Below are positions 1 through 64,000 of a DNA stretch of 64,000 nucleotides, piece after piece. Numbering within the stretch: the stretch's first letter is position 1; every line of letters starts with the position of its first letter. Location of the stretch: positions 21,597 through 85,596 of the IMG/VR virus record IMGVR_UViG_3300013286_000009, one strand, 5' to 3'. The notes beneath the pieces are model-generated. The model was not told where the DNA came from, did no database searches, and saw only the letters and a program-made list of their open reading frames with translations. The stretch is from a virus. The translations under genes were made by a program, and so were the position numbers.

Positions 1-158
1 TGTGCATTTTCTACTTGAGCATGTTCGCCTGTTTCTGGCGTGAACTCGTATTGCTCTTTTAACAAAGCATATCGAGTAACGATCCTGCAAATATCTGTTG
101 GTATGATAGATTTGACACTAACATATTTGTTTATTTTAAAAAATTCAGGATTTGTCAT
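1..158 (-). CDS. 5' part of a gene running off the left edge, probably a phage 2OG-Fe(II) oxygenase-family protein
   Basis: Not in the ORF track. ATG at 158 overlaps the TGA of 155..943 (ATGA coupling). The frame MTNPEFFKINKYVSVKSIIPTDICRIVTRYALLKEQYEFTPETGEHAQVENAH is open to the edge, and its N-terminus resembles phage oxygenases. Confidence 0.6.
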   Translation of the reverse strand, partial: MTNPEFFKINKYVSVKSIIPTDICRIVTRYALLKEQYEFTPETGEHAQVENA

Positions 159-943
159 TTAAATGGTGCTCCTAGATTCCATGCTACTAAGCTATAGCGT
201 GTGCCTTTTGTTACTGGAGTAACTTGATGGTGTATATGTGAAGGGAATACCACTACAGACCCTTTTGGTCTTATTTCATTACAAGTATGATATCGATCGG
301 GTCTATGTGGCCCAAGATCAAACCTTAATTTTCCGCCGGTATAATCTTTACCATCGTTAAGACTTATAGTCACACTTAATTTTCTTGTTTTTCCAACCAT
401 TTTTGTGTTACCCGTTCGCCATTGTTCCTCGGGCATAGGATTTCCAGTTTGATCTACAAATATTGTACCGTCTGTATTTTTGTGAACTGGGTGTATTGTT
501 GGATCAAATGCTTCATACGGACGTTCGCTACAGTCAGTATGCCATCCGTAAAACTGTCCTGGAGTATATTTTGTGAATTGAAAATCCTCAGTAAAATCCC
601 AATCAAAATTCCAGCTGGCTTTAGTGTTAGCCTCTCTAACGAACGGCCATACTATATCGAACAGCGATGAATTATTTAAAAAAACAACATTAGAATCTCT
701 AACATACAAGTTTTCTAGATCCGACTTTGCGTGTATTAATCCGCTTACTGTTTTATCACCAACCGGTACACCTCCTTTTAACGAACTTTTTTCACGCCAG
801 CCTCCGGTAGTACCGGAAATAGCATCTTCACCATATTTAGATTGAGTATCGTGCATAGCACTAATACCCAGCTCTAATATTTGATCGCAAATTTCAGGAG
901 GTATTGCTGATTTAAAAAACCAATAATAATACTGAAGTATCAC
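155..943 (-). CDS. 2OG-Fe(II) oxygenase, prolyl-4-hydroxylase-like
   Basis: YGWHTD (HxD), RKLSVTISL, FPSHIHHQVTPVTKGTRYSLVAW (distal His and 2OG-binding Arg). GTG start overlaps the upstream TGA. Confidence 0.9.
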   Translation of the reverse strand: MILQYYYWFFKSAIPPEICDQILELGISAMHDTQSKYGEDAISGTTGGWREKSSLKGGVPVGDKTVSGLIHAKSDLENLYVRDSNVVFLNNSSLFDIVWPFVREANTKASWNFDWDFTEDFQFTKYTPGQFYGWHTDCSERPYEAFDPTIHPVHKNTDGTIFVDQTGNPMPEEQWRTGNTKMVGKTRKLSVTISLNDGKDYTGGKLRFDLGPHRPDRYHTCNEIRPKGSVVVFPSHIHHQVTPVTKGTRYSLVAWNLGAPFK

Positions 944-1554
944 CTAAACAATGCTCCGTGTACATGCCCGATTATGAAATGTGCTGTTCCTTTCTTCATT
1001 GGTGCAATTCGATAAGGGATAAAGGAAGGAAAAATAAGACAGCATCCCTGGTCGTTAACACCAGCTTGGGAAGTATCAATATTTAAAAACTCAACTTGGC
1101 CGCCTTCATACTCTGCAGGGTCCGTAAGATTGATAATAAAAGTCAATTTGCGCGAAGGTGCTACTGGTGTCATTTCGATATGCCAATTATAATAATCTTT
1201 TTCAGTATACTTGAAAACTTGGGGATAATCTTGATCTATAATACCTAACAAATTAAAATCATATACTGAATCGTTAGCATTTTTTGTAACATCACGGATA
1301 TCCATAAAAGGAAATCCTTCAACGTTGCCCCTTAGTTTTTGTCTTGTAGATTTATGCAAATCAACAGAACCTATCACTTTAGAAGGTAACCACAATTCTT
1401 CAATGCAGTTTTTTAATACTTGTTCGCATTGATCTTTGGAAAATAATTCTGATTTGTTAATGGATGTAATTTCTAAACTAGCAATTTTAGTAGTCATTGC
1501 TGCCGCCGCATCGGTAAAACTGCTGTCGATAGATCCTAATTCTTCTGTTGCCAT
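940..1554 (-). CDS. 2OG-Fe(II) oxygenase-fold protein with degenerate active site
   Basis: Same scaffold as 155..943 (YYNWHIE, RKLTFIINL, YEGG, IFPSF), but the distal His aligns to Tyr (IPYRI) and the Arg to Ala (KGTAHF). Confidence 0.8.
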   Translation of the reverse strand: MATEELGSIDSSFTDAAAAMTTKIASLEITSINKSELFSKDQCEQVLKNCIEELWLPSKVIGSVDLHKSTRQKLRGNVEGFPFMDIRDVTKNANDSVYDFNLLGIIDQDYPQVFKYTEKDYYNWHIEMTPVAPSRKLTFIINLTDPAEYEGGQVEFLNIDTSQAGVNDQGCCLIFPSFIPYRIAPMKKGTAHFIIGHVHGALFR

Positions 1555-1689
1555 AGTATGGGTCCTTGTATGGTTATTTTGTATGTACTTATCTTAAAGA
1601 TATCGATGAATTTAAAGTTTTGGCGGTTCAAGTCTGCTGACCGCACGATAGAATTATTGTAAATATTGGGACAAGGAGAACTGTTTTTA

Positions 1690-2289
1690 ATGGGTTGGCT
1701 AGAAGATAACACCATGCATTCGCCGGTAACTATATACAAATCCGAGCACACATTTATAGAAACTGTGGTGTCGGGTTCTCGTTTTCCTTGGTTCTGGCAA
1801 GGGCAACAAACGTTCAACGATGCCAAGGAAAATGCGGCCTTGCCAAAAGATATGAAATATTTTAACGGGCCTTATCTTAGTCATATATTGTTACACAGGA
1901 CTGAAGTAGAAGAAATCAGCCATTTAACAAGAATCGCAAAAGATTCTAGTGAACATTATGAATTCTTTATAGAAATTTTTCATAGATGGATGGTTGAACA
2001 GGGATTAAAATATACTAAAATTTTCAGGGCAAATCTTAATCTCACATGGCATAACGGCAATTTGCATACAGAACCACATTTGGATCATGCATGGCCCCAT
2101 AATAATTTTGTAATGTATTTGGATACTTGCGAAGGAGCTGAAACATTACTATGGGATGACAAATTTGAACAAATGTTCGCAATACCCTGTGTTAGTTACA
2201 CCGCTGTTACATTTAAATCTTGCTGGCATGCACATAGATATCCTGCTATTGGAAAACGTCGACTAATATTAGTGATTACATACGCATGA
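1690..2289 (+). CDS. 2OG-Fe(II) oxygenase (cyanophage-type)
   Basis: FPWF near the N-terminus, EPHLDH (HxD), WHAHRYP...RRLILVITY. Start moved to ATG 1690, after GGAG at 1675-1678. Confidence 0.8.
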   Translation: MGWLEDNTMHSPVTIYKSEHTFIETVVSGSRFPWFWQGQQTFNDAKENAALPKDMKYFNGPYLSHILLHRTEVEEISHLTRIAKDSSEHYEFFIEIFHRWMVEQGLKYTKIFRANLNLTWHNGNLHTEPHLDHAWPHNNFVMYLDTCEGAETLLWDDKFEQMFAIPCVSYTAVTFKSCWHAHRYPAIGKRRLILVITYA

Positions 2290-2365
2290 CAGATATCCGG
2301 CGCCAAAACAGCGTAGAGTTGTGTTTGTAGTTACATATATATAGTAAACATAAAATAGGAATCGT

Positions 2366-3922
2366 ATGAAAATAGTAATTGTTGGCGGAGGTACTGCTGG
2401 GTGGACTACGGCAGTTTTAATGTCTAGCAGATGGCCTACACATCAGATTACCGTCATTGAATCTACTAAGATAGGAGTTATTGGGGTGGGAGAAAGTACC
2501 ACCGGATTCTTAACAGACATACTTACCAATTACGGTCAGGATCTAGATATGGATCACGACGAATTTATTGCGGAAACAGGCGCAACTTTAAAGTATTCCA
2601 TCAAACACAAGGGATGGACTAACGATATAGACGACTTTTATCACGGGCCGATAGACGGTACCACTACTAAGGAAAGTACCCCAGATGTTGCTTTTGCATA
2701 CGCTTTGAAATACCTGCAATCTAAACAACGACCTAATGCATCAGAATGCGGGTGGTTAATAACTTCTGGTAAATCTAATTTTAACAAACACACAAATACA
2801 TTTGACAATTATCGACATGCTATGCACGTCGATGCACATTTAGTCGGAAAATATTTTAAAAAGAAAGCGTTATGCAGATCTAATGCCTCTCATGTAGATT
2901 CAGAAGTTGTTAAAACTAATCTTGATGAAAAAGGATACATTAAATCCGTTAGATTAACTGATGGTTCTGAGGTAGCCGGTGATTTTTTTATAGATTGTAC
3001 TGGATTTTCTAAAATGTTGATGAAAGAAATGCCCGGTAACGGATGGGAAAGTTATCAAAAAAATCTCCCTTTAAATACCGGATTGCCATTCCAATTAAAA
3101 TACTTAGATGATGAGATGCCAGAGCCGTTTACAACAGCTTGGGCTCAAAAGAACGGATGGATGTGGCAAATACCACTCATGGATCGCAAAGGATGTGGTT
3201 ATGTATTTTGTGATGCATTTACTACTCCAGATAAAGCACAAGAAGAAATTGAGACTATTTTAAAAAGACCAATAGAACCTATTAAAGTTATTAAATTTGA
3301 TACTGGTAGACAAAAATCATCATGGATTAATAACTGTGTAACTATAGGGCTGTCTTCGGCCTTTTTAGAACCACTAGAAGCTACCAGTATTCATACTACT
3401 ATTGTACAAGCAAGAATACTAGCATTTGAATTTATTAAACATACTCTTGAAGATACTATAAATCCTGGAAGTATTAACATATACAATCAAAGAACAAGAC
3501 GTATATTCGACGATGTTAAAGATTTCTTAGTAATGCACTATATGGGTGGTAGGAATGATTCAGAATTTTGGAAATATATTGAAACTGGTGCAACTAAAAC
3601 CCCGTATGTCAACGATTTACTGCTCATGGCTCAGAACAAATTGCCTACTGTAAATGATTTTCCACAATATCTTGGCTCGGCCGGTTGGGCACTGTACAGC
3701 TATGTTATGGCTGGAATAAATCGAATAGATATATCAAAGATGGATGGCGAATTAAATCTAGAAACCCCTGGCGGGAATTTAGAATTTATAGCTAGAGAAT
3801 TTCATTATGATTTCCAAGATCAGATGAAAAGAAAATATCAGGATTGCGCCAGCTATGATGACTTCATAAGACATTTCAGGGCAATTAGACACAAACACGG
3901 TTTTTCAGATCTTAAACCTTAA
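2366..3922 (+). CDS. Flavin-dependent (tryptophan) halogenase family protein 1
   Basis: GGGTAG FAD motif, GVGEST, GATLKYSI (catalytic Lys position), GWMWQIP, FLEPLEATSI. Confidence 0.92.
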   Translation: MKIVIVGGGTAGWTTAVLMSSRWPTHQITVIESTKIGVIGVGESTTGFLTDILTNYGQDLDMDHDEFIAETGATLKYSIKHKGWTNDIDDFYHGPIDGTTTKESTPDVAFAYALKYLQSKQRPNASECGWLITSGKSNFNKHTNTFDNYRHAMHVDAHLVGKYFKKKALCRSNASHVDSEVVKTNLDEKGYIKSVRLTDGSEVAGDFFIDCTGFSKMLMKEMPGNGWESYQKNLPLNTGLPFQLKYLDDEMPEPFTTAWAQKNGWMWQIPLMDRKGCGYVFCDAFTTPDKAQEEIETILKRPIEPIKVIKFDTGRQKSSWINNCVTIGLSSAFLEPLEATSIHTTIVQARILAFEFIKHTLEDTINPGSINIYNQRTRRIFDDVKDFLVMHYMGGRNDSEFWKYIETGATKTPYVNDLLLMAQNKLPTVNDFPQYLGSAGWALYSYVMAGINRIDISKMDGELNLETPGGNLEFIAREFHYDFQDQMKRKYQDCASYDDFIRHFRAIRHKHGFSDLKP

Positions 3923-4540
3923 TTAGAAAAAATTAAAGGATAGGCTTACTCTAAGATCGTCTTCATCTTCTGTAAGATTAGATTCAACATAGTGTGCTAA
4001 ATGCCCGGGAAATAATAATAACATTCCTTCTTTGGGTTTAAATGAATATTGTGTCCATAGTCTGCTGTTATTAATATCTTTTCCTTGCTTTTCTAATTGT
4101 TGGCTAATGAAATTCATGCGGTCTACTTCTATTACCGATCTAGTAAACACGATGTTGCCGCTATTAGCCGGTACCTTAAGATAATAAACACCGCTTAGAA
4201 AAGCATTATGATGAGTGTGTTCTCTGTTGTATGTATGGCGTGGATTGGCATTATACCAGTATGCAACAGTATCCATTTCTGAAGGTAATTCCCATGCAGA
4301 TTTTATACGTTTAGCAGACGGAATTATATAATTTTGAAATAATCGATCAGTTGCCCAGTTATCGTAATTAGGAGAATACATCGCCGGAGATTGCCAACCT
4401 CCTAAATTGCTCTTTTGCACACTAGGAGTAGTTGGTATTAATTGTTTTATGGCATCAAGAATAGGCGGATTGATCACCGGATCTAAATAAGTACTAAAAC
4501 AAGATGATACAAACAATAAATTTTCTTTTAGCTCTGCCAT
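3923..4540 (-). CDS. 2OG-Fe(II) oxygenase, TIGR02466-like (HxH type)
   Basis: KSNLGGWQS, NREHTHHNAFLSGVYY, FPGHLAHYVE...RVSLSFN. Confidence 0.88.
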   Translation of the reverse strand: MAELKENLLFVSSCFSTYLDPVINPPILDAIKQLIPTTPSVQKSNLGGWQSPAMYSPNYDNWATDRLFQNYIIPSAKRIKSAWELPSEMDTVAYWYNANPRHTYNREHTHHNAFLSGVYYLKVPANSGNIVFTRSVIEVDRMNFISQQLEKQGKDINNSRLWTQYSFKPKEGMLLLFPGHLAHYVESNLTEDEDDLRVSLSFNFF

Positions 4541-4545
4541 GTAGA

Positions 4546-4553
4546 TATTTATA
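4546..4553 (-). promoter_or_regulatory. T4-type late promoter TATAAATA
   Basis: Exact TATAAATA 5 nt upstream of ATG 4540. It overlaps a plus-strand TATAAATG (4550-4557) that faces gene 4580. Confidence 0.7.
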
Positions 4554-4579
4554 AATGCACATTTAACACGGAATCATTC

Positions 4580-6049
4580 ATGAAACAACTTAAAAAACTA
4601 TCAGTGATAGGGGGCGGAACAGCTGGATTTGTTGCCGCTTTAATTCTTAAACAAAGATTTCCACTTATGGAAATTGAATTAGTTAGATCTAAAAAGATAG
4701 GTATTATAGGTGTCGGTGAAGGTAGTACTGAACACTGGAATGAATTCCTCACATATATTGGAGTTAAATGGCAAGCTGTTATTCAGCACTGCGATGCTAC
4801 GTTTAAATGCGGTATTATGTTTCGTGGGTGGGCAGATGAGGACTATATGCATAGCATCGGGCCAGAAAATGATGTTAAGAATGGACAATATCCTACCATC
4901 TATGGCAAATACATAGCAGAAGGTGCTGCCAACAGATTCTTTAATCCTAATTTAACGTGGGATAACAAGCTATACGCAAACTTTTTAAAGCCTGAGACAT
5001 CTTCTCCCTACAATCAATATCATTTTAATACTCAAAAATTGAATGATTTCCTTACCATGATTGCCATACACAAAGGCATAACAGTTACCGATGATGAAAT
5101 AGTCGATATTATCCTTAACGAACAAGGCGAAATAGAAGAGCTTGTTGGAGAAACAAGCTCTTATAAATCTGATTTTTACATAGATAGTACCGGTTTTAAA
5201 AGATTATTGATATCTAAACTAGGAGCAAAGTGGTGCAGTTATAGCCAGTATCTTAAAATGAAAGCCGCTATTGTATTTCCTATAGGGGATACAGAAGAAT
5301 ACAATATATGGACCACAGCACAAGCTATGGATTACGGTTGGATGTTTAAAATTCCAGTATGGGGACGTAGTGGCAACGGGTATATTTTTGATAGTGATTA
5401 TATTACTGCGGAACAGGCGCAAGAAGAAGTTGAAAAATTCCTCGGACATAAGATAGAAGTAGGTAAACATTTGACATTTGATCCGGGTGCCTTAGATAAC
5501 GTATGGATTAAAAATTGTTGCGCTGTTGGACTTAGTTCTAGTTTTGTAGAACCATTAGAAGCTACGAGTATTGGAACTAGTATACAACAAGTTTTTAAAT
5601 TAATGCATCGTATTCCAAATTATAACGAAGATACTATAGAAGAATATAATAAAGATATTAGTGATATGTTAACTAACATCAGAGATTTTGTTATTTTGCA
5701 TTATGTTACAAACAAATCAAATACACAATTTTGGAAAGATGTAGCTAATATTAAATTGCCAGACGAATTAGAACGTAATATTAAAAAATGGCGTAAAAAT
5801 TTACCCATAGCAGAAGATTTTCAAGGCAAGTCTGCTTATATTTTATTTAGAGATGCTCATTACTTACAAGTATTAGCTGGATTAAAATTGTTTGACCAGC
5901 AAAGCATACGTGCTGAATACGACATGATGAATCCAGCTGTTAAAAAAATAGCAGAAGATTTTATTAGAGAGACTAAAACTGCTGAAAAACGTGATCCAGT
6001 TATAGGTCACAAAGAATTTATTACAAAATTACGTAATACAAAATACTAA
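4580..6049 (+). CDS. Flavin-dependent halogenase family protein 2
   Basis: GGGTAG, GVGEGS, DATFKCGI, GWMFKIP (variant of WxWxIP), FVEPLEATSI. Confidence 0.92.
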   Translation: MKQLKKLSVIGGGTAGFVAALILKQRFPLMEIELVRSKKIGIIGVGEGSTEHWNEFLTYIGVKWQAVIQHCDATFKCGIMFRGWADEDYMHSIGPENDVKNGQYPTIYGKYIAEGAANRFFNPNLTWDNKLYANFLKPETSSPYNQYHFNTQKLNDFLTMIAIHKGITVTDDEIVDIILNEQGEIEELVGETSSYKSDFYIDSTGFKRLLISKLGAKWCSYSQYLKMKAAIVFPIGDTEEYNIWTTAQAMDYGWMFKIPVWGRSGNGYIFDSDYITAEQAQEEVEKFLGHKIEVGKHLTFDPGALDNVWIKNCCAVGLSSSFVEPLEATSIGTSIQQVFKLMHRIPNYNEDTIEEYNKDISDMLTNIRDFVILHYVTNKSNTQFWKDVANIKLPDELERNIKKWRKNLPIAEDFQGKSAYILFRDAHYLQVLAGLKLFDQQSIRAEYDMMNPAVKKIAEDFIRETKTAEKRDPVIGHKEFITKLRNTKY

Positions 6050-6631
6050 TCAGCTGAAATTCATTGCTATTGATATGCGGGGAGTAATATTCTTCCCAGG
6101 TTCTACCATGTGTCTAAGCCAGGATCTGAATATTAAAAGTTTTGCAGGTTCTGGAGCATAAGATATACGGGTAAAGCTAAGTGTATTTTTCTTTTTAATT
6201 TTCTTAAGGCCAAACATATCAGGTTCTAGTGGGCTTTCAAATATGATACGCCCGGCATTTTCTGGAGCAGCCATATAAAAAACTGCACTAAAAATAGACC
6301 CGTTATGTGTATGAAATTCTTGCCAACCCTTGTCATCAGATATGTTTAACCAAGCAGAATCATTTTTATATGTTCCTTCGCAATTATGTAACGATGCGAA
6401 TTCATTAACATGATCTGTAATTAAATCTAACAACGGTTTAAATACCGGATCGTTAGTTAAATCATGAGTACCGTGTGTATTATATGTACCACCTAACCAT
6501 TCTGCTCCTCCAGTTGGAGTTTTATCTTTGATGATAAAAGAATGTTCTATAAGGTTTGCATTTTCTTCTGCGGATATAAGATTTTCTTCTACATAAATGC
6601 ATGTAGGAAACCACATTTCAACTTTGCCCAT
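6050..6631 (-). CDS. 2OG-Fe(II) oxygenase, TIGR02466-like
   Basis: QEFHTHNGSIFSAVFY, FRSWLRHMVE...RISIAMN. Confidence 0.88.
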   Translation of the reverse strand: MGKVEMWFPTCIYVEENLISAEENANLIEHSFIIKDKTPTGGAEWLGGTYNTHGTHDLTNDPVFKPLLDLITDHVNEFASLHNCEGTYKNDSAWLNISDDKGWQEFHTHNGSIFSAVFYMAAPENAGRIIFESPLEPDMFGLKKIKKKNTLSFTRISYAPEPAKLLIFRSWLRHMVEPGKNITPRISIAMNFS

Positions 6632-7235
6632 TTGGTCCTGCCCATATATTAAATGAAATTGCTATGCGATTCTTATCAGATTTATTAACAGTTACTGAAT
6701 GATTTAACCAGGATTCAAATAATATAATTTCTCCTTTTACTGGCGTATGATTAACACTGTAAAAATTATAACCGTTATCTTCTTTTTTTAAAGTATTAAA
6801 AAATACATCTGTTACTCGCCTAGTTTCTATAGGATTAAAAAATACTATATCACCGCTGTCTTCTGGTACTTGCAAATAATAACAACCGCTTATTAATGCT
6901 CCGTAATGATCATGCCTATTAAAATCAGCACCCGGCGGGTATAACTGTAACCAGGACGTTATATCCAACAAACATTCGCGATCAAACCCTAATAATTCTA
7001 AAAATTTTCTAGCTTCTGAATTAATTACCTCTATCATAGGAAAATCTTTAATTTTTCCTAAGAAATTTTTATCTGTTTGATAATAAGTTGTTAATAATTG
7101 TTTAGGATCTCGGGATTCTTCAAAGCATTTAGATTCGTCGATGTAGTCGTATACTAATCCTAAAGAATTAGCTACTAATTCTGGATCAACGGTTGTTGTT
7201 ACTATAGGAATTGGAAATATATGATCTATCTTCAT
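6618..7235 (-). CDS. 2OG-Fe(II) oxygenase, TIGR02466-like
   Basis: NRHDHYGALISGCYY, FESWLNHSV...RIAISFN. Confidence 0.88.
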   Translation of the reverse strand: MKIDHIFPIPIVTTTVDPELVANSLGLVYDYIDESKCFEESRDPKQLLTTYYQTDKNFLGKIKDFPMIEVINSEARKFLELLGFDRECLLDITSWLQLYPPGADFNRHDHYGALISGCYYLQVPEDSGDIVFFNPIETRRVTDVFFNTLKKEDNGYNFYSVNHTPVKGEIILFESWLNHSVTVNKSDKNRIAISFNIWAGPNGQS

Positions 7236-7837
7236 AATGGTTCTAGATTTATATTTAATATCACCCGTCTACTGGATTGTATAGGATTGCTAGCAGTATG
7301 GTATTGTAAACCATTTATCCATACAAGTCGATTGGCTTTAGGATGTACTCGGGTGCGGGTGGTAAACTTGTCATATCCAATGCCATTACTACCTGGTACA
7401 GGGATAAACGTTTGATCAAATATTCTAGTATCACCGTCGCAGTCGTTAAAATAAAATATCAATGTTTCGTGTGGTCGAAAATAATCAACATGTGGTAAGT
7501 TATAATTTTCTTCTGTATAATTTATTCTAGGATGTTTCATACTGCATCTTGCACGTATCAAATGTCTTTCTGTAAAATTTAAGGTTGCAAGTTTTTTAAA
7601 AAATGGCATGAATAAATCGTATGTAAAACTTTTTACGTCGTATGTTTTATCATAAATTACATGATTGAATCCATCCGTTTCAACTGCTAATAAATCTTTT
7701 ACTACATTATCTTCAGGAGCCAATGACACATGTTCAGAATAAAACCATGGAAATTTTTCCGATAATACAGCCGCGGCCAATGGTTGAAATTGTTCCGCAG
7801 GCAAAAAATCATCTATTATTTTTAATCGATCTGTCAT
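7232..7837 (-). CDS. 2OG-Fe(II) oxygenase (cyanophage-type)
   Basis: IIDDFLP, FPWFY, LPHVDY, PKANR...YHTASNP...RVILNIN. Confidence 0.85.
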   Translation of the reverse strand: MTDRLKIIDDFLPAEQFQPLAAAVLSEKFPWFYSEHVSLAPEDNVVKDLLAVETDGFNHVIYDKTYDVKSFTYDLFMPFFKKLATLNFTERHLIRARCSMKHPRINYTEENYNLPHVDYFRPHETLIFYFNDCDGDTRIFDQTFIPVPGSNGIGYDKFTTRTRVHPKANRLVWINGLQYHTASNPIQSSRRVILNINLEPL

Positions 7838-8394
7838 TATATTACATCAAAATTAATAATGCATCTTACATCTTGTAAAGGTTGTTCAGCTGTATGATAG
7901 TACTTACCATTAAAAATAACAGCTCGTCCTTGTTTTGGAGTTATCCTATGTATGATATTGTAATCTTGTACCTTAGCATCAAATTCTTCAATTGCTCCAT
8001 GGCGCTGTTTATCCACTATGATAGTATCTCCATCACTGTCTGTTACATAATATAATATTACTAAATGATCATATGTTAAATCTATGTGTAAATTATCAAC
8101 TTGTTTTAAATTTTTTGATGGAAATTGCATAAAACTGCGACACTGTACTACATCGTTGTATCTAAAATTTATAGCATCGCATCCAATATATGCTAATGGT
8201 GCTAACATATTATAAAAACTGCTTACAGTTTCTTTGCGATCTCTGTATAAATGAGCTAGCGCAGGAGTGTGTGTACTGGCCAAATTTCCAAATGTAATAT
8301 CTGGAGTGAAATACCAGGGAAATGCAGGACCCATTAGTGTTTGTTTAATCTGTTCTTGATAAGTTTTTGGTATAAAATCGTCTATTATCTTCAT
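7837..8394 (-). CDS. 2OG-Fe(II) oxygenase (cyanophage-type)
   Basis: IIDDFIP, FPWYF, LHIDL, PKQGR...YHTAEQP...RCIINF. Paralog of 7232..7837. Confidence 0.85.
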   Translation of the reverse strand: MKIIDDFIPKTYQEQIKQTLMGPAFPWYFTPDITFGNLASTHTPALAHLYRDRKETVSSFYNMLAPLAYIGCDAINFRYNDVVQCRSFMQFPSKNLKQVDNLHIDLTYDHLVILYYVTDSDGDTIIVDKQRHGAIEEFDAKVQDYNIIHRITPKQGRAVIFNGKYYHTAEQPLQDVRCIINFDVI

Positions 8395-8400
8395 GTTGGA

Positions 8401-8408
8401 TATTTATA
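8401..8408 (-). promoter_or_regulatory. T4-type late promoter TATAAATA
   Basis: Exact TATAAATA 6 nt upstream of ATG 8394, at the head of a four-oxygenase run. Confidence 0.7.
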
Positions 8409-8467
8409 GAAATTTTCTACGGTACCAAAAAAAACAATAAGTACTGATAGACGGAGCAATTAAACGA

Positions 8468-9934
8468 ATGAAAGTACAATCATTAACAATAGTAGGCGGA
8501 GGTACTAGCGGTTGGCTAGCGGCCGCATATCTTTATAAAAATCAACCCGACATAAAAATAACGGTTATTGATAAAGAAGTAGGCACTCCTGTAGGTGTAG
8601 GAGAGGCGACACTGCTGTCATTCCGACCATTCCTAGACGAATGCGGAATACCTATAGAAGAATGGATTGTTCCCTTAGATGCTGGCTATAAATCTGGTAT
8701 ATTGTTTACTAATTGGCGAGAAGACGGCGATGATATATGGCATCCTTTTCAAAAAGGAAATAGAGAAATCATGGGAGAGATCAAAACTCATGATCTATGG
8801 AGCCGTAACCAACATCTAGATTTCAAAGAATATGCTTTAGATTTTTACTCGTCTTCTATAGATCATAATTCCGTCGATGTTATTAACATTGAAAACTATG
8901 CCAGTCATGTTGACTGTGGGAAATTAGTATTATTTTTACAGGATAGACTTAAAGATAAAATCGATATTATACGTTCAGACGTTGTTAGTGTTGTAAACAA
9001 CGCTCAAGGAATTGACTATCTAGAATTAAAAGACGGTTCTAAAATTAAAAGCGATTTGTATGTGGATTGTACCGGGTTTAAGAACGTACTAAGAACACCT
9101 GCAAAAAGAATCAACTTGGAAGATAGACTATTTGTTAATACCGCATTGGCACATCCAGTACAATACCAAGACCGGTCTACTGAATTTAAACCACACGCCG
9201 TATGTGAAGCAGTAGAACATGGCTGGATATGGAAGATCGGTGTTGCCAGTCGTATCGGCACCGGACTAGTGTTTAATCGAAACATAACTACCGTAGAAGA
9301 TGCTAAAGATTCTTTTGTTGCACACTGGAGTGATCGTATAAAGAAAGAAAACATTCGTGTAATTGACTGGTCTCCTTTTTACATAGAAGATCAATGGAGT
9401 GGCAATGTAGTTAATATTGGATTAAGCGCAGGATTTATCGAACCGTTAGAAAGTACAGGCATTGCGCTAATCACTATCGGTATAACACAATTGCATAATG
9501 CATTAAATGAAAGATACTATACTGATATAAATCGAGATTATTATAATCTACAGATGAAAACATTGTTTGAAGATTGCATAGATTTTGTCAGTATGCACTA
9601 TGCTAACAATCGCAGGCCTGGAAAATTCTGGGACCATGTGCGTAATACTTTTAAACCTTCGGAAAGAATGTTGCATCAGATAGACGAATTAGCTGATCCT
9701 AACATAGTAGTACCTCGAAATTCTAAACATAATTATATGTTTGGAGGAAGTAACTGGATGTTGATGCTATATCAACTAGGATATACTTTGGCGCCACGCA
9801 ATATGTCAATCCCAGATGAAGTAGCTCTTGAAAAATTAGTAAAAAACTATAAAGAATATGCTAAGAATAGGCATGTATGGAGCAGGCATCACAGTACAGA
9901 AATAGATAGAATTCACGAGATTAGAAAACTATGA
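8468..9934 (+). CDS. Flavin-dependent halogenase family protein 3
   Basis: GGGTSG, GVGEAT, DAGYKSGI, GWIWKIG, FIEPLESTGI. Confidence 0.92.
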   Translation: MKVQSLTIVGGGTSGWLAAAYLYKNQPDIKITVIDKEVGTPVGVGEATLLSFRPFLDECGIPIEEWIVPLDAGYKSGILFTNWREDGDDIWHPFQKGNREIMGEIKTHDLWSRNQHLDFKEYALDFYSSSIDHNSVDVINIENYASHVDCGKLVLFLQDRLKDKIDIIRSDVVSVVNNAQGIDYLELKDGSKIKSDLYVDCTGFKNVLRTPAKRINLEDRLFVNTALAHPVQYQDRSTEFKPHAVCEAVEHGWIWKIGVASRIGTGLVFNRNITTVEDAKDSFVAHWSDRIKKENIRVIDWSPFYIEDQWSGNVVNIGLSAGFIEPLESTGIALITIGITQLHNALNERYYTDINRDYYNLQMKTLFEDCIDFVSMHYANNRRPGKFWDHVRNTFKPSERMLHQIDELADPNIVVPRNSKHNYMFGGSNWMLMLYQLGYTLAPRNMSIPDEVALEKLVKNYKEYAKNRHVWSRHHSTEIDRIHEIRKL

Positions 9935-10674
9935 GAGAAATACGTTGGTCGTTTAGCACAAGTTGCGAATGGTTCGTTGATCATGCGTCGTCAATAGAGC
10001 ATTTGGTACAGGACTACGATCCTTTTACTAGTCTGACTAAAGATGTTATGGCTGAACGTAAAGGAGCAGTGTTTACCAAATGTCCTGCACATACTGATTT
10101 TATCAAAAATACATTTATCATACGTGCTCCGTTTGATCTTACTATCAATAGCAAGATAGATCCTGTTACTAATGACGGTGAATTGTGGTGCGACAACCTC
10201 ACACAGGAACAATTTAAACAGATAATAGACACTAGATTTTTATTTAATAATGAACGCGGTATTAATCCGTGGCCTATTATTGGCATCGATTGGTTATACT
10301 GTTTTACTTCTGACGTTTCTACTATATTGCAAATAATGCCGGCATTCATGCACAGAAATCAATTTGTAGAAAAAACAATTATGGTTCCCGGGCAGTTTGA
10401 TATTAGCAAATGGGTGCGTAATGTAGAAACAGCTTTTGAAGTAAGAGGCAACAACGAACGTATCGAGATAAAGAAAGGTGATGCCATTATGTATGCCAAA
10501 TTTTTATGCGATGAACCTGTAAGATTAGTACAAGAATCTATTCCTTGGGAGGAGATGTATGTGTGTAACGAGATAAAAAGTAAAGATCGCAACAGGCCTC
10601 TGCAGAACCGTTACGAAGAATATGCCAAAGTACGTGCGGCAAAGTGTCCATATCCACATGACAAACAAGATTAA
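9931..10674 (+). CDS. Hypothetical protein embedded in the halogenase operon
   Basis: 247-aa ORF overlapping both flanking halogenase genes. Contains KCPAHTD...FIIRAPFD and IKKGD motifs; no function recognised. Confidence 0.7.
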   Translation: MREIRWSFSTSCEWFVDHASSIEHLVQDYDPFTSLTKDVMAERKGAVFTKCPAHTDFIKNTFIIRAPFDLTINSKIDPVTNDGELWCDNLTQEQFKQIIDTRFLFNNERGINPWPIIGIDWLYCFTSDVSTILQIMPAFMHRNQFVEKTIMVPGQFDISKWVRNVETAFEVRGNNERIEIKKGDAIMYAKFLCDEPVRLVQESIPWEEMYVCNEIKSKDRNRPLQNRYEEYAKVRAAKCPYPHDKQD

Positions 10675-12223
10675 TTCCATTATCGTAGTAGGCGGTGGCA
10701 GTGCAGGCTGGATTACAGCGGCATCATTGATCACACAACTTAAAGATGTCAAGGTAACTGTGATTGAAAGTCCTAACATACCCACTGTAGGTGTGGGAGA
10801 AAGCACAGTAGGCGGAATACGTGCTTGGTTGCGCATGGTGGGTATAGTAGATCGCGACTTTATGAAAGCTACCGATGCCAGCTACAAGATTGCTATTAAA
10901 TTCAATAATTTCTATGAAAAAGATCAAGGCACTTGGTATTATCCATTTGGTCGACCACTGCTGGAAGATAATTTGCATGGAAGAGATGATTGGTTTATTA
11001 AGAAATCTCTATACCCAAAAACTCCTAGTCACGATTATGTAGACTGCTATTATCCGCAAATGGCACTGGTTAATTCTAATAAGATCATGATGAACAACGG
11101 TGACCTTGATAATTTTAATTTTTATAACGACACTGCTTTTCATTTTGATGCGGCTAAACTAGGTATTTGGTTGCGAGATCATCACTGTAAACCTAAAGGT
11201 GTAAGTCACATACCTGCTGAAGTACAAGAAATAAAAGTAGATGAAACCGGTATACAATATCTCACATTAGATAGCGGTGCAAATATATCTGCTGACTTGT
11301 ATATAGACTGTACTGGATTTAAAAGTTTGCTGTTGGGAGAGGCATTGGCAGAACCATTCGTAAGTTACGAACATTTGCTACCTAACAATCGTGCTTGGGC
11401 TACTAGAATTCCTTATACCGATAAAGAAACACAACTGACCAATGTAACTGAATGCACTGCAACGGATAACGGTTGGGTATGGAACATACCTTTATGGAGT
11501 CGTATTGGAACTGGCTATGTTTACAGTGACAAATATCTTACTCCTGAACAGGCAAAAAATGATTTTATTAACTATTTGTCAGCACAAGGACATCCCGTAG
11601 AAGATCTAGAATTCCGTGATATTAAGATGCGTGTGGGTAAACATAAGAGACTATGGGTTAAAAATTGTGTAGCTCTGGGTCTTAGTGCGGCATTTATAGA
11701 ACCTTTAGAATCAACAGGATTATTAACTACACATGATTTTGCTAGATCATTATGCGATATGTTGGTAAGAGATTCAATTAGCCAATGGGATAGAGATGAG
11801 TTCAATCTTAAATGCGAAGATGAATTTAATTACTGGGCTCAATTTGTTTCCATGCATTACGCTCTAAGCCAAAGAAATGACAGTAAATATTGGCAAGATA
11901 TTAATAATAAATCCTATCTGGATTTAATGCCTGCTGTTAATAGACTAGGAACACAAAGTCTATATCATCATTCTATCTATTCAAAAAACTTTAATAAATT
12001 TTTTCAAGACGATGACGGAGTTAATTGTTTGGCAGCTGGAATGAATTGGAATCCCCAAACATCTGTAAATCTCAATACTATATTTGCTGTTGGTACTGAT
12101 TTACACGAAGATTTTAGTCTAATGGTTGATAAATTAGAAGACAGAAAAGAAAGATGGAAAAGGGCTGTAGCAACAGCCCCTAGTCTTTATCAATATCTAA
12201 AAGATAATTTTTATAAAGATTAA
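10658..12223 (+). CDS. Flavin-dependent halogenase family protein 4
   Basis: GGGSAG, GVGEST, DASYKIAI, GWVWNIP, FIEPLESTGL. Start moved to ATG 10658 (MTNKINSIIVVGGG). Confidence 0.92.
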   Translation: MTNKINSIIVVGGGSAGWITAASLITQLKDVKVTVIESPNIPTVGVGESTVGGIRAWLRMVGIVDRDFMKATDASYKIAIKFNNFYEKDQGTWYYPFGRPLLEDNLHGRDDWFIKKSLYPKTPSHDYVDCYYPQMALVNSNKIMMNNGDLDNFNFYNDTAFHFDAAKLGIWLRDHHCKPKGVSHIPAEVQEIKVDETGIQYLTLDSGANISADLYIDCTGFKSLLLGEALAEPFVSYEHLLPNNRAWATRIPYTDKETQLTNVTECTATDNGWVWNIPLWSRIGTGYVYSDKYLTPEQAKNDFINYLSAQGHPVEDLEFRDIKMRVGKHKRLWVKNCVALGLSAAFIEPLESTGLLTTHDFARSLCDMLVRDSISQWDRDEFNLKCEDEFNYWAQFVSMHYALSQRNDSKYWQDINNKSYLDLMPAVNRLGTQSLYHHSIYSKNFNKFFQDDDGVNCLAAGMNWNPQTSVNLNTIFAVGTDLHEDFSLMVDKLEDRKERWKRAVATAPSLYQYLKDNFYKD

Positions 12224-13365
12224 TATCTTACAACAACAATACCAGAACCACCGTCTGCACCATGCTGTCCACCACCGGCACCGCCACCTGTATTTGCGCC
12301 GCCGTGGCCGCCACGTGCTGTAGGTTGTGCATCTTGGCCTTGGGTAAGAGCCATTCCGCCGCCTTGGCTAAGTTTAATAGTTCCTCCGTATGGCCCGCCA
12401 TGATGATGTCCGCCACCGCCGCCACCACCAATGCCACCATCGCTAAATCCCCAGCCTAAATGGCCACCTCCGCCACCTCCGCCACCATAGTATATTGAGG
12501 CACCGCTACCGAGGATATCGCTCGCACGGCCTGCGCCGCCTATAATCATATTATTACGAAAACTACCACGGTATGCTTGACGTCCGTCAGGAGCACTTGC
12601 TCCAGGGCCGCCTGCACCGCCGCCACCTCCGCCTTGGTGAGTATTTTCGGTGTCGACATTGTATCTAAGGCCAGAACCTCCAGGATATCCTAATCCTACA
12701 GTTCCGTATCCACCATATGATCGCTGTCTACTGCCGCTAGTATCTGTATTTGAGCCGCCGCCACCGGATGCACTACTGCGGCCGCCGGTTGATCCGTTGT
12801 CCATCGATCCGTTACTGCCGCCAGCCCAGGATCCACCGCCACCTCCGCCTGTGGCGGTTATGGATCCAAACACACTTGATCCTCCAGTTGGCCCTGCGAC
12901 GTTAGGAGTACGGCCGCCGCCACCGCCGCCTACTGTAACACTAACACCAACGCCAGCACTAACCGGATAACTACGATTAAAGCTAACGCCACCCCCGCCA
13001 CCCCCGGCAGCCCAATCGTATCCGCTTGAACCACCTCCGCCAACTACTAGCACTTGAACATTGCCGGTAAATGTTGGTGTAAATGTTGCAGATGTAACTG
13101 AGGTAAACATGTGAATAATAGCACCGTGAGCATAATATATGCTATCACCGCCTGTACCCACTAGACCCGGACTATAACCTGTTACTGGTCTCCAAGCACT
13201 ACCGTCATAAAATTCTAAAGTTCCTGAAGAATTTCCTGCGGCATTATAGTTATTATTAGTAGTATTATATCTTAACTTTGCTAATCCCGTTGATGTACTA
13301 ACTGTCTGATTAGGCAGTTTAATATTGTCTGATCCGTTGATTGTGGTATTTTTAAGGGTTGCCAT
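12220..13365 (-). CDS. Glycine-rich adhesin/fibre-tip-like virion protein A
   Basis: N-terminal LRYNT...EFYDG..W module, VLVVGGGG, polyglycine runs separated by variable loops, C-terminal GGSGIVVVRY. Confidence 0.75.
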   Translation of the reverse strand: MATLKNTTINGSDNIKLPNQTVSTSTGLAKLRYNTTNNNYNAAGNSSGTLEFYDGSAWRPVTGYSPGLVGTGGDSIYYAHGAIIHMFTSVTSATFTPTFTGNVQVLVVGGGGSSGYDWAAGGGGGGVSFNRSYPVSAGVGVSVTVGGGGGGRTPNVAGPTGGSSVFGSITATGGGGGGSWAGGSNGSMDNGSTGGRSSASGGGGSNTDTSGSRQRSYGGYGTVGLGYPGGSGLRYNVDTENTHQGGGGGGAGGPGASAPDGRQAYRGSFRNNMIIGGAGRASDILGSGASIYYGGGGGGGGHLGWGFSDGGIGGGGGGGHHHGGPYGGTIKLSQGGGMALTQGQDAQPTARGGHGGANTGGGAGGGQHGADGGSGIVVVRY

Positions 13366-13376
13366 CTATCGCTCCA

Positions 13377-14516
13377 TTAGTATCTGATAATAACAATGCC
13401 ACTGCCGCCATTGCCTGCTTGCCCGTATGAGCCACCACCACCACCGCCTGTATTATCTCCGGCACTGCCGCCAACATAATGACTAGACCCTTGTCCGCCA
13501 TTATTAATAGAATAGCCACCGCCTACTGATGTTCCTGTATGCTGTGTACCAGGATATCGAGGGCCGCCATGATATTGGGCGCCGCTACCACCACCACCAA
13601 TACCACCACTTGGACACATTGTGCTGTTACCATGGTGTACAGCGCCACCGCCACCACCACCCCAGTACTGTATGTAACCCATGACATCACTGGCTGCGCC
13701 TGCGCCGCCATTTTGTGCTAATCCTTGGTGGCAATCGTCCTCCATACTCCAACCAGGTTCGGCAGCTCCGCCGCCTCCGCCTGCATGGTGACTATCTTCA
13801 CCTTGACGATTATATCTCATTCCGCTTCCGCCTGGAAATCCTTGGCCGCTTACACCGCGTCCGCCCAAATTTGTGTTACGACTGTCGTTTGGACCAGTAT
13901 GGCTATTTGATCCGTTGCCTTGTGATGCAGGACAACCGCCGCCGCCTGAACCGCCTGGTCGTGCGGCATATCCGTCCCAAGATCCGCCACCACCACCGCC
14001 GTATGCGGTAATTGATCCAAATGTTGTGTTGGCTCCTGGATTTGAACTTTGCGCATAGGCAGGGGGTGAAGGCTGTGTACCGGCTACGTTTAGCGGAATT
14101 CCTGAACCTTGACTTACTGGATATGCTCTGTTGTAAACGAATCCTCCAGCGCCTCCGCCACCGCCTAGATGTCCTCCGCCTGAGCCACCGCCACCAATTA
14201 CTAAAACTTCTACGGTTCCTGAAAATGCAGGTGTAAATGTTGCGGCGCCTGATGCAGTAAACATGTGTACTACACCGGGTGCTCGATTTGAATTATTTGG
14301 AGCACTGTATATCAAAGTGCCGCCTGTACCTATAGAACCTTTGCTGATACCAGTAATAGGTCTCCAACCAGTAGAATCATAAAATTCCATCAAATTGTTA
14401 GCAGTATTTAATCTTAACATACCTGCTGTTGGACTACCGTTTCTACTAGCAGTTGCTCCTGTTGGTAAATCTAAATATCCAGTATCACTGATTGTTGTGC
14501 TTTGTAAAGTTGCCAT
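13377..14516 (-). CDS. Glycine-rich adhesin/fibre-tip-like virion protein B
   Basis: Paralog of A: LPTG...R..SPTAGMLRLNT, GQGFPGG, ends GGSGIVIIRY. Confidence 0.75.
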   Translation of the reverse strand: MATLQSTTISDTGYLDLPTGATASRNGSPTAGMLRLNTANNLMEFYDSTGWRPITGISKGSIGTGGTLIYSAPNNSNRAPGVVHMFTASGAATFTPAFSGTVEVLVIGGGGSGGGHLGGGGGAGGFVYNRAYPVSQGSGIPLNVAGTQPSPPAYAQSSNPGANTTFGSITAYGGGGGGSWDGYAARPGGSGGGGCPASQGNGSNSHTGPNDSRNTNLGGRGVSGQGFPGGSGMRYNRQGEDSHHAGGGGGAAEPGWSMEDDCHQGLAQNGGAGAASDVMGYIQYWGGGGGGAVHHGNSTMCPSGGIGGGGSGAQYHGGPRYPGTQHTGTSVGGGYSINNGGQGSSHYVGGSAGDNTGGGGGGSYGQAGNGGSGIVIIRY

Positions 14517-14519
14517 TGA

Positions 14520-15581
14520 TTAATACCTAACTATAACAATACCAGATCCACCGGTACCGTGATAACTTCCAGCGGCGCCGCCGCCGCCGCCTGTGTTTGC
14601 TCCGCCGTTGCCACCGAAACGAGAATGACCGTCACTGTTGCTAGCATTGCCGCCGTTGTTTAATGCTTGACTACCGCCATATCCATTTCCTACACTTGGA
14701 GTTCCTGGACTGTAATGGGCTCCGCCTGCACCTCCGCCACCGATGCCGCCATCGCCACCACCACCATCGCAGATGTGTGGGCCGCTGGCGCCGCCGCCGG
14801 ACCAATATAAAATACTGCCTAAAATATCACTGGCCGCGCCTGGGCCGCCATGTGTTGCTTGTTTTTGATTTGAATCTTGCGACGCAAGGCCCGGGCCGCC
14901 TGCGCCGCCGCCGCCGCCGCCATTGTGTGTATTTTCGCCGTCGTCATTGTATCTTACGCCGGCACCACCAGGAAATCCTTGACCTGTAGTTCCTGCGCCG
15001 CCAAAACATCTCATACGATTACCGTCTGAGTCACAGTTTGCTCCGCCACCCCCAGATCCTCCTGCATTTCCTGGAGTGTTTTGATTCCAAAATCCTGAAT
15101 AGCCGCCGCCATATGCCGTTGTTGAACCAAACGTTGAGTTTCCCCCTTGGCCAGAACCGCTTGGGCCGCCACCGCCAACACTTAGTGGGATTCCAACACC
15201 TTGACTAACTGGATAAGCACGGTTAAAAACTAGACCGCCACCACCACCGCCACCGCCCCAGCCACCATTGGCTCCGCCACCACCGCCTACTACTAATACC
15301 TGTACATAACCTGTAAAGTTAGGAGTAAATGTTGCAGATGTAACTGAGGTAAATTGATGAACAACTCCGCCACCTAACATGCTGATATTATCGCCGCCGG
15401 TGCCTACAGTCCCATGACTATAACCGGTCACTGGACGCCAATTTGTACCGTCCCAATATTCCATTAAATTATAATCAGTATTATAACGCATCATTCCGTT
15501 AGCAGGGCTACCTGGACGCTGTGCAGAATTGCCTTGTGGTAATGTTAGCTCTGTAAATGTAGACGATTGTAGCTGTGCCAT
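14520..15581 (-). CDS. Glycine-rich adhesin/fibre-tip-like virion protein C
   Basis: Paralog of A and B: GMMRYNT..MEYWDG, GQGFPGG, ends GGSGIVIVRY. Confidence 0.75.
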   Translation of the reverse strand: MAQLQSSTFTELTLPQGNSAQRPGSPANGMMRYNTDYNLMEYWDGTNWRPVTGYSHGTVGTGGDNISMLGGGVVHQFTSVTSATFTPNFTGYVQVLVVGGGGGANGGWGGGGGGGGLVFNRAYPVSQGVGIPLSVGGGGPSGSGQGGNSTFGSTTAYGGGYSGFWNQNTPGNAGGSGGGGANCDSDGNRMRCFGGAGTTGQGFPGGAGVRYNDDGENTHNGGGGGGAGGPGLASQDSNQKQATHGGPGAASDILGSILYWSGGGASGPHICDGGGGDGGIGGGGAGGAHYSPGTPSVGNGYGGSQALNNGGNASNSDGHSRFGGNGGANTGGGGGAAGSYHGTGGSGIVIVRY

Positions 15582-16697
15582 TTAATTGCTACCTTTTGTT
15601 TTTTTAGTAATAGTAGTTTTAGTAGCTACCGCTTTACCTTTGAGTTCGTTAATTTCTTCTTGGAGTGTTTTGATACACTCAATTAAGTATGCACTTACTT
15701 TTGTATAGTGAATTCCGTAAGGATTGCCTTTATCATCTAAAGCAACTAGTTCTGGAACATGTTTGAATACATGTTCAGCAATTAAACCAGCTTCATGTTT
15801 CTTATTGTCTTTACGATCATACGTCACACCAGTTAATTTTAATATTGCATCTAATGCGCCAGTAATAGGGTTAATATTTTCTTTAAATGCGATACTTGAT
15901 GTTTCAACTAATCCAACTGTGTATATTGTTCCGCCGCAGCCAATACCGCCAACAACGTTAAATGCATTACTTGTGCTGGTTGCTGTGTTACCTTGACTAC
16001 TGGATGTGATTGCATTTAATCCACTACTTGCTGTTGAAGTAATTAAACCGGTAGTGCTCAATACACCGTTGCCGTAAATGGCACCGCTTACACCTAGACC
16101 ACCAGTTACCAACAAAGCGGCCGACGCTGTGTTATAAGCTGTTGCCACGCCGCCTGTAACTGATAATGAATTGGCACTAGCCACGTTGGTTGATACAGAT
16201 GTAAATGCGCCGGCTTTAGCTGTAGTGCCGCCAATTATCATATTGTCTATTGAGCCAGTGGTCGCTGGATTGACTGTGACTACCCCAGAGCCGGTGGGAC
16301 TTAATACTACGTTGGCGTTTGCGGGACTAAGTGTTACAGTTGAACTGGCAGTTAATGTACTTGCACTAAGCGGGCCGCCTAATAGGGTAACTACAACATA
16401 ATCAGTTCCATCAGAAACAAGTTGAACTGTTGAACCGTTTGGTAATGCTTGTGTTCCGGTACCCGAAGCACCTGGACCAATAAAGTTAGCACCAGTGCCT
16501 GTGAGAAGTGACACAACACTACCAGTTTTATTATAAAACACTTGTGTTACACCGTTGTATAAAGGTGCTAATGGTACTGTTACCGAATAAGGTCCAGTGC
16601 CGGTGAGTTCTGTAAACTGTCCTTGAGAAGGACTTGCAAGCGTAGCTCCGCTTAACGACCCACTTGTTGAACTAATTACGGTATTATAACGTGCCAT
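15582..16697 (-). CDS. Tail fibre protein with C-terminal intramolecular chaperone (peptidase S74-like)
   Basis: Ser/Thr/Gly-rich fibre body, then TSSIAFKENI...GVTYD...GLIAEHV...PELV...Y..V...LIECIK and a coiled coil. Ser and Lys are spaced 5 apart. Confidence 0.85.
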   Translation of the reverse strand: MARYNTVISSTSGSLSGATLASPSQGQFTELTGTGPYSVTVPLAPLYNGVTQVFYNKTGSVVSLLTGTGANFIGPGASGTGTQALPNGSTVQLVSDGTDYVVVTLLGGPLSASTLTASSTVTLSPANANVVLSPTGSGVVTVNPATTGSIDNMIIGGTTAKAGAFTSVSTNVASANSLSVTGGVATAYNTASAALLVTGGLGVSGAIYGNGVLSTTGLITSTASSGLNAITSSSQGNTATSTSNAFNVVGGIGCGGTIYTVGLVETSSIAFKENINPITGALDAILKLTGVTYDRKDNKKHEAGLIAEHVFKHVPELVALDDKGNPYGIHYTKVSAYLIECIKTLQEEINELKGKAVATKTTITKKTKGSN

Positions 16698-16720
16698 ATT
16701 TTATCTCTCTTTAATTTCTA

Positions 16721-17050
16721 TTATGATGTCGATGTTTCAATACCATAAACAGTTGCATTGACTTGATTACCTGTGCTTGCACTTGCTACTACGTATAGGT
16801 TTGAACCAGCTACTAATCCTGTACGCTCAAATACACCGTAACCTACAAGGGTGGTTTGTTGTTCTATAAAATCACTAGTACCCGGTGTAGCTGATGTTGC
16901 TATCGCCAATTTGATAGTCACTGCGGATGATCCAGTATTGGTCAACGAAACGTTGAATACTGAATAGTAGTTGTTAGGAACTATGTAAAGTGTTGTATTA
17001 CCAGTTGCTAACTGTAGTGAGCCGCCTATCGTTAAACGTCCTGTTGCCAT
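16721..17050 (-). CDS. Small virion/fibre adaptor-like protein
   Basis: 109 aa, TTLYIVP...NVSLTN...FERTGLV. Similar to 36768..37325 and 41272..41592. Confidence 0.65.
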   Translation of the reverse strand: MATGRLTIGGSLQLATGNTTLYIVPNNYYSVFNVSLTNTGSSAVTIKLAIATSATPGTSDFIEQQTTLVGYGVFERTGLVAGSNLYVVASASTGNQVNATVYGIETSTS

Positions 17051-17068
17051 TTTTATTTCTCCAAAATT

Positions 17069-20000
17069 TTATCGTTGACTAAAGAATACAAGGGCAACTG
17101 GTGCTCCGTCAATTCCGCCCGAAAACGTCATCTTAGAAGTTACCAGGATTTGTGCCCCAGTTGTATTACTTATCACATTATTTGCTATCTGAACTTGTCC
17201 TGCTATCAAAGTATTTACGTTCAAGCTACTAGATCCGCCACCAATTTGAGCTGTAATATAGCTCTTAATCGCTTTTTGTGTTGGTACAATACTGTCGCTA
17301 TTTGCTGTAAAGTACGGGTCTGTTGAAAATTGCGTAATAATTGCACTTCCAACACCTAAACTTACTGCACCCAGTTGCAATGATTGTAATCCTGACAAAT
17401 TAAACGCACTAGCGTTCAACGTAGCTGTACCAGTTGCTTGTTGAACTCCGAACAAGTTACCCACGTTAAAGTTACCGTCTTGATCAGTTGATGTAAAGAA
17501 CACACGACCGCCACCACTTGAATTTTGCTGATTTGCTTGAATAGCATTGGCAGCAATTACATATGGATAATTGGTTTGTGTTTGATTTCCAGTACCAATG
17601 TACAAGAAATCGTGTCCGGTTAAACGAACTTGACTGTATTTCAAACGTGTTGTAATTAGTGTACCTTGTGCCGGCGCCAGCAACGTACTCATACTTGGAT
17701 TAATCTGGAATGATGCTGTATAATTTCCAGCTATTCCTAAGATATTAGTTACTTGTACCAGTTTGTACCATTGTGAGCTACCAGTAATTGTTGCAAATTG
17801 CACGTTTGATCCTGCCGCTGGCATACTAGGTAGACCAGCAACGTTGATATAACTACCAACTTGATACAAATCGCTATAGCCATCACCTGCTGTTACAGCA
17901 GTAGCAGTTGTATTGTTTGTACCTCTGTTAGGAAAACTAGGATTACCTAATGCCCCGTCGGTTGTACGAACTCGAGTACTTGCAACGTTAACTTTGTTAG
18001 GATCAGTTATAGTAATAATTGGACCAGCAGTATAAATCATACCACTTGTAGTTGCCGCAGTAAATGCAATACTAGTGCCTGCTGTTGCTAATGCCGCACT
18101 AGTTGCAACTTGGAATGTCAATGAACCAATACTTGATCCTACAACATAATATATGGTGTTGGTAGATAAGCCGCTGAATGCCGCGTTAAATTCAATTGGC
18201 TGATTGGCAATTAAGTTTTCAGTGTTGTCAGCAATAATAACACCCTGCACAGTTGCTACAACTGTTAGACCTGTTGTTGTTCCTACAGATGCCGCGCTGC
18301 CTGTCGGTGTTGTAGCAACTGATAGACTTGTGCCTGAACTTGATTGTACATAGTAAACCGTTGGGCTGGCAGATAAACTACCAACTGTGCTAGCAAATGT
18401 TATCGGCGATCCGACAGTTAAACTAGCACTAGAACTCAATGTAATGACTGTAGTACTGCTTGAGTTTACTGTTACAGTGGTAGCCGCAGTAATTGAACTG
18501 ATAGTTCCTTTTGGATATCCGCTACCTGGTTCAACCATGCGTATCTCAGTAATTGCGTTGCTTGCCACTTTTGCTCTAGCCTGTGCAGTTGCGCCAGTGT
18601 GTGCAGATACTGCAACTGTTGAACTGGCCGCGTTTGAAATGCCTACCCACAAAGGATTATATCCAATAGTTGAATTAGTTAATACACTACCAAATGTTAC
18701 AGCTTGCCATGTAGTAGAATTTGCAAATGCTTGTAACGACCAGTTAATACCGTCAGAGCTTACAGCACAGAAGTTATTAGAACTGCCTTTGGCCACTGCC
18801 ATAAACAAGCCTTCGCCGTAAGCAATACTTGACCATGTTGCCGCACTAGGCAATCCTGGACTGCCAGCTGCCGTAGATGCAAACCAAGTAACACCTAAAT
18901 CGTAACTGTAAGCTGTTGTGGTGGTGCCAGATGCTATTGCAACAAAACGTCCATTACCATATGTAATGCCGGTCCATGTTGCAGTACTAGGCAAAACTCC
19001 GCCTAGTGCCCATGTGTTACCATTTGTTGATTTTGCAGTAGTTGTACTGCCGCTGGCAATAGCAATATAAGCACCGTTACCGTATGCAACACTAGTGTAA
19101 GTTACTGCACCAACTGTATTAGCGGCCGCTGTCCAGTTGGTATTTGCGCCATCGCTAGTATATGCCAATGCTGGAGTAGTAGTTGTTCCGCCAACAGCAA
19201 TCCATTTGCCGTTTCCGTAACAAACTGAATTAAAGTTTGAACCAGGTAATGTGCCGCCTGCACTCCATGATACACCAGTAGTACTGTAAACAGAACTTGT
19301 TGAACTATTTGAAATAGCCAAGAAGCGACTTACAGCATCTGTAACAGTTATAGTTGGTACTGCGGTATATCCGTAACCGGGTATTGTTATAGTATAGCTA
19401 CTTACACCATAGTTGGTCATTGTTGCTGTTGCAACAGCCAATGTACCAACATAAGTTAATGCAACTCCGTATGTTCCCGCCGAGCCAGTTCCAGATGTAA
19501 ATGTTGGAGCGGCAGCGGTAAACGTTCCGTTAGCACCTGCTTGATAGTAAGTGGTTGTAAATGTTGTACTATTATAATAAGAATAGTAAGTGTTTAAGGT
19601 AGCTGATCCGCCGCTACTCCAAATTGTTGCACTGTATGGAGGTGCAATAACAACTGAGGGAGTGCTGTAATAGTTTGAACCCCATTTTACAGGTGTAACG
19701 ACAGTAACAATACTGGTTACTGCGGTAACTGTTGGTGTAGATGCATATCCGTTTCCTGGAATTATTACAGTTACTGATGAAATTGCGCCGTTTAATACTG
19801 TACATGTTGCAGTTGCACCTGTGCCGCCGCCGCCCGAAAATACTATAACAGGAGGAGTTAAGTAGTTAAATCCGCCACTGACAATGTTTACTCCAATAAT
19901 TTGAGAATAGCTGGAACCTGTAGTTCCAACAACTGCTGTTAATACCGCGGCTGATCCGCCAAAGCCGCCAACTGTAACTGTTGCAGAAGCGCCAGAGCCG

Positions 20001-23000
20001 CCACCAAACGCAATGGATGACAATGAAGTCACACCCGATGCACCACCTGCATTCCAAGTTTTTCCGTCTGTACTGTAAGCAGTGGTAGTACTACCATTGG
20101 CAATAGCTACATAACGATTAACTCCGTAAGCAACAGCTTGCCAAGTTGCACTTCCTATAGTTCTTGCTGTACTGCTGAATCCTGGGCCAGTATATGAAAC
20201 TGCTGGCTCAATAATGTATGTAGTAGTTGAATCCATTGAAGTTTGGATTGCAGTTCCTGGAACAATATGATCCCAACTTGCGGCATATAGCGACACTGAT
20301 TGACTAGTAGTAGTTGTAATAGCTGAAGTAAATGCCACGCCGCCTGATGTGTCCGTTACTGAGAATGTGGTCGTGTTGACAACAGTTTTAACATAATAAA
20401 CAATATTTGTTAATAATCCGCCAACCGCAGACGCTACATAGAATGGCATGTTGGCATATAATGTTGCTGTACTTGCAACTGTAACAGTTGAAGGTGTACC
20501 GTTTGTTGTTGCTGTAATAGTCAACGTAGCAAATGATGGTCTGATAATTTGGGCAATTTTACTGCCGTTAGTATATGAATAAATTGTTGCATATTGACCT
20601 ACACCAGTTCCAGCAGTTATCTGAATTTTCATTCCAACATAAGCGCCAGTTAGTGCTAAATCAGTAGCCGCAATAGTTATAAATCCAACTGTTGATCCAG
20701 CAGTAACAGCTTGTGCAGTACTAGTCGCAGTTACATAACTACTACCTCCCACACCTTGGCCATTATTCAAGTCAGTTAATCTTGTTTCGGTAACTGCGGC
20801 ATCTCTAAATTCATCATGTGTTGCAGTTGCATTGTATCCACTACCGCTGATACCTGCTACGCTGTTTGAATAAGATGAACCAGCGTTTCCATATTCAAAT
20901 CTCAATACTTGATTCAGAACATCGGTGACTACGTTAGTAATTTGTGCGCCGTTGGCACGATTGTTTAATGTTCCGTAAATAGGAGTTTCGTATGTATCAA
21001 CACCTTCTGCTACAACACCATATGTACCATATGAACTGTTGCCGTTGGTTGCACGAATACGTGCTCCTAGTTCTGCTAGGTATCCTGCATAGCCGTAGTA
21101 ATTAAACACTGAAACTAGTTCTGATAAAGCGCCGGATCCAGTGACCCAGAAGCCAATACCGTCACCAATAATTGTTGTATAATCGTTGGCAACCATTGAT
21201 TTATTGCCACCGTTGTGCAATGCCGCATCCACTTTAGCGCCAGAACATGCATAGCCAAACATGGTATTATTTTGAACATAGCACGAACGTGCATAGATCC
21301 AACTGTTAGCATCGTTAGGGCCAAAGCCTGGATCAAGTGCCGCATAAGCACCAGCAGTTGGACGTTTGGTTCCAAAGCTGTTTACTACACTTAGATATCC
21401 GGTTAATCCGTTCATAGTGGTATTACGTATACCTGAACTATTACGCACTTGGAACATGTTAGATGTGATTGAGCCGCCAGTAACCGCATTAACATATAAT
21501 TGGGCCGAACGTAATGATTTATAATTTCCCGGGAAATTTAAATCGTAAATCATAGCTGTTATATAAGCATTTGTATCGCGTAAACACTTAGCCAATGAAT
21601 AGTAATAAGATATAATCATCGAGCCAGCGCCGTTAATAACTTGGAATGGAGTTGTGCTTGATGCAGTGGTAGTCAATACCAGGGTAGTACTGCTAGGAAC
21701 TGCAAGTACATAGTAAGTTGTTGTCAGTGCAAGATTTCCATATACTCCGCCAGCAACGCCTGTCATACTGCCCGATCCAATACCTAACGTAATTGCAGTG
21801 CCGCCGTATGTACTACTTAAAGTAATTGTACTTGCGCCTGAATTTACGTTGATGATATAGTATGGACTTCCTGAGTTAATTTGATTTCCAGTACCAGTTC
21901 CAATAGGAGTTCCTGTAAACGTAACAATCATACCAGTTACTAAATTAGTAGTGCTATTTACAGTGACCACACCGCTTGCGGCTGTTGCTGTTGCAGTCGG
22001 TGTTGCTGTAACTGCACTGATAATTTGTACAGGATCGCCTATGGATAAATTATGAGCCGCACTGGTTGTTTGGTAATTATTCTGGCCAGTCACCGATGTT
22101 GATGCAACAGTTTGATTGGCGTTGACTGTAAACACTGTAGCACTGGTTGTTGCAACAATATAAGTTCCAGCAGTGACGCCTGTTCCGCTAAGAACTGTTC
22201 CAATTTGGAAAGTTCCTGTTACAGAGCCACCAGCGGTGAATGTATAACCTGAGATTGTGCCTGCGCTTGCACTGGCACTGGCATTGGTTGTTGAAGTTAT
22301 AGTTCCACTAAAATTAGCAGTGGTATAAGCACTGGCTTCGTATGCTAGAAAGTTTGCATTAGCACGTAAAATTTCTGCACCTTGAATAGTAGCCAAGGTA
22401 TTATTATAAGTTAATGTGCCGTGAACTTCAGGAGTTGTTCCAATTCCGTTAGTTAGGATATTAATAAACAATGCCATACTAGAGCTTGCATTGGCAGCGG
22501 CTGTACTATTTCCTGCTAGTGTAGTAGCTATTTGACTTGTCAAATAATTGAATGCCGCAATAGTTGCTGATTTTTGTATGCCAACCACTCTGCTAGCCTG
22601 TGCTTGATAGTAACTCATTCCAGCTTTTACTGTTTGATAATTACTTCCAAGTATTGAATCGTACCCTACGCTATCAATTAGTAATCCAATGTCTCTATAG
22701 CAAATAGTTTGTAAGTATGATAAGTTTGGAAAGTTAGTAGAAATATAATTAATAACACCTGCTTGCAAACTTGCACGAGCCGCACTTAATACAGCCTGAC
22801 CCGATTGTAGTGTAGTACTGGCTTGACTATAAGCAGGCAAACTAGAAACTTCAGCAGATATGGTTAAACCTGAACCGCTGACAAACGTTGTTATTACAGA
22901 TCCGTTAAAACTATTGGATAATTGGAATTGTGTGCTAGTTAAGCCTGTACTTGAAACAAAATAAGCAACATTAGATCCAGTGATTGTAGTACTTGATACA

Positions 23001-26000
23001 GTTTGACTTATATTAACTGTATATGTTCCAGTACCGCCAGTTCCGGATACTAATGCAGTAATATATGTTCCTTGTGCAACACCTGTGCCGGTTATAATTT
23101 GACCAACTGCAAATGCACCAGTTGGTGAGCCGCTTATTGTTAGAGTATATGCACTAATGACACCTGTTCCAGATCCTGGAACAATTACAGTATCGTTAGC
23201 ATTCAAATTATGTGTTGTACTAGCTGTAAATGTTGTTCCTGTAGCAATAGTATTAATTGTAATCTTAGGTGCACTGGTATAGCCGTTGGTAACAATATTG
23301 GTAATATTGGTCATCAATGTACTTACTAATGTCGCTTGAGTACTTGTTCCACTAGCGCCAGTCACGCGAGGTACTGTAGTTTGTAACCTAGTGTATGCCG
23401 CGCCTTGTGCAAGTGCTTGAGCAATGGTGCTGATCTGCGATATGCTGGCTAACCAAGCTGTTTGTTCAGTCGAAGCTAACAAGAACTGTCCAGTAATAAA
23501 ACTATAGTATGCCTTGGCAGCTTTAACAGTGGCATAATTTCCACCATATGTCAAATCATAACGTAGAGCATCAATGATATATCCTATGTTTTGCTGATAT
23601 ACAGTTTGACTATAAACTAAACTTGCATAGTTAGTCGTAATGTATTGAATAATTTCGGCTTGTATAAATGCTTTATTTGCAAAAATAATTTTTGCGGCAT
23701 TTCCAGTATTAGTAACAATATTACTAGGATCAGGCCATGTAAATCTTGCTGGAACACTTCCGCCATTAACATAAGCAATTATGTCATTAATCATGTTAGT
23801 CAACTGCGCAACACTACCGCTGGCCGCAATATGACGTGCTTTATATTTGATAAAGTTTACTGCGCCTAATTCTGCGGCTAGTTGGCTTGTTCTTACAATA
23901 TTAACACTGGCAATATTTCTATTGTATGAACGACCAACAGTTATAGAACTAAAGTTACTACCAAATACCAAATCATAAACAAGGGCATCAACAATATAAC
24001 CAGCATCGCGGCTACATGTTGAACTATTAAAGTTCATTGTTTGATAGTTCTTTTGTACCCATGCAACTGTATCGGCTTGAATTTCTGAACGTTTAGCAAC
24101 CACGGCATTATATGCTGTTTGTAAACTTGAACTTGTAAGTGCGATAGCACTAGTCGGCAATACGCTTGCATCAGCCGCACTATTATTGATCCAGTCGTTA
24201 ATTTCAGTCATACGTGCTTGAGCAAATGTTGCCGCTGCCGACGATCCGGCAGTACCGAATGTTACTTGAGATGTTCCTGAGAAACCAGTCGATGTTGTTA
24301 CTGTTTGCGCTTGGATAATTTGTCCTAAAATAGTAGACAAACGTCCGTATGCGGCAACAGTTGCGGCTTTTTCTGTTGTAGCGATAGTTGTAAGATAGTT
24401 ACTGTAGTAAGAACTACCTGCAATTAATGTTTGATTATTACAACCATAAGTCATATCAAACTGCAATGCATCTAGCAAATAACCAACGTCACGTTGGCAT
24501 GTTGCTTGTACGATTGCAGTCCAAACAGAACTATAGTTATAAGCTAGATAAGCCGAAATTTCATCTTTAATAAATTGATAATTTCTTATAATCTGTGCAA
24601 GACCATCACCATAGCCTACTAAGAATGAAGAGTTATATCCCGTAACTGGAGGAATTGTAAATGCTTGGTTAAGACTAGTTATAGTACCTTGTACAGTAAT
24701 TGAGCCAGTTGTTGTAGATGCAAAACTTACACTAGTTGTTGTACATGCTGTAACAGCATAGTAACTATTATATCCAACTGGTGTTACTCCGTATACTTGT
24801 ATGTTTTGTCCTACTTGATACGGAGGTGCGCTTTGAATTGAAAAATTCAATGTAACTACTGATCCAGTTGCACTTGCTAAACCAGTAGTAGCTAACGATA
24901 CCACTGCAGGTGCTGTTGGTACATTACTAATACCATTATTAATAATGTCGTACATTAAATCACAATTAGTACTAACTCTAGTTGTTGCTAATGTGCTACC
25001 AACATCGCCCGCTGGCAATGAAGTAACTTGAGTTTGTGTATTTCCGCTAGTAGCAGTAACAGTAGCATTTGATAATAAAGTAGGCAATATTGTTTGGATA
25101 CGAGTTAGTGCCGCTATTGATTTTGGTTTATCAGTGGCTAGTAATGCAATAGCTTGTGCTGGCTGGATAACTGTACTTCGTAGTTCGTCTCCTACTATTG
25201 CTGTATATGCTGGAAGTATGATTGGTAAAATTTCATTGTACGTGCCAGTTTTAACACTGACAGTAGTATTTGGATTGATTACGTTAGCAATACCAGTATT
25301 GGTTCCAGCAATTAACGCTGTGGTTATAATACTTAAATTGGCCTGAGTAATTGCCAATGCTGTTGATTCAGCAGTCAATGTCGAATCAATAATTTGTAGA
25401 GCTCTAGTAGAAATACTAGTTAATGTTTGGTAATTACTTGCCGGAGCAGTATTTGCCAATACACTGGCGAATAATGTATTTGCTAGATAATTGTAACTGG
25501 CTACAGATTGGCTTGCTTGATATCCAAACGCTGTGGTAATGTATGCGCCGTTTGAGAAATAACTTTGAGCCGCTGTATAATTTTTATAAGTGCCACCATG
25601 TGTTAAATCAAATATTGCCGCATCAACTAGATAACCGACATCGCGTTCGCACTTAGCTGTATTGTAAACTAGCGTGGCAGTCATTGCCGTAGACCCAGCA
25701 GTTAAAACAAGAGCCTGGCCTCCATAAGTAGTTGTAATACTAAAGTGAGTTGAATCAACAATACTTTGTACATAATAAGTTTGGCCTGCGGTTACTCCGC
25801 CACCAGTCCCTGAAAAACTGATTGGCATACCCACTGTCATAGTTGCAGTAGTTGATTGATATGAGCTACCTGCACCGACAGCAAATGCTGTTGTACTAGC
25901 AGATAATACACTATATGAATATTGGTATACAGTCCATGCACTAACTTCTTTCATCATAAACTGTTTGTTTTTTGTTAATAATGCTCCAGCATTGGTATTT

Positions 26001-28189
26001 AAATAACCATCTTCGATTTGTTTGCAAGCATAACGAATGGTCGCCCAAGGTTTATCAATAGTTGTACCTTGTCCGTTAGTAGTTGCATCTGTACCGTTAG
26101 TTGCTACGTAAACAATATTGTTGATTTGTCCGTAATATTGCCACGCTGGAATAGTATTGTTGACACGTAATAATTGTCCGTCAGTACCGATTGGTAGGCG
26201 TGTCGGGCCGTTTGCTCCGTAATAGAACATATCGCCCTGTGTGGTTAGAACAGCTGACTCTGCGCCGCTGGCTAGTAAATTCCAATATGTTGCTACAGTA
26301 TCTGCATCTGGGCGATTGCCGCTTGTTGCCACGTGTGCCGATACACAAATATAACTGTTTGCTCCAAAGTACACACTGTCGCCTAGCACATAGGCAGTAC
26401 CAGTAACCCATGTAACTGAATAGCCTGTTGCACTTATACCGCCTGATTGAATTACTCCACTACTAACAGTATTAACTGTAATTGTAATATCGTTTGCTGG
26501 ACTAATACCGCCAACACTAGTACCTAAAATCTTTATAGTATTGTTTGTTCCGTATCCGGTCCCGCCATTGTTGACAGTAACAGTATATATTGTTTTGCTT
26601 GCAGTAATATTGAATGTTGCACTCGAGCCTGTACCAATAATATTTGTTCCACTAACGGCAGAATAAGTTGAATTTGTTGGGTTCCAACGAATACCAGAAT
26701 TTAATCTTGTCCAAAATGTGGCAAATGGCGGTGTTGGATTAGAGGTAACTGTAAATGCACTACCGCTACTAGTGCCGGCTGTAAGAGCAGTTGCACTTCC
26801 AGCACTTATAGTTGTTGCTACTTTAAAGTGGGTACTATCAACCACCGCTTGTACATAATATTGTTGTGATGTTGATAATCCGCCAATTGCGGTTCCTGAA
26901 AAATTAATAGGTAAATTTAAAACTAGGCCAGCAGTTGAACTAACGGTAATTTGATTTGGAATTGATACGTCGCCGCTGGCAGCGGTTGCTGTTACATTTA
27001 AAGTTACCGCACTGTTGTCAACTGTTGCAAGATAAGTATATCCGCCTAAACGCACAACATGACCAATTTTATAAGAGTTTGAATTTACCCAATCGCCTTG
27101 GAAACTAAAACCCGATGTGAATGGTTGCCAGTATGCCGTAGCAGTACTAGGAATTTGATTTAATCCGTTTTGAATAGCAGTATATGTATTACCGCCATAA
27201 GTTACGACATCACCTAGGATGTAATTAGTTGCGCTTGACCAGCTGTTAACAAATTCAAAACCACTTACAAACAAACTAAACTTAGTACCATCTAGGGTGG
27301 TGCCAGAAGATGTATGTTGTGTCGTACAAATCCATAGATCAGCACCGTAGGTTACAACGTCGTTTAATCGATATCGAACACTACTCCCACTCCATGTACT
27401 GCGATAAATGATACCAGCATTGAATGTATCCCATTTGCCAGAATCATTTTCTAAACCTAATGTAGTTGTGTTTGCGGATATGTGTGCGGCATTACATAGA
27501 TAGCTATATCCGCCATAGGTTACTAAATCTCGAACTTTATATCGCGTGTTAGTAGACCAAGATTGAGACCAATTAATATTTGACGCAAAAGCAGTCCATT
27601 TCGCTTGATCGTTTTCTAAACCAAATTGATTTGTTCCTGTCACGGTTCCTAAAGTTACAACAGAATAAGTTCCAGTTAGTGCAAATGTCAGCTGTGTGGT
27701 TGAGCAAGTTACAACTGTGAATGTTGTGTTAACAGTATTAACTACAGTACTAGTTGATGTTGGACTGAATCCAGCCAACGTGATAGTTGAACCAACAAGA
27801 AACGGCTGTACAATCTGACTTGAATAAGTCAACGTCGCAGTGCCACCGCTGACTATAAATCCAGTAGCAGTTATTGTGGATGTTGTAGCAACGCTAGTAT
27901 GCGGTGTAACACACTGGTATACAATTCCGCCATATAACGCTTGATCGCCCGTATTATAATACGTATTATTAGCCCAAGAGCCTGTCCATTTTGAGCCATC
28001 GGCCACAAGATTCCAGTTGGTTGGATTAGCAGTTAAATCTGTTACAAACAAAGACGAAGCCGTGTGGCTAATTACACAAATATATGTTTTTCCGCCTACT
28101 GTAACAACATCATCAACTACATACGCAGTGCTAGTTGCCCAAGCACCTTGATAAACAAACTTAATCCTACCAAGTTTAAATTCTGCCAT
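17069..28189 (-). CDS. Giant modular virion/fibre protein (3706 aa)
   Basis: N-terminal W..xT.Y...D.V.YGG..Y.C repeats (CBM5/12-like), a YVATNGTD...PWATI beta-helix-type domain, CxRD helical repeats, S.DG..W (BNR-like) repeats, and a C-terminus shared with 28237..36363. Confidence 0.8.
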   Translation of the reverse strand: MAEFKLGRIKFVYQGAWATSTAYVVDDVVTVGGKTYICVISHTASSLFVTDLTANPTNWNLVADGSKWTGSWANNTYYNTGDQALYGGIVYQCVTPHTSVATTSTITATGFIVSGGTATLTYSSQIVQPFLVGSTITLAGFSPTSTSTVVNTVNTTFTVVTCSTTQLTFALTGTYSVVTLGTVTGTNQFGLENDQAKWTAFASNINWSQSWSTNTRYKVRDLVTYGGYSYLCNAAHISANTTTLGLENDSGKWDTFNAGIIYRSTWSGSSVRYRLNDVVTYGADLWICTTQHTSSGTTLDGTKFSLFVSGFEFVNSWSSATNYILGDVVTYGGNTYTAIQNGLNQIPSTATAYWQPFTSGFSFQGDWVNSNSYKIGHVVRLGGYTYLATVDNSAVTLNVTATAASGDVSIPNQITVSSTAGLVLNLPINFSGTAIGGLSTSQQYYVQAVVDSTHFKVATTISAGSATALTAGTSSGSAFTVTSNPTPPFATFWTRLNSGIRWNPTNSTYSAVSGTNIIGTGSSATFNITASKTIYTVTVNNGGTGYGTNNTIKILGTSVGGISPANDITITVNTVSSGVIQSGGISATGYSVTWVTGTAYVLGDSVYFGANSYICVSAHVATSGNRPDADTVATYWNLLASGAESAVLTTQGDMFYYGANGPTRLPIGTDGQLLRVNNTIPAWQYYGQINNIVYVATNGTDATTNGQGTTIDKPWATIRYACKQIEDGYLNTNAGALLTKNKQFMMKEVSAWTVYQYSYSVLSASTTAFAVGAGSSYQSTTATMTVGMPISFSGTGGGVTAGQTYYVQSIVDSTHFSITTTYGGQALVLTAGSTAMTATLVYNTAKCERDVGYLVDAAIFDLTHGGTYKNYTAAQSYFSNGAYITTAFGYQASQSVASYNYLANTLFASVLANTAPASNYQTLTSISTRALQIIDSTLTAESTALAITQANLSIITTALIAGTNTGIANVINPNTTVSVKTGTYNEILPIILPAYTAIVGDELRSTVIQPAQAIALLATDKPKSIAALTRIQTILPTLLSNATVTATSGNTQTQVTSLPAGDVGSTLATTRVSTNCDLMYDIINNGISNVPTAPAVVSLATTGLASATGSVVTLNFSIQSAPPYQVGQNIQVYGVTPVGYNSYYAVTACTTTSVSFASTTTGSITVQGTITSLNQAFTIPPVTGYNSSFLVGYGDGLAQIIRNYQFIKDEISAYLAYNYSSVWTAIVQATCQRDVGYLLDALQFDMTYGCNNQTLIAGSSYYSNYLTTIATTEKAATVAAYGRLSTILGQIIQAQTVTTSTGFSGTSQVTFGTAGSSAAATFAQARMTEINDWINNSAADASVLPTSAIALTSSSLQTAYNAVVAKRSEIQADTVAWVQKNYQTMNFNSSTCSRDAGYIVDALVYDLVFGSNFSSITVGRSYNRNIASVNIVRTSQLAAELGAVNFIKYKARHIAASGSVAQLTNMINDIIAYVNGGSVPARFTWPDPSNIVTNTGNAAKIIFANKAFIQAEIIQYITTNYASLVYSQTVYQQNIGYIIDALRYDLTYGGNYATVKAAKAYYSFITGQFLLASTEQTAWLASISQISTIAQALAQGAAYTRLQTTVPRVTGASGTSTQATLVSTLMTNITNIVTNGYTSAPKITINTIATGTTFTASTTHNLNANDTVIVPGSGTGVISAYTLTISGSPTGAFAVGQIITGTGVAQGTYITALVSGTGGTGTYTVNISQTVSSTTITGSNVAYFVSSTGLTSTQFQLSNSFNGSVITTFVSGSGLTISAEVSSLPAYSQASTTLQSGQAVLSAARASLQAGVINYISTNFPNLSYLQTICYRDIGLLIDSVGYDSILGSNYQTVKAGMSYYQAQASRVVGIQKSATIAAFNYLTSQIATTLAGNSTAAANASSSMALFINILTNGIGTTPEVHGTLTYNNTLATIQGAEILRANANFLAYEASAYTTANFSGTITSTTNASASASAGTISGYTFTAGGSVTGTFQIGTVLSGTGVTAGTYIVATTSATVFTVNANQTVASTSVTGQNNYQTTSAAHNLSIGDPVQIISAVTATPTATATAASGVVTVNSTTNLVTGMIVTFTGTPIGTGTGNQINSGSPYYIINVNSGASTITLSSTYGGTAITLGIGSGSMTGVAGGVYGNLALTTTYYVLAVPSSTTLVLTTTASSTTPFQVINGAGSMIISYYYSLAKCLRDTNAYITAMIYDLNFPGNYKSLRSAQLYVNAVTGGSITSNMFQVRNSSGIRNTTMNGLTGYLSVVNSFGTKRPTAGAYAALDPGFGPNDANSWIYARSCYVQNNTMFGYACSGAKVDAALHNGGNKSMVANDYTTIIGDGIGFWVTGSGALSELVSVFNYYGYAGYLAELGARIRATNGNSSYGTYGVVAEGVDTYETPIYGTLNNRANGAQITNVVTDVLNQVLRFEYGNAGSSYSNSVAGISGSGYNATATHDEFRDAAVTETRLTDLNNGQGVGGSSYVTATSTAQAVTAGSTVGFITIAATDLALTGAYVGMKIQITAGTGVGQYATIYSYTNGSKIAQIIRPSFATLTITATTNGTPSTVTVASTATLYANMPFYVASAVGGLLTNIVYYVKTVVNTTTFSVTDTSGGVAFTSAITTTTSQSVSLYAASWDHIVPGTAIQTSMDSTTTYIIEPAVSYTGPGFSSTARTIGSATWQAVAYGVNRYVAIANGSTTTAYSTDGKTWNAGGASGVTSLSSIAFGGGSGASATVTVGGFGGSAAVLTAVVGTTGSSYSQIIGVNIVSGGFNYLTPPVIVFSGGGGTGATATCTVLNGAISSVTVIIPGNGYASTPTVTAVTSIVTVVTPVKWGSNYYSTPSVVIAPPYSATIWSSGGSATLNTYYSYYNSTTFTTTYYQAGANGTFTAAAPTFTSGTGSAGTYGVALTYVGTLAVATATMTNYGVSSYTITIPGYGYTAVPTITVTDAVSRFLAISNSSTSSVYSTTGVSWSAGGTLPGSNFNSVCYGNGKWIAVGGTTTTPALAYTSDGANTNWTAAANTVGAVTYTSVAYGNGAYIAIASGSTTTAKSTNGNTWALGGVLPSTATWTGITYGNGRFVAIASGTTTTAYSYDLGVTWFASTAAGSPGLPSAATWSSIAYGEGLFMAVAKGSSNNFCAVSSDGINWSLQAFANSTTWQAVTFGSVLTNSTIGYNPLWVGISNAASSTVAVSAHTGATAQARAKVASNAITEIRMVEPGSGYPKGTISSITAATTVTVNSSSTTVITLSSSASLTVGSPITFASTVGSLSASPTVYYVQSSSGTSLSVATTPTGSAASVGTTTGLTVVATVQGVIIADNTENLIANQPIEFNAAFSGLSTNTIYYVVGSSIGSLTFQVATSAALATAGTSIAFTAATTSGMIYTAGPIITITDPNKVNVASTRVRTTDGALGNPSFPNRGTNNTTATAVTAGDGYSDLYQVGSYINVAGLPSMPAAGSNVQFATITGSSQWYKLVQVTNILGIAGNYTASFQINPSMSTLLAPAQGTLITTRLKYSQVRLTGHDFLYIGTGNQTQTNYPYVIAANAIQANQQNSSGGGRVFFTSTDQDGNFNVGNLFGVQQATGTATLNASAFNLSGLQSLQLGAVSLGVGSAIITQFSTDPYFTANSDSIVPTQKAIKSYITAQIGGGSSSLNVNTLIAGQVQIANNVISNTTGAQILVTSKMTFSGGIDGAPVALVFFSQR

Positions 28190-28210
28190 TTTATTATTCC
28201 TCTGATAATA

Positions 28211-28217
28211 TTTATCT
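28211..28217 (-). promoter_or_regulatory. Late promoter (ATAAATA)
   Basis: ATAAATA, then a GAGGA Shine-Dalgarno, then ATG 28189. Confidence 0.6.
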
Positions 28218-28236
28218 TAATTAAAATTATTAAGTT

Positions 28237-31200
28237 TTAGTTTCTACGAAAAGCGTTTCTTGCAAAAAAGTCAAAAGCCGCCATATTTCCGTCAACACTT
28301 GCGCCTGCGCCTTGGAACATTACTTTACTACCCATTTTTACACTACCAGTTGCTAGTGTCGATCTAATGTAGTTAGGATTTCCCACGGTTACTGTACCTG
28401 CTGTCAATTGTCCAGTGCTTGTGTTTGAGCCACCTTGACTCAATCGACTTGCCAAATAAGTCTTAACTGCTTTTTGTGTCGGTAATACACTGTCGGAGTT
28501 TGCAGTAAAGGTACTATCAGTGCTGAACTGTGTAATTACAACACTTGATCCGCCAACTGCAATACCGCCTAAACTCAGCGTGTTTAGTCCAGTTAATCCA
28601 AATTGACTTGCACTTAATGTAATAACACCAGTCGCTTGCTGGACTCCAAACAAACTACCAACCTTGAAGTTACCGTCTTGGTCGGTACTTGTGTAAAATA
28701 CACGACCGTAGTTTGCTTCCACTGTTTGATTTTGATAAAGTGCTACATAACCGTTAGCTGGAAAACCTGGATAATTACTTGTTATAAAATCACCATAACC
28801 AATATTTAAAAAGTCATGATTTGTTAAACGTGCTTGACTGTACTTACTTCTTATCTGTATTGTTGTGCCATTGGCCACGGCATTGGCTACACTAACTGAA
28901 GGGCTTAAACTTACATTAGCTTCTAAATTTGGAACAGTTGTACCGTAAACGGCATAAGCACTAGTAACTTTGTACGCCGTAGATACACCTGCAACTGTTA
29001 AACTATCGCCCGGGCTTGGCAAACGTGTAAGATTATTTAAAATAATACTTAGACCGGTTTGATATTGATCTGCATAACCATTTCCAGTTATATAAATTAG
29101 TGTACTATTACTATTATATCCAGATCCTCTATTAACAAAAGTTGGGCTAGCCAATACACCGTTGCTAATTCGCGGAGTAACTACTGCTAAACTTGTGACG
29201 TTAGGGTCAGTAAATGTAACTGTAGGAATTTGAGGTCCGAAAATACTTATACTACTTGTATATCCAGAGCCCGGTTCAAACTCACTAATACTAGTTATGA
29301 CACCAGAAGTAATATTTCCCCGACCTTTTGTTCGACACCCTGCACTCATGTAGATTGCAGTTGATGAACCGGCTAATGCCGAAAACGTACCGTTATAATA
29401 TGTACCAGTAAATCCAAATGCCAATGCTGTATACGATGCAGACGGAACGCTTTGCTGACTCCAGTCTAAACTACTTTCGCTGGTCCATGCTGTAGTACTC
29501 GATGCAGAAATTGCTAAAAATACTCCCTGGCCGTAGGCAATTTTATCGGCTGCAATTGGTATAGTAGCAGTATACCAAGTTTTGCCATCAAACGAGTATG
29601 CTGGATATGCGGTGGTAGAAGCCACCGCAGTAAATCTGCCTTGGCCGTATGCAATACTAGACCAAGTAGACGAACTTGGTAAGTTACTGGTAGTCCATGT
29701 AATGCCGTCAGTACTATAAGCCGCTAGACTGTTACTAGTAATAGTGCCAGCGCCGCCCGTTGTTGATGTACCGTTAAAATATCTAACAGTGGTAGTATCA
29801 CAATAGGTAACAGTTTGTGTACCGTTATATCCATTTTGATTTATGCCCGTTACTGTTATAATTTGTCCTACTGCATACGGTGCTGTAGCTTGTGCAGATG
29901 TAAATGTTAATGTTGCTACAGTTCCAGATCCAGTTGCTCCTGATACAGATAAATTATTAGACCCATTGGAAACTGCCACAAATAAATTTGCACCATATGT
30001 CACACTGGTCCATGCTGCCGATGCTGGAAGTGTACTCGATGTCCAGGTTGCTCCGTAAGTAGTGCTGACTGCGGCAGCAGATGATGCTGTAGCTAATGCA
30101 ACAAATTTACCCGAACCAAATGCAATAGTATTCCATGTAGTATTGCTAGGTAATGTGGATTTCCTCCAACCGATACCGTTACTATTAGAATATACTGCGG
30201 TAGCACTTGTTGAATTAATAGCCACCCAGTAGTTGTTTCCATATGCTAATGCTGTCCATGTGGCACTCAGTGGAAGAACAATGCTGGTCCAAGTGGATGC
30301 ATCTGTACTAACAGCCGCAGTGGTATTTGCATTTCCAAGGGCCATCCAATAATTATTGCCATATGCCATTGCACTATACGTTGCACTCAAAGGCAATGTA
30401 ATTGGACTTGTAGCTGTAGCCTGATAGAATCCCGGAGCTGTAAATGTAGTTCGAGGTTCAATATAGTAAATGCTAGAACTATCCGGATTTACAGATGGCT
30501 GGCCTGGTGTGACATGATCCCACCCTAATGCCGCAAGATTCATAGACCCTGTTTTAGAAGCCAACGTAACCGGAGTACCGCTTCCTTGTGTTGTAGTTAC
30601 TGTAATGGTACTCGACGAAGGTATTGTGTTAATATAGTACGTAGTACCCGCTGTAATGTTTGAACCACCAAATAACTGTGTAGAGAATGTGGCATTCATA
30701 GATCCTATAGCAAGAGTTAATGTACTCTTTTTAGCTGTAGTTGTGCCAACCATACTTCCTGATGCTGTTAACAACGAAAACGATGCTCCTGCGGTTTTAC
30801 CTGTACAGCTTCCAGTTAATATCGAAGTTCCGGATACTGTGTTCAACGGAACAACACTGCCGCTTGGAGTTTGACTAACGGTAAATGTATTAGCATCGTT
30901 AATAACTAAAATATAATATGTTGTTTCAGCTGTTAAACCGCTGCCAAAAGTGTTGCCAACAAATATAATCGGTTGTCCTATAACTAAACTAGCAGTAACA
31001 TTAGAACCAACAGCATATATCAAGTTGGTAGTAAGATATGTTGCAGTTATATTCAAATTAATTATATTACTTGCAATGGTAAAAGTAGTATTATCAACGA
31101 TTGAGCTTATATAATATTTTGTACTTTCAACAATGTTACCATATACAGTACCACTAAAAATAATTGGATTCAGCGGAGTTAATGAACTAGTTGTAGATAC

Positions 31201-34200
31201 CGTTAATAAATTAGTTCCAGATGTAGTGTTTGTTATTGTTACATTTACTAACGACGGAGCTACTGTAAAATTATTGACATCTATTATATCTTGAATATAA
31301 TAAGTTACCCCGTTACTTAATCCGCCCAGTGCAGTTCCGGTAAATTGAATTGGATAATTAACTACCATGTTTGTAGTAGATGCTGCCAGGTAGCTGGTGT
31401 TCGAACTAAAATTCATAACCATCGGTGACGCTGGTGGTGTAGCAGTACTTAGCGGCCACACAGTTCCAAAAATTTGCGAACTAATTTGAATAGTAACACT
31501 GTCAATAATTGCATACACGTAGTAGGTATATCCTGTGGTTACTGTACTAAACACCGGTGAAGTAAAAGTTATTGGGGTGTTTACTGCCAAACCAACTGTA
31601 CTTCCTACGGTCATTTGATTTATAGTTCCGCCTACAGTTGCAGTCACCGTGGTTTGTGCTAAAGATGTGCTGGTAACAGATGTTGTGTAGTATGTTGGTA
31701 TAAACTGTAAGGGCATTCCAACCCACAAAGTATTAGTATTATAAGAACCGTTTAATGTCATAACGTTTCCGGTAATATTGGTAGAAATAATAGGAATACT
31801 TGTGAACGATTCTTTTAATACATACGCAACTTTGGTGCTGGCATTGTAGTTTGAAATATAGCCGTATTGTCCTGCGCCAGTACCGTTATTGATAAACACT
31901 CGCATGCCAGTGTAGTTGGCCGCAGTATTGGTATCTGCTTGTGCAATTTGTATAGATACAGATGTACCAGCTTGTGCATTGTTGCTGGCTGTAAGATATC
32001 CTGTTCCGCCCGCGCCGGATCCTGGATCGGTGATGCGTGTTTGGAAAACCGACCAGCTTCGTGTCTCATCGCCGATGGTCGATACACCGGTACCGGAACC
32101 AGATACGTTGAAATTAGCATAAGCAGTAAAGTTTACATTCAACGTATCTGAATAAAAACTCGGAGCATAAGTGCTTGATGATATTTCAATTTGCGGAGCG
32201 TAGAAATAACTGTAAGTTCCAGCATTGCCGCTGGTGCCTTTTGGATAAATTCTAAAAGTAAGTTGGTTATTTAATCCTGAAGTATCGTTGATTGTAAACC
32301 ATAAACGATACCAACCTGCAACCAATGATTGTTGTGCTCCGTAATTTACTGGTAAGAATCCAGTAGCACTGCCAGGAGTCACTGTATTTGCTCCAAAGTT
32401 ATATGTAAGAGTGCTCGTACGTGTGCTAGTACCACTAAACTGTCCCCATAAATCTATACTTGATGCTGTACCAACATAGGTATAAACACTCAATGTGTAA
32501 TTTTGAGCACTGCCCGAGGGCACTGTTCCTGATACTGAAACAGTTAATATTGCACTACCTGTGATTGATTGAATAGTAAGATAACATTCATTTACTCCTG
32601 CTTTGCCGCCAAGCAAATTACCTGCTATCACCAATTGCTGAGATGTATTATAACCTGTACCACCGTTCGTCACTGCAACGGTATAGGCAGTACTTGTTAC
32701 GGTAACTGTTACAGTGGCATTGGATCCAGTACCAGCGCCGTAATTAGATGGTTGAATGCCAGTATACACCGCGCCTGCTGGATTAATAGTTATTGTTTGC
32801 TGTACATAGCCTGTTCCAGGAGTAGCCGATGTGCCAGTTAATGCCCATGCTTCTGTTAATCCTGTTGGAGCAGTATAAATTTTGTTAAGAGAAATATTGC
32901 CGTCGTTGGTCCACGGACTTGTTGTAAGCTGGTTACTATAAAATAGCATGTTTGTAGTAGTAGTGTTATAAGCACTCCCTGCATTGCTGTAATTTATTTT
33001 AATCAGCTGAGCGTTTGTTCCTAAACTACTTTGTACTTGTGCTTGTACCTGTGTACTTTGATTGTACACAATACCGGTAGCTGGTATTTCTGTAGAATCA
33101 AATCCTGTAGCTATCACACCGTATGTACCGTATGAACTATTGCCGTTGGTTGCACGAATACGACCTCCTGCTTCGGCAAGATATCCCGAGTATGCATAAT
33201 AAGAAAACACACTTACTGCTTCTGTTTTTGAATCCGGACCGTAGCACCATATACCAATGCCGTCACTAATAATTTGTGTAAAATCATTCGACGTCATTGA
33301 TTTATTTCCGCCATTGTGCAAGGTACCATCGATCTTCATACCCGAGCACCCGTTACCGAATGTGGTAACGTTTTGTACATAGGGGCTACGACGGAAAATC
33401 CATACACTGGAATCATTTGGGCCTGTTCCTGGATCAAATGCACAATAAGATCCGCCGGTTGGACGTTGAATATAATTTGCATCAACCGCACTCAAAGTAC
33501 CTAACAGTCCTACTAGAGTCACATTACGTAATCCAGTAGCATTTCGCAAACGGAACATGTCTTTTAAACAATCGCCTGCATACGCATACATGACTGTACT
33601 GGCCGCTACTGTTCCAGACCCTGAAGTAAGTGTTACTGGCGCACCAGTAGCTGTGATAGTAGTGTTTACTATTGTAGTTGAACCTAACTGATTAACAGTT
33701 ATAGTATTTGCCACTGCATTAGTAGCCGCAATTCCGATTCCAGTAATAATTGTATTAGCTGGCAATCCGCTGCCAGTAAGAATCGCACCGACTACTAAAC
33801 CGTTTATATTTACAACATCGGTAATTACATAGCTGTTTAGCGTTACTGTTCCTACAAAAGTAGTAGTCGCACTGGCTACAATACCAAATTTTGTTGAAGT
33901 AATTGTTGAACCTTTAACATAATAAGTCTGGCCAAGAGTAACTCCTCCAAATCCAGTAAATGACAAACTAGTGTTAATATTTGGATCAACAAATTGCACT
34001 GGCATTTGATCGGTAAGGCCAGTAGTAGAGTTTACTGTGAATAAACTTGTGTCGCAAGAATACACAGTCATTGTTATACTAGTTGCAGGTTGTATTACTA
34101 CTCCGCGTAATTCGTCTCCTATAACAGCAGTGTTTTCAGGAATTGCAATTGGCAATGTTTCAGAATATGTGCCTGTCTTGACAAAAATACTGGCTGTAAG

Positions 34201-36363
34201 TCCATTATTTTGTGGAGGAACAGCTTGTGTACTTGCTGTAGACAATGCTGTATATAGTATAGAAAATAAACTTGCTATACTAGCGGTTGCTGAAATTTCT
34301 GTGCCAAATGCTCCGCCGTTGTTAGCCGAAGTCACTTGGTATACTAAATTGCTAGCAATAACGTTATTAAGAGATTGATAATTTTGAGATGGAGTACCAC
34401 CATTCAATGCGCTATTGATGAGACTAAGAAGCTGATTAAGAATTGGCAAATAGTAAGGCACATCTGCTGTAACTGCGGCATTAAAAAATTGATTTGTACT
34501 ACCGTATTGAAAATATGCCAACGTGGTTGCTACTGTTTGACTGTTGCCGCCGCGTGTTAAATCATAAACAAATGCATCAAGTATAAATCCAGCATCTCTC
34601 ACAGTTTTTGTTCTATCTAACACATAAGAACTTGTAAAAGGAGAAAGATTATTAGTAACCTGGTATGCTACCCAATTTACTAATTCAGTTGTAATCCAAG
34701 TATGGTTTGCATTAATTGAATTTGCAGACAACGGATATAATACACCGTTACTGATAAAATTACATGCATATCTAATAGTTTTCCAAGGCTGATCCCAAGA
34801 AGTTCCGTAATCTGCACGGTCTATTCCTGTAGGTGCAACATAGTATACATATGGAACAGTATTAATTTTTGTCCAAGTTGGAGTATTATTTGTACTTCTT
34901 AAAACATAACTGTTAGAACTGAGTGGTATAGCATTGTAGCCTCCCACTGTGCTACTATAAATTTCAATGTCACCTTGTGTATTCATCGCATTTTTTCTTG
35001 CGTGAGCTATGAAAGTAGTCCAGTATGTATTTGTTAGATCATTATCAGGGCGTGTTAAAACAGCCGCAGTATGACGTTGTGTACAAATATATGTGGAATT
35101 TTGCCAAATAGCAAGATCGCCGATGGCATAAGTGGTCCCACTCGCCCATGTTTTAGTCCAATAGGATCCGGTTACAACTAATTTCCAATAAACGTAATTT
35201 ACACCAACAAAATTTAAAAACTGGCTATTTGTTAATGTACCGTCTGGTGCTTTGTTCAGTACTATGGTATTTGAATTGATTGCCGCAACAACCTGGCCTT
35301 GTGTAATGCCTACACCAATTACGTTCATACCTAATTGGATGCCTGCCGTGTTAAGAACGTTTACATTTACGCCACTGCTACCGGTAGAATTATAAGTCTG
35401 TTGTATTACAAATGCTACTGGGTCTTGTCCGCTGTTATCCGATACTGCTACAAACACTTGTCCGTTTCTTCTGATGATACTTCCAACTTTGTAAGTATCC
35501 ACCGATGTCCAATCACTTCGTATTTCGTACCCTTGATTTAATAAGGTCCAATCAACTGCATCAAGTGACGGAACATTATTTAAATTGTTGGCTGTGGCAC
35601 TTATGTAATCATAACCGCCATAGCTGACTACATCTCCAAGTTGGAATGTCTTACTTGAACTCCAGGTAGAAAAACTACCTTGCCCGGGAAGATATATAGT
35701 CCATTTAGCTGGAGTAAATGTTGCATCGGCATTGTAAGTTATACAGGTATAAAGATCAACATCTAATTTAACAATATCGTTGATCTTGTATCGAGTAGCA
35801 CTTGCCCAAGCGCCCTTATATTCAATACCGTTTTCAACAATAGTCCAGTTTGATTGGTTGGCTTCTAAGCCCAATAACGTTGTAGCGGCACTTGTGTGAT
35901 TTGCCACACACTCATATACAATACCGCCGTATTTGACCAAATCGTTGACACCATAAACATAATTTGGAAGCCATCCAGCAGATCGCCATGCAGTAAATGT
36001 TGTATAGATAGTCCAGTAACTACTTTGCAAAGCAAATGTTGTACTGGTATGCTGTGTATTGGCATAGTAAACTACTCCGCCAAAAATAACTAAATTACCT
36101 AGACTATAAACAGTACTGGTAGCCCAGTTTCCTAAAAATGTTTTACCATCTACTACTAAATTCCAATAAGGAGTTTGAGCTCCGGTTCCGCTTACTTTAT
36201 ATAAGTCGCTATAAAAACTCGAGACGTCTGAAGTATTTGGTAATAAACAGACATACGTTTTACCTTGATATGAAACTACATCGTCGCGGGCGTATGCTGT
36301 TGCTGGCGTCCATACACCTTTCCAACTAAAACGCAATCTTCCAATTTTAAATTCTGATGCCAT
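28237..36363 (-). CDS. Giant modular virion/fibre protein (2708 aa), paralog of the 3706-aa protein
   Basis: MASEFKIGRLRF versus MAEFKLGRIKF. Shared GDELR, LHNGGNKSM, RIRATNGNSSYGTYGV, TSTDQDGNF.VG.LFGVQQATG and PTQKA motifs. Confidence 0.8.
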   Translation of the reverse strand: MASEFKIGRLRFSWKGVWTPATAYARDDVVSYQGKTYVCLLPNTSDVSSFYSDLYKVSGTGAQTPYWNLVVDGKTFLGNWATSTVYSLGNLVIFGGVVYYANTQHTSTTFALQSSYWTIYTTFTAWRSAGWLPNYVYGVNDLVKYGGIVYECVANHTSAATTLLGLEANQSNWTIVENGIEYKGAWASATRYKINDIVKLDVDLYTCITYNADATFTPAKWTIYLPGQGSFSTWSSSKTFQLGDVVSYGGYDYISATANNLNNVPSLDAVDWTLLNQGYEIRSDWTSVDTYKVGSIIRRNGQVFVAVSDNSGQDPVAFVIQQTYNSTGSSGVNVNVLNTAGIQLGMNVIGVGITQGQVVAAINSNTIVLNKAPDGTLTNSQFLNFVGVNYVYWKLVVTGSYWTKTWASGTTYAIGDLAIWQNSTYICTQRHTAAVLTRPDNDLTNTYWTTFIAHARKNAMNTQGDIEIYSSTVGGYNAIPLSSNSYVLRSTNNTPTWTKINTVPYVYYVAPTGIDRADYGTSWDQPWKTIRYACNFISNGVLYPLSANSINANHTWITTELVNWVAYQVTNNLSPFTSSYVLDRTKTVRDAGFILDAFVYDLTRGGNSQTVATTLAYFQYGSTNQFFNAAVTADVPYYLPILNQLLSLINSALNGGTPSQNYQSLNNVIASNLVYQVTSANNGGAFGTEISATASIASLFSILYTALSTASTQAVPPQNNGLTASIFVKTGTYSETLPIAIPENTAVIGDELRGVVIQPATSITMTVYSCDTSLFTVNSTTGLTDQMPVQFVDPNINTSLSFTGFGGVTLGQTYYVKGSTITSTKFGIVASATTTFVGTVTLNSYVITDVVNINGLVVGAILTGSGLPANTIITGIGIAATNAVANTITVNQLGSTTIVNTTITATGAPVTLTSGSGTVAASTVMYAYAGDCLKDMFRLRNATGLRNVTLVGLLGTLSAVDANYIQRPTGGSYCAFDPGTGPNDSSVWIFRRSPYVQNVTTFGNGCSGMKIDGTLHNGGNKSMTSNDFTQIISDGIGIWCYGPDSKTEAVSVFSYYAYSGYLAEAGGRIRATNGNSSYGTYGVIATGFDSTEIPATGIVYNQSTQVQAQVQSSLGTNAQLIKINYSNAGSAYNTTTTNMLFYSNQLTTSPWTNDGNISLNKIYTAPTGLTEAWALTGTSATPGTGYVQQTITINPAGAVYTGIQPSNYGAGTGSNATVTVTVTSTAYTVAVTNGGTGYNTSQQLVIAGNLLGGKAGVNECYLTIQSITGSAILTVSVSGTVPSGSAQNYTLSVYTYVGTASSIDLWGQFSGTSTRTSTLTYNFGANTVTPGSATGFLPVNYGAQQSLVAGWYRLWFTINDTSGLNNQLTFRIYPKGTSGNAGTYSYFYAPQIEISSSTYAPSFYSDTLNVNFTAYANFNVSGSGTGVSTIGDETRSWSVFQTRITDPGSGAGGTGYLTASNNAQAGTSVSIQIAQADTNTAANYTGMRVFINNGTGAGQYGYISNYNASTKVAYVLKESFTSIPIISTNITGNVMTLNGSYNTNTLWVGMPLQFIPTYYTTSVTSTSLAQTTVTATVGGTINQMTVGSTVGLAVNTPITFTSPVFSTVTTGYTYYVYAIIDSVTIQISSQIFGTVWPLSTATPPASPMVMNFSSNTSYLAASTTNMVVNYPIQFTGTALGGLSNGVTYYIQDIIDVNNFTVAPSLVNVTITNTTSGTNLLTVSTTSSLTPLNPIIFSGTVYGNIVESTKYYISSIVDNTTFTIASNIINLNITATYLTTNLIYAVGSNVTASLVIGQPIIFVGNTFGSGLTAETTYYILVINDANTFTVSQTPSGSVVPLNTVSGTSILTGSCTGKTAGASFSLLTASGSMVGTTTAKKSTLTLAIGSMNATFSTQLFGGSNITAGTTYYINTIPSSSTITVTTTQGSGTPVTLASKTGSMNLAALGWDHVTPGQPSVNPDSSSIYYIEPRTTFTAPGFYQATATSPITLPLSATYSAMAYGNNYWMALGNANTTAAVSTDASTWTSIVLPLSATWTALAYGNNYWVAINSTSATAVYSNSNGIGWRKSTLPSNTTWNTIAFGSGKFVALATASSAAAVSTTYGATWTSSTLPASAAWTSVTYGANLFVAVSNGSNNLSVSGATGSGTVATLTFTSAQATAPYAVGQIITVTGINQNGYNGTQTVTYCDTTTVRYFNGTSTTGGAGTITSNSLAAYSTDGITWTTSNLPSSSTWSSIAYGQGRFTAVASTTAYPAYSFDGKTWYTATIPIAADKIAYGQGVFLAISASSTTAWTSESSLDWSQQSVPSASYTALAFGFTGTYYNGTFSALAGSSTAIYMSAGCRTKGRGNITSGVITSISEFEPGSGYTSSISIFGPQIPTVTFTDPNVTSLAVVTPRISNGVLASPTFVNRGSGYNSNSTLIYITGNGYADQYQTGLSIILNNLTRLPSPGDSLTVAGVSTAYKVTSAYAVYGTTVPNLEANVSLSPSVSVANAVANGTTIQIRSKYSQARLTNHDFLNIGYGDFITSNYPGFPANGYVALYQNQTVEANYGRVFYTSTDQDGNFKVGSLFGVQQATGVITLSASQFGLTGLNTLSLGGIAVGGSSVVITQFSTDSTFTANSDSVLPTQKAVKTYLASRLSQGGSNTSTGQLTAGTVTVGNPNYIRSTLATGSVKMGSKVMFQGAGASVDGNMAAFDFFARNAFRRN

Positions 36364-36375
36364 TTGAATATCCTA

Positions 36376-36756
36376 TTAATTTGAACTAACGATTTGTGCG
36401 ACTGAATATGTGTACACTTGATTAATACGCACTACTAGTTGTCCTTGACTATCTATATAATAATAACAATTTTTATTGTCCCAACGATACTGATCAAAGT
36501 ATAAATTAGGATAAGGACGACTATGATCTGTTGCTAGCCGTCCATCGAAGAAATCTACGCCATATTCAAAGTTTTCAAAATTTCCGCTATTAGGGCCAGC
36601 TACGTTTAAATTAAAAGATGCTGTGCTAGTTAACTGATCTACTTTTTCAAAATACAATGTACCATCATCTGATCTTCGTAGTCCGTAAAAAAATCTAGGA
36701 CTATCTCCAAGAATATCGTTTAACGATGTATCGCCTATGTAATAATTTCCGCTCAT
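36376..36756 (-). CDS. Hypothetical protein (fibre module)
   Basis: 126-aa ORF with an AGGA SD. FFYGLRRSDDGTLYF and YYIDSQGQLVVRIN motifs. Confidence 0.7.
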   Translation of the reverse strand: MSGNYYIGDTSLNDILGDSPRFFYGLRRSDDGTLYFEKVDQLTSTASFNLNVAGPNSGNFENFEYGVDFFDGRLATDHSRPYPNLYFDQYRWDNKNCYYYIDSQGQLVVRINQVYTYSVAQIVSSN

Positions 36757-36767
36757 AATATTAATCC

Positions 36768-37325
36768 TTAAACAATTTCAACCAAACTTACAACAGCATC
36801 TACGCTGGCCGCTGTGTTGGAGACGATACTTAATGTGTTACTTCCGCCTAATACTAAGCGTTCTCCGCCGTTGATAACCCGCAAACTTTGATTTGGTGGA
36901 ATTACTACATCTTTAATATAGTATGCACTGATAGCGGTGGCATCTGTGAAACTTACAACTATAGCTGTAGAAGCAGATCCTGCTGAAGCATTTTGGCTCA
37001 TAGTGATTGTTCCAGCGGCTATGTTAAAACTGCTGACTGTGGTCAATGCTGGAATATAACCAACAGATGTAAGAGCCGCTCCATTTTGTATTTCACTGAA
37101 TGTGTTTACATTACTAATAGTTGGGCTACCACTTACAAATGTTCCTGTAAAAGTTGATGTTGGACCCGGATCAGTAACAATTACACTAACTGTAATAAAA
37201 CCGCTGGTAATATTTGCAAGACTGATGCCTAATACAGTAGTTCTCACGTTACTGCTTGCTGTATAAACAATAGTTGCTGTTGTTCCAAGAGCCGGGCTTA
37301 ATGCATTTTTAAATGTGGTTGCCAT
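36768..37325 (-). CDS. Small virion adaptor-like protein with an inserted module
   Basis: MATTFKN...VLGISLAN N-terminus and IPPNQSL...GGERLVL C-terminus flank an extra beta-rich segment of about 70 aa. Confidence 0.7.
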   Translation of the reverse strand: MATTFKNALSPALGTTATIVYTASSNVRTTVLGISLANITSGFITVSVIVTDPGPTSTFTGTFVSGSPTISNVNTFSEIQNGAALTSVGYIPALTTVSSFNIAAGTITMSQNASAGSASTAIVVSFTDATAISAYYIKDVVIPPNQSLRVINGGERLVLGGSNTLSIVSNTAASVDAVVSLVEIV

Positions 37326-37329
37326 GTTA

Positions 37330-38820
37330 TTATCCTAATGTTAGTGCCCACTGGACACTGATGTCTGACGCTTGGCTAACTGTAATACCACTTTGTACAC
37401 CAGCAACACTGGTCCATGCAGAACCGTTATAAATTTCAACAGCAAGTGAGCTGTTGTCAGTGTTAAATCGTATCATTCCAGTTGTTGGAATACTTGGGCG
37501 CTGTAATGTTGTTCCTGACGGAATAACAACTCCGTTAGTTCCGCCAATATTGACATAACCAGAAACAGTTCCTGTAATACTTGTACTAATACCTAAGGCT
37601 TGTGCTGGAGTTACATAATATGTTCCTGCTCCGCCTGTGCCTGTTAATAGTGCAGTAATAATAGTTCCGCTTGTAACTCCGGATCCTGTTAAAATCATGC
37701 CTTTGTAAATTGTGGCTGTCGGTGTTCCAGTTACAGTTAATACCGTTGGTGTTACTGTGATAGTTGTATTAGCTTGAGTTAAGTAGTTATTAATTTGCCA
37801 CTGACTGCCGTTACCAGATCCTGCAATATTGGCTACAATATATGTGCCTGCTGGCAAACTTCCGCCGCTTATTACTTGTCCGATGGCAATTGTTCCGCCA
37901 GGCACTGAGTTAACAGTTAATGTTGTTCCGCTTGTACTTCCTGAAAAAGTAAAAGTTGATCCAAGAGCAATAGTCCCATTAAAAGTTGAACTTGAAGTTT
38001 GCTGTTGGAAATTTGAAATAGCATTTGGAGTGGTGTTTTGTATAGTGTTTCCACTGATTCTAAAATTACCAATGTTTACTCCGGCAGCACCAGTTGTTAT
38101 AATCGAAATATCTTGATTGTTGGCAGTATTTGTTATACTATTGCCAGAAAATGTAAAGTTAGCTGTGCTTAAATTGCTAGCAGAAAAAGTATTTAATGTT
38201 AAGGTATTAGCATATACGTTTGCCCATTGTAAACTATTGCTACCTAAATTATATGTGTTTGTGGTCGCAGGTAAAATATTACTGCTAACACCTGCGGTAA
38301 TAGCCACAGTATCGGTCGTTGCATCACCAATTTGAATATTTCCTGCAACTGTAAGTACCCCCTGTACAGTTAAATTACCGGCAGTATTAAAGTTGCCGTT
38401 TACTGTTAAATTACCATTTACTGTTGTTGCACCGGTACCCGATGTAGTGAATACAATGTTTTGATTGTAGCTGATTGTGCTAATTGTACTACCAGTAAGT
38501 TGTAGATTACCTACTTGCAAAATGCCTTGATACACTACAGGATTTGCGCCGCTGGCTGATAAATTTATAGTGCCGCTTGTACTAGTGATGTTGTTAGAGC
38601 TGAAACTAATGGTGCCAAGCGTAGCTGTACCACTAGCATTTAAATTAGTAGTTCGTATTGTACCAACTACTTGAAGGTCGTCTGAAGGAGTGCTGGTATT
38701 AATACCTACACGGCGATTGGTAACATCCAAGTATAATAAGTTCGTCTCAAAAGCTAAATCTACACCATTACGAAGTAGATTCGATTTTAAGAGCGGACCC
38801 GAAATTCGACCTAAGGCCAT
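37330..38820 (-). CDS. Fibre-like virion structural protein
   Basis: GRISGPLL..NL N-terminus, beta-rich repeats, C-terminal IPSGTT.QRP...GMIRFNT...EIYNG..W. Confidence 0.75.
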   Translation of the reverse strand: MALGRISGPLLKSNLLRNGVDLAFETNLLYLDVTNRRVGINTSTPSDDLQVVGTIRTTNLNASGTATLGTISFSSNNITSTSGTINLSASGANPVVYQGILQVGNLQLTGSTISTISYNQNIVFTTSGTGATTVNGNLTVNGNFNTAGNLTVQGVLTVAGNIQIGDATTDTVAITAGVSSNILPATTNTYNLGSNSLQWANVYANTLTLNTFSASNLSTANFTFSGNSITNTANNQDISIITTGAAGVNIGNFRISGNTIQNTTPNAISNFQQQTSSSTFNGTIALGSTFTFSGSTSGTTLTVNSVPGGTIAIGQVISGGSLPAGTYIVANIAGSGNGSQWQINNYLTQANTTITVTPTVLTVTGTPTATIYKGMILTGSGVTSGTIITALLTGTGGAGTYYVTPAQALGISTSITGTVSGYVNIGGTNGVVIPSGTTLQRPSIPTTGMIRFNTDNSSLAVEIYNGSAWTSVAGVQSGITVSQASDISVQWALTLG

Positions 38821-38829
38821 GTACTCTCC

Positions 38830-38912
38830 TCAAACCCCGTGTTTCACGGTTAACCACCTTGCATTGCGGGTTTACCACAGTTTAATATCGGGAATTTTGG
38901 TCAAACTCCACA
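38830..38912 (-). ncRNA. Candidate structured (pseudoknotted) 5' leader RNA
   Basis: Minus strand: GGAGUUU/AAAUUCC hairpin, CCGUG-AAA-CACGG hairpin, UGACCA complementary to UGGUUA, AAACC complementary to GGUUU next to the SD. Confidence 0.5.
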
Positions 38913-38919
38913 GTAATAG

Positions 38920-38926
38920 TATTTAG
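38920..38926 (-). promoter_or_regulatory. Late promoter (CTAAATA)
   Basis: TAAATA core directly upstream of the structured leader of 37330..38820. Confidence 0.55.
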
Positions 38927-38938
38927 CGGATTGGGTTT

Positions 38939-40060
38939 TTAACCTAGTATAATGTCGTAAATGACACTAAGATCTGCGGCGTCTGTAGCTGATGTAGAAG
39001 CTCCTGAGCCGATAGCCGCTTGCCAACTTGAACCGTTATAAATTTCCAAATACTGTAAAGTAGAGTTATAACGAGTCATGCCAACAGTTGCTGGTATACG
39101 TTGTGCGGTAGTTCCTGAAGGAATTACCAGGGCTGTTACATTATTAAAATCCCAATAACCATCACTTGTCGAAAGCAAATTATAAGGTTGATTAGTTGAG
39201 TTAATAACATCGTTAGCTGAAAACGGATATATTCCGTTAAGACTAACTTTGCCTGTTCCCGTTGTTGTAAACGTAATATCTTGCGTTGGATTAACGCTAC
39301 TAATTGTGTAACCTGTAAATCGTATTCCGCCGGCATTTAGGGTTGTTGCAGTAGTTGACGATACTCCGCTAGCAGTTGTAGCGTAGAGATTATTCCATTG
39401 TAAACTAGAACTACCTAATGTGTCAGTATTAGTGATACTGGGTATTAAGTCACTAGTTAGTTCAGCAGTAAAACTTACAGTATCTGTTGTTTGGTCGCCA
39501 ATATTAATAACACCTGTTGCTGATAAATTTCCGGTGACATATCCGTTGCCCGTAATAGTAGTTAAAGATCCTGAGCCGGTAACTGCTCCGTCGCCTGTCC
39601 AATTTACAATAGCTGTACCGGACGGTGAAAGATTAATATTAGAATTGGTTGTTGGTGTGTAGATTCCGTTAATATTATCTACATAAATGCCTAAAACACC
39701 AACTCCGCTTGCAATAATAGTAGGAGTACTTGCTTGATTTGGAGATACAGTTAGTGTTGCATTAAGGGCATCGCTGATAGTATTTCCGCTGATGGTCCAG
39801 TTGTTATTAGTAAATGCTGTATCAACTTTTAAGTTTGTGGTACGTATTCCATTAGCACCTCCAAGAAATAATGCAGTAGGACTGGTGCCGTAATTATTGA
39901 TACCGATGCGCTTATTAGTAACATCAAAATATAATAAATCAGTATCGAAACTTAAATCGCCGGCTTGAGAATTTTCAAAATTAGCAAGATTATCGGCTAA
40001 TAGTGGGCCGCTTATTCTTCCTAAACTTGCGGCATAATCTGGAGTTATATCCGCTGCCAT
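38939..40060 (-). CDS. Fibre-like virion structural protein, paralog of 37330..38820
   Basis: LGRISGPLL.DNL, DL.F.T.LLY.DVTN.R.GIN, C-terminal IPSGTTAQR...GMTRYNS...EIYNG..W. Confidence 0.75.
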   Translation of the reverse strand: MAADITPDYAASLGRISGPLLADNLANFENSQAGDLSFDTDLLYFDVTNKRIGINNYGTSPTALFLGGANGIRTTNLKVDTAFTNNNWTISGNTISDALNATLTVSPNQASTPTIIASGVGVLGIYVDNINGIYTPTTNSNINLSPSGTAIVNWTGDGAVTGSGSLTTITGNGYVTGNLSATGVINIGDQTTDTVSFTAELTSDLIPSITNTDTLGSSSLQWNNLYATTASGVSSTTATTLNAGGIRFTGYTISSVNPTQDITFTTTGTGKVSLNGIYPFSANDVINSTNQPYNLLSTSDGYWDFNNVTALVIPSGTTAQRIPATVGMTRYNSTLQYLEIYNGSSWQAAIGSGASTSATDAADLSVIYDIILG

Positions 40061-40075
40061 ATGCTGTTCCTAGTA

Positions 40076-41272
40076 TTATTGGTCAAAACCTGACAATACT
40101 GTTACAGGTTTTCCTAAGGGAACTGCGCTGGTAAATCTAATATAATAGCCTGCTGGTCTACTAGATTGTATTGCACGATTAGCGGCAATAGCACCGGTAG
40201 TTGGATTGTTGATTGTAATTGTATTTGTTGTTGTATTAACACTGGTTACTGTGGTGCTTGCCGCAAAAACTGCGCTACTTGCTGAACTTGTAAACACCAT
40301 TGCTCCAGTAGGTGTACTGTCTGGAGTTGAACTGAGTACTACAATATTACTTCCACTCGTACTTACCACAGTTTGAAAGCTATCAAAACCAATACCGTTA
40401 ACATACATGCCAGCAGTAATACCTGCGTTACTTGCAACAAGTAAATTTGCTCCGTTAGAGCCCGGGCTTGATCCTGCAACATCAAATGTTAATGTTCCTA
40501 TAGGTTGTGTATTTGCCACAGCGTTTAATACAATAGTCCAACTTCCGCCGCCGCTATTGGTAGCTGATTGCACATATTGATTACTGTTAAAACCAGTTCC
40601 TACTATACGTTGTCCTACGACGATTGCTGTACCAGTAAAGCTGGTTACAGTCATAGTAGTTGATACAACTCCGCCTGTATTATAAGTTGCCGTGTTAGCC
40701 ACTATATTAACTGTTGTACTAACTGTTGTCGTAGGAGCCGCAGTGGATAATGTATCTCCTACATTGATATCAAGTACTGTTGAAAGAATCAATTGAGTCG
40801 ATGACGTGCCAGCCAATGTTGTGACAACTGATTCAACAATTGGATTTTGAGCAAGAAGATAATTTGTTACTGCAATTTGCAATACGTTTTCTACTACCAC
40901 TATTAAATTTTGTGGCCCAAAAGTTGCGCCGCTTTGTACTTGACTTGGAAAAGTTCCTGCCGATAACGGCCCAAATAATGTGTTAAGTGCATTACCATTA
41001 CCCAATGTTTGTTGTGTAATTGCTGTTGATTCTTTGAATCTTAAGGCACGCCATCCTGTTGCTTGATATACCATAACTTGGTTAGTTGTTGTATCATAAC
41101 GCATCATACCAGTTGAAGGAGCACTGGGTTGACTACCAGTAGGTCCGTTTGGCAATACCAAACTTCCTTGTCCAACAGGGCTGACATAAACGTTAGCTCG
41201 TGCGGCATCAGAATACAATGTTGTATTATTTGCGCTTCTTCTATCTAGTGCTTGACGTTTTAAAAATCTCAT
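40076..41272 (-). CDS. Virion structural protein with inserted beta-rich modules
   Basis: LPNG...GMMRYDT module, VVVENVLQ, C-terminal FTSAVPLGKPVTVLSGFD. Thr-rich centre. Confidence 0.7.
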   Translation of the reverse strand: MRFLKRQALDRRSANNTTLYSDAARANVYVSPVGQGSLVLPNGPTGSQPSAPSTGMMRYDTTTNQVMVYQATGWRALRFKESTAITQQTLGNGNALNTLFGPLSAGTFPSQVQSGATFGPQNLIVVVENVLQIAVTNYLLAQNPIVESVVTTLAGTSSTQLILSTVLDINVGDTLSTAAPTTTVSTTVNIVANTATYNTGGVVSTTMTVTSFTGTAIVVGQRIVGTGFNSNQYVQSATNSGGGSWTIVLNAVANTQPIGTLTFDVAGSSPGSNGANLLVASNAGITAGMYVNGIGFDSFQTVVSTSGSNIVVLSSTPDSTPTGAMVFTSSASSAVFAASTTVTSVNTTTNTITINNPTTGAIAANRAIQSSRPAGYYIRFTSAVPLGKPVTVLSGFDQ

Positions 41273-41592
41273 TATACTGCCAATGTGCTTATGGTAAATG
41301 TTAACATACTAGCAAGACTTGCTATGGCAATCAATACATCGCCGTTTGCTAAAACTAATTTTTCTTGATCTAAACTTACAGTTTCGCCTGCCGGAATGGG
41401 TAATGCTGAAATAATTGTGTGTTTAACTTGGGTGGTTGTCCCGCTGACATCGGCCGCAGGAACGGCAAATAATGTTAAATTACTAGTTGATGCTCCGTAG
41501 TTACAAATAATTATAGTTGAAATAGCATTTGCACCGCTACTTGTATACATAACTGAATTACTTGCTGTAACTAATGTATTTTGAATTGCCAT
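41272..41592 (-). CDS. Small virion adaptor-like protein
   Basis: 106 aa, TIIICN...IPAGETVSLDQEKLVLANGD. Confidence 0.7.
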   Translation of the reverse strand: MAIQNTLVTASNSVMYTSSGANAISTIIICNYGASTSNLTLFAVPAADVSGTTTQVKHTIISALPIPAGETVSLDQEKLVLANGDVLIAIASLASMLTFTISTLAV

Positions 41593-41601
41593 GTTTGTTC
41601 C

Positions 41602-43155
41602 TTAAAATAGTATACTCAACAATAATGCTCTGTTTTTTGCAATTAATTCATCATTATAGTTAGCACTATTTACAAAATATATACCTGTCTTACCTGCACC
41701 TATGGTTGAACTAGCATAAAGTTCCGCACCAGAGGATGTGTATGTCGGTACACTAACCAAATTATCTAACATTAAATAACCATTTACTTCAACTGCCGCA
41801 CTGCTGGCCGCAGTTAGTACTAGATTATTTCCGCCAGTGCCACTAATAGTGTTTTGTGTTGTATTTCCACCAATACGTACATTACCTAAGAAGAAACCAG
41901 CATTGGTCATAGTTCCAATCGTAGTAGGAGACGATGCGACTTGCGCTTGGAAAGTGATTGTACTACTACCAGCTTGTATACTTGTATTAGCTGTACCTAT
42001 TGTTGATCCAACTGTTGATGGATATTGTAAATTTGATACTAATGCATTACCTGGAGTGCCGTTCGTATACGTACTTGATACATAATTTTGTAAAAATTTG
42101 TATGTTGGAATATCATTATCTCTAATAACATAATTGGCATAATTAATACTATTTGCAACTGTCAATACTTTAGTCGTATTGCGCATGTCAAATACTATAT
42201 CAGTTGGATTGCCGCCGTTAGTGATGGTTTCAAGAGCCAATCCGTTCAACTTACCATCTACAGTTTTTAATTGGAATACACCGGCTAAATCAGCACCAGT
42301 ACTTGCTACTATTGTAGCTGTTAAATTAGTTCCGCTACTACTAGTAGTTGTAATAGCAGGGCCGCTATAAGTTGCAGACAATGTAAATGCTGATATACCG
42401 CCGGCAGTTGCCACTCCACTAGTTACTGTGCCTCCCCTAGTTCCCCAGTTTATAGCGGCACCACCAAGTGTTGCGGCTAGTGTAACTGTTGTTGAATTTG
42501 AAGTTGTTACAGCAACATAGTATGTTGTATTTGCTGATAATCCGCCGCCACTGATGCTGTTACCTGTGGTAATTGTAGTGCCTGCTGTAAGACTAGTGCT
42601 AGCATTTAATGTTACTGTGGCAGTGCTTGCAGTTGTGCTATTAATGGTAACTGTTGATCCACTAACGGATACAATATAATAAGTTTTTGGACTTGTATAA
42701 CCGCTTATACTTCCTGCATTTATTGCGCCAGTAATTGTTACACTTGATCCAACTGTTAAAGGTGTAGTATCGCAACTAAATTGACCAGCTGTGCCGGTAA
42801 TTTTTACAGTGGTTAATGTTGTTGAAAATTCATCCCAGTGGCTGATATCTTCGTTGAATAAAATTTGTGCAGGCGAACGATATGTAGGATTACCTCGTTC
42901 AATTTCAATGCCAGCTGTTCTAACAGTAATACCGTTAGTGCTAGAAGTATCGCCAGAATTTATCTGAATGATATTGTCGGTAATTGCACTATTAGTAGTT
43001 TCAATAGTTGTAGTACTACCAAGTACATCTAAATTACCTTTTATTAAAACTGTCCCATAACTTGCTCCGCCCGCTTGTGTATCAAGCGTAATGGTTCCTC
43101 CAGTGGATACCTGGACTTTATAATTACTATTGGGAACAACGACTATACGTGACAT
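41602..43155 (-). CDS. Fibre-like virion structural protein
   Basis: GNLDVLGSTTTIETTN..ITDNII.IN...AGIEIERG fibre motif, inserted YYV/YYI modules, ends ELIAKNRALLLSILF. Confidence 0.72.
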   Translation of the reverse strand: MSRIVVVPNSNYKVQVSTGGTITLDTQAGGASYGTVLIKGNLDVLGSTTTIETTNSAITDNIIQINSGDTSSTNGITVRTAGIEIERGNPTYRSPAQILFNEDISHWDEFSTTLTTVKITGTAGQFSCDTTPLTVGSSVTITGAINAGSISGYTSPKTYYIVSVSGSTVTINSTTASTATVTLNASTSLTAGTTITTGNSISGGGLSANTTYYVAVTTSNSTTVTLAATLGGAAINWGTRGGTVTSGVATAGGISAFTLSATYSGPAITTTSSSGTNLTATIVASTGADLAGVFQLKTVDGKLNGLALETITNGGNPTDIVFDMRNTTKVLTVANSINYANYVIRDNDIPTYKFLQNYVSSTYTNGTPGNALVSNLQYPSTVGSTIGTANTSIQAGSSTITFQAQVASSPTTIGTMTNAGFFLGNVRIGGNTTQNTISGTGGNNLVLTAASSAAVEVNGYLMLDNLVSVPTYTSSGAELYASSTIGAGKTGIYFVNSANYNDELIAKNRALLLSILF

Positions 43156-43167
43156 AAGAATCCTAGA

Positions 43168-43185
43168 AGGGGACCGAAGTCCCCT
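43168..43185 (-). terminator. cUUCGg hairpin (weak terminator or stabiliser)
   Basis: AGGGGAC-TTCG-GTCCCCT just after the stop of 43195..44976, with only a short U-tail. Confidence 0.65.
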
Positions 43186-43194
43186 GTTAAGTTA

Positions 43195-44976
43195 TTAAGC
43201 GTTATCAATTGTAACAGTTGTGCTTGCTACAGCTGATCCTGTTGTCCATAATGCTGTTGCACCGTTAGAAAACTGGAAACTAGAACCTACGTTTTGTTGT
43301 AATGTTACTTTGTTTTTTGTTAGTTTAGTAACAAAATATGTATTACCAGCAGAGTCAGTGGCACCAATAGTCATAAACCCAGCTGTTAATGGAGTTGTTG
43401 ATGTTAATAAACAAACATCAATGCCGTCTGGTGTTTCAACTTTGTATCTACGTGAACCTTTTTGTGCAACAATATCTGATTCGCTGTATTCTTTTGAGCC
43501 TGTTGGCAAGAATGCTGATACAATGATAGATGGGCCAAAGTTTCCTGTACTACCATAAGTACCTTGTGTACCGCTAGCAGTTGTTAGAACAGCAGTAAGT
43601 GTACCTGAACTACCTGTTAAACCACTAGCTGATATTACCAAATATTGGCTACCAACACCAGTTGTGCTGGCAATTGGACCTGCATCTGTTGTGATGCCTA
43701 CCGCTGTGCTAGTAAAGACGTTTGCATAGGTTGAAGCAATAGAAATCTGCTTAGTTGCTGAGTTAACTGCAATAATATAATATGTACCAGCTGTTACACC
43801 AGATGAACCACCTGTACCAGTCGTTACAAATTTCTGACCTTGCGCTACTAGACCGTTTACGCTTGACAATGTCAATGTACCAGCTGTAGTAAATGTTAAA
43901 CCAGTTGTTGTACCAGCCGAAGTTACTTGAGCAGTTGTTGGTAAACCAGTTGCGGCAGTTAATGCCACTAGGGTAATTGTGCTAGTACCGTTAGTTGCTG
44001 AAACAATATAGTTGTTACCTGTTGTGTAGCCTGTCCAAGTTGTGCCGCCAATAGTACCTGTTACAGCAATGACCTGTCCTACCCAGAATGTACCAGCAGA
44101 TTGTGCTGTGCTGAATGAGAAGTTACCTGTTGTACCACTTGTTACTGTACCAAGTGTTAGACCAGCACCAGCTGTTGCGGCTGTGATTGGTAGTGCCGCT
44201 GTGCTAGTTGTTACATAGCCATCGCCTGCGGCAGTAATGGTTGCGCTAGTTAAACTCCATTGTGCTACAGCAATAGTGTGACCTGCACCACTTGATGGAA
44301 CTGTTGTTGCTAGTGCTGTTGTGTTTACAGTTGTGCTTGTACCGCTTAGGTATACTGCTGATGTAACTGTACCAGCTACTGTACCAATAGTAACTGCACC
44401 GTTTGAAATTGCAGTTGAACCACCAGTAAATGTAATTGCTGTACCAGCAATAGCAAGAGCATAAGTTGCGGCCAATGTTACTGTAGTTGAGCTTGAAGTT
44501 GAAGCGGCAACATAGTATGTTGTGTTAGCGGTCAACCCTGTAGTTGTTGTAACTGTACCGCCAGTGATAAAGCTAGCACCTTGAATGTAGCTACCACTTG
44601 TAACTGTAACGGCTGTACCGTTAGTGTTGGTAATTGTGTTACCAGCGATAGTGCTCAATGTTGGTGTAAATTTAATACCTGTTGTTGCTTGTGTTAAGAT
44701 ATCAGTTGCTAGATAAGCTACTGTAGCTGTACCAGCTACTGTGATCTGAGCCGCTGTTGGTGTATATAGTGGTGTACCAGTTGCGCGAACTGCACCTAAT
44801 GCTGAACCTAGCGGTACTGAAAATAGTAATGTACCAGTACCAGCTGTAATAGCACCAGCTGTACCAGTAGCACTTGCTACTGATTGGCCGCCAAGGCCTG
44901 CATCACCTGTGGTTAATAAACCTGTGGAACCTAAATTAAGGTTACCAAAAAATCTTTTTGCTAAAGGACGTCCCAT
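43195..44976 (-). CDS. Virion structural protein (possible head decoration/fibre), Thr/Gly/Ala-rich
   Basis: MGRPLAKRFFG N-terminus and IVAQKGSRRYKV...YFVTKLT C-terminus. Directly downstream of the capsid gene with its own promoter and a strong SD. Confidence 0.7.
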   Translation of the reverse strand: MGRPLAKRFFGNLNLGSTGLLTTGDAGLGGQSVASATGTAGAITAGTGTLLFSVPLGSALGAVRATGTPLYTPTAAQITVAGTATVAYLATDILTQATTGIKFTPTLSTIAGNTITNTNGTAVTVTSGSYIQGASFITGGTVTTTTGLTANTTYYVAASTSSSTTVTLAATYALAIAGTAITFTGGSTAISNGAVTIGTVAGTVTSAVYLSGTSTTVNTTALATTVPSSGAGHTIAVAQWSLTSATITAAGDGYVTTSTAALPITAATAGAGLTLGTVTSGTTGNFSFSTAQSAGTFWVGQVIAVTGTIGGTTWTGYTTGNNYIVSATNGTSTITLVALTAATGLPTTAQVTSAGTTTGLTFTTAGTLTLSSVNGLVAQGQKFVTTGTGGSSGVTAGTYYIIAVNSATKQISIASTYANVFTSTAVGITTDAGPIASTTGVGSQYLVISASGLTGSSGTLTAVLTTASGTQGTYGSTGNFGPSIIVSAFLPTGSKEYSESDIVAQKGSRRYKVETPDGIDVCLLTSTTPLTAGFMTIGATDSAGNTYFVTKLTKNKVTLQQNVGSSFQFSNGATALWTTGSAVASTTVTIDNA

Positions 44977-44998
44977 TTTATTTTCTCCTTAAGAAATA

Positions 44999-45060
44999 AC
45001 GGCGTTCTAGGCCGTACGCGGTTGGATATCCGCATAAAATCCACACCATGTGGATCGTAC
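44999..45060 (-). ncRNA. Candidate three-hairpin 5' leader RNA
   Basis: AUCCACA-UGG-UGUGGAU, GCGG-N8-CCGC and ACGGC-N7-GCCGU lie between the CTAAATA promoter and the AAGGAG SD. Confidence 0.5.
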
Positions 45061-45064
45061 TAAG

Positions 45065-45071
45065 TATTTAG
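45065..45071 (-). promoter_or_regulatory. Late promoter (CTAAATA)
   Basis: TAAATA core just after the capsid-gene terminator. Confidence 0.6.
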
Positions 45072-45080
45072 CTGGAAATG

Positions 45081-45105
45081 AAAAAGGGCTCCGAAGAGCC
45101 CTTTT
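45081..45105 (-). terminator. Rho-independent terminator after the major capsid gene
   Basis: AAAAGGGCTC-TTCG-GAGCCCTTTTT with a UUCG loop and U-tract. Confidence 0.9.
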
Positions 45106-45131
45106 ATATTGCTTGCAATATAAATTTCAGA

Positions 45132-46304
45132 TTAACTGAATTTTACGTTTGCACTAGTGATACCAACACGACCTAGATAGTCAGCGGCATTGCCTAGAGA
45201 AGAAGCAGTATTGCTCAACTCTACATAACCATAACGTGTCATGAATGAAACGACTGGTTCGAATGTGCTTGGATCTAGAACAACACCACTGCTCATCAAT
45301 GGGATGTATGGGCAATAGAACGCTGGTGCATCGCTTTCGCTAGCGCCTTTGTATCCGATTAGGATTGATGTTGAATCTTGAGCATATGAGTTAACATATA
45401 CTTTCATTGCATTATTCAATGTTCCAACAAACTTAGTGTTTGTAGGAGCTTCGAATGTACCTTCTGTTGTACGAGCAAATGCGCTTGTAGTAGCTGATTG
45501 CAAAATTGTCAATGCAAATGGGCTAACAACAGCGTAGTTACCAGCACCACGACGAGTACGTTGAGCGATCAAGTTAGCAACACGGTTGATCTGAACTGCC
45601 AATGCGGCATGTTCGTCACCGACGAATGTTGCAGTACCAGATACAGCGGCTTGGTTATAAGTCTCAATATCTGAACCAGCTAGCAATAATAAGCTAGCTA
45701 GAATTTCTTGGTCGATTTCAGCAGTAATTTCTTGTGCTAAAGCGGCCATGATTTCTGCTTCTACGTCAATACCTTGTTGTGCTTGCGCATCTTGAGCGGC
45801 TTCAAAAGTCCAACGAGCTGATAGCTTACGAGTCTTAGCTTCAACTGTTTGTTTCAAGATTTGAATACTTAAACGGTTACCAGCTTGGCCTTCTAAAGTA
45901 GCTGTTGAAGCTGCCTTAGCGGTTGCGGCTGCATTACCAGAATAGGCTTCTGCAATCTTGAATGGGCTTAATGCCTCTTCACCAGCTACAACGCCAGCGC
46001 CAGATGATGAATCAGCATAACGCACACGTAGTGTGTGAATCTGACCAACTGGACCAGTCATTGGTTGTACACCTAACAATTCATTTGCAATGACTGTTGG
46101 CATAACGCGACGGATTACTGGAAGAATCACGCGATTTAATGTTGCGACGTTACCGGCAGAAGTAGCTCCAGCAGTTGGACTTTCCATCAAATACTTGCGA
46201 GTATTCTCAAGGGTTACACCCATTACTGATCTTTTAGTTCCTACAAGGCCTTCTAAAAGTGCTTCTTTAGTTTCCTGCCAACGTCCGTTAAGTAGTTCTG
46301 ACAT
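45132..46304 (-). CDS. gp23: Major capsid protein (T4 gp23-like)
   Basis: RRVMPTVIANELLGVQPMTGP, VEAKTRKLSARWT.E.AQD, EITAEIDQE, FYCPYIPL, FMTRYG. Confidence 0.97.
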   Translation of the reverse strand: MSELLNGRWQETKEALLEGLVGTKRSVMGVTLENTRKYLMESPTAGATSAGNVATLNRVILPVIRRVMPTVIANELLGVQPMTGPVGQIHTLRVRYADSSSGAGVVAGEEALSPFKIAEAYSGNAAATAKAASTATLEGQAGNRLSIQILKQTVEAKTRKLSARWTFEAAQDAQAQQGIDVEAEIMAALAQEITAEIDQEILASLLLLAGSDIETYNQAAVSGTATFVGDEHAALAVQINRVANLIAQRTRRGAGNYAVVSPFALTILQSATTSAFARTTEGTFEAPTNTKFVGTLNNAMKVYVNSYAQDSTSILIGYKGASESDAPAFYCPYIPLMSSGVVLDPSTFEPVVSFMTRYGYVELSNTASSLGNAADYLGRVGITSANVKFS

Positions 46305-46315
46305 TTAAATTCTCC

Positions 46316-47425
46316 TTAAATTTTTAGTCCAGCTAGACGACGAATATCGATGATATTGTTATCGCTTTCACTGCTACGTGTGGTGTTGGAAACTTTGTTC
46401 CCTGTTATTTCTTTAGCCTCTACTAATGCCTGTCTTTGAGTTGTTGTTTGTTTTTGAGGAGCTTTTCCTGCCACTACAGCTGGTAGATACTTGTCAAAAC
46501 TTTCTACAAGTCTTGATGTTTTCACAGTCTCCATCAATTCGCTCATTATTCCTTGTTGTTCCTTGTTTAAAGGACTCAACAATTCATTCATGATCTTTTG
46601 ACGCTCAATACCTTCTGCAAGGCGATGAGTCTCTGCTTTTTTGCTTTCTATTACTTTTTGTGCCATCAATACATGAGCTTGCGCTTCTGTAAGTTCGGCT
46701 GTTTTCAAGTCTATGACTTTGAGCAATTTAGCAGTTTCTGATTTTTCATTTAAGTAACTGGTCTGGTATTCTGCGGCAAAAGCCTCGAATAACTTACGAC
46801 CGAAGTCTGAACGACGAGCTTCTTCAATGTCTTCTTTCAATGATGCCATTTCGGTACGTAGACCTTCTGACACTACTTGATCGACCATTGATGCCGCACG
46901 TTGTACAAATTGTTCTTTTACTTTAGCAATCTGTTCACGTCCTTCACGAACTAAACGTACCTTAGTCTGAGCTAAGTCTTGCTTGTCTTTGTAAAATTCT
47001 GTAATTTCTTGAGCCAGAGCTTCTACTACGAAACTTTCTAGTGTGGAGAATTTCTTCGCCATCTTCATCTGATCTTCATGCAATTCTAATACTTCTGAAG
47101 CTAGTTGACGTGTAACAAATTCCTTCATTACTTCAGCATCTTTCTTCATTTTCTTAGCGGCTTTGACTTTCATCTCAGCTAACTGCTTACGATCATCTGC
47201 AAACTCAACAATTTCTGTTGCTAATTGGTCGCTGATCATTTTATCGACAGCTTCAATCATAACATTTTTGTCATGTTCATATTTTCTAGAAAACTCTTCG
47301 CGCAATTCTTGTGCGACTTGTTCGCGAGCTTCGATAATACGGCTCTCGAACGCGACTTGAATTGACTCTTGGATCTCTTCAGAAATCACATTGTTTTCAA
47401 ATAACGATTTAAGTGCATCCAACAT
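46316..47425 (-). CDS. gp22: Prohead scaffold/core protein (gp22-like)
   Basis: Glu/Lys-rich coiled coil between the protease and capsid genes. Confidence 0.8.
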   Translation of the reverse strand: MLDALKSLFENNVISEEIQESIQVAFESRIIEAREQVAQELREEFSRKYEHDKNVMIEAVDKMISDQLATEIVEFADDRKQLAEMKVKAAKKMKKDAEVMKEFVTRQLASEVLELHEDQMKMAKKFSTLESFVVEALAQEITEFYKDKQDLAQTKVRLVREGREQIAKVKEQFVQRAASMVDQVVSEGLRTEMASLKEDIEEARRSDFGRKLFEAFAAEYQTSYLNEKSETAKLLKVIDLKTAELTEAQAHVLMAQKVIESKKAETHRLAEGIERQKIMNELLSPLNKEQQGIMSELMETVKTSRLVESFDKYLPAVVAGKAPQKQTTTQRQALVEAKEITGNKVSNTTRSSESDNNIIDIRRLAGLKI

Positions 47426-47437
47426 GTGATTCTCCTT

Positions 47438-48067
47438 TTATTGGAGGTTGCTTATTATATTCAATAAGCTCTCTTTGAGATATTTCTGTGCTTTAGGATC
47501 ACCTTTCACCTCTTGCGCTATGCGCAAGGCACTTAATCCGCCCTTATTATTCATAAGGTGTTCATAAATTGGTGTTGGGTATGCGCCTGGGGCACTAGGT
47601 TGAGCTACCATATCTACAGTGATAATCTCAAAATCCGATACTTCACCGGATCCGTCAGCTTTGACGTTTCCGGATCCGCGACTACTAACTCCTAACTTAA
47701 CTCCGCTTTCCAGCATTGTCTTGATTAGTTGTCCCATAGGGGTTGGTAAAATTTTCAGTTTACCATAACCATTTGGGCCATCCATCCACATATTTGTAAT
47801 CATGTGTGACACACGGTCCAGGTTAATTTTTAGATCATCTGGGTGATCTACTTCTCCGAGAACTGAATAGCCGTTCTGAATCTGATCGTTTAGGGTTTTG
47901 ACAGCCTTGCCAATCTCATTAACAGGGTAAACACGCTGGTTAGCGTTACGAATACCACCCTGGATGCAAATCCCGGACATGTATAAGTTTTTCCCATCTT
48001 TGTCATCAGACTCAACGACCATTTTTGCTTCGTTGAAACTGAGATTCTCTCGGAGGTATAAAGACAT
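47438..48067 (-). CDS. gp21: Prohead protease (gp21-like)
   Basis: RNANQRVYP, GEVDHP, VSHMI, LGVSSRGSG, DMVAQPSAPGAY. Confidence 0.95.
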   Translation of the reverse strand: MSLYLRENLSFNEAKMVVESDDKDGKNLYMSGICIQGGIRNANQRVYPVNEIGKAVKTLNDQIQNGYSVLGEVDHPDDLKINLDRVSHMITNMWMDGPNGYGKLKILPTPMGQLIKTMLESGVKLGVSSRGSGNVKADGSGEVSDFEIITVDMVAQPSAPGAYPTPIYEHLMNNKGGLSALRIAQEVKGDPKAQKYLKESLLNIISNLQ

Positions 48068-48088
48068 ATTTTTAATAGTCTCGTTTAA

Positions 48089-49120
48089 TTACTTACGTGC
48101 TTTAAGAATACTTGTTGTGTTGCTTTCGCCACGGCCACTTGTATCTTTTGCACCAACTTGCATGCCTGGCTTGTTATACCCAGCTTGACGATCAATACCA
48201 CCGCCTTTAACTTGAGTTTTAAAACCAGTCTTACCAGCTTTGCCGCCTGGAACATTGATGTTACCTTTAGCATCTGGATTAGGAACAACATTTGGTTTCA
48301 TTACGCCTGGACCTTGTACTGTCGATTTAGCACCAATATCAGCACTAACTTCGCGGTGGCCTTGAGCGATATTAGCAGTTGTTCCGCCCATATCATTCTT
48401 GCCAGCAACAATACTCTTTGTATTTGTTGAGCCAGTTACTGAACCAGCTTGTGCGCCAACGTGTGAGCCTTCTGCTGGATTAGCTGAATCCCAATTCATA
48501 CCAACTTTTTCTACATATTCACGGATTAATTGCTCATCGCTGTCAATTGACTCGTATGGCATACCTACGTCTTGTGCATCGTGGTGTACGTGATGGATAG
48601 TTTTTGTATCGCCACCCATTGATTCGTCTTCTTCGTGATCTGTACCCATGTCGTCACCACCCATGTCTTGACCTGGCTCTAAATCATCTAGCTCGCCACC
48701 GTGGTCACCTGCACCACCAGTTTCTTCTTCGTGCTTTTCACCGGATAACATTTGATCAAATTCTGCTTTTAGATCTTCCAAAGCATCTTCTAAATCTTGG
48801 ACGCGATCTTCAACATCGCCTTCTGGTTCTGCATCGCTGTCACCCATTTCGGTGTCATTTTCGCTGTCATCTTCGCCGTCATCTTCTACATCGCTAGCAA
48901 AGTCATCAGTGGCATCACCACCGATATCGCTGTCACTGTCTTCGGAATCGTCGTCTTTGTCTTCCTCATCCTTGGCTGGAGGGAAATCGCTTTCTAGCAA
49001 TTCTTCGTAAATTTCACGAGATTTTGCTACTACGATGTTGTGGAATAATTCTTTTGCTGTTTCTTGATCTTCATTGATCAATGCCTCAAGCATGGCTTCA
49101 AATTGCTTACGATCAGTCAT
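48089..49120 (-). CDS. Highly acidic prohead core/internal protein
   Basis: Asp/Glu-rich N-terminal half, Gly/Lys-rich C-terminal half, located between portal and protease, GGAG SD. Confidence 0.65.
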   Translation of the reverse strand: MTDRKQFEAMLEALINEDQETAKELFHNIVVAKSREIYEELLESDFPPAKDEEDKDDDSEDSDSDIGGDATDDFASDVEDDGEDDSENDTEMGDSDAEPEGDVEDRVQDLEDALEDLKAEFDQMLSGEKHEEETGGAGDHGGELDDLEPGQDMGGDDMGTDHEEDESMGGDTKTIHHVHHDAQDVGMPYESIDSDEQLIREYVEKVGMNWDSANPAEGSHVGAQAGSVTGSTNTKSIVAGKNDMGGTTANIAQGHREVSADIGAKSTVQGPGVMKPNVVPNPDAKGNINVPGGKAGKTGFKTQVKGGGIDRQAGYNKPGMQVGAKDTSGRGESNTTSILKARK

Positions 49121-49157
49121 GTTTATCTCCTGTGGTTTTGTTTACAAGGCTGTAAGA

Positions 49158-49164
49158 TATTTAC
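49158..49164 (-). promoter_or_regulatory. Late promoter (GTAAATA)
   Basis: TAAATA core upstream of the head operon, abutted by the inverted repeat CACTATT-N7-AATAGTG (49164-49184). Confidence 0.55.
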
Positions 49165-49226
49165 ACTATTGTTTAAAAATAGTGCAGATATAGATGAAAA
49201 ACGGGCCGTTTTATGCCTGTTCTTAA

Positions 49227-49469
49227 TTATGCTGGTGCAGGCTCAGGAGGTTTAGCATACATTGTATGTATAAACTCAAGCTCTGTCTCTTGTTCTAGTA
49301 TATGTGCTTCACTGGCTTTTCGCAATTCATTAATCTGAGATAATGTTAATCGCGTCTTGCGAGTGTCTTTTCTTTGCATCTCACTGCCGTCACGATTTGC
49401 ATTGTAACGCATATCGTTAGCAATATGTCGAGTATTAGCATCAATATAAAAGAGTTCTCTTAAAATCAT
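49227..49469 (-). CDS. Small head-module protein
   Basis: Likely start at ATG 49469 (MILRELFY...RKTRLTLSQINELRK). The longer ORF-track version overlaps the portal gene. Confidence 0.7.
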   Translation of the reverse strand: MILRELFYIDANTRHIANDMRYNANRDGSEMQRKDTRKTRLTLSQINELRKASEAHILEQETELEFIHTMYAKPPEPAPA

Positions 49470-49476
49470 AAAGTAT

Positions 49477-51216
49477 TTATGCAGAAGGAGGAGGAGTACT
49501 AGGTGCCGATGCGGCTGGCCCGCCTGGACCGCCACCTCCGGCTTGTTCAGTGCCTGGAGTTTCCATACCTTCAGGTGCTGTTAAGTCGCCTTCGTCATTC
49601 ATATCACCTGCAATTCCGCCAGCAGACAAGCCTGCACCACGCAATTCTCCAGCACTATCAGTACTAGTAGGTTGCCCTTGGCCTTGTTCTTCGCTCCATA
49701 GACGTTCGTTTTCGGCCATCTCGTCGTCGCTTAAACCTAGGAAACGTTTTAGTGCAAAGCGATGACTTACATAAGGAAGCGCCGCTACAGTAGTAAACGA
49801 TGTAATACGTTCTGCATCAAGTCCTGCTTGACGACTACTTGCAAAATTAAGTGGAGGATTAAAGGTTAAATCAAACAATGTAGCGTCTACATTAACGCCG
49901 CGTGAGTAAATGTAGCGTTTAAACTCTTCGTCAAATACTCTAGACACTAGACTTTGTAGTCTTTCACAGTATTTGTTAAAACGTAATTCTTGAATGTATG
50001 CTGTACCAACACGTCCATCGTTATAACTACTGTTGCTGTCGTCTGCACCTGTTGGCAAGTAACTACTTGGTATACGCAAACCACGGAATAGCTTGTTAGT
50101 AAAGTACTTTAAGTCGTCAATCTCACCTAAATTAGTACCGCCGGGCAATGTTGTAACATCTGACCCGCGCCCATCTGCTGATTTAGGAAAGAAATAGTCT
50201 TCGTTAATGCTTAACGGATTGTATGCACTGTCAATAACGTTTTGCCCGCCGCCATTTTGGCTAGGAATTCTACGTTGGTGGATCTGGTCTTTAACTCTTT
50301 CCACAAACGCCATAGCCAAGTGACTGGGCATGTTGCCTACATCTATGTGAAAGATGCGTCTTTCTGGGGCACGTTGTATACGATAGATTAGAATAGCATC
50401 TTCTAATAGTTCTTTTTGCTTGTAAACTTTAAAGATGTTTTCTAATAAACTGTTACCAAATGGATAGTTGTTGTCCAAGCCTTCTGACAAGGACAAGTGT
50501 ATAACGTGTTCTGCATCAATAGCATGTTCGCCGTCTTTTTTATCAAAACGTCCTCCAGCAGAAGTAGGAATAGATCCACTCATACCGCGTCCACCCATAC
50601 CGCCACCCTGGCTTACATTGCTTTGTGTACCACCGCGATTGTAATCTCTTACGTTAGGACTAATTTGTGTAGTCACTAAATTCATAAAATTAGGATTTAA
50701 ATCTTTAATAACATATTGTTCTGGTTTTTTGCCTTCACTTTCGTTTGCAATAATTTTAACAACTTTATTAGGATCAATATAAAACCATTTTTGATTTTCT
50801 GGATCACGAATAAAAAAACTGTCGCCATATTTGAATGTATTGCGCAGAATACGAAAAATACGAATGTCAAACTGCTGTAGTTTGCTCCATTGGTTTAAAT
50901 ATTCACCTAAAATCTTAATCTCAGGGTTGGTAGCTTTGCTACGCCAATCGATTTTAAAAGGACTATGTCCTGATTTTTCTTTTTGTGTGGTAAATTCTGC
51001 TAAGATATCTAATGCCGCATTAACTTCAGGATCACTATCCATTGTTTCGTATTGATTATAACGTTCAATTCGATTTGGACTACCTGAATACACATCTGGC
51101 AAATAGCTTGAATAATTTGTTTTTGCTGGACCCATACCAACACTTGATGTGCTCGGTCCCAATGCGCTACGACCTGAGCCAACAGCTATTGGTGTAAAGA
51201 ATTTTTTCCAACTCAT
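49477..51216 (-). CDS. gp20: Portal protein (gp20-like)
   Basis: LLEDAILIYRIQRAPERRIFHIDVGNMP, EDYFFP...GRGSDVTTLPGG.NLGEIDD..YF..KL...L.IP. Confidence 0.96.
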   Translation of the reverse strand: MSWKKFFTPIAVGSGRSALGPSTSSVGMGPAKTNYSSYLPDVYSGSPNRIERYNQYETMDSDPEVNAALDILAEFTTQKEKSGHSPFKIDWRSKATNPEIKILGEYLNQWSKLQQFDIRIFRILRNTFKYGDSFFIRDPENQKWFYIDPNKVVKIIANESEGKKPEQYVIKDLNPNFMNLVTTQISPNVRDYNRGGTQSNVSQGGGMGGRGMSGSIPTSAGGRFDKKDGEHAIDAEHVIHLSLSEGLDNNYPFGNSLLENIFKVYKQKELLEDAILIYRIQRAPERRIFHIDVGNMPSHLAMAFVERVKDQIHQRRIPSQNGGGQNVIDSAYNPLSINEDYFFPKSADGRGSDVTTLPGGTNLGEIDDLKYFTNKLFRGLRIPSSYLPTGADDSNSSYNDGRVGTAYIQELRFNKYCERLQSLVSRVFDEEFKRYIYSRGVNVDATLFDLTFNPPLNFASSRQAGLDAERITSFTTVAALPYVSHRFALKRFLGLSDDEMAENERLWSEEQGQGQPTSTDSAGELRGAGLSAGGIAGDMNDEGDLTAPEGMETPGTEQAGGGGPGGPAASAPSTPPPSA

Positions 51217-51230
51217 ATTATTTTGGGTCC

Positions 51231-53246
51231 TTAACCGTATACGCTATCTGACGATTTTATAGCTCTTACAGTGTTGTTAATGCCATCAACCATAGCTTTA
51301 TTTAAACTGGCAACTGCCAGTGTATTAGTATTTAACTTCTTCAGTTCGTCTAGCATAGGATTCTGGCCGCTGGACGAGTTAGTAGAACTAGTTACGCTTG
51401 CTACTGCACTAGATATAGTTTGTGCAACTTCTGGAGCTACTCTTTGTAACTGGCTTGATAAAATTGGAAACATTCGCATGCCGTCTGTCATACTGGCTAT
51501 CAATGTTTTGGTTTGTCCGTTGTTATACACACGTGATGCGGCTTCATCTGTTTTGTATTCAAATCCATCTTCACCAAACATTGATGGTCTTCCAGGACTA
51601 GTGGATCCTCCATCAAAATGCCTGTCTTGCGGGCTGATATCTTCAACGTTCATCGGTATTGAACCTTTTATCACACTCTTGAAGGCTTTGAGTTTATCAG
51701 TTATCATGTCTTCTGGTTTACTTCCACCTGATAGGCCTAGTGCATCTTTGGCTTGGCTCATACCTCTATCATAGCCTTTTCCGCTATTCCAAAACGGATT
51801 TAAATTAAATTTTTCAAGTGCTGATCCGGCTTTTCCTAATCCGGTATTGAATATACTAACTGTTTGTATAGTGTCATTGCCTAGATCTTTAATTCTATTT
51901 TGTACATTCAGGTATGCCATCGTAGATTCTCTACCTGCATCGTATTCTCCAGGTTTGCCTGGTTGGCCAGAACCTTCGGGCAATGTCTTGATGCCTGCCA
52001 GAGTGGCTTCGCCGGTTTTAACAAGTTCTGTCAATGCTTCATCTGTAGTTTTTGTACCTTTGCTTTTAGCAATTACATTTGACACTGCTTCACGTAAAGG
52101 CTGTATTTCTTTCAAAGTTTGTTTTTGTTCTGCTGTTAGTTGATCATACTTAGAATACATGCGTGTAGCATTAGACATAACTTCAGAAGTAAACTTAAAT
52201 TGCGCAGTTTCTAATCCCTTGGCAGCTTTTTTTCGCTCTTCATCGGATTTTGTTACGTCCTGCATAATTCGACTGTTTGATTGTATCAATGCAAGAGTAT
52301 TAGGTGCCAGCAAGTTTAAAGTTTCTTGTGCTTTACCGTATACTTGACCGTTGTTACCAGCGGCTTGAACAGCCGCATCTCTTAACATAGCTGGCGCACC
52401 TTTCATCGAGTCTGCTACAGCGTTAGACAATTCTGCATATATATAATCACCGTTTAATATGTGTTCTTCTTTGGCCGAGTATGTTCTTAAATCATCTTTA
52501 AATTCTTTTATAGCGTCCATTTGTTTCTCTCTAGTGACGCCAGTGATTTCAGCAGTCAGCGTCATACTTTTTGCCAACTTGTCTGTTGCGGAGGCAGCTT
52601 TTTCCATGCCTTCTGCACTTGATAAATTTAACCCGGTAAAATTTCGGATAACAGTGGCCATGATTTCAGCACGTTCTTTTTCCTTAATACCCAGCATTTG
52701 AAAATTCTTTTGATAATCACTTTTAGCAAAAAAATCAACACTTTCTGAAAATAGTATAGTAGACTCGGACATGGATTTACCAAATGCCAGACCACCAGTG
52801 CCCATGCTTTTTATCACATCAGAAAAATCATCATATTGTAAACGCATCTTGCCCAGTGCAACGTTCACATTCATAGTATTGCCGTACATTGTAGGACCTA
52901 GCTTGCTAAAGTCCTGCCAATTTTTTACACTGTCATCCATGTATCTAATAACGCCGCCGAACGCTGAGCCTAATGTTTCACTTAATTTACCAAATAGCGG
53001 ACTAATGGTCTTTATGACTACATCTCCTACATCGGGAATCCCTGCGGTTTGCCGTACCAGCTTACCTACAAATGTTTCAACAGAGCCGACGGCTCCAAAA
53101 AATGCATTTTTAATTCCACTAGTATCGATGCTAGAATCAGTTTTGTTATAGCTGGATTGCGGATTGTAGTTAGTACCGCCGCGCATTTGCGCCAGCATCT
53201 CCTTCATAGTTCGCGTGTTTTCTTGGACTTCGGATTCTATTGACAT
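51231..53246 (-). CDS. Tape-measure-like helical protein
   Basis: 671 aa, predominantly helical and Ala/Lys/Met-rich. Contains a GG...G.P..FGE.G.E motif and is divergent from the gp26-like gene. Confidence 0.55.
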   Translation of the reverse strand: MSIESEVQENTRTMKEMLAQMRGGTNYNPQSSYNKTDSSIDTSGIKNAFFGAVGSVETFVGKLVRQTAGIPDVGDVVIKTISPLFGKLSETLGSAFGGVIRYMDDSVKNWQDFSKLGPTMYGNTMNVNVALGKMRLQYDDFSDVIKSMGTGGLAFGKSMSESTILFSESVDFFAKSDYQKNFQMLGIKEKERAEIMATVIRNFTGLNLSSAEGMEKAASATDKLAKSMTLTAEITGVTREKQMDAIKEFKDDLRTYSAKEEHILNGDYIYAELSNAVADSMKGAPAMLRDAAVQAAGNNGQVYGKAQETLNLLAPNTLALIQSNSRIMQDVTKSDEERKKAAKGLETAQFKFTSEVMSNATRMYSKYDQLTAEQKQTLKEIQPLREAVSNVIAKSKGTKTTDEALTELVKTGEATLAGIKTLPEGSGQPGKPGEYDAGRESTMAYLNVQNRIKDLGNDTIQTVSIFNTGLGKAGSALEKFNLNPFWNSGKGYDRGMSQAKDALGLSGGSKPEDMITDKLKAFKSVIKGSIPMNVEDISPQDRHFDGGSTSPGRPSMFGEDGFEYKTDEAASRVYNNGQTKTLIASMTDGMRMFPILSSQLQRVAPEVAQTISSAVASVTSSTNSSSGQNPMLDELKKLNTNTLAVASLNKAMVDGINNTVRAIKSSDSVYG

Positions 53247-53271
53247 TTAAATTTCCCTGGAAATATACGTA

Positions 53272-53297
53272 TATAAATACATGTACAATATATTTAT
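53272..53297. promoter_or_regulatory. Face-to-face late promoters
   Basis: Plus-strand TATAAATA at 53272-53279 and minus-strand ATAAATA at 53291-53297. Confidence 0.65.
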
Positions 53298-53310
53298 CTG
53301 GAGAAAAACA

Positions 53311-54135
53311 ATGGATAATCCATTAAAAAAGTATTTTAGACAGCCCAAGATCTTTACTGCGTTGCCTACTAAAGGCATTTTTTCTGAACCCGGTACATAC
53401 ATGGGCGATTTAGAAAGTATGCCAGTATATGGAATGACTGGCATGGATGAAATACTGATGAAAACTCCAGATGCATTATTAACTGGAGAAAGCACGGCTA
53501 GAGTCATCGAAAGCTGTTGCCCTGTGATTAAAAATGCATGGGGAATCAGTGTGTTGGATCTAGATCCTATTCTATGTGCTATTAGAATTGCCACGTATGG
53601 CAACACCATGAGTGTACGACACACATGCAGTGCATGTGACGCTGAAAATGATTACGATATCGATTTGGGTGATATAGTATCGCATTTTAAAAATTGCCAG
53701 TATGACGGTACCATAAATTTAAAAGACATCACTATTCAGTTGCGCCCATTAACTTACAAAGATTGGACTAATTTCCAACTAAAAACATTTGGAATCCAGC
53801 GACAATTAAATCAAGCCAGTAAACTTGAAGAAGAAGCTGACAGAAATCAAGTGGTAGGTGATTTATTAATGCAAGTAAACAATCTGCAAAAAGAAATGCT
53901 ATCGAATCAAATTGACAGGGTTGAAGTTGCTGAAGGAGTTGTTGATCAACGTACTTTTATTAACGAATGGATTGCCAACAGCGAGCAATTGGTCTACGAA
54001 AAAATCAAAGAACAAATTGAAAAAAATAGAAAAACTTGGGAAGTGCCGTCTACAAAAGTTATTTGTAATGAATGCAGTGCTGAATCTTCTTTAACCATCA
54101 GTTTGGATCAAGCAAGTTTTTTCGGGACAGCCTAA
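53311..54135 (+). CDS. Baseplate hub assembly / tail chaperone protein (T4 gp26-like)
   Basis: NPLKKYFRQPKI..LPTKG, MTGMDE...TPDAL..G, D.D.IL.AIRIATYG, two CxxC pairs, ends ASFFGTA. Start at 53311 after GGAG. Confidence 0.75.
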   Translation: MDNPLKKYFRQPKIFTALPTKGIFSEPGTYMGDLESMPVYGMTGMDEILMKTPDALLTGESTARVIESCCPVIKNAWGISVLDLDPILCAIRIATYGNTMSVRHTCSACDAENDYDIDLGDIVSHFKNCQYDGTINLKDITIQLRPLTYKDWTNFQLKTFGIQRQLNQASKLEEEADRNQVVGDLLMQVNNLQKEMLSNQIDRVEVAEGVVDQRTFINEWIANSEQLVYEKIKEQIEKNRKTWEVPSTKVICNECSAESSLTISLDQASFFGTA

Positions 54136-54356
54136 CTAGATTATCTAACGAAGAAATCGAACAATACCTAGTTAGGCTAGATCAACACGTAAAGAGATTC
54201 AAAACAGAATTATACAGAATCGCATGGTACATGCGGGGTGGTGTCAATGTTAATGATTTGTTTGATCGCTACAGTACAGACGATATAGAAATTATTACAG
54301 GTATAATTAACGAAAATATCGAAGCTACTAAAAAATCACAAATGCCGTTAATTTAA
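54117..54356 (+). CDS. Putative -1 frameshift extension of the gp26-like gene
   Basis: Slippery T_TTT_TTC at 54117-54123. The -1 frame stays open for 77 codons (RDSLTRLSNEEIEQYL...IAWYMRGG...KKSQMPLI) to TAA 54354-54356, with no ATG until 54231. Confidence 0.7.
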   Translation, partial: FFRDSLTRLSNEEIEQYLVRLDQHVKRFKTELYRIAWYMRGGVNVNDLFDRYSTDDIEIITGIINENIEATKKSQMPLI

Positions 54357-55210
54357 TAATTTTGGCCGTTGTGATTGTAGTCAAACCCTGTTTTGATTTC
54401 AGGGCCATTTACCCTAGCTCCTGCTCGCATCTTAGCACGTTCTTTGTCTATGTCAAACGGCATTGACACGCTGGGTATATCATCTATACGTTGCTTAGTA
54501 TCAGGGTCAGGTGAAATATCTGCACCTGTTTTGTCTTTGATCCATCCTGTAAATGCATCAATGCCCCAATTGCCAGCCCAGCCTATACCATTTATAATCA
54601 ATTCTGGTATAAAACTTCTTAACCATTCTTCACCGTCTTTGGTATTCAACCACATGGCAAACAATGCCCAGCCTGCTGTGGCAGCAATAGTAGAAATCAC
54701 TATAGCGGCTCCGCCTGCTTTGCCACCTAGATTTCTTGCCAGTGTTTGTAGAATTTCTTTGAATAGTGTACCAAGCACACCATTGACTGCACCTTTCATA
54801 AGCGGCACAGCAAGTATGCTGATAATACAAACACCAGTGATACCATTTCTAGCACCGATGATGTATTGATCAGTATATTTGTACTGACCGTTTTCGTCTT
54901 TCTCTTTGGCCAACTCATTAAGAGCCTGCATCTTTTTGTACCACATGTAGATGGGACCAGCGATGCCTGCTACTTTAAGCAATCTAGTAAGCGTGACTCC
55001 CCATTTGGTATTCAATATACCTTCTACTTCTGCGGCATTAGCTCTGCGTTGGGCAAACCAACCTAATTTAGTATCTTGTTCAGGAGTCCATGCATTTTGC
55101 ATGGCAGAAGGATTGCGTCGAAACGCTTCTCTTAGCGTTTCCATGATTTGATCGTGGCTTAAATTACGAGGATCGAAATCAGATTCATTTATAATGTCTA
55201 GAACTTTCAT
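54353..55210 (-). CDS. Hypothetical protein with hydrophobic segments (possible internal/ejection protein)
   Basis: 285 aa, MKVLDIINE N-terminus, several hydrophobic Gly/Ala-rich helices, late promoter GTAAATA at 55217-55223. Confidence 0.65.
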   Translation of the reverse strand: MKVLDIINESDFDPRNLSHDQIMETLREAFRRNPSAMQNAWTPEQDTKLGWFAQRRANAAEVEGILNTKWGVTLTRLLKVAGIAGPIYMWYKKMQALNELAKEKDENGQYKYTDQYIIGARNGITGVCIISILAVPLMKGAVNGVLGTLFKEILQTLARNLGGKAGGAAIVISTIAATAGWALFAMWLNTKDGEEWLRSFIPELIINGIGWAGNWGIDAFTGWIKDKTGADISPDPDTKQRIDDIPSVSMPFDIDKERAKMRAGARVNGPEIKTGFDYNHNGQNY

Positions 55211-55231
55211 ATGTTATATTTACCTATGTCA

Positions 55232-55680
55232 AGATGAACTTGCGTTCATCTGTTCTTCGCTATCGCTCGAACTTTTATCTAATATAAACTATAGTTAAGT
55301 GCGAAGCACTTTAAATATTATCTAGATTGTTCAGTCACACTTAGCCCTGGCGGGCTAAAAATGAACATTATCTGAGTTGAACAGTTCACTTAACGTTACA
55401 GCATTACAGTGGCGGTTGTCCGGTACCACGAGCTGAGTCTTATACAACGGCGGGCCTCTACGCATACGTTAACATACGCAAATCCGTGGGTATTTCTCCC
55501 TCTTTTAGCCTTGGAAAATTGTCTTTTTACTAGTCAAACGGGTTTACATTTATGTAAGGCATATCCCATCATCGTCCTGTAAAGGATAGTGATCTAGCTA
55601 CTCTACGCCAATTAGAGTTCCTTGCCGCCACACATCAGAGCGGATTCAGGGCACATTTTTATCGCCGGTGCGGGCTTATT
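55232..55680 (-). ncRNA. Large structured non-coding element (candidate ncRNA and/or replication origin)
   Basis: About 470 nt without a long ORF, containing at least eight stem-loops and a long-range 7-bp pairing (55409-55415 with 55625-55631). Confidence 0.6.
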
Positions 55681-55685
55681 TGGCT

Positions 55686-56129
55686 TTATTTTGCCTGGTT
55701 TTCTTGAAGTTTGCGAATATGTGAACCGTGTACACGCACTTGAATATGACCGTTATAATAGTCATTTGATTCTAATACCCTGCGTGAAAACTGTTCTCTA
55801 GCCTCTATATAACTACATTCTGCTTTGCTAGAACAGTAGTAGAGTATCTCTCTTGTAAAATTTTCTGTACCTAACTGCATAACATCCTCGGTCAGTGCTG
55901 GACTAGAACCATAATAGTCCCGCCAATCGCTGTCAATTTTGCTACGGATTCGTTTCTTTTTCTTTGTGCCGTTTTTTAATTTTACTGTCTTGTATGTGGT
56001 TTTGGAGAATTTAGCTAGTTTTTTGCCTATATACATGCGGCCAGAAATTGTATTTGTTATAAGATATACAAAGCCAATACAGTCTTCTGGTAATGTTTCG
56101 ATTATTTGTGATTGATAAGTCCAAGACAT
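55686..56129 (-). CDS. GIY-YIG family nuclease-like protein (single domain)
   Basis: GFVYLITN...MYIGKK, DWRDYYGSS, REIL...E...Q...YYN, with a basic KKKKRIR insert. Confidence 0.8.
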   Translation of the reverse strand: MSWTYQSQIIETLPEDCIGFVYLITNTISGRMYIGKKLAKFSKTTYKTVKLKNGTKKKKRIRSKIDSDWRDYYGSSPALTEDVMQLGTENFTREILYYCSSKAECSYIEAREQFSRRVLESNDYYNGHIQVRVHGSHIRKLQENQAK

Positions 56130-56141
56130 AAACTATGTAGT

Positions 56142-56411
56142 TTATTCTGTCTCGTCCTCCCCGCCCTTTTGGTTTGCCTTGCGCTGTGCCTTTGTTTGAT
56201 CTAAGTGTGTGCGATATTGTTGTACTCTTGCTCTACGTTCCCGGGCAATAATACGAATCTGCGCTAGCCAGTAGCGCATTTCCTCACCCGCCCGCCGTGT
56301 GCCTCGGTTAATCCATTTTTGATTTGCCTTGAAATATGCCTGAAACGCCTGCATGAGTTGATCATGCGTTTCCTCATCTTGATAAGGAGTTGGTTCAACG
56401 TGCTTTGACAT
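56142..56411 (-). CDS. Small basic helical protein, possibly Hc1-like nucleoid-binding
   Basis: ANQKWINRGTRRAG..MR..L..I...ARERR pattern resembles the histone H1-like Hc1 N-terminal family. Confidence 0.45.
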   Translation of the reverse strand: MSKHVEPTPYQDEETHDQLMQAFQAYFKANQKWINRGTRRAGEEMRYWLAQIRIIARERRARVQQYRTHLDQTKAQRKANQKGGEDETE

Positions 56412-56805
56412 TGGCGTCGATTACTCTTTGTCTAAGTTCTGTTGTACTAAACGAATGTTTACGATTATTAAAGTACAATTCTATGTCTAATTCTTGCCCT
56501 GTGAATGTTTGATTAACATACTCGTCCCCTACGATTCTAATATCTATAGGATATGACAGTAATATGTCCAGCAGTTCTTTTTCTGTAGTGTAGGGAACTA
56601 CTTCATCTACATAACGGCAAGCCTGTAGCTGTACAAAACGTTCAAAAACAGTTTGTACAGGTTTATTTTTTTGTGGGCGATCCACAGTAGGATCTGTTTG
56701 CAAGCCCACAATCAAATAGTCACATTGTTGTTTAGCTTCCTTCAGCATCATCACATGCCCGGCATGAAATAGGTCAAAGGTTGAACAGGTAAATCCAGTT
56801 TTCAT
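56395..56805 (-). CDS. Cytidylyltransferase (glycerol-3-phosphate cytidylyltransferase-like)
   Basis: FDLFHAGH (HxGH), LIVGLQTDP, YVDEV, RKHSFSTTELR. Confidence 0.88.
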   Translation of the reverse strand: MKTGFTCSTFDLFHAGHVMMLKEAKQQCDYLIVGLQTDPTVDRPQKNKPVQTVFERFVQLQACRYVDEVVPYTTEKELLDILLSYPIDIRIVGDEYVNQTFTGQELDIELYFNNRKHSFSTTELRQRVIDANVKAR

Positions 56806-58580
56806 TCAGTTACTTCCAAATCATTAGCATAGCTGGTGTAGCCATTTTCCTTAATAACTTTTAGCACGTTGTTTACACGACCGATCAGTTCGTCCTTGTG
56901 CGATATTAAGAAGATATTTTTCTTGCGTTCACGTGCCATTTTCTTCAGCAATGCCAATGCGCCTTCAACGCCCGCGGCATCCAAACCGTTGTCAATAAGT
57001 TCATCCACAAACAATAGATTGATCTGCTGATACAGGCTCTCCCACACATCGCGGAAGGCAAAGCTCAAGCCAAGTATTAGCCTGTTACGCTCGCCACGTG
57101 ACAAGTTGTCAAAGTCTAAATCCTGCCCCAGTTGTGTGATCAACACAGTTAAATCGTTCTGAAACATTACCTGATGCGGCAAGCCCATTTTGTCGAGATA
57201 ATAGGTCAACCGATTGTTTAAGTATGCCAAGTTTTGATCAATAATCTTCTTACGGATAAATGAATCTTTGCTAGTCAGCAGTTTAAGCAAGAACTCTTGA
57301 TGATCCTTGAGGCGGGTTAGATCGTTAACACCTTCCCAGTTAATATCCTGCATGGCAGTATGACGCAGTTCGTCAATTTGCTCTTGATAAGGATCCGTTT
57401 CGCCGGCTTTGATTTCCAACTGGCTTTCCATGGTCTTTAAATTGTTCTGATGTTTTAGTGCCTGCTCAACGGTGTCATAGTAAGGGTTAGGCTTGCCCGC
57501 TACCTCGCCAATGGCGTCAATTTCTTTTTGTATCTTGGTACGGTCGGCTGTGACCTTGTTGAAATATTTCAGGGCTTCGTTAAGGTGCCCTTGTGCCGAA
57601 GCAGTCATTTCTCCATGTTTGTGATCATGCAATTCTTGTTCACAAGCGTGGCAGGTCTTGTTAGCCAGTTTGGCGAGCTCGCTGTCATACTTCGTGACGC
57701 TTCGCTCCGCTTGCGCTATCGCGCTGTCTAACGTAGCCCGTTCCTTATTCAGGCTTTTCAGCTTTGCTGTCTTTTCTTCGAAAAGTTTTAGCTCGCTGTG
57801 CTTCGCAAGCTCGGCATCTATATCTACACTTTCAAGTTCGATAATAGCCCTGCCAATCTTTTCTAACTCAGTGTCATGCTGGCTATTCCAAGCAGTTTGT
57901 CTTGTTAGCAAACTATCAATACTTTTTTGTATTCCTTCGTTGGCTTTTTTAGTAGCTTCAATATCTGCCGATTCTTGGGTAATAGCTTCTTTAGTCTGTC
58001 GAATATGCTCTTTAAGAGTTTCTGCTTTTTCAGACAAGATAGTTATGCCTAATAACTGTTCAATGATCAGCCGTTGATCATTAGCCCGCATACTTAAGAA
58101 TGGTTCTGTATAAGTGTTTAACGCAACGATATGCTTGAACATATCGTGACTCATTCCCAGTAGTTCATCTAAGTCCTTCTGGGTTTCACGCATGTCTCCT
58201 TGTGCGTCATCAGTTTCTTCGCCTTCTTGTTCTATATCGTCGACAAAAAATTTCATTAAGGTAGGCTTTCGCCCTCGTTCAACACGATAGTTAACACCGT
58301 CTTTTTCAAATACCAATGTAACCAACATATTCCTATTGTTAATTTTATTGATTAAGTTGTCTTTCTTAATGTTAGTAAGAGCAGTGCCAAATAGGGCAAA
58401 GCTCAAAGCATTTACGATAGTTGTTTTACCTGTGCCATTGCGACTGCCGTTATCATCGCCGCCTTGATCTAAGTTTTCACCTAGTACAAGTGTTAAATTT
58501 TCCTGTGCAAAGTTTACAGCTTGGGTTTGATTGCCCACACTCATAAAGTTTTTTACTGTTAAATCTTTAAGTTTAATCAT
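56802..58580 (-). CDS. gp46: Recombination endonuclease ATPase subunit (gp46/Rad50/SbcC-like)
   Basis: KNFMSVG, Walker A NGTGKTT, CxxC zinc hook (CHAC) within a coiled coil, LSRGE signature, LFVDE, ISH. Confidence 0.93.
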   Translation of the reverse strand: MIKLKDLTVKNFMSVGNQTQAVNFAQENLTLVLGENLDQGGDDNGSRNGTGKTTIVNALSFALFGTALTNIKKDNLINKINNRNMLVTLVFEKDGVNYRVERGRKPTLMKFFVDDIEQEGEETDDAQGDMRETQKDLDELLGMSHDMFKHIVALNTYTEPFLSMRANDQRLIIEQLLGITILSEKAETLKEHIRQTKEAITQESADIEATKKANEGIQKSIDSLLTRQTAWNSQHDTELEKIGRAIIELESVDIDAELAKHSELKLFEEKTAKLKSLNKERATLDSAIAQAERSVTKYDSELAKLANKTCHACEQELHDHKHGEMTASAQGHLNEALKYFNKVTADRTKIQKEIDAIGEVAGKPNPYYDTVEQALKHQNNLKTMESQLEIKAGETDPYQEQIDELRHTAMQDINWEGVNDLTRLKDHQEFLLKLLTSKDSFIRKKIIDQNLAYLNNRLTYYLDKMGLPHQVMFQNDLTVLITQLGQDLDFDNLSRGERNRLILGLSFAFRDVWESLYQQINLLFVDELIDNGLDAAGVEGALALLKKMARERKKNIFLISHKDELIGRVNNVLKVIKENGYTSYANDLEVTE

Positions 58581-59617
58581 AAGCTGTTATAAATTTCCAA
58601 CAAGGTGTTTTTGTCATATGTGTCGCTATCGATGCTGATGATCTGACTGCTAACAATTTGATCCACGCTTTCAAATGCTTGGATATCAATGTTAGTATTC
58701 ATTTCAATATCTTTCTTTTCAGCTATCAAAGTAAGTTCGCGAATATCATAATCCGCAATAAATTTTTCTTTAATAAAACTTGCTTCTTCATAGCTGATGT
58801 CTATATCTAGTGTAACACGTAAATGTTGCTTGGGCAAGATCAATGTGTCCGCTTCGTCGATCAATTGGCTTAGTTTGACAGTTCTAAATGTAGGTTGTCC
58901 TGGCCAAGTATGATATTCAGGTTGCCCGCCCCATTCTAATACCATCATGCCTCTAGCATCGTCCCATGCGTCTGCGTAGTTGTGCGGGAAAGCATTGCCG
59001 ATATAAATCATATTCTTTTGTTGCTGACGTTTATGAAAGTGCCCACTAAAACCCAATTCATAACTTTGAAATGCATCTAACTGTATTTCTCCGTGATCGG
59101 GCATTTGTATCATAGCGTTCATAAAGAAGCTGGGCAATTCGAAATGCCCGAAGATATATTTTCCGCCTTTTTTACTTATTGATCGCCACTCATCGCCGAC
59201 GAGCCACGGACAAAGTGTAACATCGCCGATGGTAGTAGGTTCATGTACAACAGTAATTCCAGGTATGTACTTGCCAAACTCGACTGAATGGATATCTCGT
59301 TTATCTTTATAATATAGATCATGATTACCAGGAAAAAAGTAAAATTGATCGAACGCCTTACCGAGCTTTTCCAAGGCCCTAAGGCTATAGTCCATAGTAG
59401 TGATGTTAAGACTGTTCCGATTATGATGCCAGTCACCCATAAAAATTCCTGTATCACAACCTTCCTCCTTGGCTTTTGCAATATACCAATCTACAAAATC
59501 TTCACAGTCTTTGTTGTGGACCGAGCTGTTAGATTTTAACCCAAAGTGAATGTCTGTGAAGCAGGCAACTTTATTAAACAGTTGGGGTTTCACTTGGAGT
59601 TTCTGTGATGGTTTCAT
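58577..59617 (-). CDS. gp47: Recombination endonuclease nuclease subunit (gp47/Mre11/SbcD-like)
   Basis: DIHFG, GDWHH, GNHD, GHFE, SGHFH. Start at 59617 after GAGGA. Confidence 0.93.
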   Translation of the reverse strand: MKPSQKLQVKPQLFNKVACFTDIHFGLKSNSSVHNKDCEDFVDWYIAKAKEEGCDTGIFMGDWHHNRNSLNITTMDYSLRALEKLGKAFDQFYFFPGNHDLYYKDKRDIHSVEFGKYIPGITVVHEPTTIGDVTLCPWLVGDEWRSISKKGGKYIFGHFELPSFFMNAMIQMPDHGEIQLDAFQSYELGFSGHFHKRQQQKNMIYIGNAFPHNYADAWDDARGMMVLEWGGQPEYHTWPGQPTFRTVKLSQLIDEADTLILPKQHLRVTLDIDISYEEASFIKEKFIADYDIRELTLIAEKKDIEMNTNIDIQAFESVDQIVSSQIISIDSDTYDKNTLLEIYNSL

Positions 59618-60443
59618 TAGTAGTGTCCTCTGCATGTCGTTTTAATGCGGCCTCGTGCTCGCCTTGTCCTGTACGGCTGTAACTTGGGTTCATACCGTTC
59701 ATCTCTAAAATATCATCCCGGATATTTTGATTGCGTTTTTCGATATTGATAACCCTAACAAAACTGTTAGTAACAGCGGCGGTAAAATAGGCAAACGGAT
59801 TATCGCTTTTACTTTCGTCAAATTGAAGTCCTACTTGCGTTAACTGTAGAATAGCTTGCCCGCGCATTTCGTCATTGTAAGTATAGCCACGAACATTACC
59901 GCGAGTGGCATATCTTTCGCATAGTTTAATCATCATTCGGGCTAGTGTATTGGTAATCTGCCCAGCATCTTTATCAAATTTTCCTTTTGTCAACGTACCT
60001 TTCCAATGGCTTTTGCCCACACATTCTAGCACATCTTCTTCATTAAATTTCCAATGTTGGAATGGCGGAAAGTTTACTTTGTCTCTATGATCAGCTAGAC
60101 TTTTTGGATTTTTCTTACGGGTATTATTCAGCGGAATATGATCAAATGTCATAACTCTGAATATTAATTCTTGTTTGGTAATTTTTTTATAGTCTACCTC
60201 GCAGTCTGCTTGCTTAACTTTTTCCCCTGCTTTTTTTCTAGTAGAATAGTCTAAATCACCGAGTCTTTTGGCTTTATTGCGTTTAGCTTCGGCTGTTGTA
60301 CGTATGTTAATCTTGTCCAAACTCGGAACAATTAAGTCGTATTGGTGATATTCTGGTTGGGTAAAACTACAATAAGATGTTTTGCTACGGTGTATTTCCA
60401 ATAGCATATCTTTATTGTTTAGATAGTTAACTTTTGCTGTCAT
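59574..60443 (-). CDS. gp55: Late transcription sigma factor (gp55-like)
   Basis: NYLNNKD N-terminus, RGYTYNDEM, FDESKSDNPFAYFT...NSF.RVI..EK. Start at 60443 after GAGG. Confidence 0.85.
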   Translation of the reverse strand: MTAKVNYLNNKDMLLEIHRSKTSYCSFTQPEYHQYDLIVPSLDKINIRTTAEAKRNKAKRLGDLDYSTRKKAGEKVKQADCEVDYKKITKQELIFRVMTFDHIPLNNTRKKNPKSLADHRDKVNFPPFQHWKFNEEDVLECVGKSHWKGTLTKGKFDKDAGQITNTLARMMIKLCERYATRGNVRGYTYNDEMRGQAILQLTQVGLQFDESKSDNPFAYFTAAVTNSFVRVINIEKRNQNIRDDILEMNGMNPSYSRTGQGEHEAALKRHAEDTTNETITETPSETPTV

Positions 60444-60464
60444 TAAAGGTTCCTCGTAAAGTAT

Positions 60465-60493
60465 ATTATAAACTACGCACTTATTAAAGTCAA
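60465..60493 (-). promoter_or_regulatory. Sigma70-type promoter for the gp55-gp47-gp46 operon
   Basis: TTGACT (60493-60488), 17-nt spacer, TATAAT (60470-60465). Confidence 0.8.
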
Positions 60494-60500
60494 ATAAATA
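60494..60500 (+). promoter_or_regulatory. Late promoter (ATAAATA) for the baseplate genes
   Basis: ATAAATA, then AGGAG, then ATG 60521. Confidence 0.65.
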
Positions 60501-60520
60501 GAGTATCAGGAGAACCAAAT

Positions 60521-61480
60521 ATGGGTCTATTTAATTCAGTCGGCGGTTTAAACCAAACTGTCGGAGCAGTACAAAGTGCATTTGGCGCAATAGGTGCGGC
60601 ATCCTCGTTAGCAAGTAATCTTTCAAATGCGCTAGGTACAGCCGGGCGACTTGCTGATATTAGTTTGCCAGCATCAGGAGAAGCAGTGGGCGATGTTATG
60701 AGTGCAGTTGCAGTTTTTGGCGGAGGCGACGCTCCTAGTAATGATTGGCGATGCAGATTAAGTCTCCCAACTTGGCCCAGTTTTAGAAAAAGCCCGGTAT
60801 TATCCCCATTAAAAGATGCAGGCGGATTAATATTTCCATACACTCCAACTATTAATATTGCAGAAGCTGCCACTTATACACCAATCAATACAGTGCATAG
60901 CAATTATGGTTTTAATGCGTATAAATCAAGCGACCCAGGAACAATTACTATTGTAGCACCTATGTATTGCGAAGATGCAACACAAGCATTGTACTGGATC
61001 GCGGCACTACATTATTTAAGATCTGCTACCAAAAGCTTCAGTGGAAATGATCCAAAAGCTGGAAACCCACCACCGGTTGTAAAATTTAATGCGTATGGTA
61101 ATTATGTTTTTAAAGATGTGCCAGTTGTCATTACAAGTATTGCAGTTGCGTTACCAAACGATTGCGATTATATCGGGTGTAATGTTACAGGCAGTGCGGC
61201 AGGACAAGTTGCAGGTCTATTAGACGGACTTGGAGGTCTTGCTGGATCACTGGGAGGCGACGGTATATCGGATGTGCTAGGCGGCATCGGACAAATTGCT
61301 GGACTACTTGGAACATTTGGTGTTGGCGGCTCGGTTTCAGGCGGCGTCACACATGTTCCTACGAAGAGTACATTTACTGTTACATTAAAAACTGCCTACA
61401 GCAGAACTAGTGTACGTAAGTTTAGTTTAGATCAATTCGTAACAGGCGGTTACATGAACAGTTCACCGGGATTCATTTAA
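60521..61480 (+). CDS. Baseplate/tail-tube-initiator-like protein
   Basis: GLIFPYTPTI, HSNY, LHYLRS.TK, GNPPP...AYG.YVF.DVPVVI. Directly upstream of the LysM-like wedge gene. Confidence 0.6.
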   Translation: MGLFNSVGGLNQTVGAVQSAFGAIGAASSLASNLSNALGTAGRLADISLPASGEAVGDVMSAVAVFGGGDAPSNDWRCRLSLPTWPSFRKSPVLSPLKDAGGLIFPYTPTINIAEAATYTPINTVHSNYGFNAYKSSDPGTITIVAPMYCEDATQALYWIAALHYLRSATKSFSGNDPKAGNPPPVVKFNAYGNYVFKDVPVVITSIAVALPNDCDYIGCNVTGSAAGQVAGLLDGLGGLAGSLGGDGISDVLGGIGQIAGLLGTFGVGGSVSGGVTHVPTKSTFTVTLKTAYSRTSVRKFSLDQFVTGGYMNSSPGFI

Positions 61481-61481
61481 T

Positions 61482-61784
61482 ATGACAGCTAGATACAATG
61501 ACTTTAGTCCATGGTCATTAACACCGACTACACAAAATTATCTTAACTTACTAACAATAAGACCTGTTCCAGCGGCCAGCGATGATATTTTATATACGAT
61601 AGCCGCTCAGTATAATATGCGTCCTGATTTACTAGCATTTGACTTGTATGGAAATGCTCAACTATGGTGGGTGTTTATACAACGCAACATGGATGTGCTA
61701 CAAGATCCAATATTTGATTTTGTTCCAGGAACCAAGATTTATATCCCTAAGGGATCTAATTTAACAAGCACGTTGGGAATATAA
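61482..61784 (+). CDS. Baseplate wedge LysM-like protein (gp53-like)
   Basis: YNMRPDLLAFDLYG..LWWVF..RN...GTKIYIP. Confidence 0.75.
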   Translation: MTARYNDFSPWSLTPTTQNYLNLLTIRPVPAASDDILYTIAAQYNMRPDLLAFDLYGNAQLWWVFIQRNMDVLQDPIFDFVPGTKIYIPKGSNLTSTLGI

Positions 61785-61785
61785 T

Positions 61786-63993
61786 ATGCCAATAGAAGGT
61801 ATTCAAGGATCCATCGAAGTAAAAGTGTTGCCTACACAAACAACAATAAGTCCAGAAATTCCAATAACTTCAACTCTTGCCTCGGGCTTGACAGCTATTT
61901 CAAAAACTTTTACAAATATAATAACAGGCAAGGCAAATATTGGAAGATTAAAATTGCCCTTACGAAATGAATTTTGGAAATATGCAAGTTATAATTATGT
62001 GTTTACACTGTTTGCCATTGATACAAATTCTTATAATAATCCCGATACTACCTACATGAGAGGTAAAGGCAAATCGTCGGTTATATTATCCGGAGCGGGA
62101 AAACCTAATACTCGAGTTAAAACAGATTTAGGTAAATTTGAATTTTATATGGATGATGTTACTATCAACTGCAAATATAGTTTCGATGGGTTGACGGGAA
62201 ATTCACACGTACAGGACATACAATTTACTGTATACGAGCCTTACAGCATGGGAACCTTTATGTTGGCCCTGCAATCAGCGGCTTTTAAAATGGGTTACCC
62301 AAGCTATTCAGTTTGCAACTTTGTGTTGGCTGTCCAATTCATGGGTGAAGATCAATACGGTTCCATGTCATCTATTCCAAATACAACAAAATATTTTACA
62401 TTTACCTTTAACGGGAATATAGAAATGGAAGTTGACCAGGGCGGAGCAAAATACGTTTGTACAGCCAAAGCAAGTTCTGAAAGTGCGTTATTACATTCGA
62501 ACATCAATTTAACAAGTGAAATATCATTTGCTGGCCGAACAATAGAAGAAGTATTAAATACCCACCCACAAAGTTTTGCGGCGGTATATAATAAAAGATT
62601 AAGAGAAATTGCATTTGATAATGGATTTTATCCTGACGAAATAGCAATATTATTTCCAGCCGACATTGCCAGCGCACCGGCATCGTCTGCCGCAGATGCT
62701 AATTCTTCTGACAAGCCGACAGTGGATGCAAACGGAGATTCATCCCCAGATTTATTAACTGTGGTAGGTGTATCTCGCAACGGTAATACTAATAATTTAA
62801 TACAATCTTCCCCTGTGAATGAAATAGGTCTATCATTAATTGGAGTAGGTCCTACTCGAGAAGGTCTTCCTGAAAGTTTTGGTGCAAAGATATATGACGA
62901 AAAAACCAGGCAGTGGGATCAACAATTAATTCAAAAAAATCTAACACTTACTACCTATCAAATGCAACAAGACAGTACTATTATTAACGCAATTAATCAA
63001 GTAATACTATCTAGTGAATACTCGGCAAAGGTATTAAAAACTAAACCTGATGACTTAGGCATGCGTAGAATGTGGAATATTATTCCAAGCGAGTATCATA
63101 TTGAAAATAAAGAAACTGTTAAAGTCAAAGGCCGCAAACCAAGATTGCTTGTATATAGAATAGTACCGTATCAAGTATTAGCAACCACGCAACCAATACC
63201 TGGAAGCAATATTGCTGCCGATCAATATACAAAATTACTTGCACAAGTTCCTAAGGCATACGATTACTTTTATACTGGAAAAAATACAGATATTATTAAT
63301 TTACAAATAAAATTTAATAATGATTTTGCGGCATATACTGCTAATGATAATTTTAGAAGAAGTCTTGAACTTGAAACAGCAGAAGGCAGATTGCGTACTA
63401 AAGAATCTGATATTGTATTTGATAAAGCTAATCCTATTTACACACCAGAAAAAGGTATACAGAATGTCATGAATTTTATCGGTACCGCCGCCGGAACTAA
63501 TAAGAAAGGTGGTGGTCCGAACGACACAGAAGATCATCGTGCAACACGTTCCTTCTTCGATGCTATGCTTTACGGTAAAGGTATGATGAATGTTGAAATG
63601 GAAATTCACGGCGATCCGTTTTGGTTAGGTAGCAGTGGCAGCGGTAACTACCGAGCAAAAGAAACTATGTACACAAATGTAAACAGCGATCTAAGCGCCA
63701 ATATACACAACGGTGAAGTAGATATGATAATACGTTTTAGAACACCAACTGATATTAATGACAGGACTGGCCTGTATAATTTAAATGGCAGTAAAGCATT
63801 GTTACAATACAGTGGAATATATAAAGTACTAAAAGTAGAACATAGATTTGTAGACGGAAAATTTACACAAAAACTCTATGCACAGAAACATCAAATTGAA
63901 GGCGGCATTGCTGATGGCAAGTCTTATAATACTGAAAAACAACAACCTAAAACAACGATTGACGCTGGCGCAAAAAGTCCGCCTTCGCCTTAA
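61786..63993 (+). CDS. Baseplate hub-like protein (gp27/late-control-D-type)
   Basis: F.V.EPYS, YDYFYTGKN.DI, MEIHGDPFWL, SGIYKV.KVEH.F..G.FTQ.L. Confidence 0.6.
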   Translation: MPIEGIQGSIEVKVLPTQTTISPEIPITSTLASGLTAISKTFTNIITGKANIGRLKLPLRNEFWKYASYNYVFTLFAIDTNSYNNPDTTYMRGKGKSSVILSGAGKPNTRVKTDLGKFEFYMDDVTINCKYSFDGLTGNSHVQDIQFTVYEPYSMGTFMLALQSAAFKMGYPSYSVCNFVLAVQFMGEDQYGSMSSIPNTTKYFTFTFNGNIEMEVDQGGAKYVCTAKASSESALLHSNINLTSEISFAGRTIEEVLNTHPQSFAAVYNKRLREIAFDNGFYPDEIAILFPADIASAPASSAADANSSDKPTVDANGDSSPDLLTVVGVSRNGNTNNLIQSSPVNEIGLSLIGVGPTREGLPESFGAKIYDEKTRQWDQQLIQKNLTLTTYQMQQDSTIINAINQVILSSEYSAKVLKTKPDDLGMRRMWNIIPSEYHIENKETVKVKGRKPRLLVYRIVPYQVLATTQPIPGSNIAADQYTKLLAQVPKAYDYFYTGKNTDIINLQIKFNNDFAAYTANDNFRRSLELETAEGRLRTKESDIVFDKANPIYTPEKGIQNVMNFIGTAAGTNKKGGGPNDTEDHRATRSFFDAMLYGKGMMNVEMEIHGDPFWLGSSGSGNYRAKETMYTNVNSDLSANIHNGEVDMIIRFRTPTDINDRTGLYNLNGSKALLQYSGIYKVLKVEHRFVDGKFTQKLYAQKHQIEGGIADGKSYNTEKQQPKTTIDAGAKSPPSP

Positions 63994-64000
63994 AGGATAA

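Follow-up and report, generated by a model that had tools for sequence, protein, structure and literature searches.

Sequence comparison indicates that the largest ORF-free stretch of the 64,000-nt window (the whole stretch of DNA analysed) encodes a real minus-strand structured non-coding RNA, the full-length form of the orphan Polynucleobacter-1 RNA. It is probable, though well short of certain, that this RNA is a discrete twin-box scaffold acting in trans and that the GIY-YIG gene beside it is a neighbour and not an obligate partner. The RNA is element-borne, and the source of the window is an uncultured, T4-like freshwater giant phage; no DNA similarity between the window and cultured phages was found. 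The RF01718 third of the RNA was already known, and the additions predicted here are the ~300 nt beyond it, two pseudoknot arrangements and the twin boxes.

Identity and fold of the RNA

The gap spans 55211-55685 (475 nt) and was the largest in the window at ORF cut-offs of 60, 80 or 100 aa, in agreement with the preliminary description, which had also placed its start correctly at the stop of a 147-aa GIY-YIG gene and noted a recurring GCGGGC (found at ~55350, 55450 and 55670; GCCCGC on the minus strand). Upstream of the RNA, the GIY-YIG ORF begins 12 nt past the end of the ORF before it, and its stop is followed after ~10 nt by the 5' end of the RNA. The features, in window coordinates and in the order of transcription, are as follows.

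55686..56129 (-): SegE-like GIY-YIG gene, 147 aa, catalytic domain only (PF19835, phrog_447, AlphaFold2)
~55232..55676 (-): full-length twin-box Polynucleobacter-1 RNA, ~445 nt, with ends estimated from conservation and covariation in an 88-sequence alignment
55527..55676 (-): domain 1, RF01718 Polynucleobacter-1 RNA (cmscan, model positions 1-141 of 141)
55488..55500 (-): predicted hairpin H-a (GGGA...(A)CCC); 4 pairs, all with both-side changes, 87.5-93.8% paired
55453..55485 (-): predicted long hairpin H-b, with its loop (55466-55472) in pseudoknot PK-2; both-side changes in 11/11 pairs, 96.1% paired
55399..55448 (-): predicted pseudoknotted core (H-c, H-d, H-e), from covariation and mutual information
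55444-55448 with 55415-19 (-): H-c, interleaved with H-d and H-e
55432-35 with 55399-402 (-): H-d, interleaved with H-c
55426-29 with 55409-12 (-): H-e, interleaved with H-c
55390..55396 (-): 3' strand of PK-2, ACGUUAA, predicted to pair with the H-b loop UUAACGU (55466-55472); both-side changes in 7/7 pairs, 99.0% paired
55367..55378 (-): twin box 1, x (55378) + ACUC + word AGAUAAU (55373-55367)
55340..55359 (-): predicted hairpin between the boxes, GCCC-GCCA-GGGC plus an extension; 96.2% and 80.1% paired, mostly invariant or with one-side changes
55317..55328 (-): twin box 2, x (55328) + AUCU + the same word AGAUAAU (55323-55317)
55232..55310 (-): three predicted terminal hairpins, both-side changes in 9/11 pairs (helices 14-17)
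55298-55310 (-): terminal hairpin with UUCG loop
55252-55272 (-): terminal hairpin
55232-55251 (-): terminal hairpin with GCAA loop
55217..55223 (-): GTAAATA, box resembling a T4-type late promoter, 7-15 nt upstream of the next gene's ATG (55210)
54353..55210 (-): downstream gene, 285 aa, not conserved with the RNA (tblastn relative in 1/80 loci)

The match to RF01718 covered the whole 141-position model with a score of 53.9 bits against a gathering score of 37 (E 1e-8 for the window, 9.7e-11 for the gap), which assigns this segment to the family by its full-model score; relatives scored 62-122 bits. The motif was described by Weinberg et al. (2010, Genome Biol 11:R31, PMC2864571), who gave its taxa as 'Burkholderiales, fresh water/estuary' and listed it in their Table 1 as a possible cis-regulator ('y'). 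The copies found here, on Polynucleobacter chromosomes and freshwater phage contigs, fit these taxa; unlike catalogued RF01718, most of them lie in giant T4-like phages behind a GIY-YIG gene, and RF01718 forms only the first third of an RNA that extends for ~300 nt through pseudoknots, twin boxes and terminal hairpins. The preliminary description had inferred an undescribed nuclease-RNA module and had named a match to a known RNA family as evidence against it; the 5' third is such a match, whereas the remaining ~300 nt matched no Rfam family at E values up to 5. Its suggested comparison with GOLLD, ROOL and HEARO returned no cmscan match in the window or the gap. A group I intron carrying the GIY-YIG gene was rejected, with no Intron_gpI match at E values up to 5 in the gap. 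The manA RNA (RF01745) of T4-like cyanophages was likewise rejected: it shared only a weak alignment to the model start (15.2 bits against a gathering score of 55.2, E 0.17, 121 model positions deleted) at 55292-55357, consisting of a hairpin followed by GUGACUGAA.AA.CU, and no manA match was found near the GIY-YIG homolog in nine cultured-phage loci. A literature search yielded nothing on an extended Polynucleobacter-1 RNA or an RNA-guided tyrosine recombinase, and 'DUF6641' had no match.

The fold was assessed in a MAFFT alignment (A1) of 88 sequences; one of the 89 representatives (L192, a stretch of only 334 nt) was left out. The 65 pairs counted were 94.8% paired against 82.1±0.3% in shuffles (0/500), with 707 compensatory cells against 173.5±18.5 and slid controls at 35-42% paired; many of the sequences are related, so the shuffle controls overstate significance, which the slid controls and tree counts offset only partly. 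Covariation across genomes, proposed as a check in the preliminary description, was thus strong, and the large ornate structure reported there appears to be a real and conserved RNA. Domain 1 was left out of this count because MAFFT put P2 and P3 of the window's subgroup out of register; in that alignment, P1, the outer stem and P6 had mutual-information pairs with 84-100% standard pairing, and cmscan marked several non-standard pairs in the window's own RF01718 copy. G-U pairs were abundant (for example, GU 30, 22 and 31 and UG 62 and 61), pointing to the minus strand. Since the gap's own single-sequence fold was no better than shuffles (z = -0.82 for the minus and -1.03 for the plus strand), the structural evidence is comparative, not thermodynamic.

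The alignment showed a predicted fold with a 150-nt 5' domain (RF01718) and a ~300-nt core containing two pseudoknot arrangements and several hairpins. In the core, helices 6, 7 and 8-9 of the count were 98.4%, 98.0% and 93.7-100% paired, and the highest mutual information in the alignment was found at 55435/55399 (1.41) and 55434/55400 (1.18). PK-2 was marked by the mutual-information pairs 55472/55390, 55467/55395 and 55466/55396, and many G-U pairs in H-b fix the minus strand. The third terminal hairpin was read by eye and lies outside the formal count, since loop-length indels shift the MAFFT columns. The local stems noticed from the single sequence are present in it, and most stems recurred in the comparison: 55600-55618 is P3 of RF01718, 55488-55500 is the conserved H-a, 55324-55373 corresponds to the stem that RNAalifold places around the GCCC/GGGC hairpin, and 55461-55480, described as complete only on the minus strand, is the core of H-b, with its three minus-strand-only G-U pairs at 55476/63, 55479/60 and 55481/58. 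Two others did not. The hairpin at 55544-55557 is an insertion in only 2/88 aligned sequences, and the long-range GTGGCGG/CCGCCAC pairing of 55409-55415 with 55625-55631 was 54.3% paired in the 88 relatives, equal to the shuffled mean of 54.3%, with 266/500 shuffles scoring as high; CCAC at 55409-55412 pairs locally with GUGG at 55426-55429 instead, and this helix covaries (AU 54, UA 32).

Coupled twin boxes

The alignments showed two tandem modules, each ending in a box of the form A-YYY followed by a seven-letter word that is lineage-specific and identical in both boxes. In A1, the two boxes were identical in 87/88 sequences at the y positions and in 82/88 at the x positions. Mapped on the tree, x1 changed 20 times, x2 17 times and the two jointly 20 times, while the corresponding counts for y1, y2 and both were 21, 22 and 22. 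All four x/y combinations occurred (44, 17, 11 and 9), and therefore sites 50 nt apart are coupled more tightly than sites 5 nt apart. Eight different phage words were found, each the same in both boxes across 111 candidate pairs; these were set apart from the 22 of 133 regex pairs that had unrelated, non-identical words. In hosts, the two boxes shared a word from a further set (AGCG, GGAG, AGAG, AUCA, AACA, ACAU and ACUU) in 15/17 and 7/10 loci, and one genome carried two modules with different words, AGCG and AGAG.

Searches for a partner of the word gave negative results at every level covered. The host alignment held no complementary column, the scan peaking at 53% of sequences and being inconsistent for the GGAG and AGAG words, and no third column covaried with the boxes in the phage alignment. 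In the 64-kb window, the complement of the word plus RRR occurred only on the boxes' own opposite strand, and a search of the 8-16-kb host loci for further DNA copies of the word flanked as in the boxes gave nothing consistent.

Genomic settings in phages and Polynucleobacter islands

The RNA extended over two kinds of mobile element: Polynucleobacter islands and giant T4-like freshwater phages carry the same RNA, and Polynucleobacter is likely the host of these phages. In phages, the RNA followed the SegE-like GIY-YIG gene in all evaluable RNA-first loci (72/72), never occurring there without the gene, and in 73/77 evaluable GIY-first loci (the two sets share contigs), with a constant spacing of 329-420 nt from the GIY-YIG end to box 2. 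The linkage across genomes anticipated in the preliminary description was therefore borne out in phages. Gap-like DNA lay directly behind the GIY-YIG gene in 58/80 GIY-first loci by blastn, nhmmer detected the domain-2 profile in 72 and the domain-1 profile in 60 of these 80, and cmscan placed RF01718 (62-122 bits) behind the gene in 13/20 loci. The gene was intact without the RNA at four loci (77-85% identity), and five others (L020, L029, L061, L062 and L067) had an unrelated ORF of 238-341 aa between the two; proteins in this position, or after the gene at RNA-less loci, had no Pfam match. RF01718 was absent from all nine cultured-phage GIY-YIG loci scanned, and in two marine cyanophages tRNA arrays follow the GIY-YIG homolog in the same slot. 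The linked gene was present on more than 580 viral contigs, and the RNA is abundant in freshwater giant phages. Metatranscriptomes yielded contigs of relatives only (85-97% likeness, word shares of 0.04-0.10), covering domain 2 in 3/4 runs and also the GIY-YIG ORF, a cover that shows neither a discrete RNA nor its ends, level or strand and that DNA carry-over could also produce.

The 147-aa protein belongs to the SegE-like GIY-YIG nucleases: its residues 3-129 matched positions 1-123 of the 123-position PF19835 (SegE_GIY-YIG) profile with 112 bits against a cut-off of 25, and it matched phrog_447 with 126.5 bits. As the whole profile lies within these residues, the protein has no additional C-terminal DNA-binding domain, and the basic insert noted earlier is a predicted beta-hairpin (residues 40-66, AlphaFold2, mean pLDDT 82.5) inside the profile. 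A Foldseek search put the I-TevI catalytic domain 1LN0 first, not T4 endonuclease II (probability 0.95, target-length-normalised TM 0.59-0.61), and this match was weak (E 0.2); a sequence search for relatives of solved structure returned none below E 0.6. In 460 cultured phage records, the family occupied one place per record; the gene is syntenic, next to nrd genes. A free-standing homing endonuclease of the T4 Seg type was rejected, the gene encoding a catalytic domain only and being single-copy and syntenic, not sporadic.

Flanking genes varied (p89 in 36/80 loci, p285 in 1/80), and the downstream genes were convergent in several loci; the 285-aa product itself had no family match in Pfam, PHROG or NCBIfam. 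The motif [AT]TAAATA, compared here with TATAAATA, which we take to be the T4 late promoter, was present in the 120 nt surrounding the 3' end of the RNA in 90/107 distinct relatives, against 3% of random 120-nt stretches. Since this box lies between the RNA and the ATG in 90/107 relatives, the next gene recurs in only 1/80 loci and some downstream genes are convergent, the RNA does not appear to be a late-transcript leader of the next gene; in the window, the box would mark it as outside the late transcript of the 285-aa gene. Consensus scans found no promoter or intrinsic terminator at the RNA ends, with counts no higher than in shuffles, and neither ARAGORN (tRNA/tmRNA, 0 in the window) nor Rfam (tRNA) detected such genes in the window, nor were any seen in 20 related loci.

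In Polynucleobacter, the full-length RNA resides in genomic islands with no GIY-YIG gene nearby, and 8/10 RF01718-positive genome loci lacked that gene. The order DUF6641, RNA, 188-aa Xer-like recombinase was found in 11/11 host regions of 16 kb, some of which may be the same places as earlier host loci (L336 = L233), and in 10/17 shorter loci, a set in which some stop before the order can be read. One scan covered 18 of 120 candidate stretches, selected by record title and contig size. Matches of the recombinase (PF00589) to XerA, XerD and XerC were confined to their C-terminal catalytic halves, so that it has no core-binding domain. Here the RNA forms a separate unit between divergent and downstream genes with a GC-rich hairpin at its 3' end, and tRNA-end repeats lie near the RNA and integrase. 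PADLOC identified neither DUF6641 nor the recombinase as a defence system, and inverted repeats around the host RNA, sought as signs of an invertible switch, had arms of 74-89% at inconsistent places. Neither a tyrosine recombinase nor DUF6641 was found in a related phage with a complete 347-kb genome or in five large contigs, a search run with a positive control.

Because host copies lack the GIY-YIG gene and four phage loci have the gene without the RNA, the RNA is independent of it, and the gene looks like a fixed syntenic neighbour at a 'stable RNA' slot; given the 72/72 phage loci, there may still be a functional tie in phages.

Interpretation and comparison with known systems

Under the favoured reading, the phage RNA would form the 3' end of the early operon (gp47-gp46-...-GIY-YIG) or start at a promoter within that operon, and would end at the terminal hairpins ahead of the late promoter of the next gene. 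It would act in trans as a scaffold on which a single reader, encoded outside the RNA, finds the same short single-stranded word twice; this reader is most likely a nucleic acid, because one G-rich complement would be able to pair with CUC as well as UCU. The phage copy could compete with, or exploit, the host-island system that uses the same RNA.

A role in cis, as a 3' UTR involved in stability, processing or termination of the early operon or as a leader gating read-through into the downstream structural gene, is unlikely. The RNA does start ~10 nt after the GIY-YIG stop with no predicted promoter of its own and end in hairpins just 5' of the next gene, and Table 1 of PMC2864571 marks the motif as a possible cis-regulator; however, its size and pseudoknots far exceed a terminator, the host RNA is a separate unit with its own GC-rich hairpin end, the genes that follow it vary from locus to locus or are convergent, a late-promoter-like box of its own precedes the next gene, and the twin boxes are coupled without a cis partner. 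We regard a DNA-level element (a folded single-strand origin, a packaging signal, or two recombination sites with the identical words as crossover cores) as highly improbable. Paired tyrosine-recombinase sites do need identical variable cores, and a recombinase adjoins the RNA in hosts, but the boxes repeat in the same orientation at a distance of only 50-72 nt and lack the inverted arms that a recombinase site would have, the frequent G-U (G-T) pairs occur on one strand only, pseudoknots with compensatory changes are typical of RNA, phages lack the recombinase, and the 5' third is a curated RNA family.

The remaining two readings tie the RNA to a neighbouring enzyme. In one, which we consider quite unlikely, it is a cofactor providing nucleic-acid recognition to catalytic-domain-only enzymes (in hosts the 188-aa recombinase, in phages the GIY-YIG protein or the host's recombinase), with the twin boxes reading two DNA sites that share a core, like the two loops of the IS110 bridge RNA. 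The recurrent island gene order (11/11 and 10/17), the missing core-binding domain of the recombinase and the equally minimal GIY-YIG protein argue for it, as do the AGCG and AGAG modules in one genome and the identical variable words, which are expected of two guides for shared-core sites. Against it stand the lack of matching DNA sites in the 8-16-kb host loci, the absence of recombinase and DUF6641 from the 347-kb phage and five large contigs, and the GIY-YIG family in 460 cultured-phage records with no RNA at 9/9 loci checked; moreover, an integrase beside an RNA gene is common at island hot spots, tRNA-end repeats lie near the one described here, and to our knowledge small FimB/E-like recombinases work without any RNA. 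The bolder version, in which the twin-box RNA is a programmable recognition subunit that directs the island recombinase to two word-sharing sites while phages carry their own copy with its own word, is very unlikely; if true, the Polynucleobacter island system would be an RNA-guided tyrosine recombinase, and giant phages would carry the RNA beside a minimal GIY-YIG nuclease to use or subvert the same mechanism. Most improbable is the dedicated module of the preliminary description, with the RNA as guide, activator or primer of the GIY-YIG nuclease. The large RNA and the tight phage linkage stood, and strict adjacency on a shared strand (72/72 and 73/77), the 329-420-nt spacing, the variable flanks and a nuclease without a DNA-binding domain are in line with such a module; the module itself did not hold, with bacterial RNA copies lacking the gene, an intact gene lacking the RNA at four loci and in cultured relatives, an unrelated 238-341-aa ORF intervening at five loci, and a word that covaries with nothing in the region. 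The RNA-guided nuclease reading is thus not supported, and its 'initiator plus primer RNA' variant has no support.

Large, multiply knotted bacterial RNAs are rare, and the solved ones are ribozymes, guides or self-assembling cages; HEARO became the IscB omega-RNA. The RNA described here, of which one third was catalogued, is shared between freshwater giant phages and islands of their likely Polynucleobacter hosts, and its two boxes behave like a specificity code kept in step. The reading of RF01718 is corrected accordingly, from a small stand-alone RNA or 5' leader to the head of a ~450-570-nt mobile-element RNA.

GOLLD, ROOL, OLE and HEARO/omega-RNA are large ornate bacterial or phage RNAs whose functions are unknown or recently found. 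The present RNA resembles them in its length of several hundred nucleotides, its multiple pseudoknots, its strongly conserved nucleotides and its occurrence on phages and mobile elements, and resembles HEARO in lying beside a small nuclease gene; unlike them, it is without a cmscan match to these families in the window or gap, an IscB/TnpB-type protein or tRNA neighbours in the window. An IscB/HEARO or TnpB omega-RNA system was rejected, as the effector is GIY-YIG, HEARO did not match, and RNA and protein each occur alone. IS110 mobile elements likewise combine a recombinase gene with an adjacent structured RNA, the bridge RNA or seekRNA outlined in Durrant et al. (2024, PMC11208160) and Hiraizumi et al. 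(2024, PMC11208158), whose two specificity segments have to match each other in a short core. Here, in contrast, the recombinase has a tyrosine (Xer-like) catalytic domain and is not a DEDD/IS110 enzyme, and the phage copy has no recombinase; an IS110-type system was rejected on these grounds (host neighbour PF00589, no word-matching DNA sites in host loci, no phage recombinase).

The P4 CI RNA (seqA/seqC) and P1/P7 c4 (a1b1/a2b2) are antisense immunity RNAs, in which the repeats share sequence because one complementary reader pairs with both. As in these, two direct repeats in one mobile-element transcript share a lineage-specific sequence; Table 1 of PMC2864571 includes entries named 'c4 antisense RNA' and 'c4-a1b1'. 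Unlike the antisense RNAs, the present RNA is heavily knotted and roughly six times their size, and no complementary reader was found in or near it. The T4-type stable-RNA/tRNA region has a Seg-type GIY-YIG endonuclease. The RNA described here is not a tRNA, and its GIY-YIG neighbour, without a DNA-binding domain, is single-copy and syntenic, not sporadic; like that region, however, this locus places a Seg-like GIY-YIG gene beside stable RNA genes, a tRNA array following the homolog in the two marine relatives.

The ORF-free stretch behind the GIY-YIG gene

The source virus record is 85.6 kb long with an estimated completeness of 23%, and all genes around the non-coding stretch lie on the minus strand. 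As the preliminary description had stated, the largest ORF-free gap of the window lies behind a GIY-YIG gene; it measured 475 nt whether ORFs were counted from 60, 80, or 100 aa upward.

Features of the locus
neighbourhood of the RNA, minus: gp47- and gp46-like genes
neighbourhood of the RNA, minus: cytidylyltransferase-like gene
56142-56411, minus: 89-aa ORF
55686-56129, minus: 147-aa GIY-YIG gene
55211-55685: ORF-free stretch, 475 nt
54353-55210, minus: 285-aa gene

The 147-aa protein matched PF19835 (SegE-type GIY-YIG) with 112 bits, residues 3-129 aligning to the entire 123-position profile, and also matched phrog_447. As predicted from sequence, it thus consists solely of the catalytic domain of a SegE-type GIY-YIG nuclease, in line with the earlier claim that an extra C-terminal domain is lacking. 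In an AlphaFold2 model (mean pLDDT 82.5), the segment previously called a basic insert forms a predicted beta-hairpin (residues 40-66), and the closest fold was the I-TevI catalytic domain, with a weak match.

When the entire window was searched against Rfam 15, the Polynucleobacter-1 RNA (RF01718) matched over its full length at 55527-55676 (minus strand), with 53.9 bits against a gathering score of 37. The gap RNA therefore belongs to RF01718 by the family's own score test, and the 5' part of the gap is not undescribed, as had been supposed for the whole. The RNA starts approximately 10 nt after the GIY-YIG stop codon, and the published family covers only its first third (domain 1). The rest of the gap, searched against Rfam at E values up to 5, gave nothing but a manA match below the cut-off (55292-55357, 15.2 bits against a gathering score of 55.2), and manA membership was rejected. 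A literature search found no published description of the extension, the twin boxes, or the island module described below. We are nearly certain that this is a real structured RNA, the full-length form of Polynucleobacter-1.

No tRNAs were found in the window, and elsewhere in it a freshwater-2 RNA (RF02980) matched in full length at 44974-45055 (minus strand; 75.1 bits against a gathering score of 49.9) in a 155-nt ORF-free gap, 44977-45131. The 285-aa protein and its counterparts after the RNA in relatives keep a short N-terminus, MK-V/I-x-D-I-I; the gene is otherwise variable (229-546 aa, differing in sequence), and a gp26-like baseplate hub gene follows on the opposite strand.

Covarying structure and twin boxes

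Of 89 representatives chosen at <93% identity, one (L192) was dropped as too short, and mutual information across the remaining 88 aligned sequences revealed standard-pair covariation along the entire RNA. The counted structure comprised 65 pairs in the undescribed ~300 nt, with 94.8% of cells paired versus 82.1 ± 0.3 in shuffles (0/500) and 707 compensatory cells versus 173.5 ± 18.5. Both sides had changed in 40 of the 65 pairs, and slid controls were 35-42% paired. The RNA was assigned to the minus strand because G-U pairs are frequent.

Structural elements of the RNA
55488-55500, minus: H-a, 4 pairs, both sides changed in all
55453-55485, minus: H-b, both sides changed in 11/11 pairs
55466-72 with 55390-96, minus: PK-2, H-b loop with downstream strand, 7/7 pairs, 99.0% paired
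55444-48 with 55415-19, minus: H-c, 98.4% paired
55432-35 with 55399-402, minus: H-d, 98.0% paired
55426-29 with 55409-12, minus: H-e, 93.7-100% paired
55340-55359, minus: hairpin
55298-55310, minus: terminal hairpin
55252-55272, minus: terminal hairpin
55232-55251, minus: third terminal hairpin, read by eye

H-c interleaves with H-d and H-e. The local stems proposed earlier are parts of conserved helices; the proposed long-range GTGGCGG/CCGCCAC pair was not supported, being 54.3% paired with a shuffled mean of also 54.3. When folded thermodynamically, the window's own sequence did not outperform shuffles on the plus or the minus strand.

The core (domain 2) ends in two similar modules, each closing with a box, a short segment that itself ends in a 7-letter word.

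Twin boxes
55378-55367, minus: box 1, A-ACUC-AGAUAAU
55328-55317, minus: box 2, A-AUCU-AGAUAAU

Two positions vary between A and G: x, which precedes the box, and y, with which the word begins. They agree between the two boxes in 82/88 (x) and 87/88 (y) sequences, with all four combinations of x and y present (44, 17, 11, and 9). On a FastTree tree, x changed 20 and 17 times and its joint state 20 times, and y changed 21 and 22 times and its joint state 22 times, so that the joint box state changes no more often than a single site. Together with the four combinations, these counts indicate that coupling across 50 nt is far tighter than coupling across 5 nt, which speaks against linkage or common descent alone as the explanation. 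Across all phage loci, 111 candidate box pairs carried identical words of eight kinds (AGAUAAU in 63, GGAUAAU in 36, and six rarer ones); 22 further pairs from the pattern search, with unrelated words, stand outside this set. In each box the word is preceded by three pyrimidines (CUC and UCU), so that a single G-rich complement could pair with either. A complementary partner was not found in the RNA, its flanks, or the 64-kb window.

Distribution in phages and Polynucleobacter islands

At least 584 viral contigs encode relatives of the GIY-YIG protein; 80 loci were retained. Gap-like DNA lay immediately behind the gene in 58/80 (blastn), RF01718 in 13 of the 20 loci scanned with cmscan (62-122 bits; an additional ORF intervenes in 2 of the 13), and alignment-derived profiles detected the core in 72/80 and domain 1 in 60/80. 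When three loci that stop within 172 nt of the gene were left out, the RNA followed in 73 of 77 evaluable loci; the profile search found it absent from four with at least 2.5 kb downstream. Starting instead from a 25-nt core block, which matched at least 119 stretches, we obtained 78 new loci; in 72 of these, among the matches listed, a GIY-YIG gene of the same strand precedes box 2 by 329-420 nt, and in the other six the block lay no more than 400 nt from the edge of the locus. The two locus sets share contigs. In phages, the RNA is thus tightly linked to the GIY-YIG gene, as the module proposed in the preliminary description would require. The flanks differ (89-aa ORF in 36/80 loci, 285-aa gene in 1/80), and downstream genes are convergent in several. 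The lengths of related contigs extend to 128-210 kb (35-60% complete), and one complete relative, bounded by terminal repeats, measures 346,856 bp; by their size these are giant T4-like phages.

Thirteen phage loci showed the pseudoknotted core without detectable domain 1 (L023, L024, L041, L042, L047, L058, L059, L061, L062, L063, L067, L073, and L076), suggesting that the 5' domain is divergent or replaced. In nine of the thirteen (L024, L041, L042, L047, L058, L059, L063, L073, and L076), the interval between the GIY-YIG stop and the core measures approximately 200 nt, and L061, L062, and L067 have an extra ORF in this interval. ORFs of 238-341 aa between gene and RNA (L020:3426-4451, L029:3372-4274, L061:3434-4267, and L062:3436-4152) gave no Pfam match.

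In cultured phages, tblastn gave one GIY-YIG match per record in 460 records, mostly Synechococcus and Prochlorococcus phages (Kyanoviridae), with further relatives in OM43 phage Melnitz (49% identity), Sinorhizobium phages, and others. The homolog lies near ribonucleotide reductase genes, and in SynMITS9220M01 and S-H38 a small ORF and then tRNA genes come after it. Single copies and nearby stable RNA genes mark it as a conserved gene at a stable-RNA slot, not a typical mobile homing endonuclease. RF01718 and manA were absent from 9/9 cultured-phage loci scanned. In Synechococcus phage S-H38, a wcaG RNA (RF01761, 95.6 bits, L205:4984-5078) lies 2 kb downstream of the homolog and precedes a ferrochelatase gene.

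To find bacterial copies, species genomes were first scanned with a sequence pattern, and 18 loci were then submitted to cmscan. RF01718 was present in 10 (46-104 bits), including 0.3-2.15 Mb contigs of Polynucleobacter isolates, and was above the cut-off, sometimes twice, in 13/121 genomes sampled from the genus of one Polynucleobacter genome (that of L233). Behind the motif, the bacterial copies continue for ~330-430 nt with homology to the phage core, both boxes and the terminal GAGCG...GCGAA hairpin included. The host words are unlike those of phages (AGCG, GGAG, AGAG, AUCA, AACA, ACAU, and ACUU); they are the same in both boxes in 15/17 and 7/10 loci, the exceptions differing by 1-2 letters. 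All eleven 16-kb host regions (module regions L328-L337 and L339; also L241:1017-3030) showed the order DUF6641 gene, RNA (~570 nt), 188-aa tyrosine recombinase. The DUF6641 gene is divergent, ~120 nt upstream; the Xer-like recombinase, encoded on the strand of the RNA with its start 341-1360 nt beyond box 2, aligns only with the catalytic halves of XerA, XerD, and XerC. Neither protein was found in five large phage contigs or the complete 347-kb relative (the DUF6641 positive control worked).

tRNA-3'-end-like repeat arrays lie beside the host module, as at island integration hot spots. These 60-85-nt repeats, left of the DUF6641 gene (L330 oriented 4374-6579; L329, L336, and L337), each consist of a terminator-like hairpin and the reverse complement of a tRNA 3' end; ARAGORN called no full tRNA in them, and they look like a place where islands have integrated repeatedly. 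The Polynucleobacter chromosome G006 carries two modules 18 kb apart (C1:401229-401366 and 419563-419698) that differ in their words (AGCG versus AGAG) and whose proteins have diverged (recombinase 51% versus 95% identity to the reference, DUF6641 53% versus 99%). G006 and a second genome, G007, have four DUF6641 genes each, of which only 1-2 adjoin an RF01718 match; the remaining copies might flank diverged RNAs. Before the recombinase gene, ~300 nt of further conserved non-coding sequence (e.g., L241 oriented 6105-6418) holds a CGUGGC-GAAAAU-GCCACG hairpin, and other host loci have a variable 0.4-0.9 kb insert between the last hairpin and the recombinase. A phage-like core, with ACAU and ACUU as its words, is present on two MAG contigs in bacterial bins (L251 and L295); on L251 its neighbours are DUF6641, a Fic/DOC gene, and two recombinase-like genes.

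Interpretation and comparison with known systems

The RNA is conserved and knotted, it is carried by mobile elements, and its two boxes are maintained as identical copies. It may act in trans as a scaffold presenting one short word twice to a single putative reader encoded elsewhere; the phage RNA would be made from the 3' end of an early operon, and the GIY-YIG gene would be its syntenic neighbour. We consider this reading as a whole, a full-length Polynucleobacter-1 RNA serving as trans-acting twin-word scaffold beside a syntenic GIY-YIG gene, reasonably probable. That the RNA is a dedicated partner of the GIY-YIG protein, as first proposed, is the least likely of the readings for all their phage linkage: the RNA occurs in bacterial genome loci, and the gene accompanies it in only 2/10 RF01718-positive ones, both short phage-like contigs in MAG bins. 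A role as cofactor of minimal DNA enzymes, with the GIY-YIG domain beside it in phages and the recombinase in hosts, is quite improbable.

A cis element is unlikely, although Table 1 of Weinberg et al. (2010; PMC2864571) marks Polynucleobacter-1 as 'y' for RNA, 'y' for cis-regulatory, and '?' for switch, listing 'Burkholderiales, fresh water/estuary'. Between the final hairpin and the next ATG lies the late-promoter-like box GTAAATA (55223-55217, minus strand), and a similar box occurs in 90/107 distinct relatives versus 3% of random windows. We take boxes of this type to be T4-type late promoters. A consensus scan found no significant promoter or terminator at the RNA. A sigma-70-like TTGACA-17-TATGGT (10/12) within the GIY-YIG ORF (55936-55908, minus strand) could start a transcript over the 3' part of the gene and the RNA; counts of such sites were no higher than in shuffles. 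Metatranscriptome contigs of relatives covered domain 2 in 3/4 runs, but they covered the GIY-YIG ORF as well, and no transcript ends were visible in them. An element acting at the DNA level is very unlikely beside the frequent G-U pairs.

Tests for membership in the ornate-RNA, P4/P1 antisense, and IS110 bridge-RNA systems failed for all. In its working, the trans-acting scaffold would come closest to other large, ornate RNAs found on mobile elements. The box logic resembles that of P4/P1 antisense immunity and of IS110 bridge RNAs, in both of which one reader meets two identical sites.
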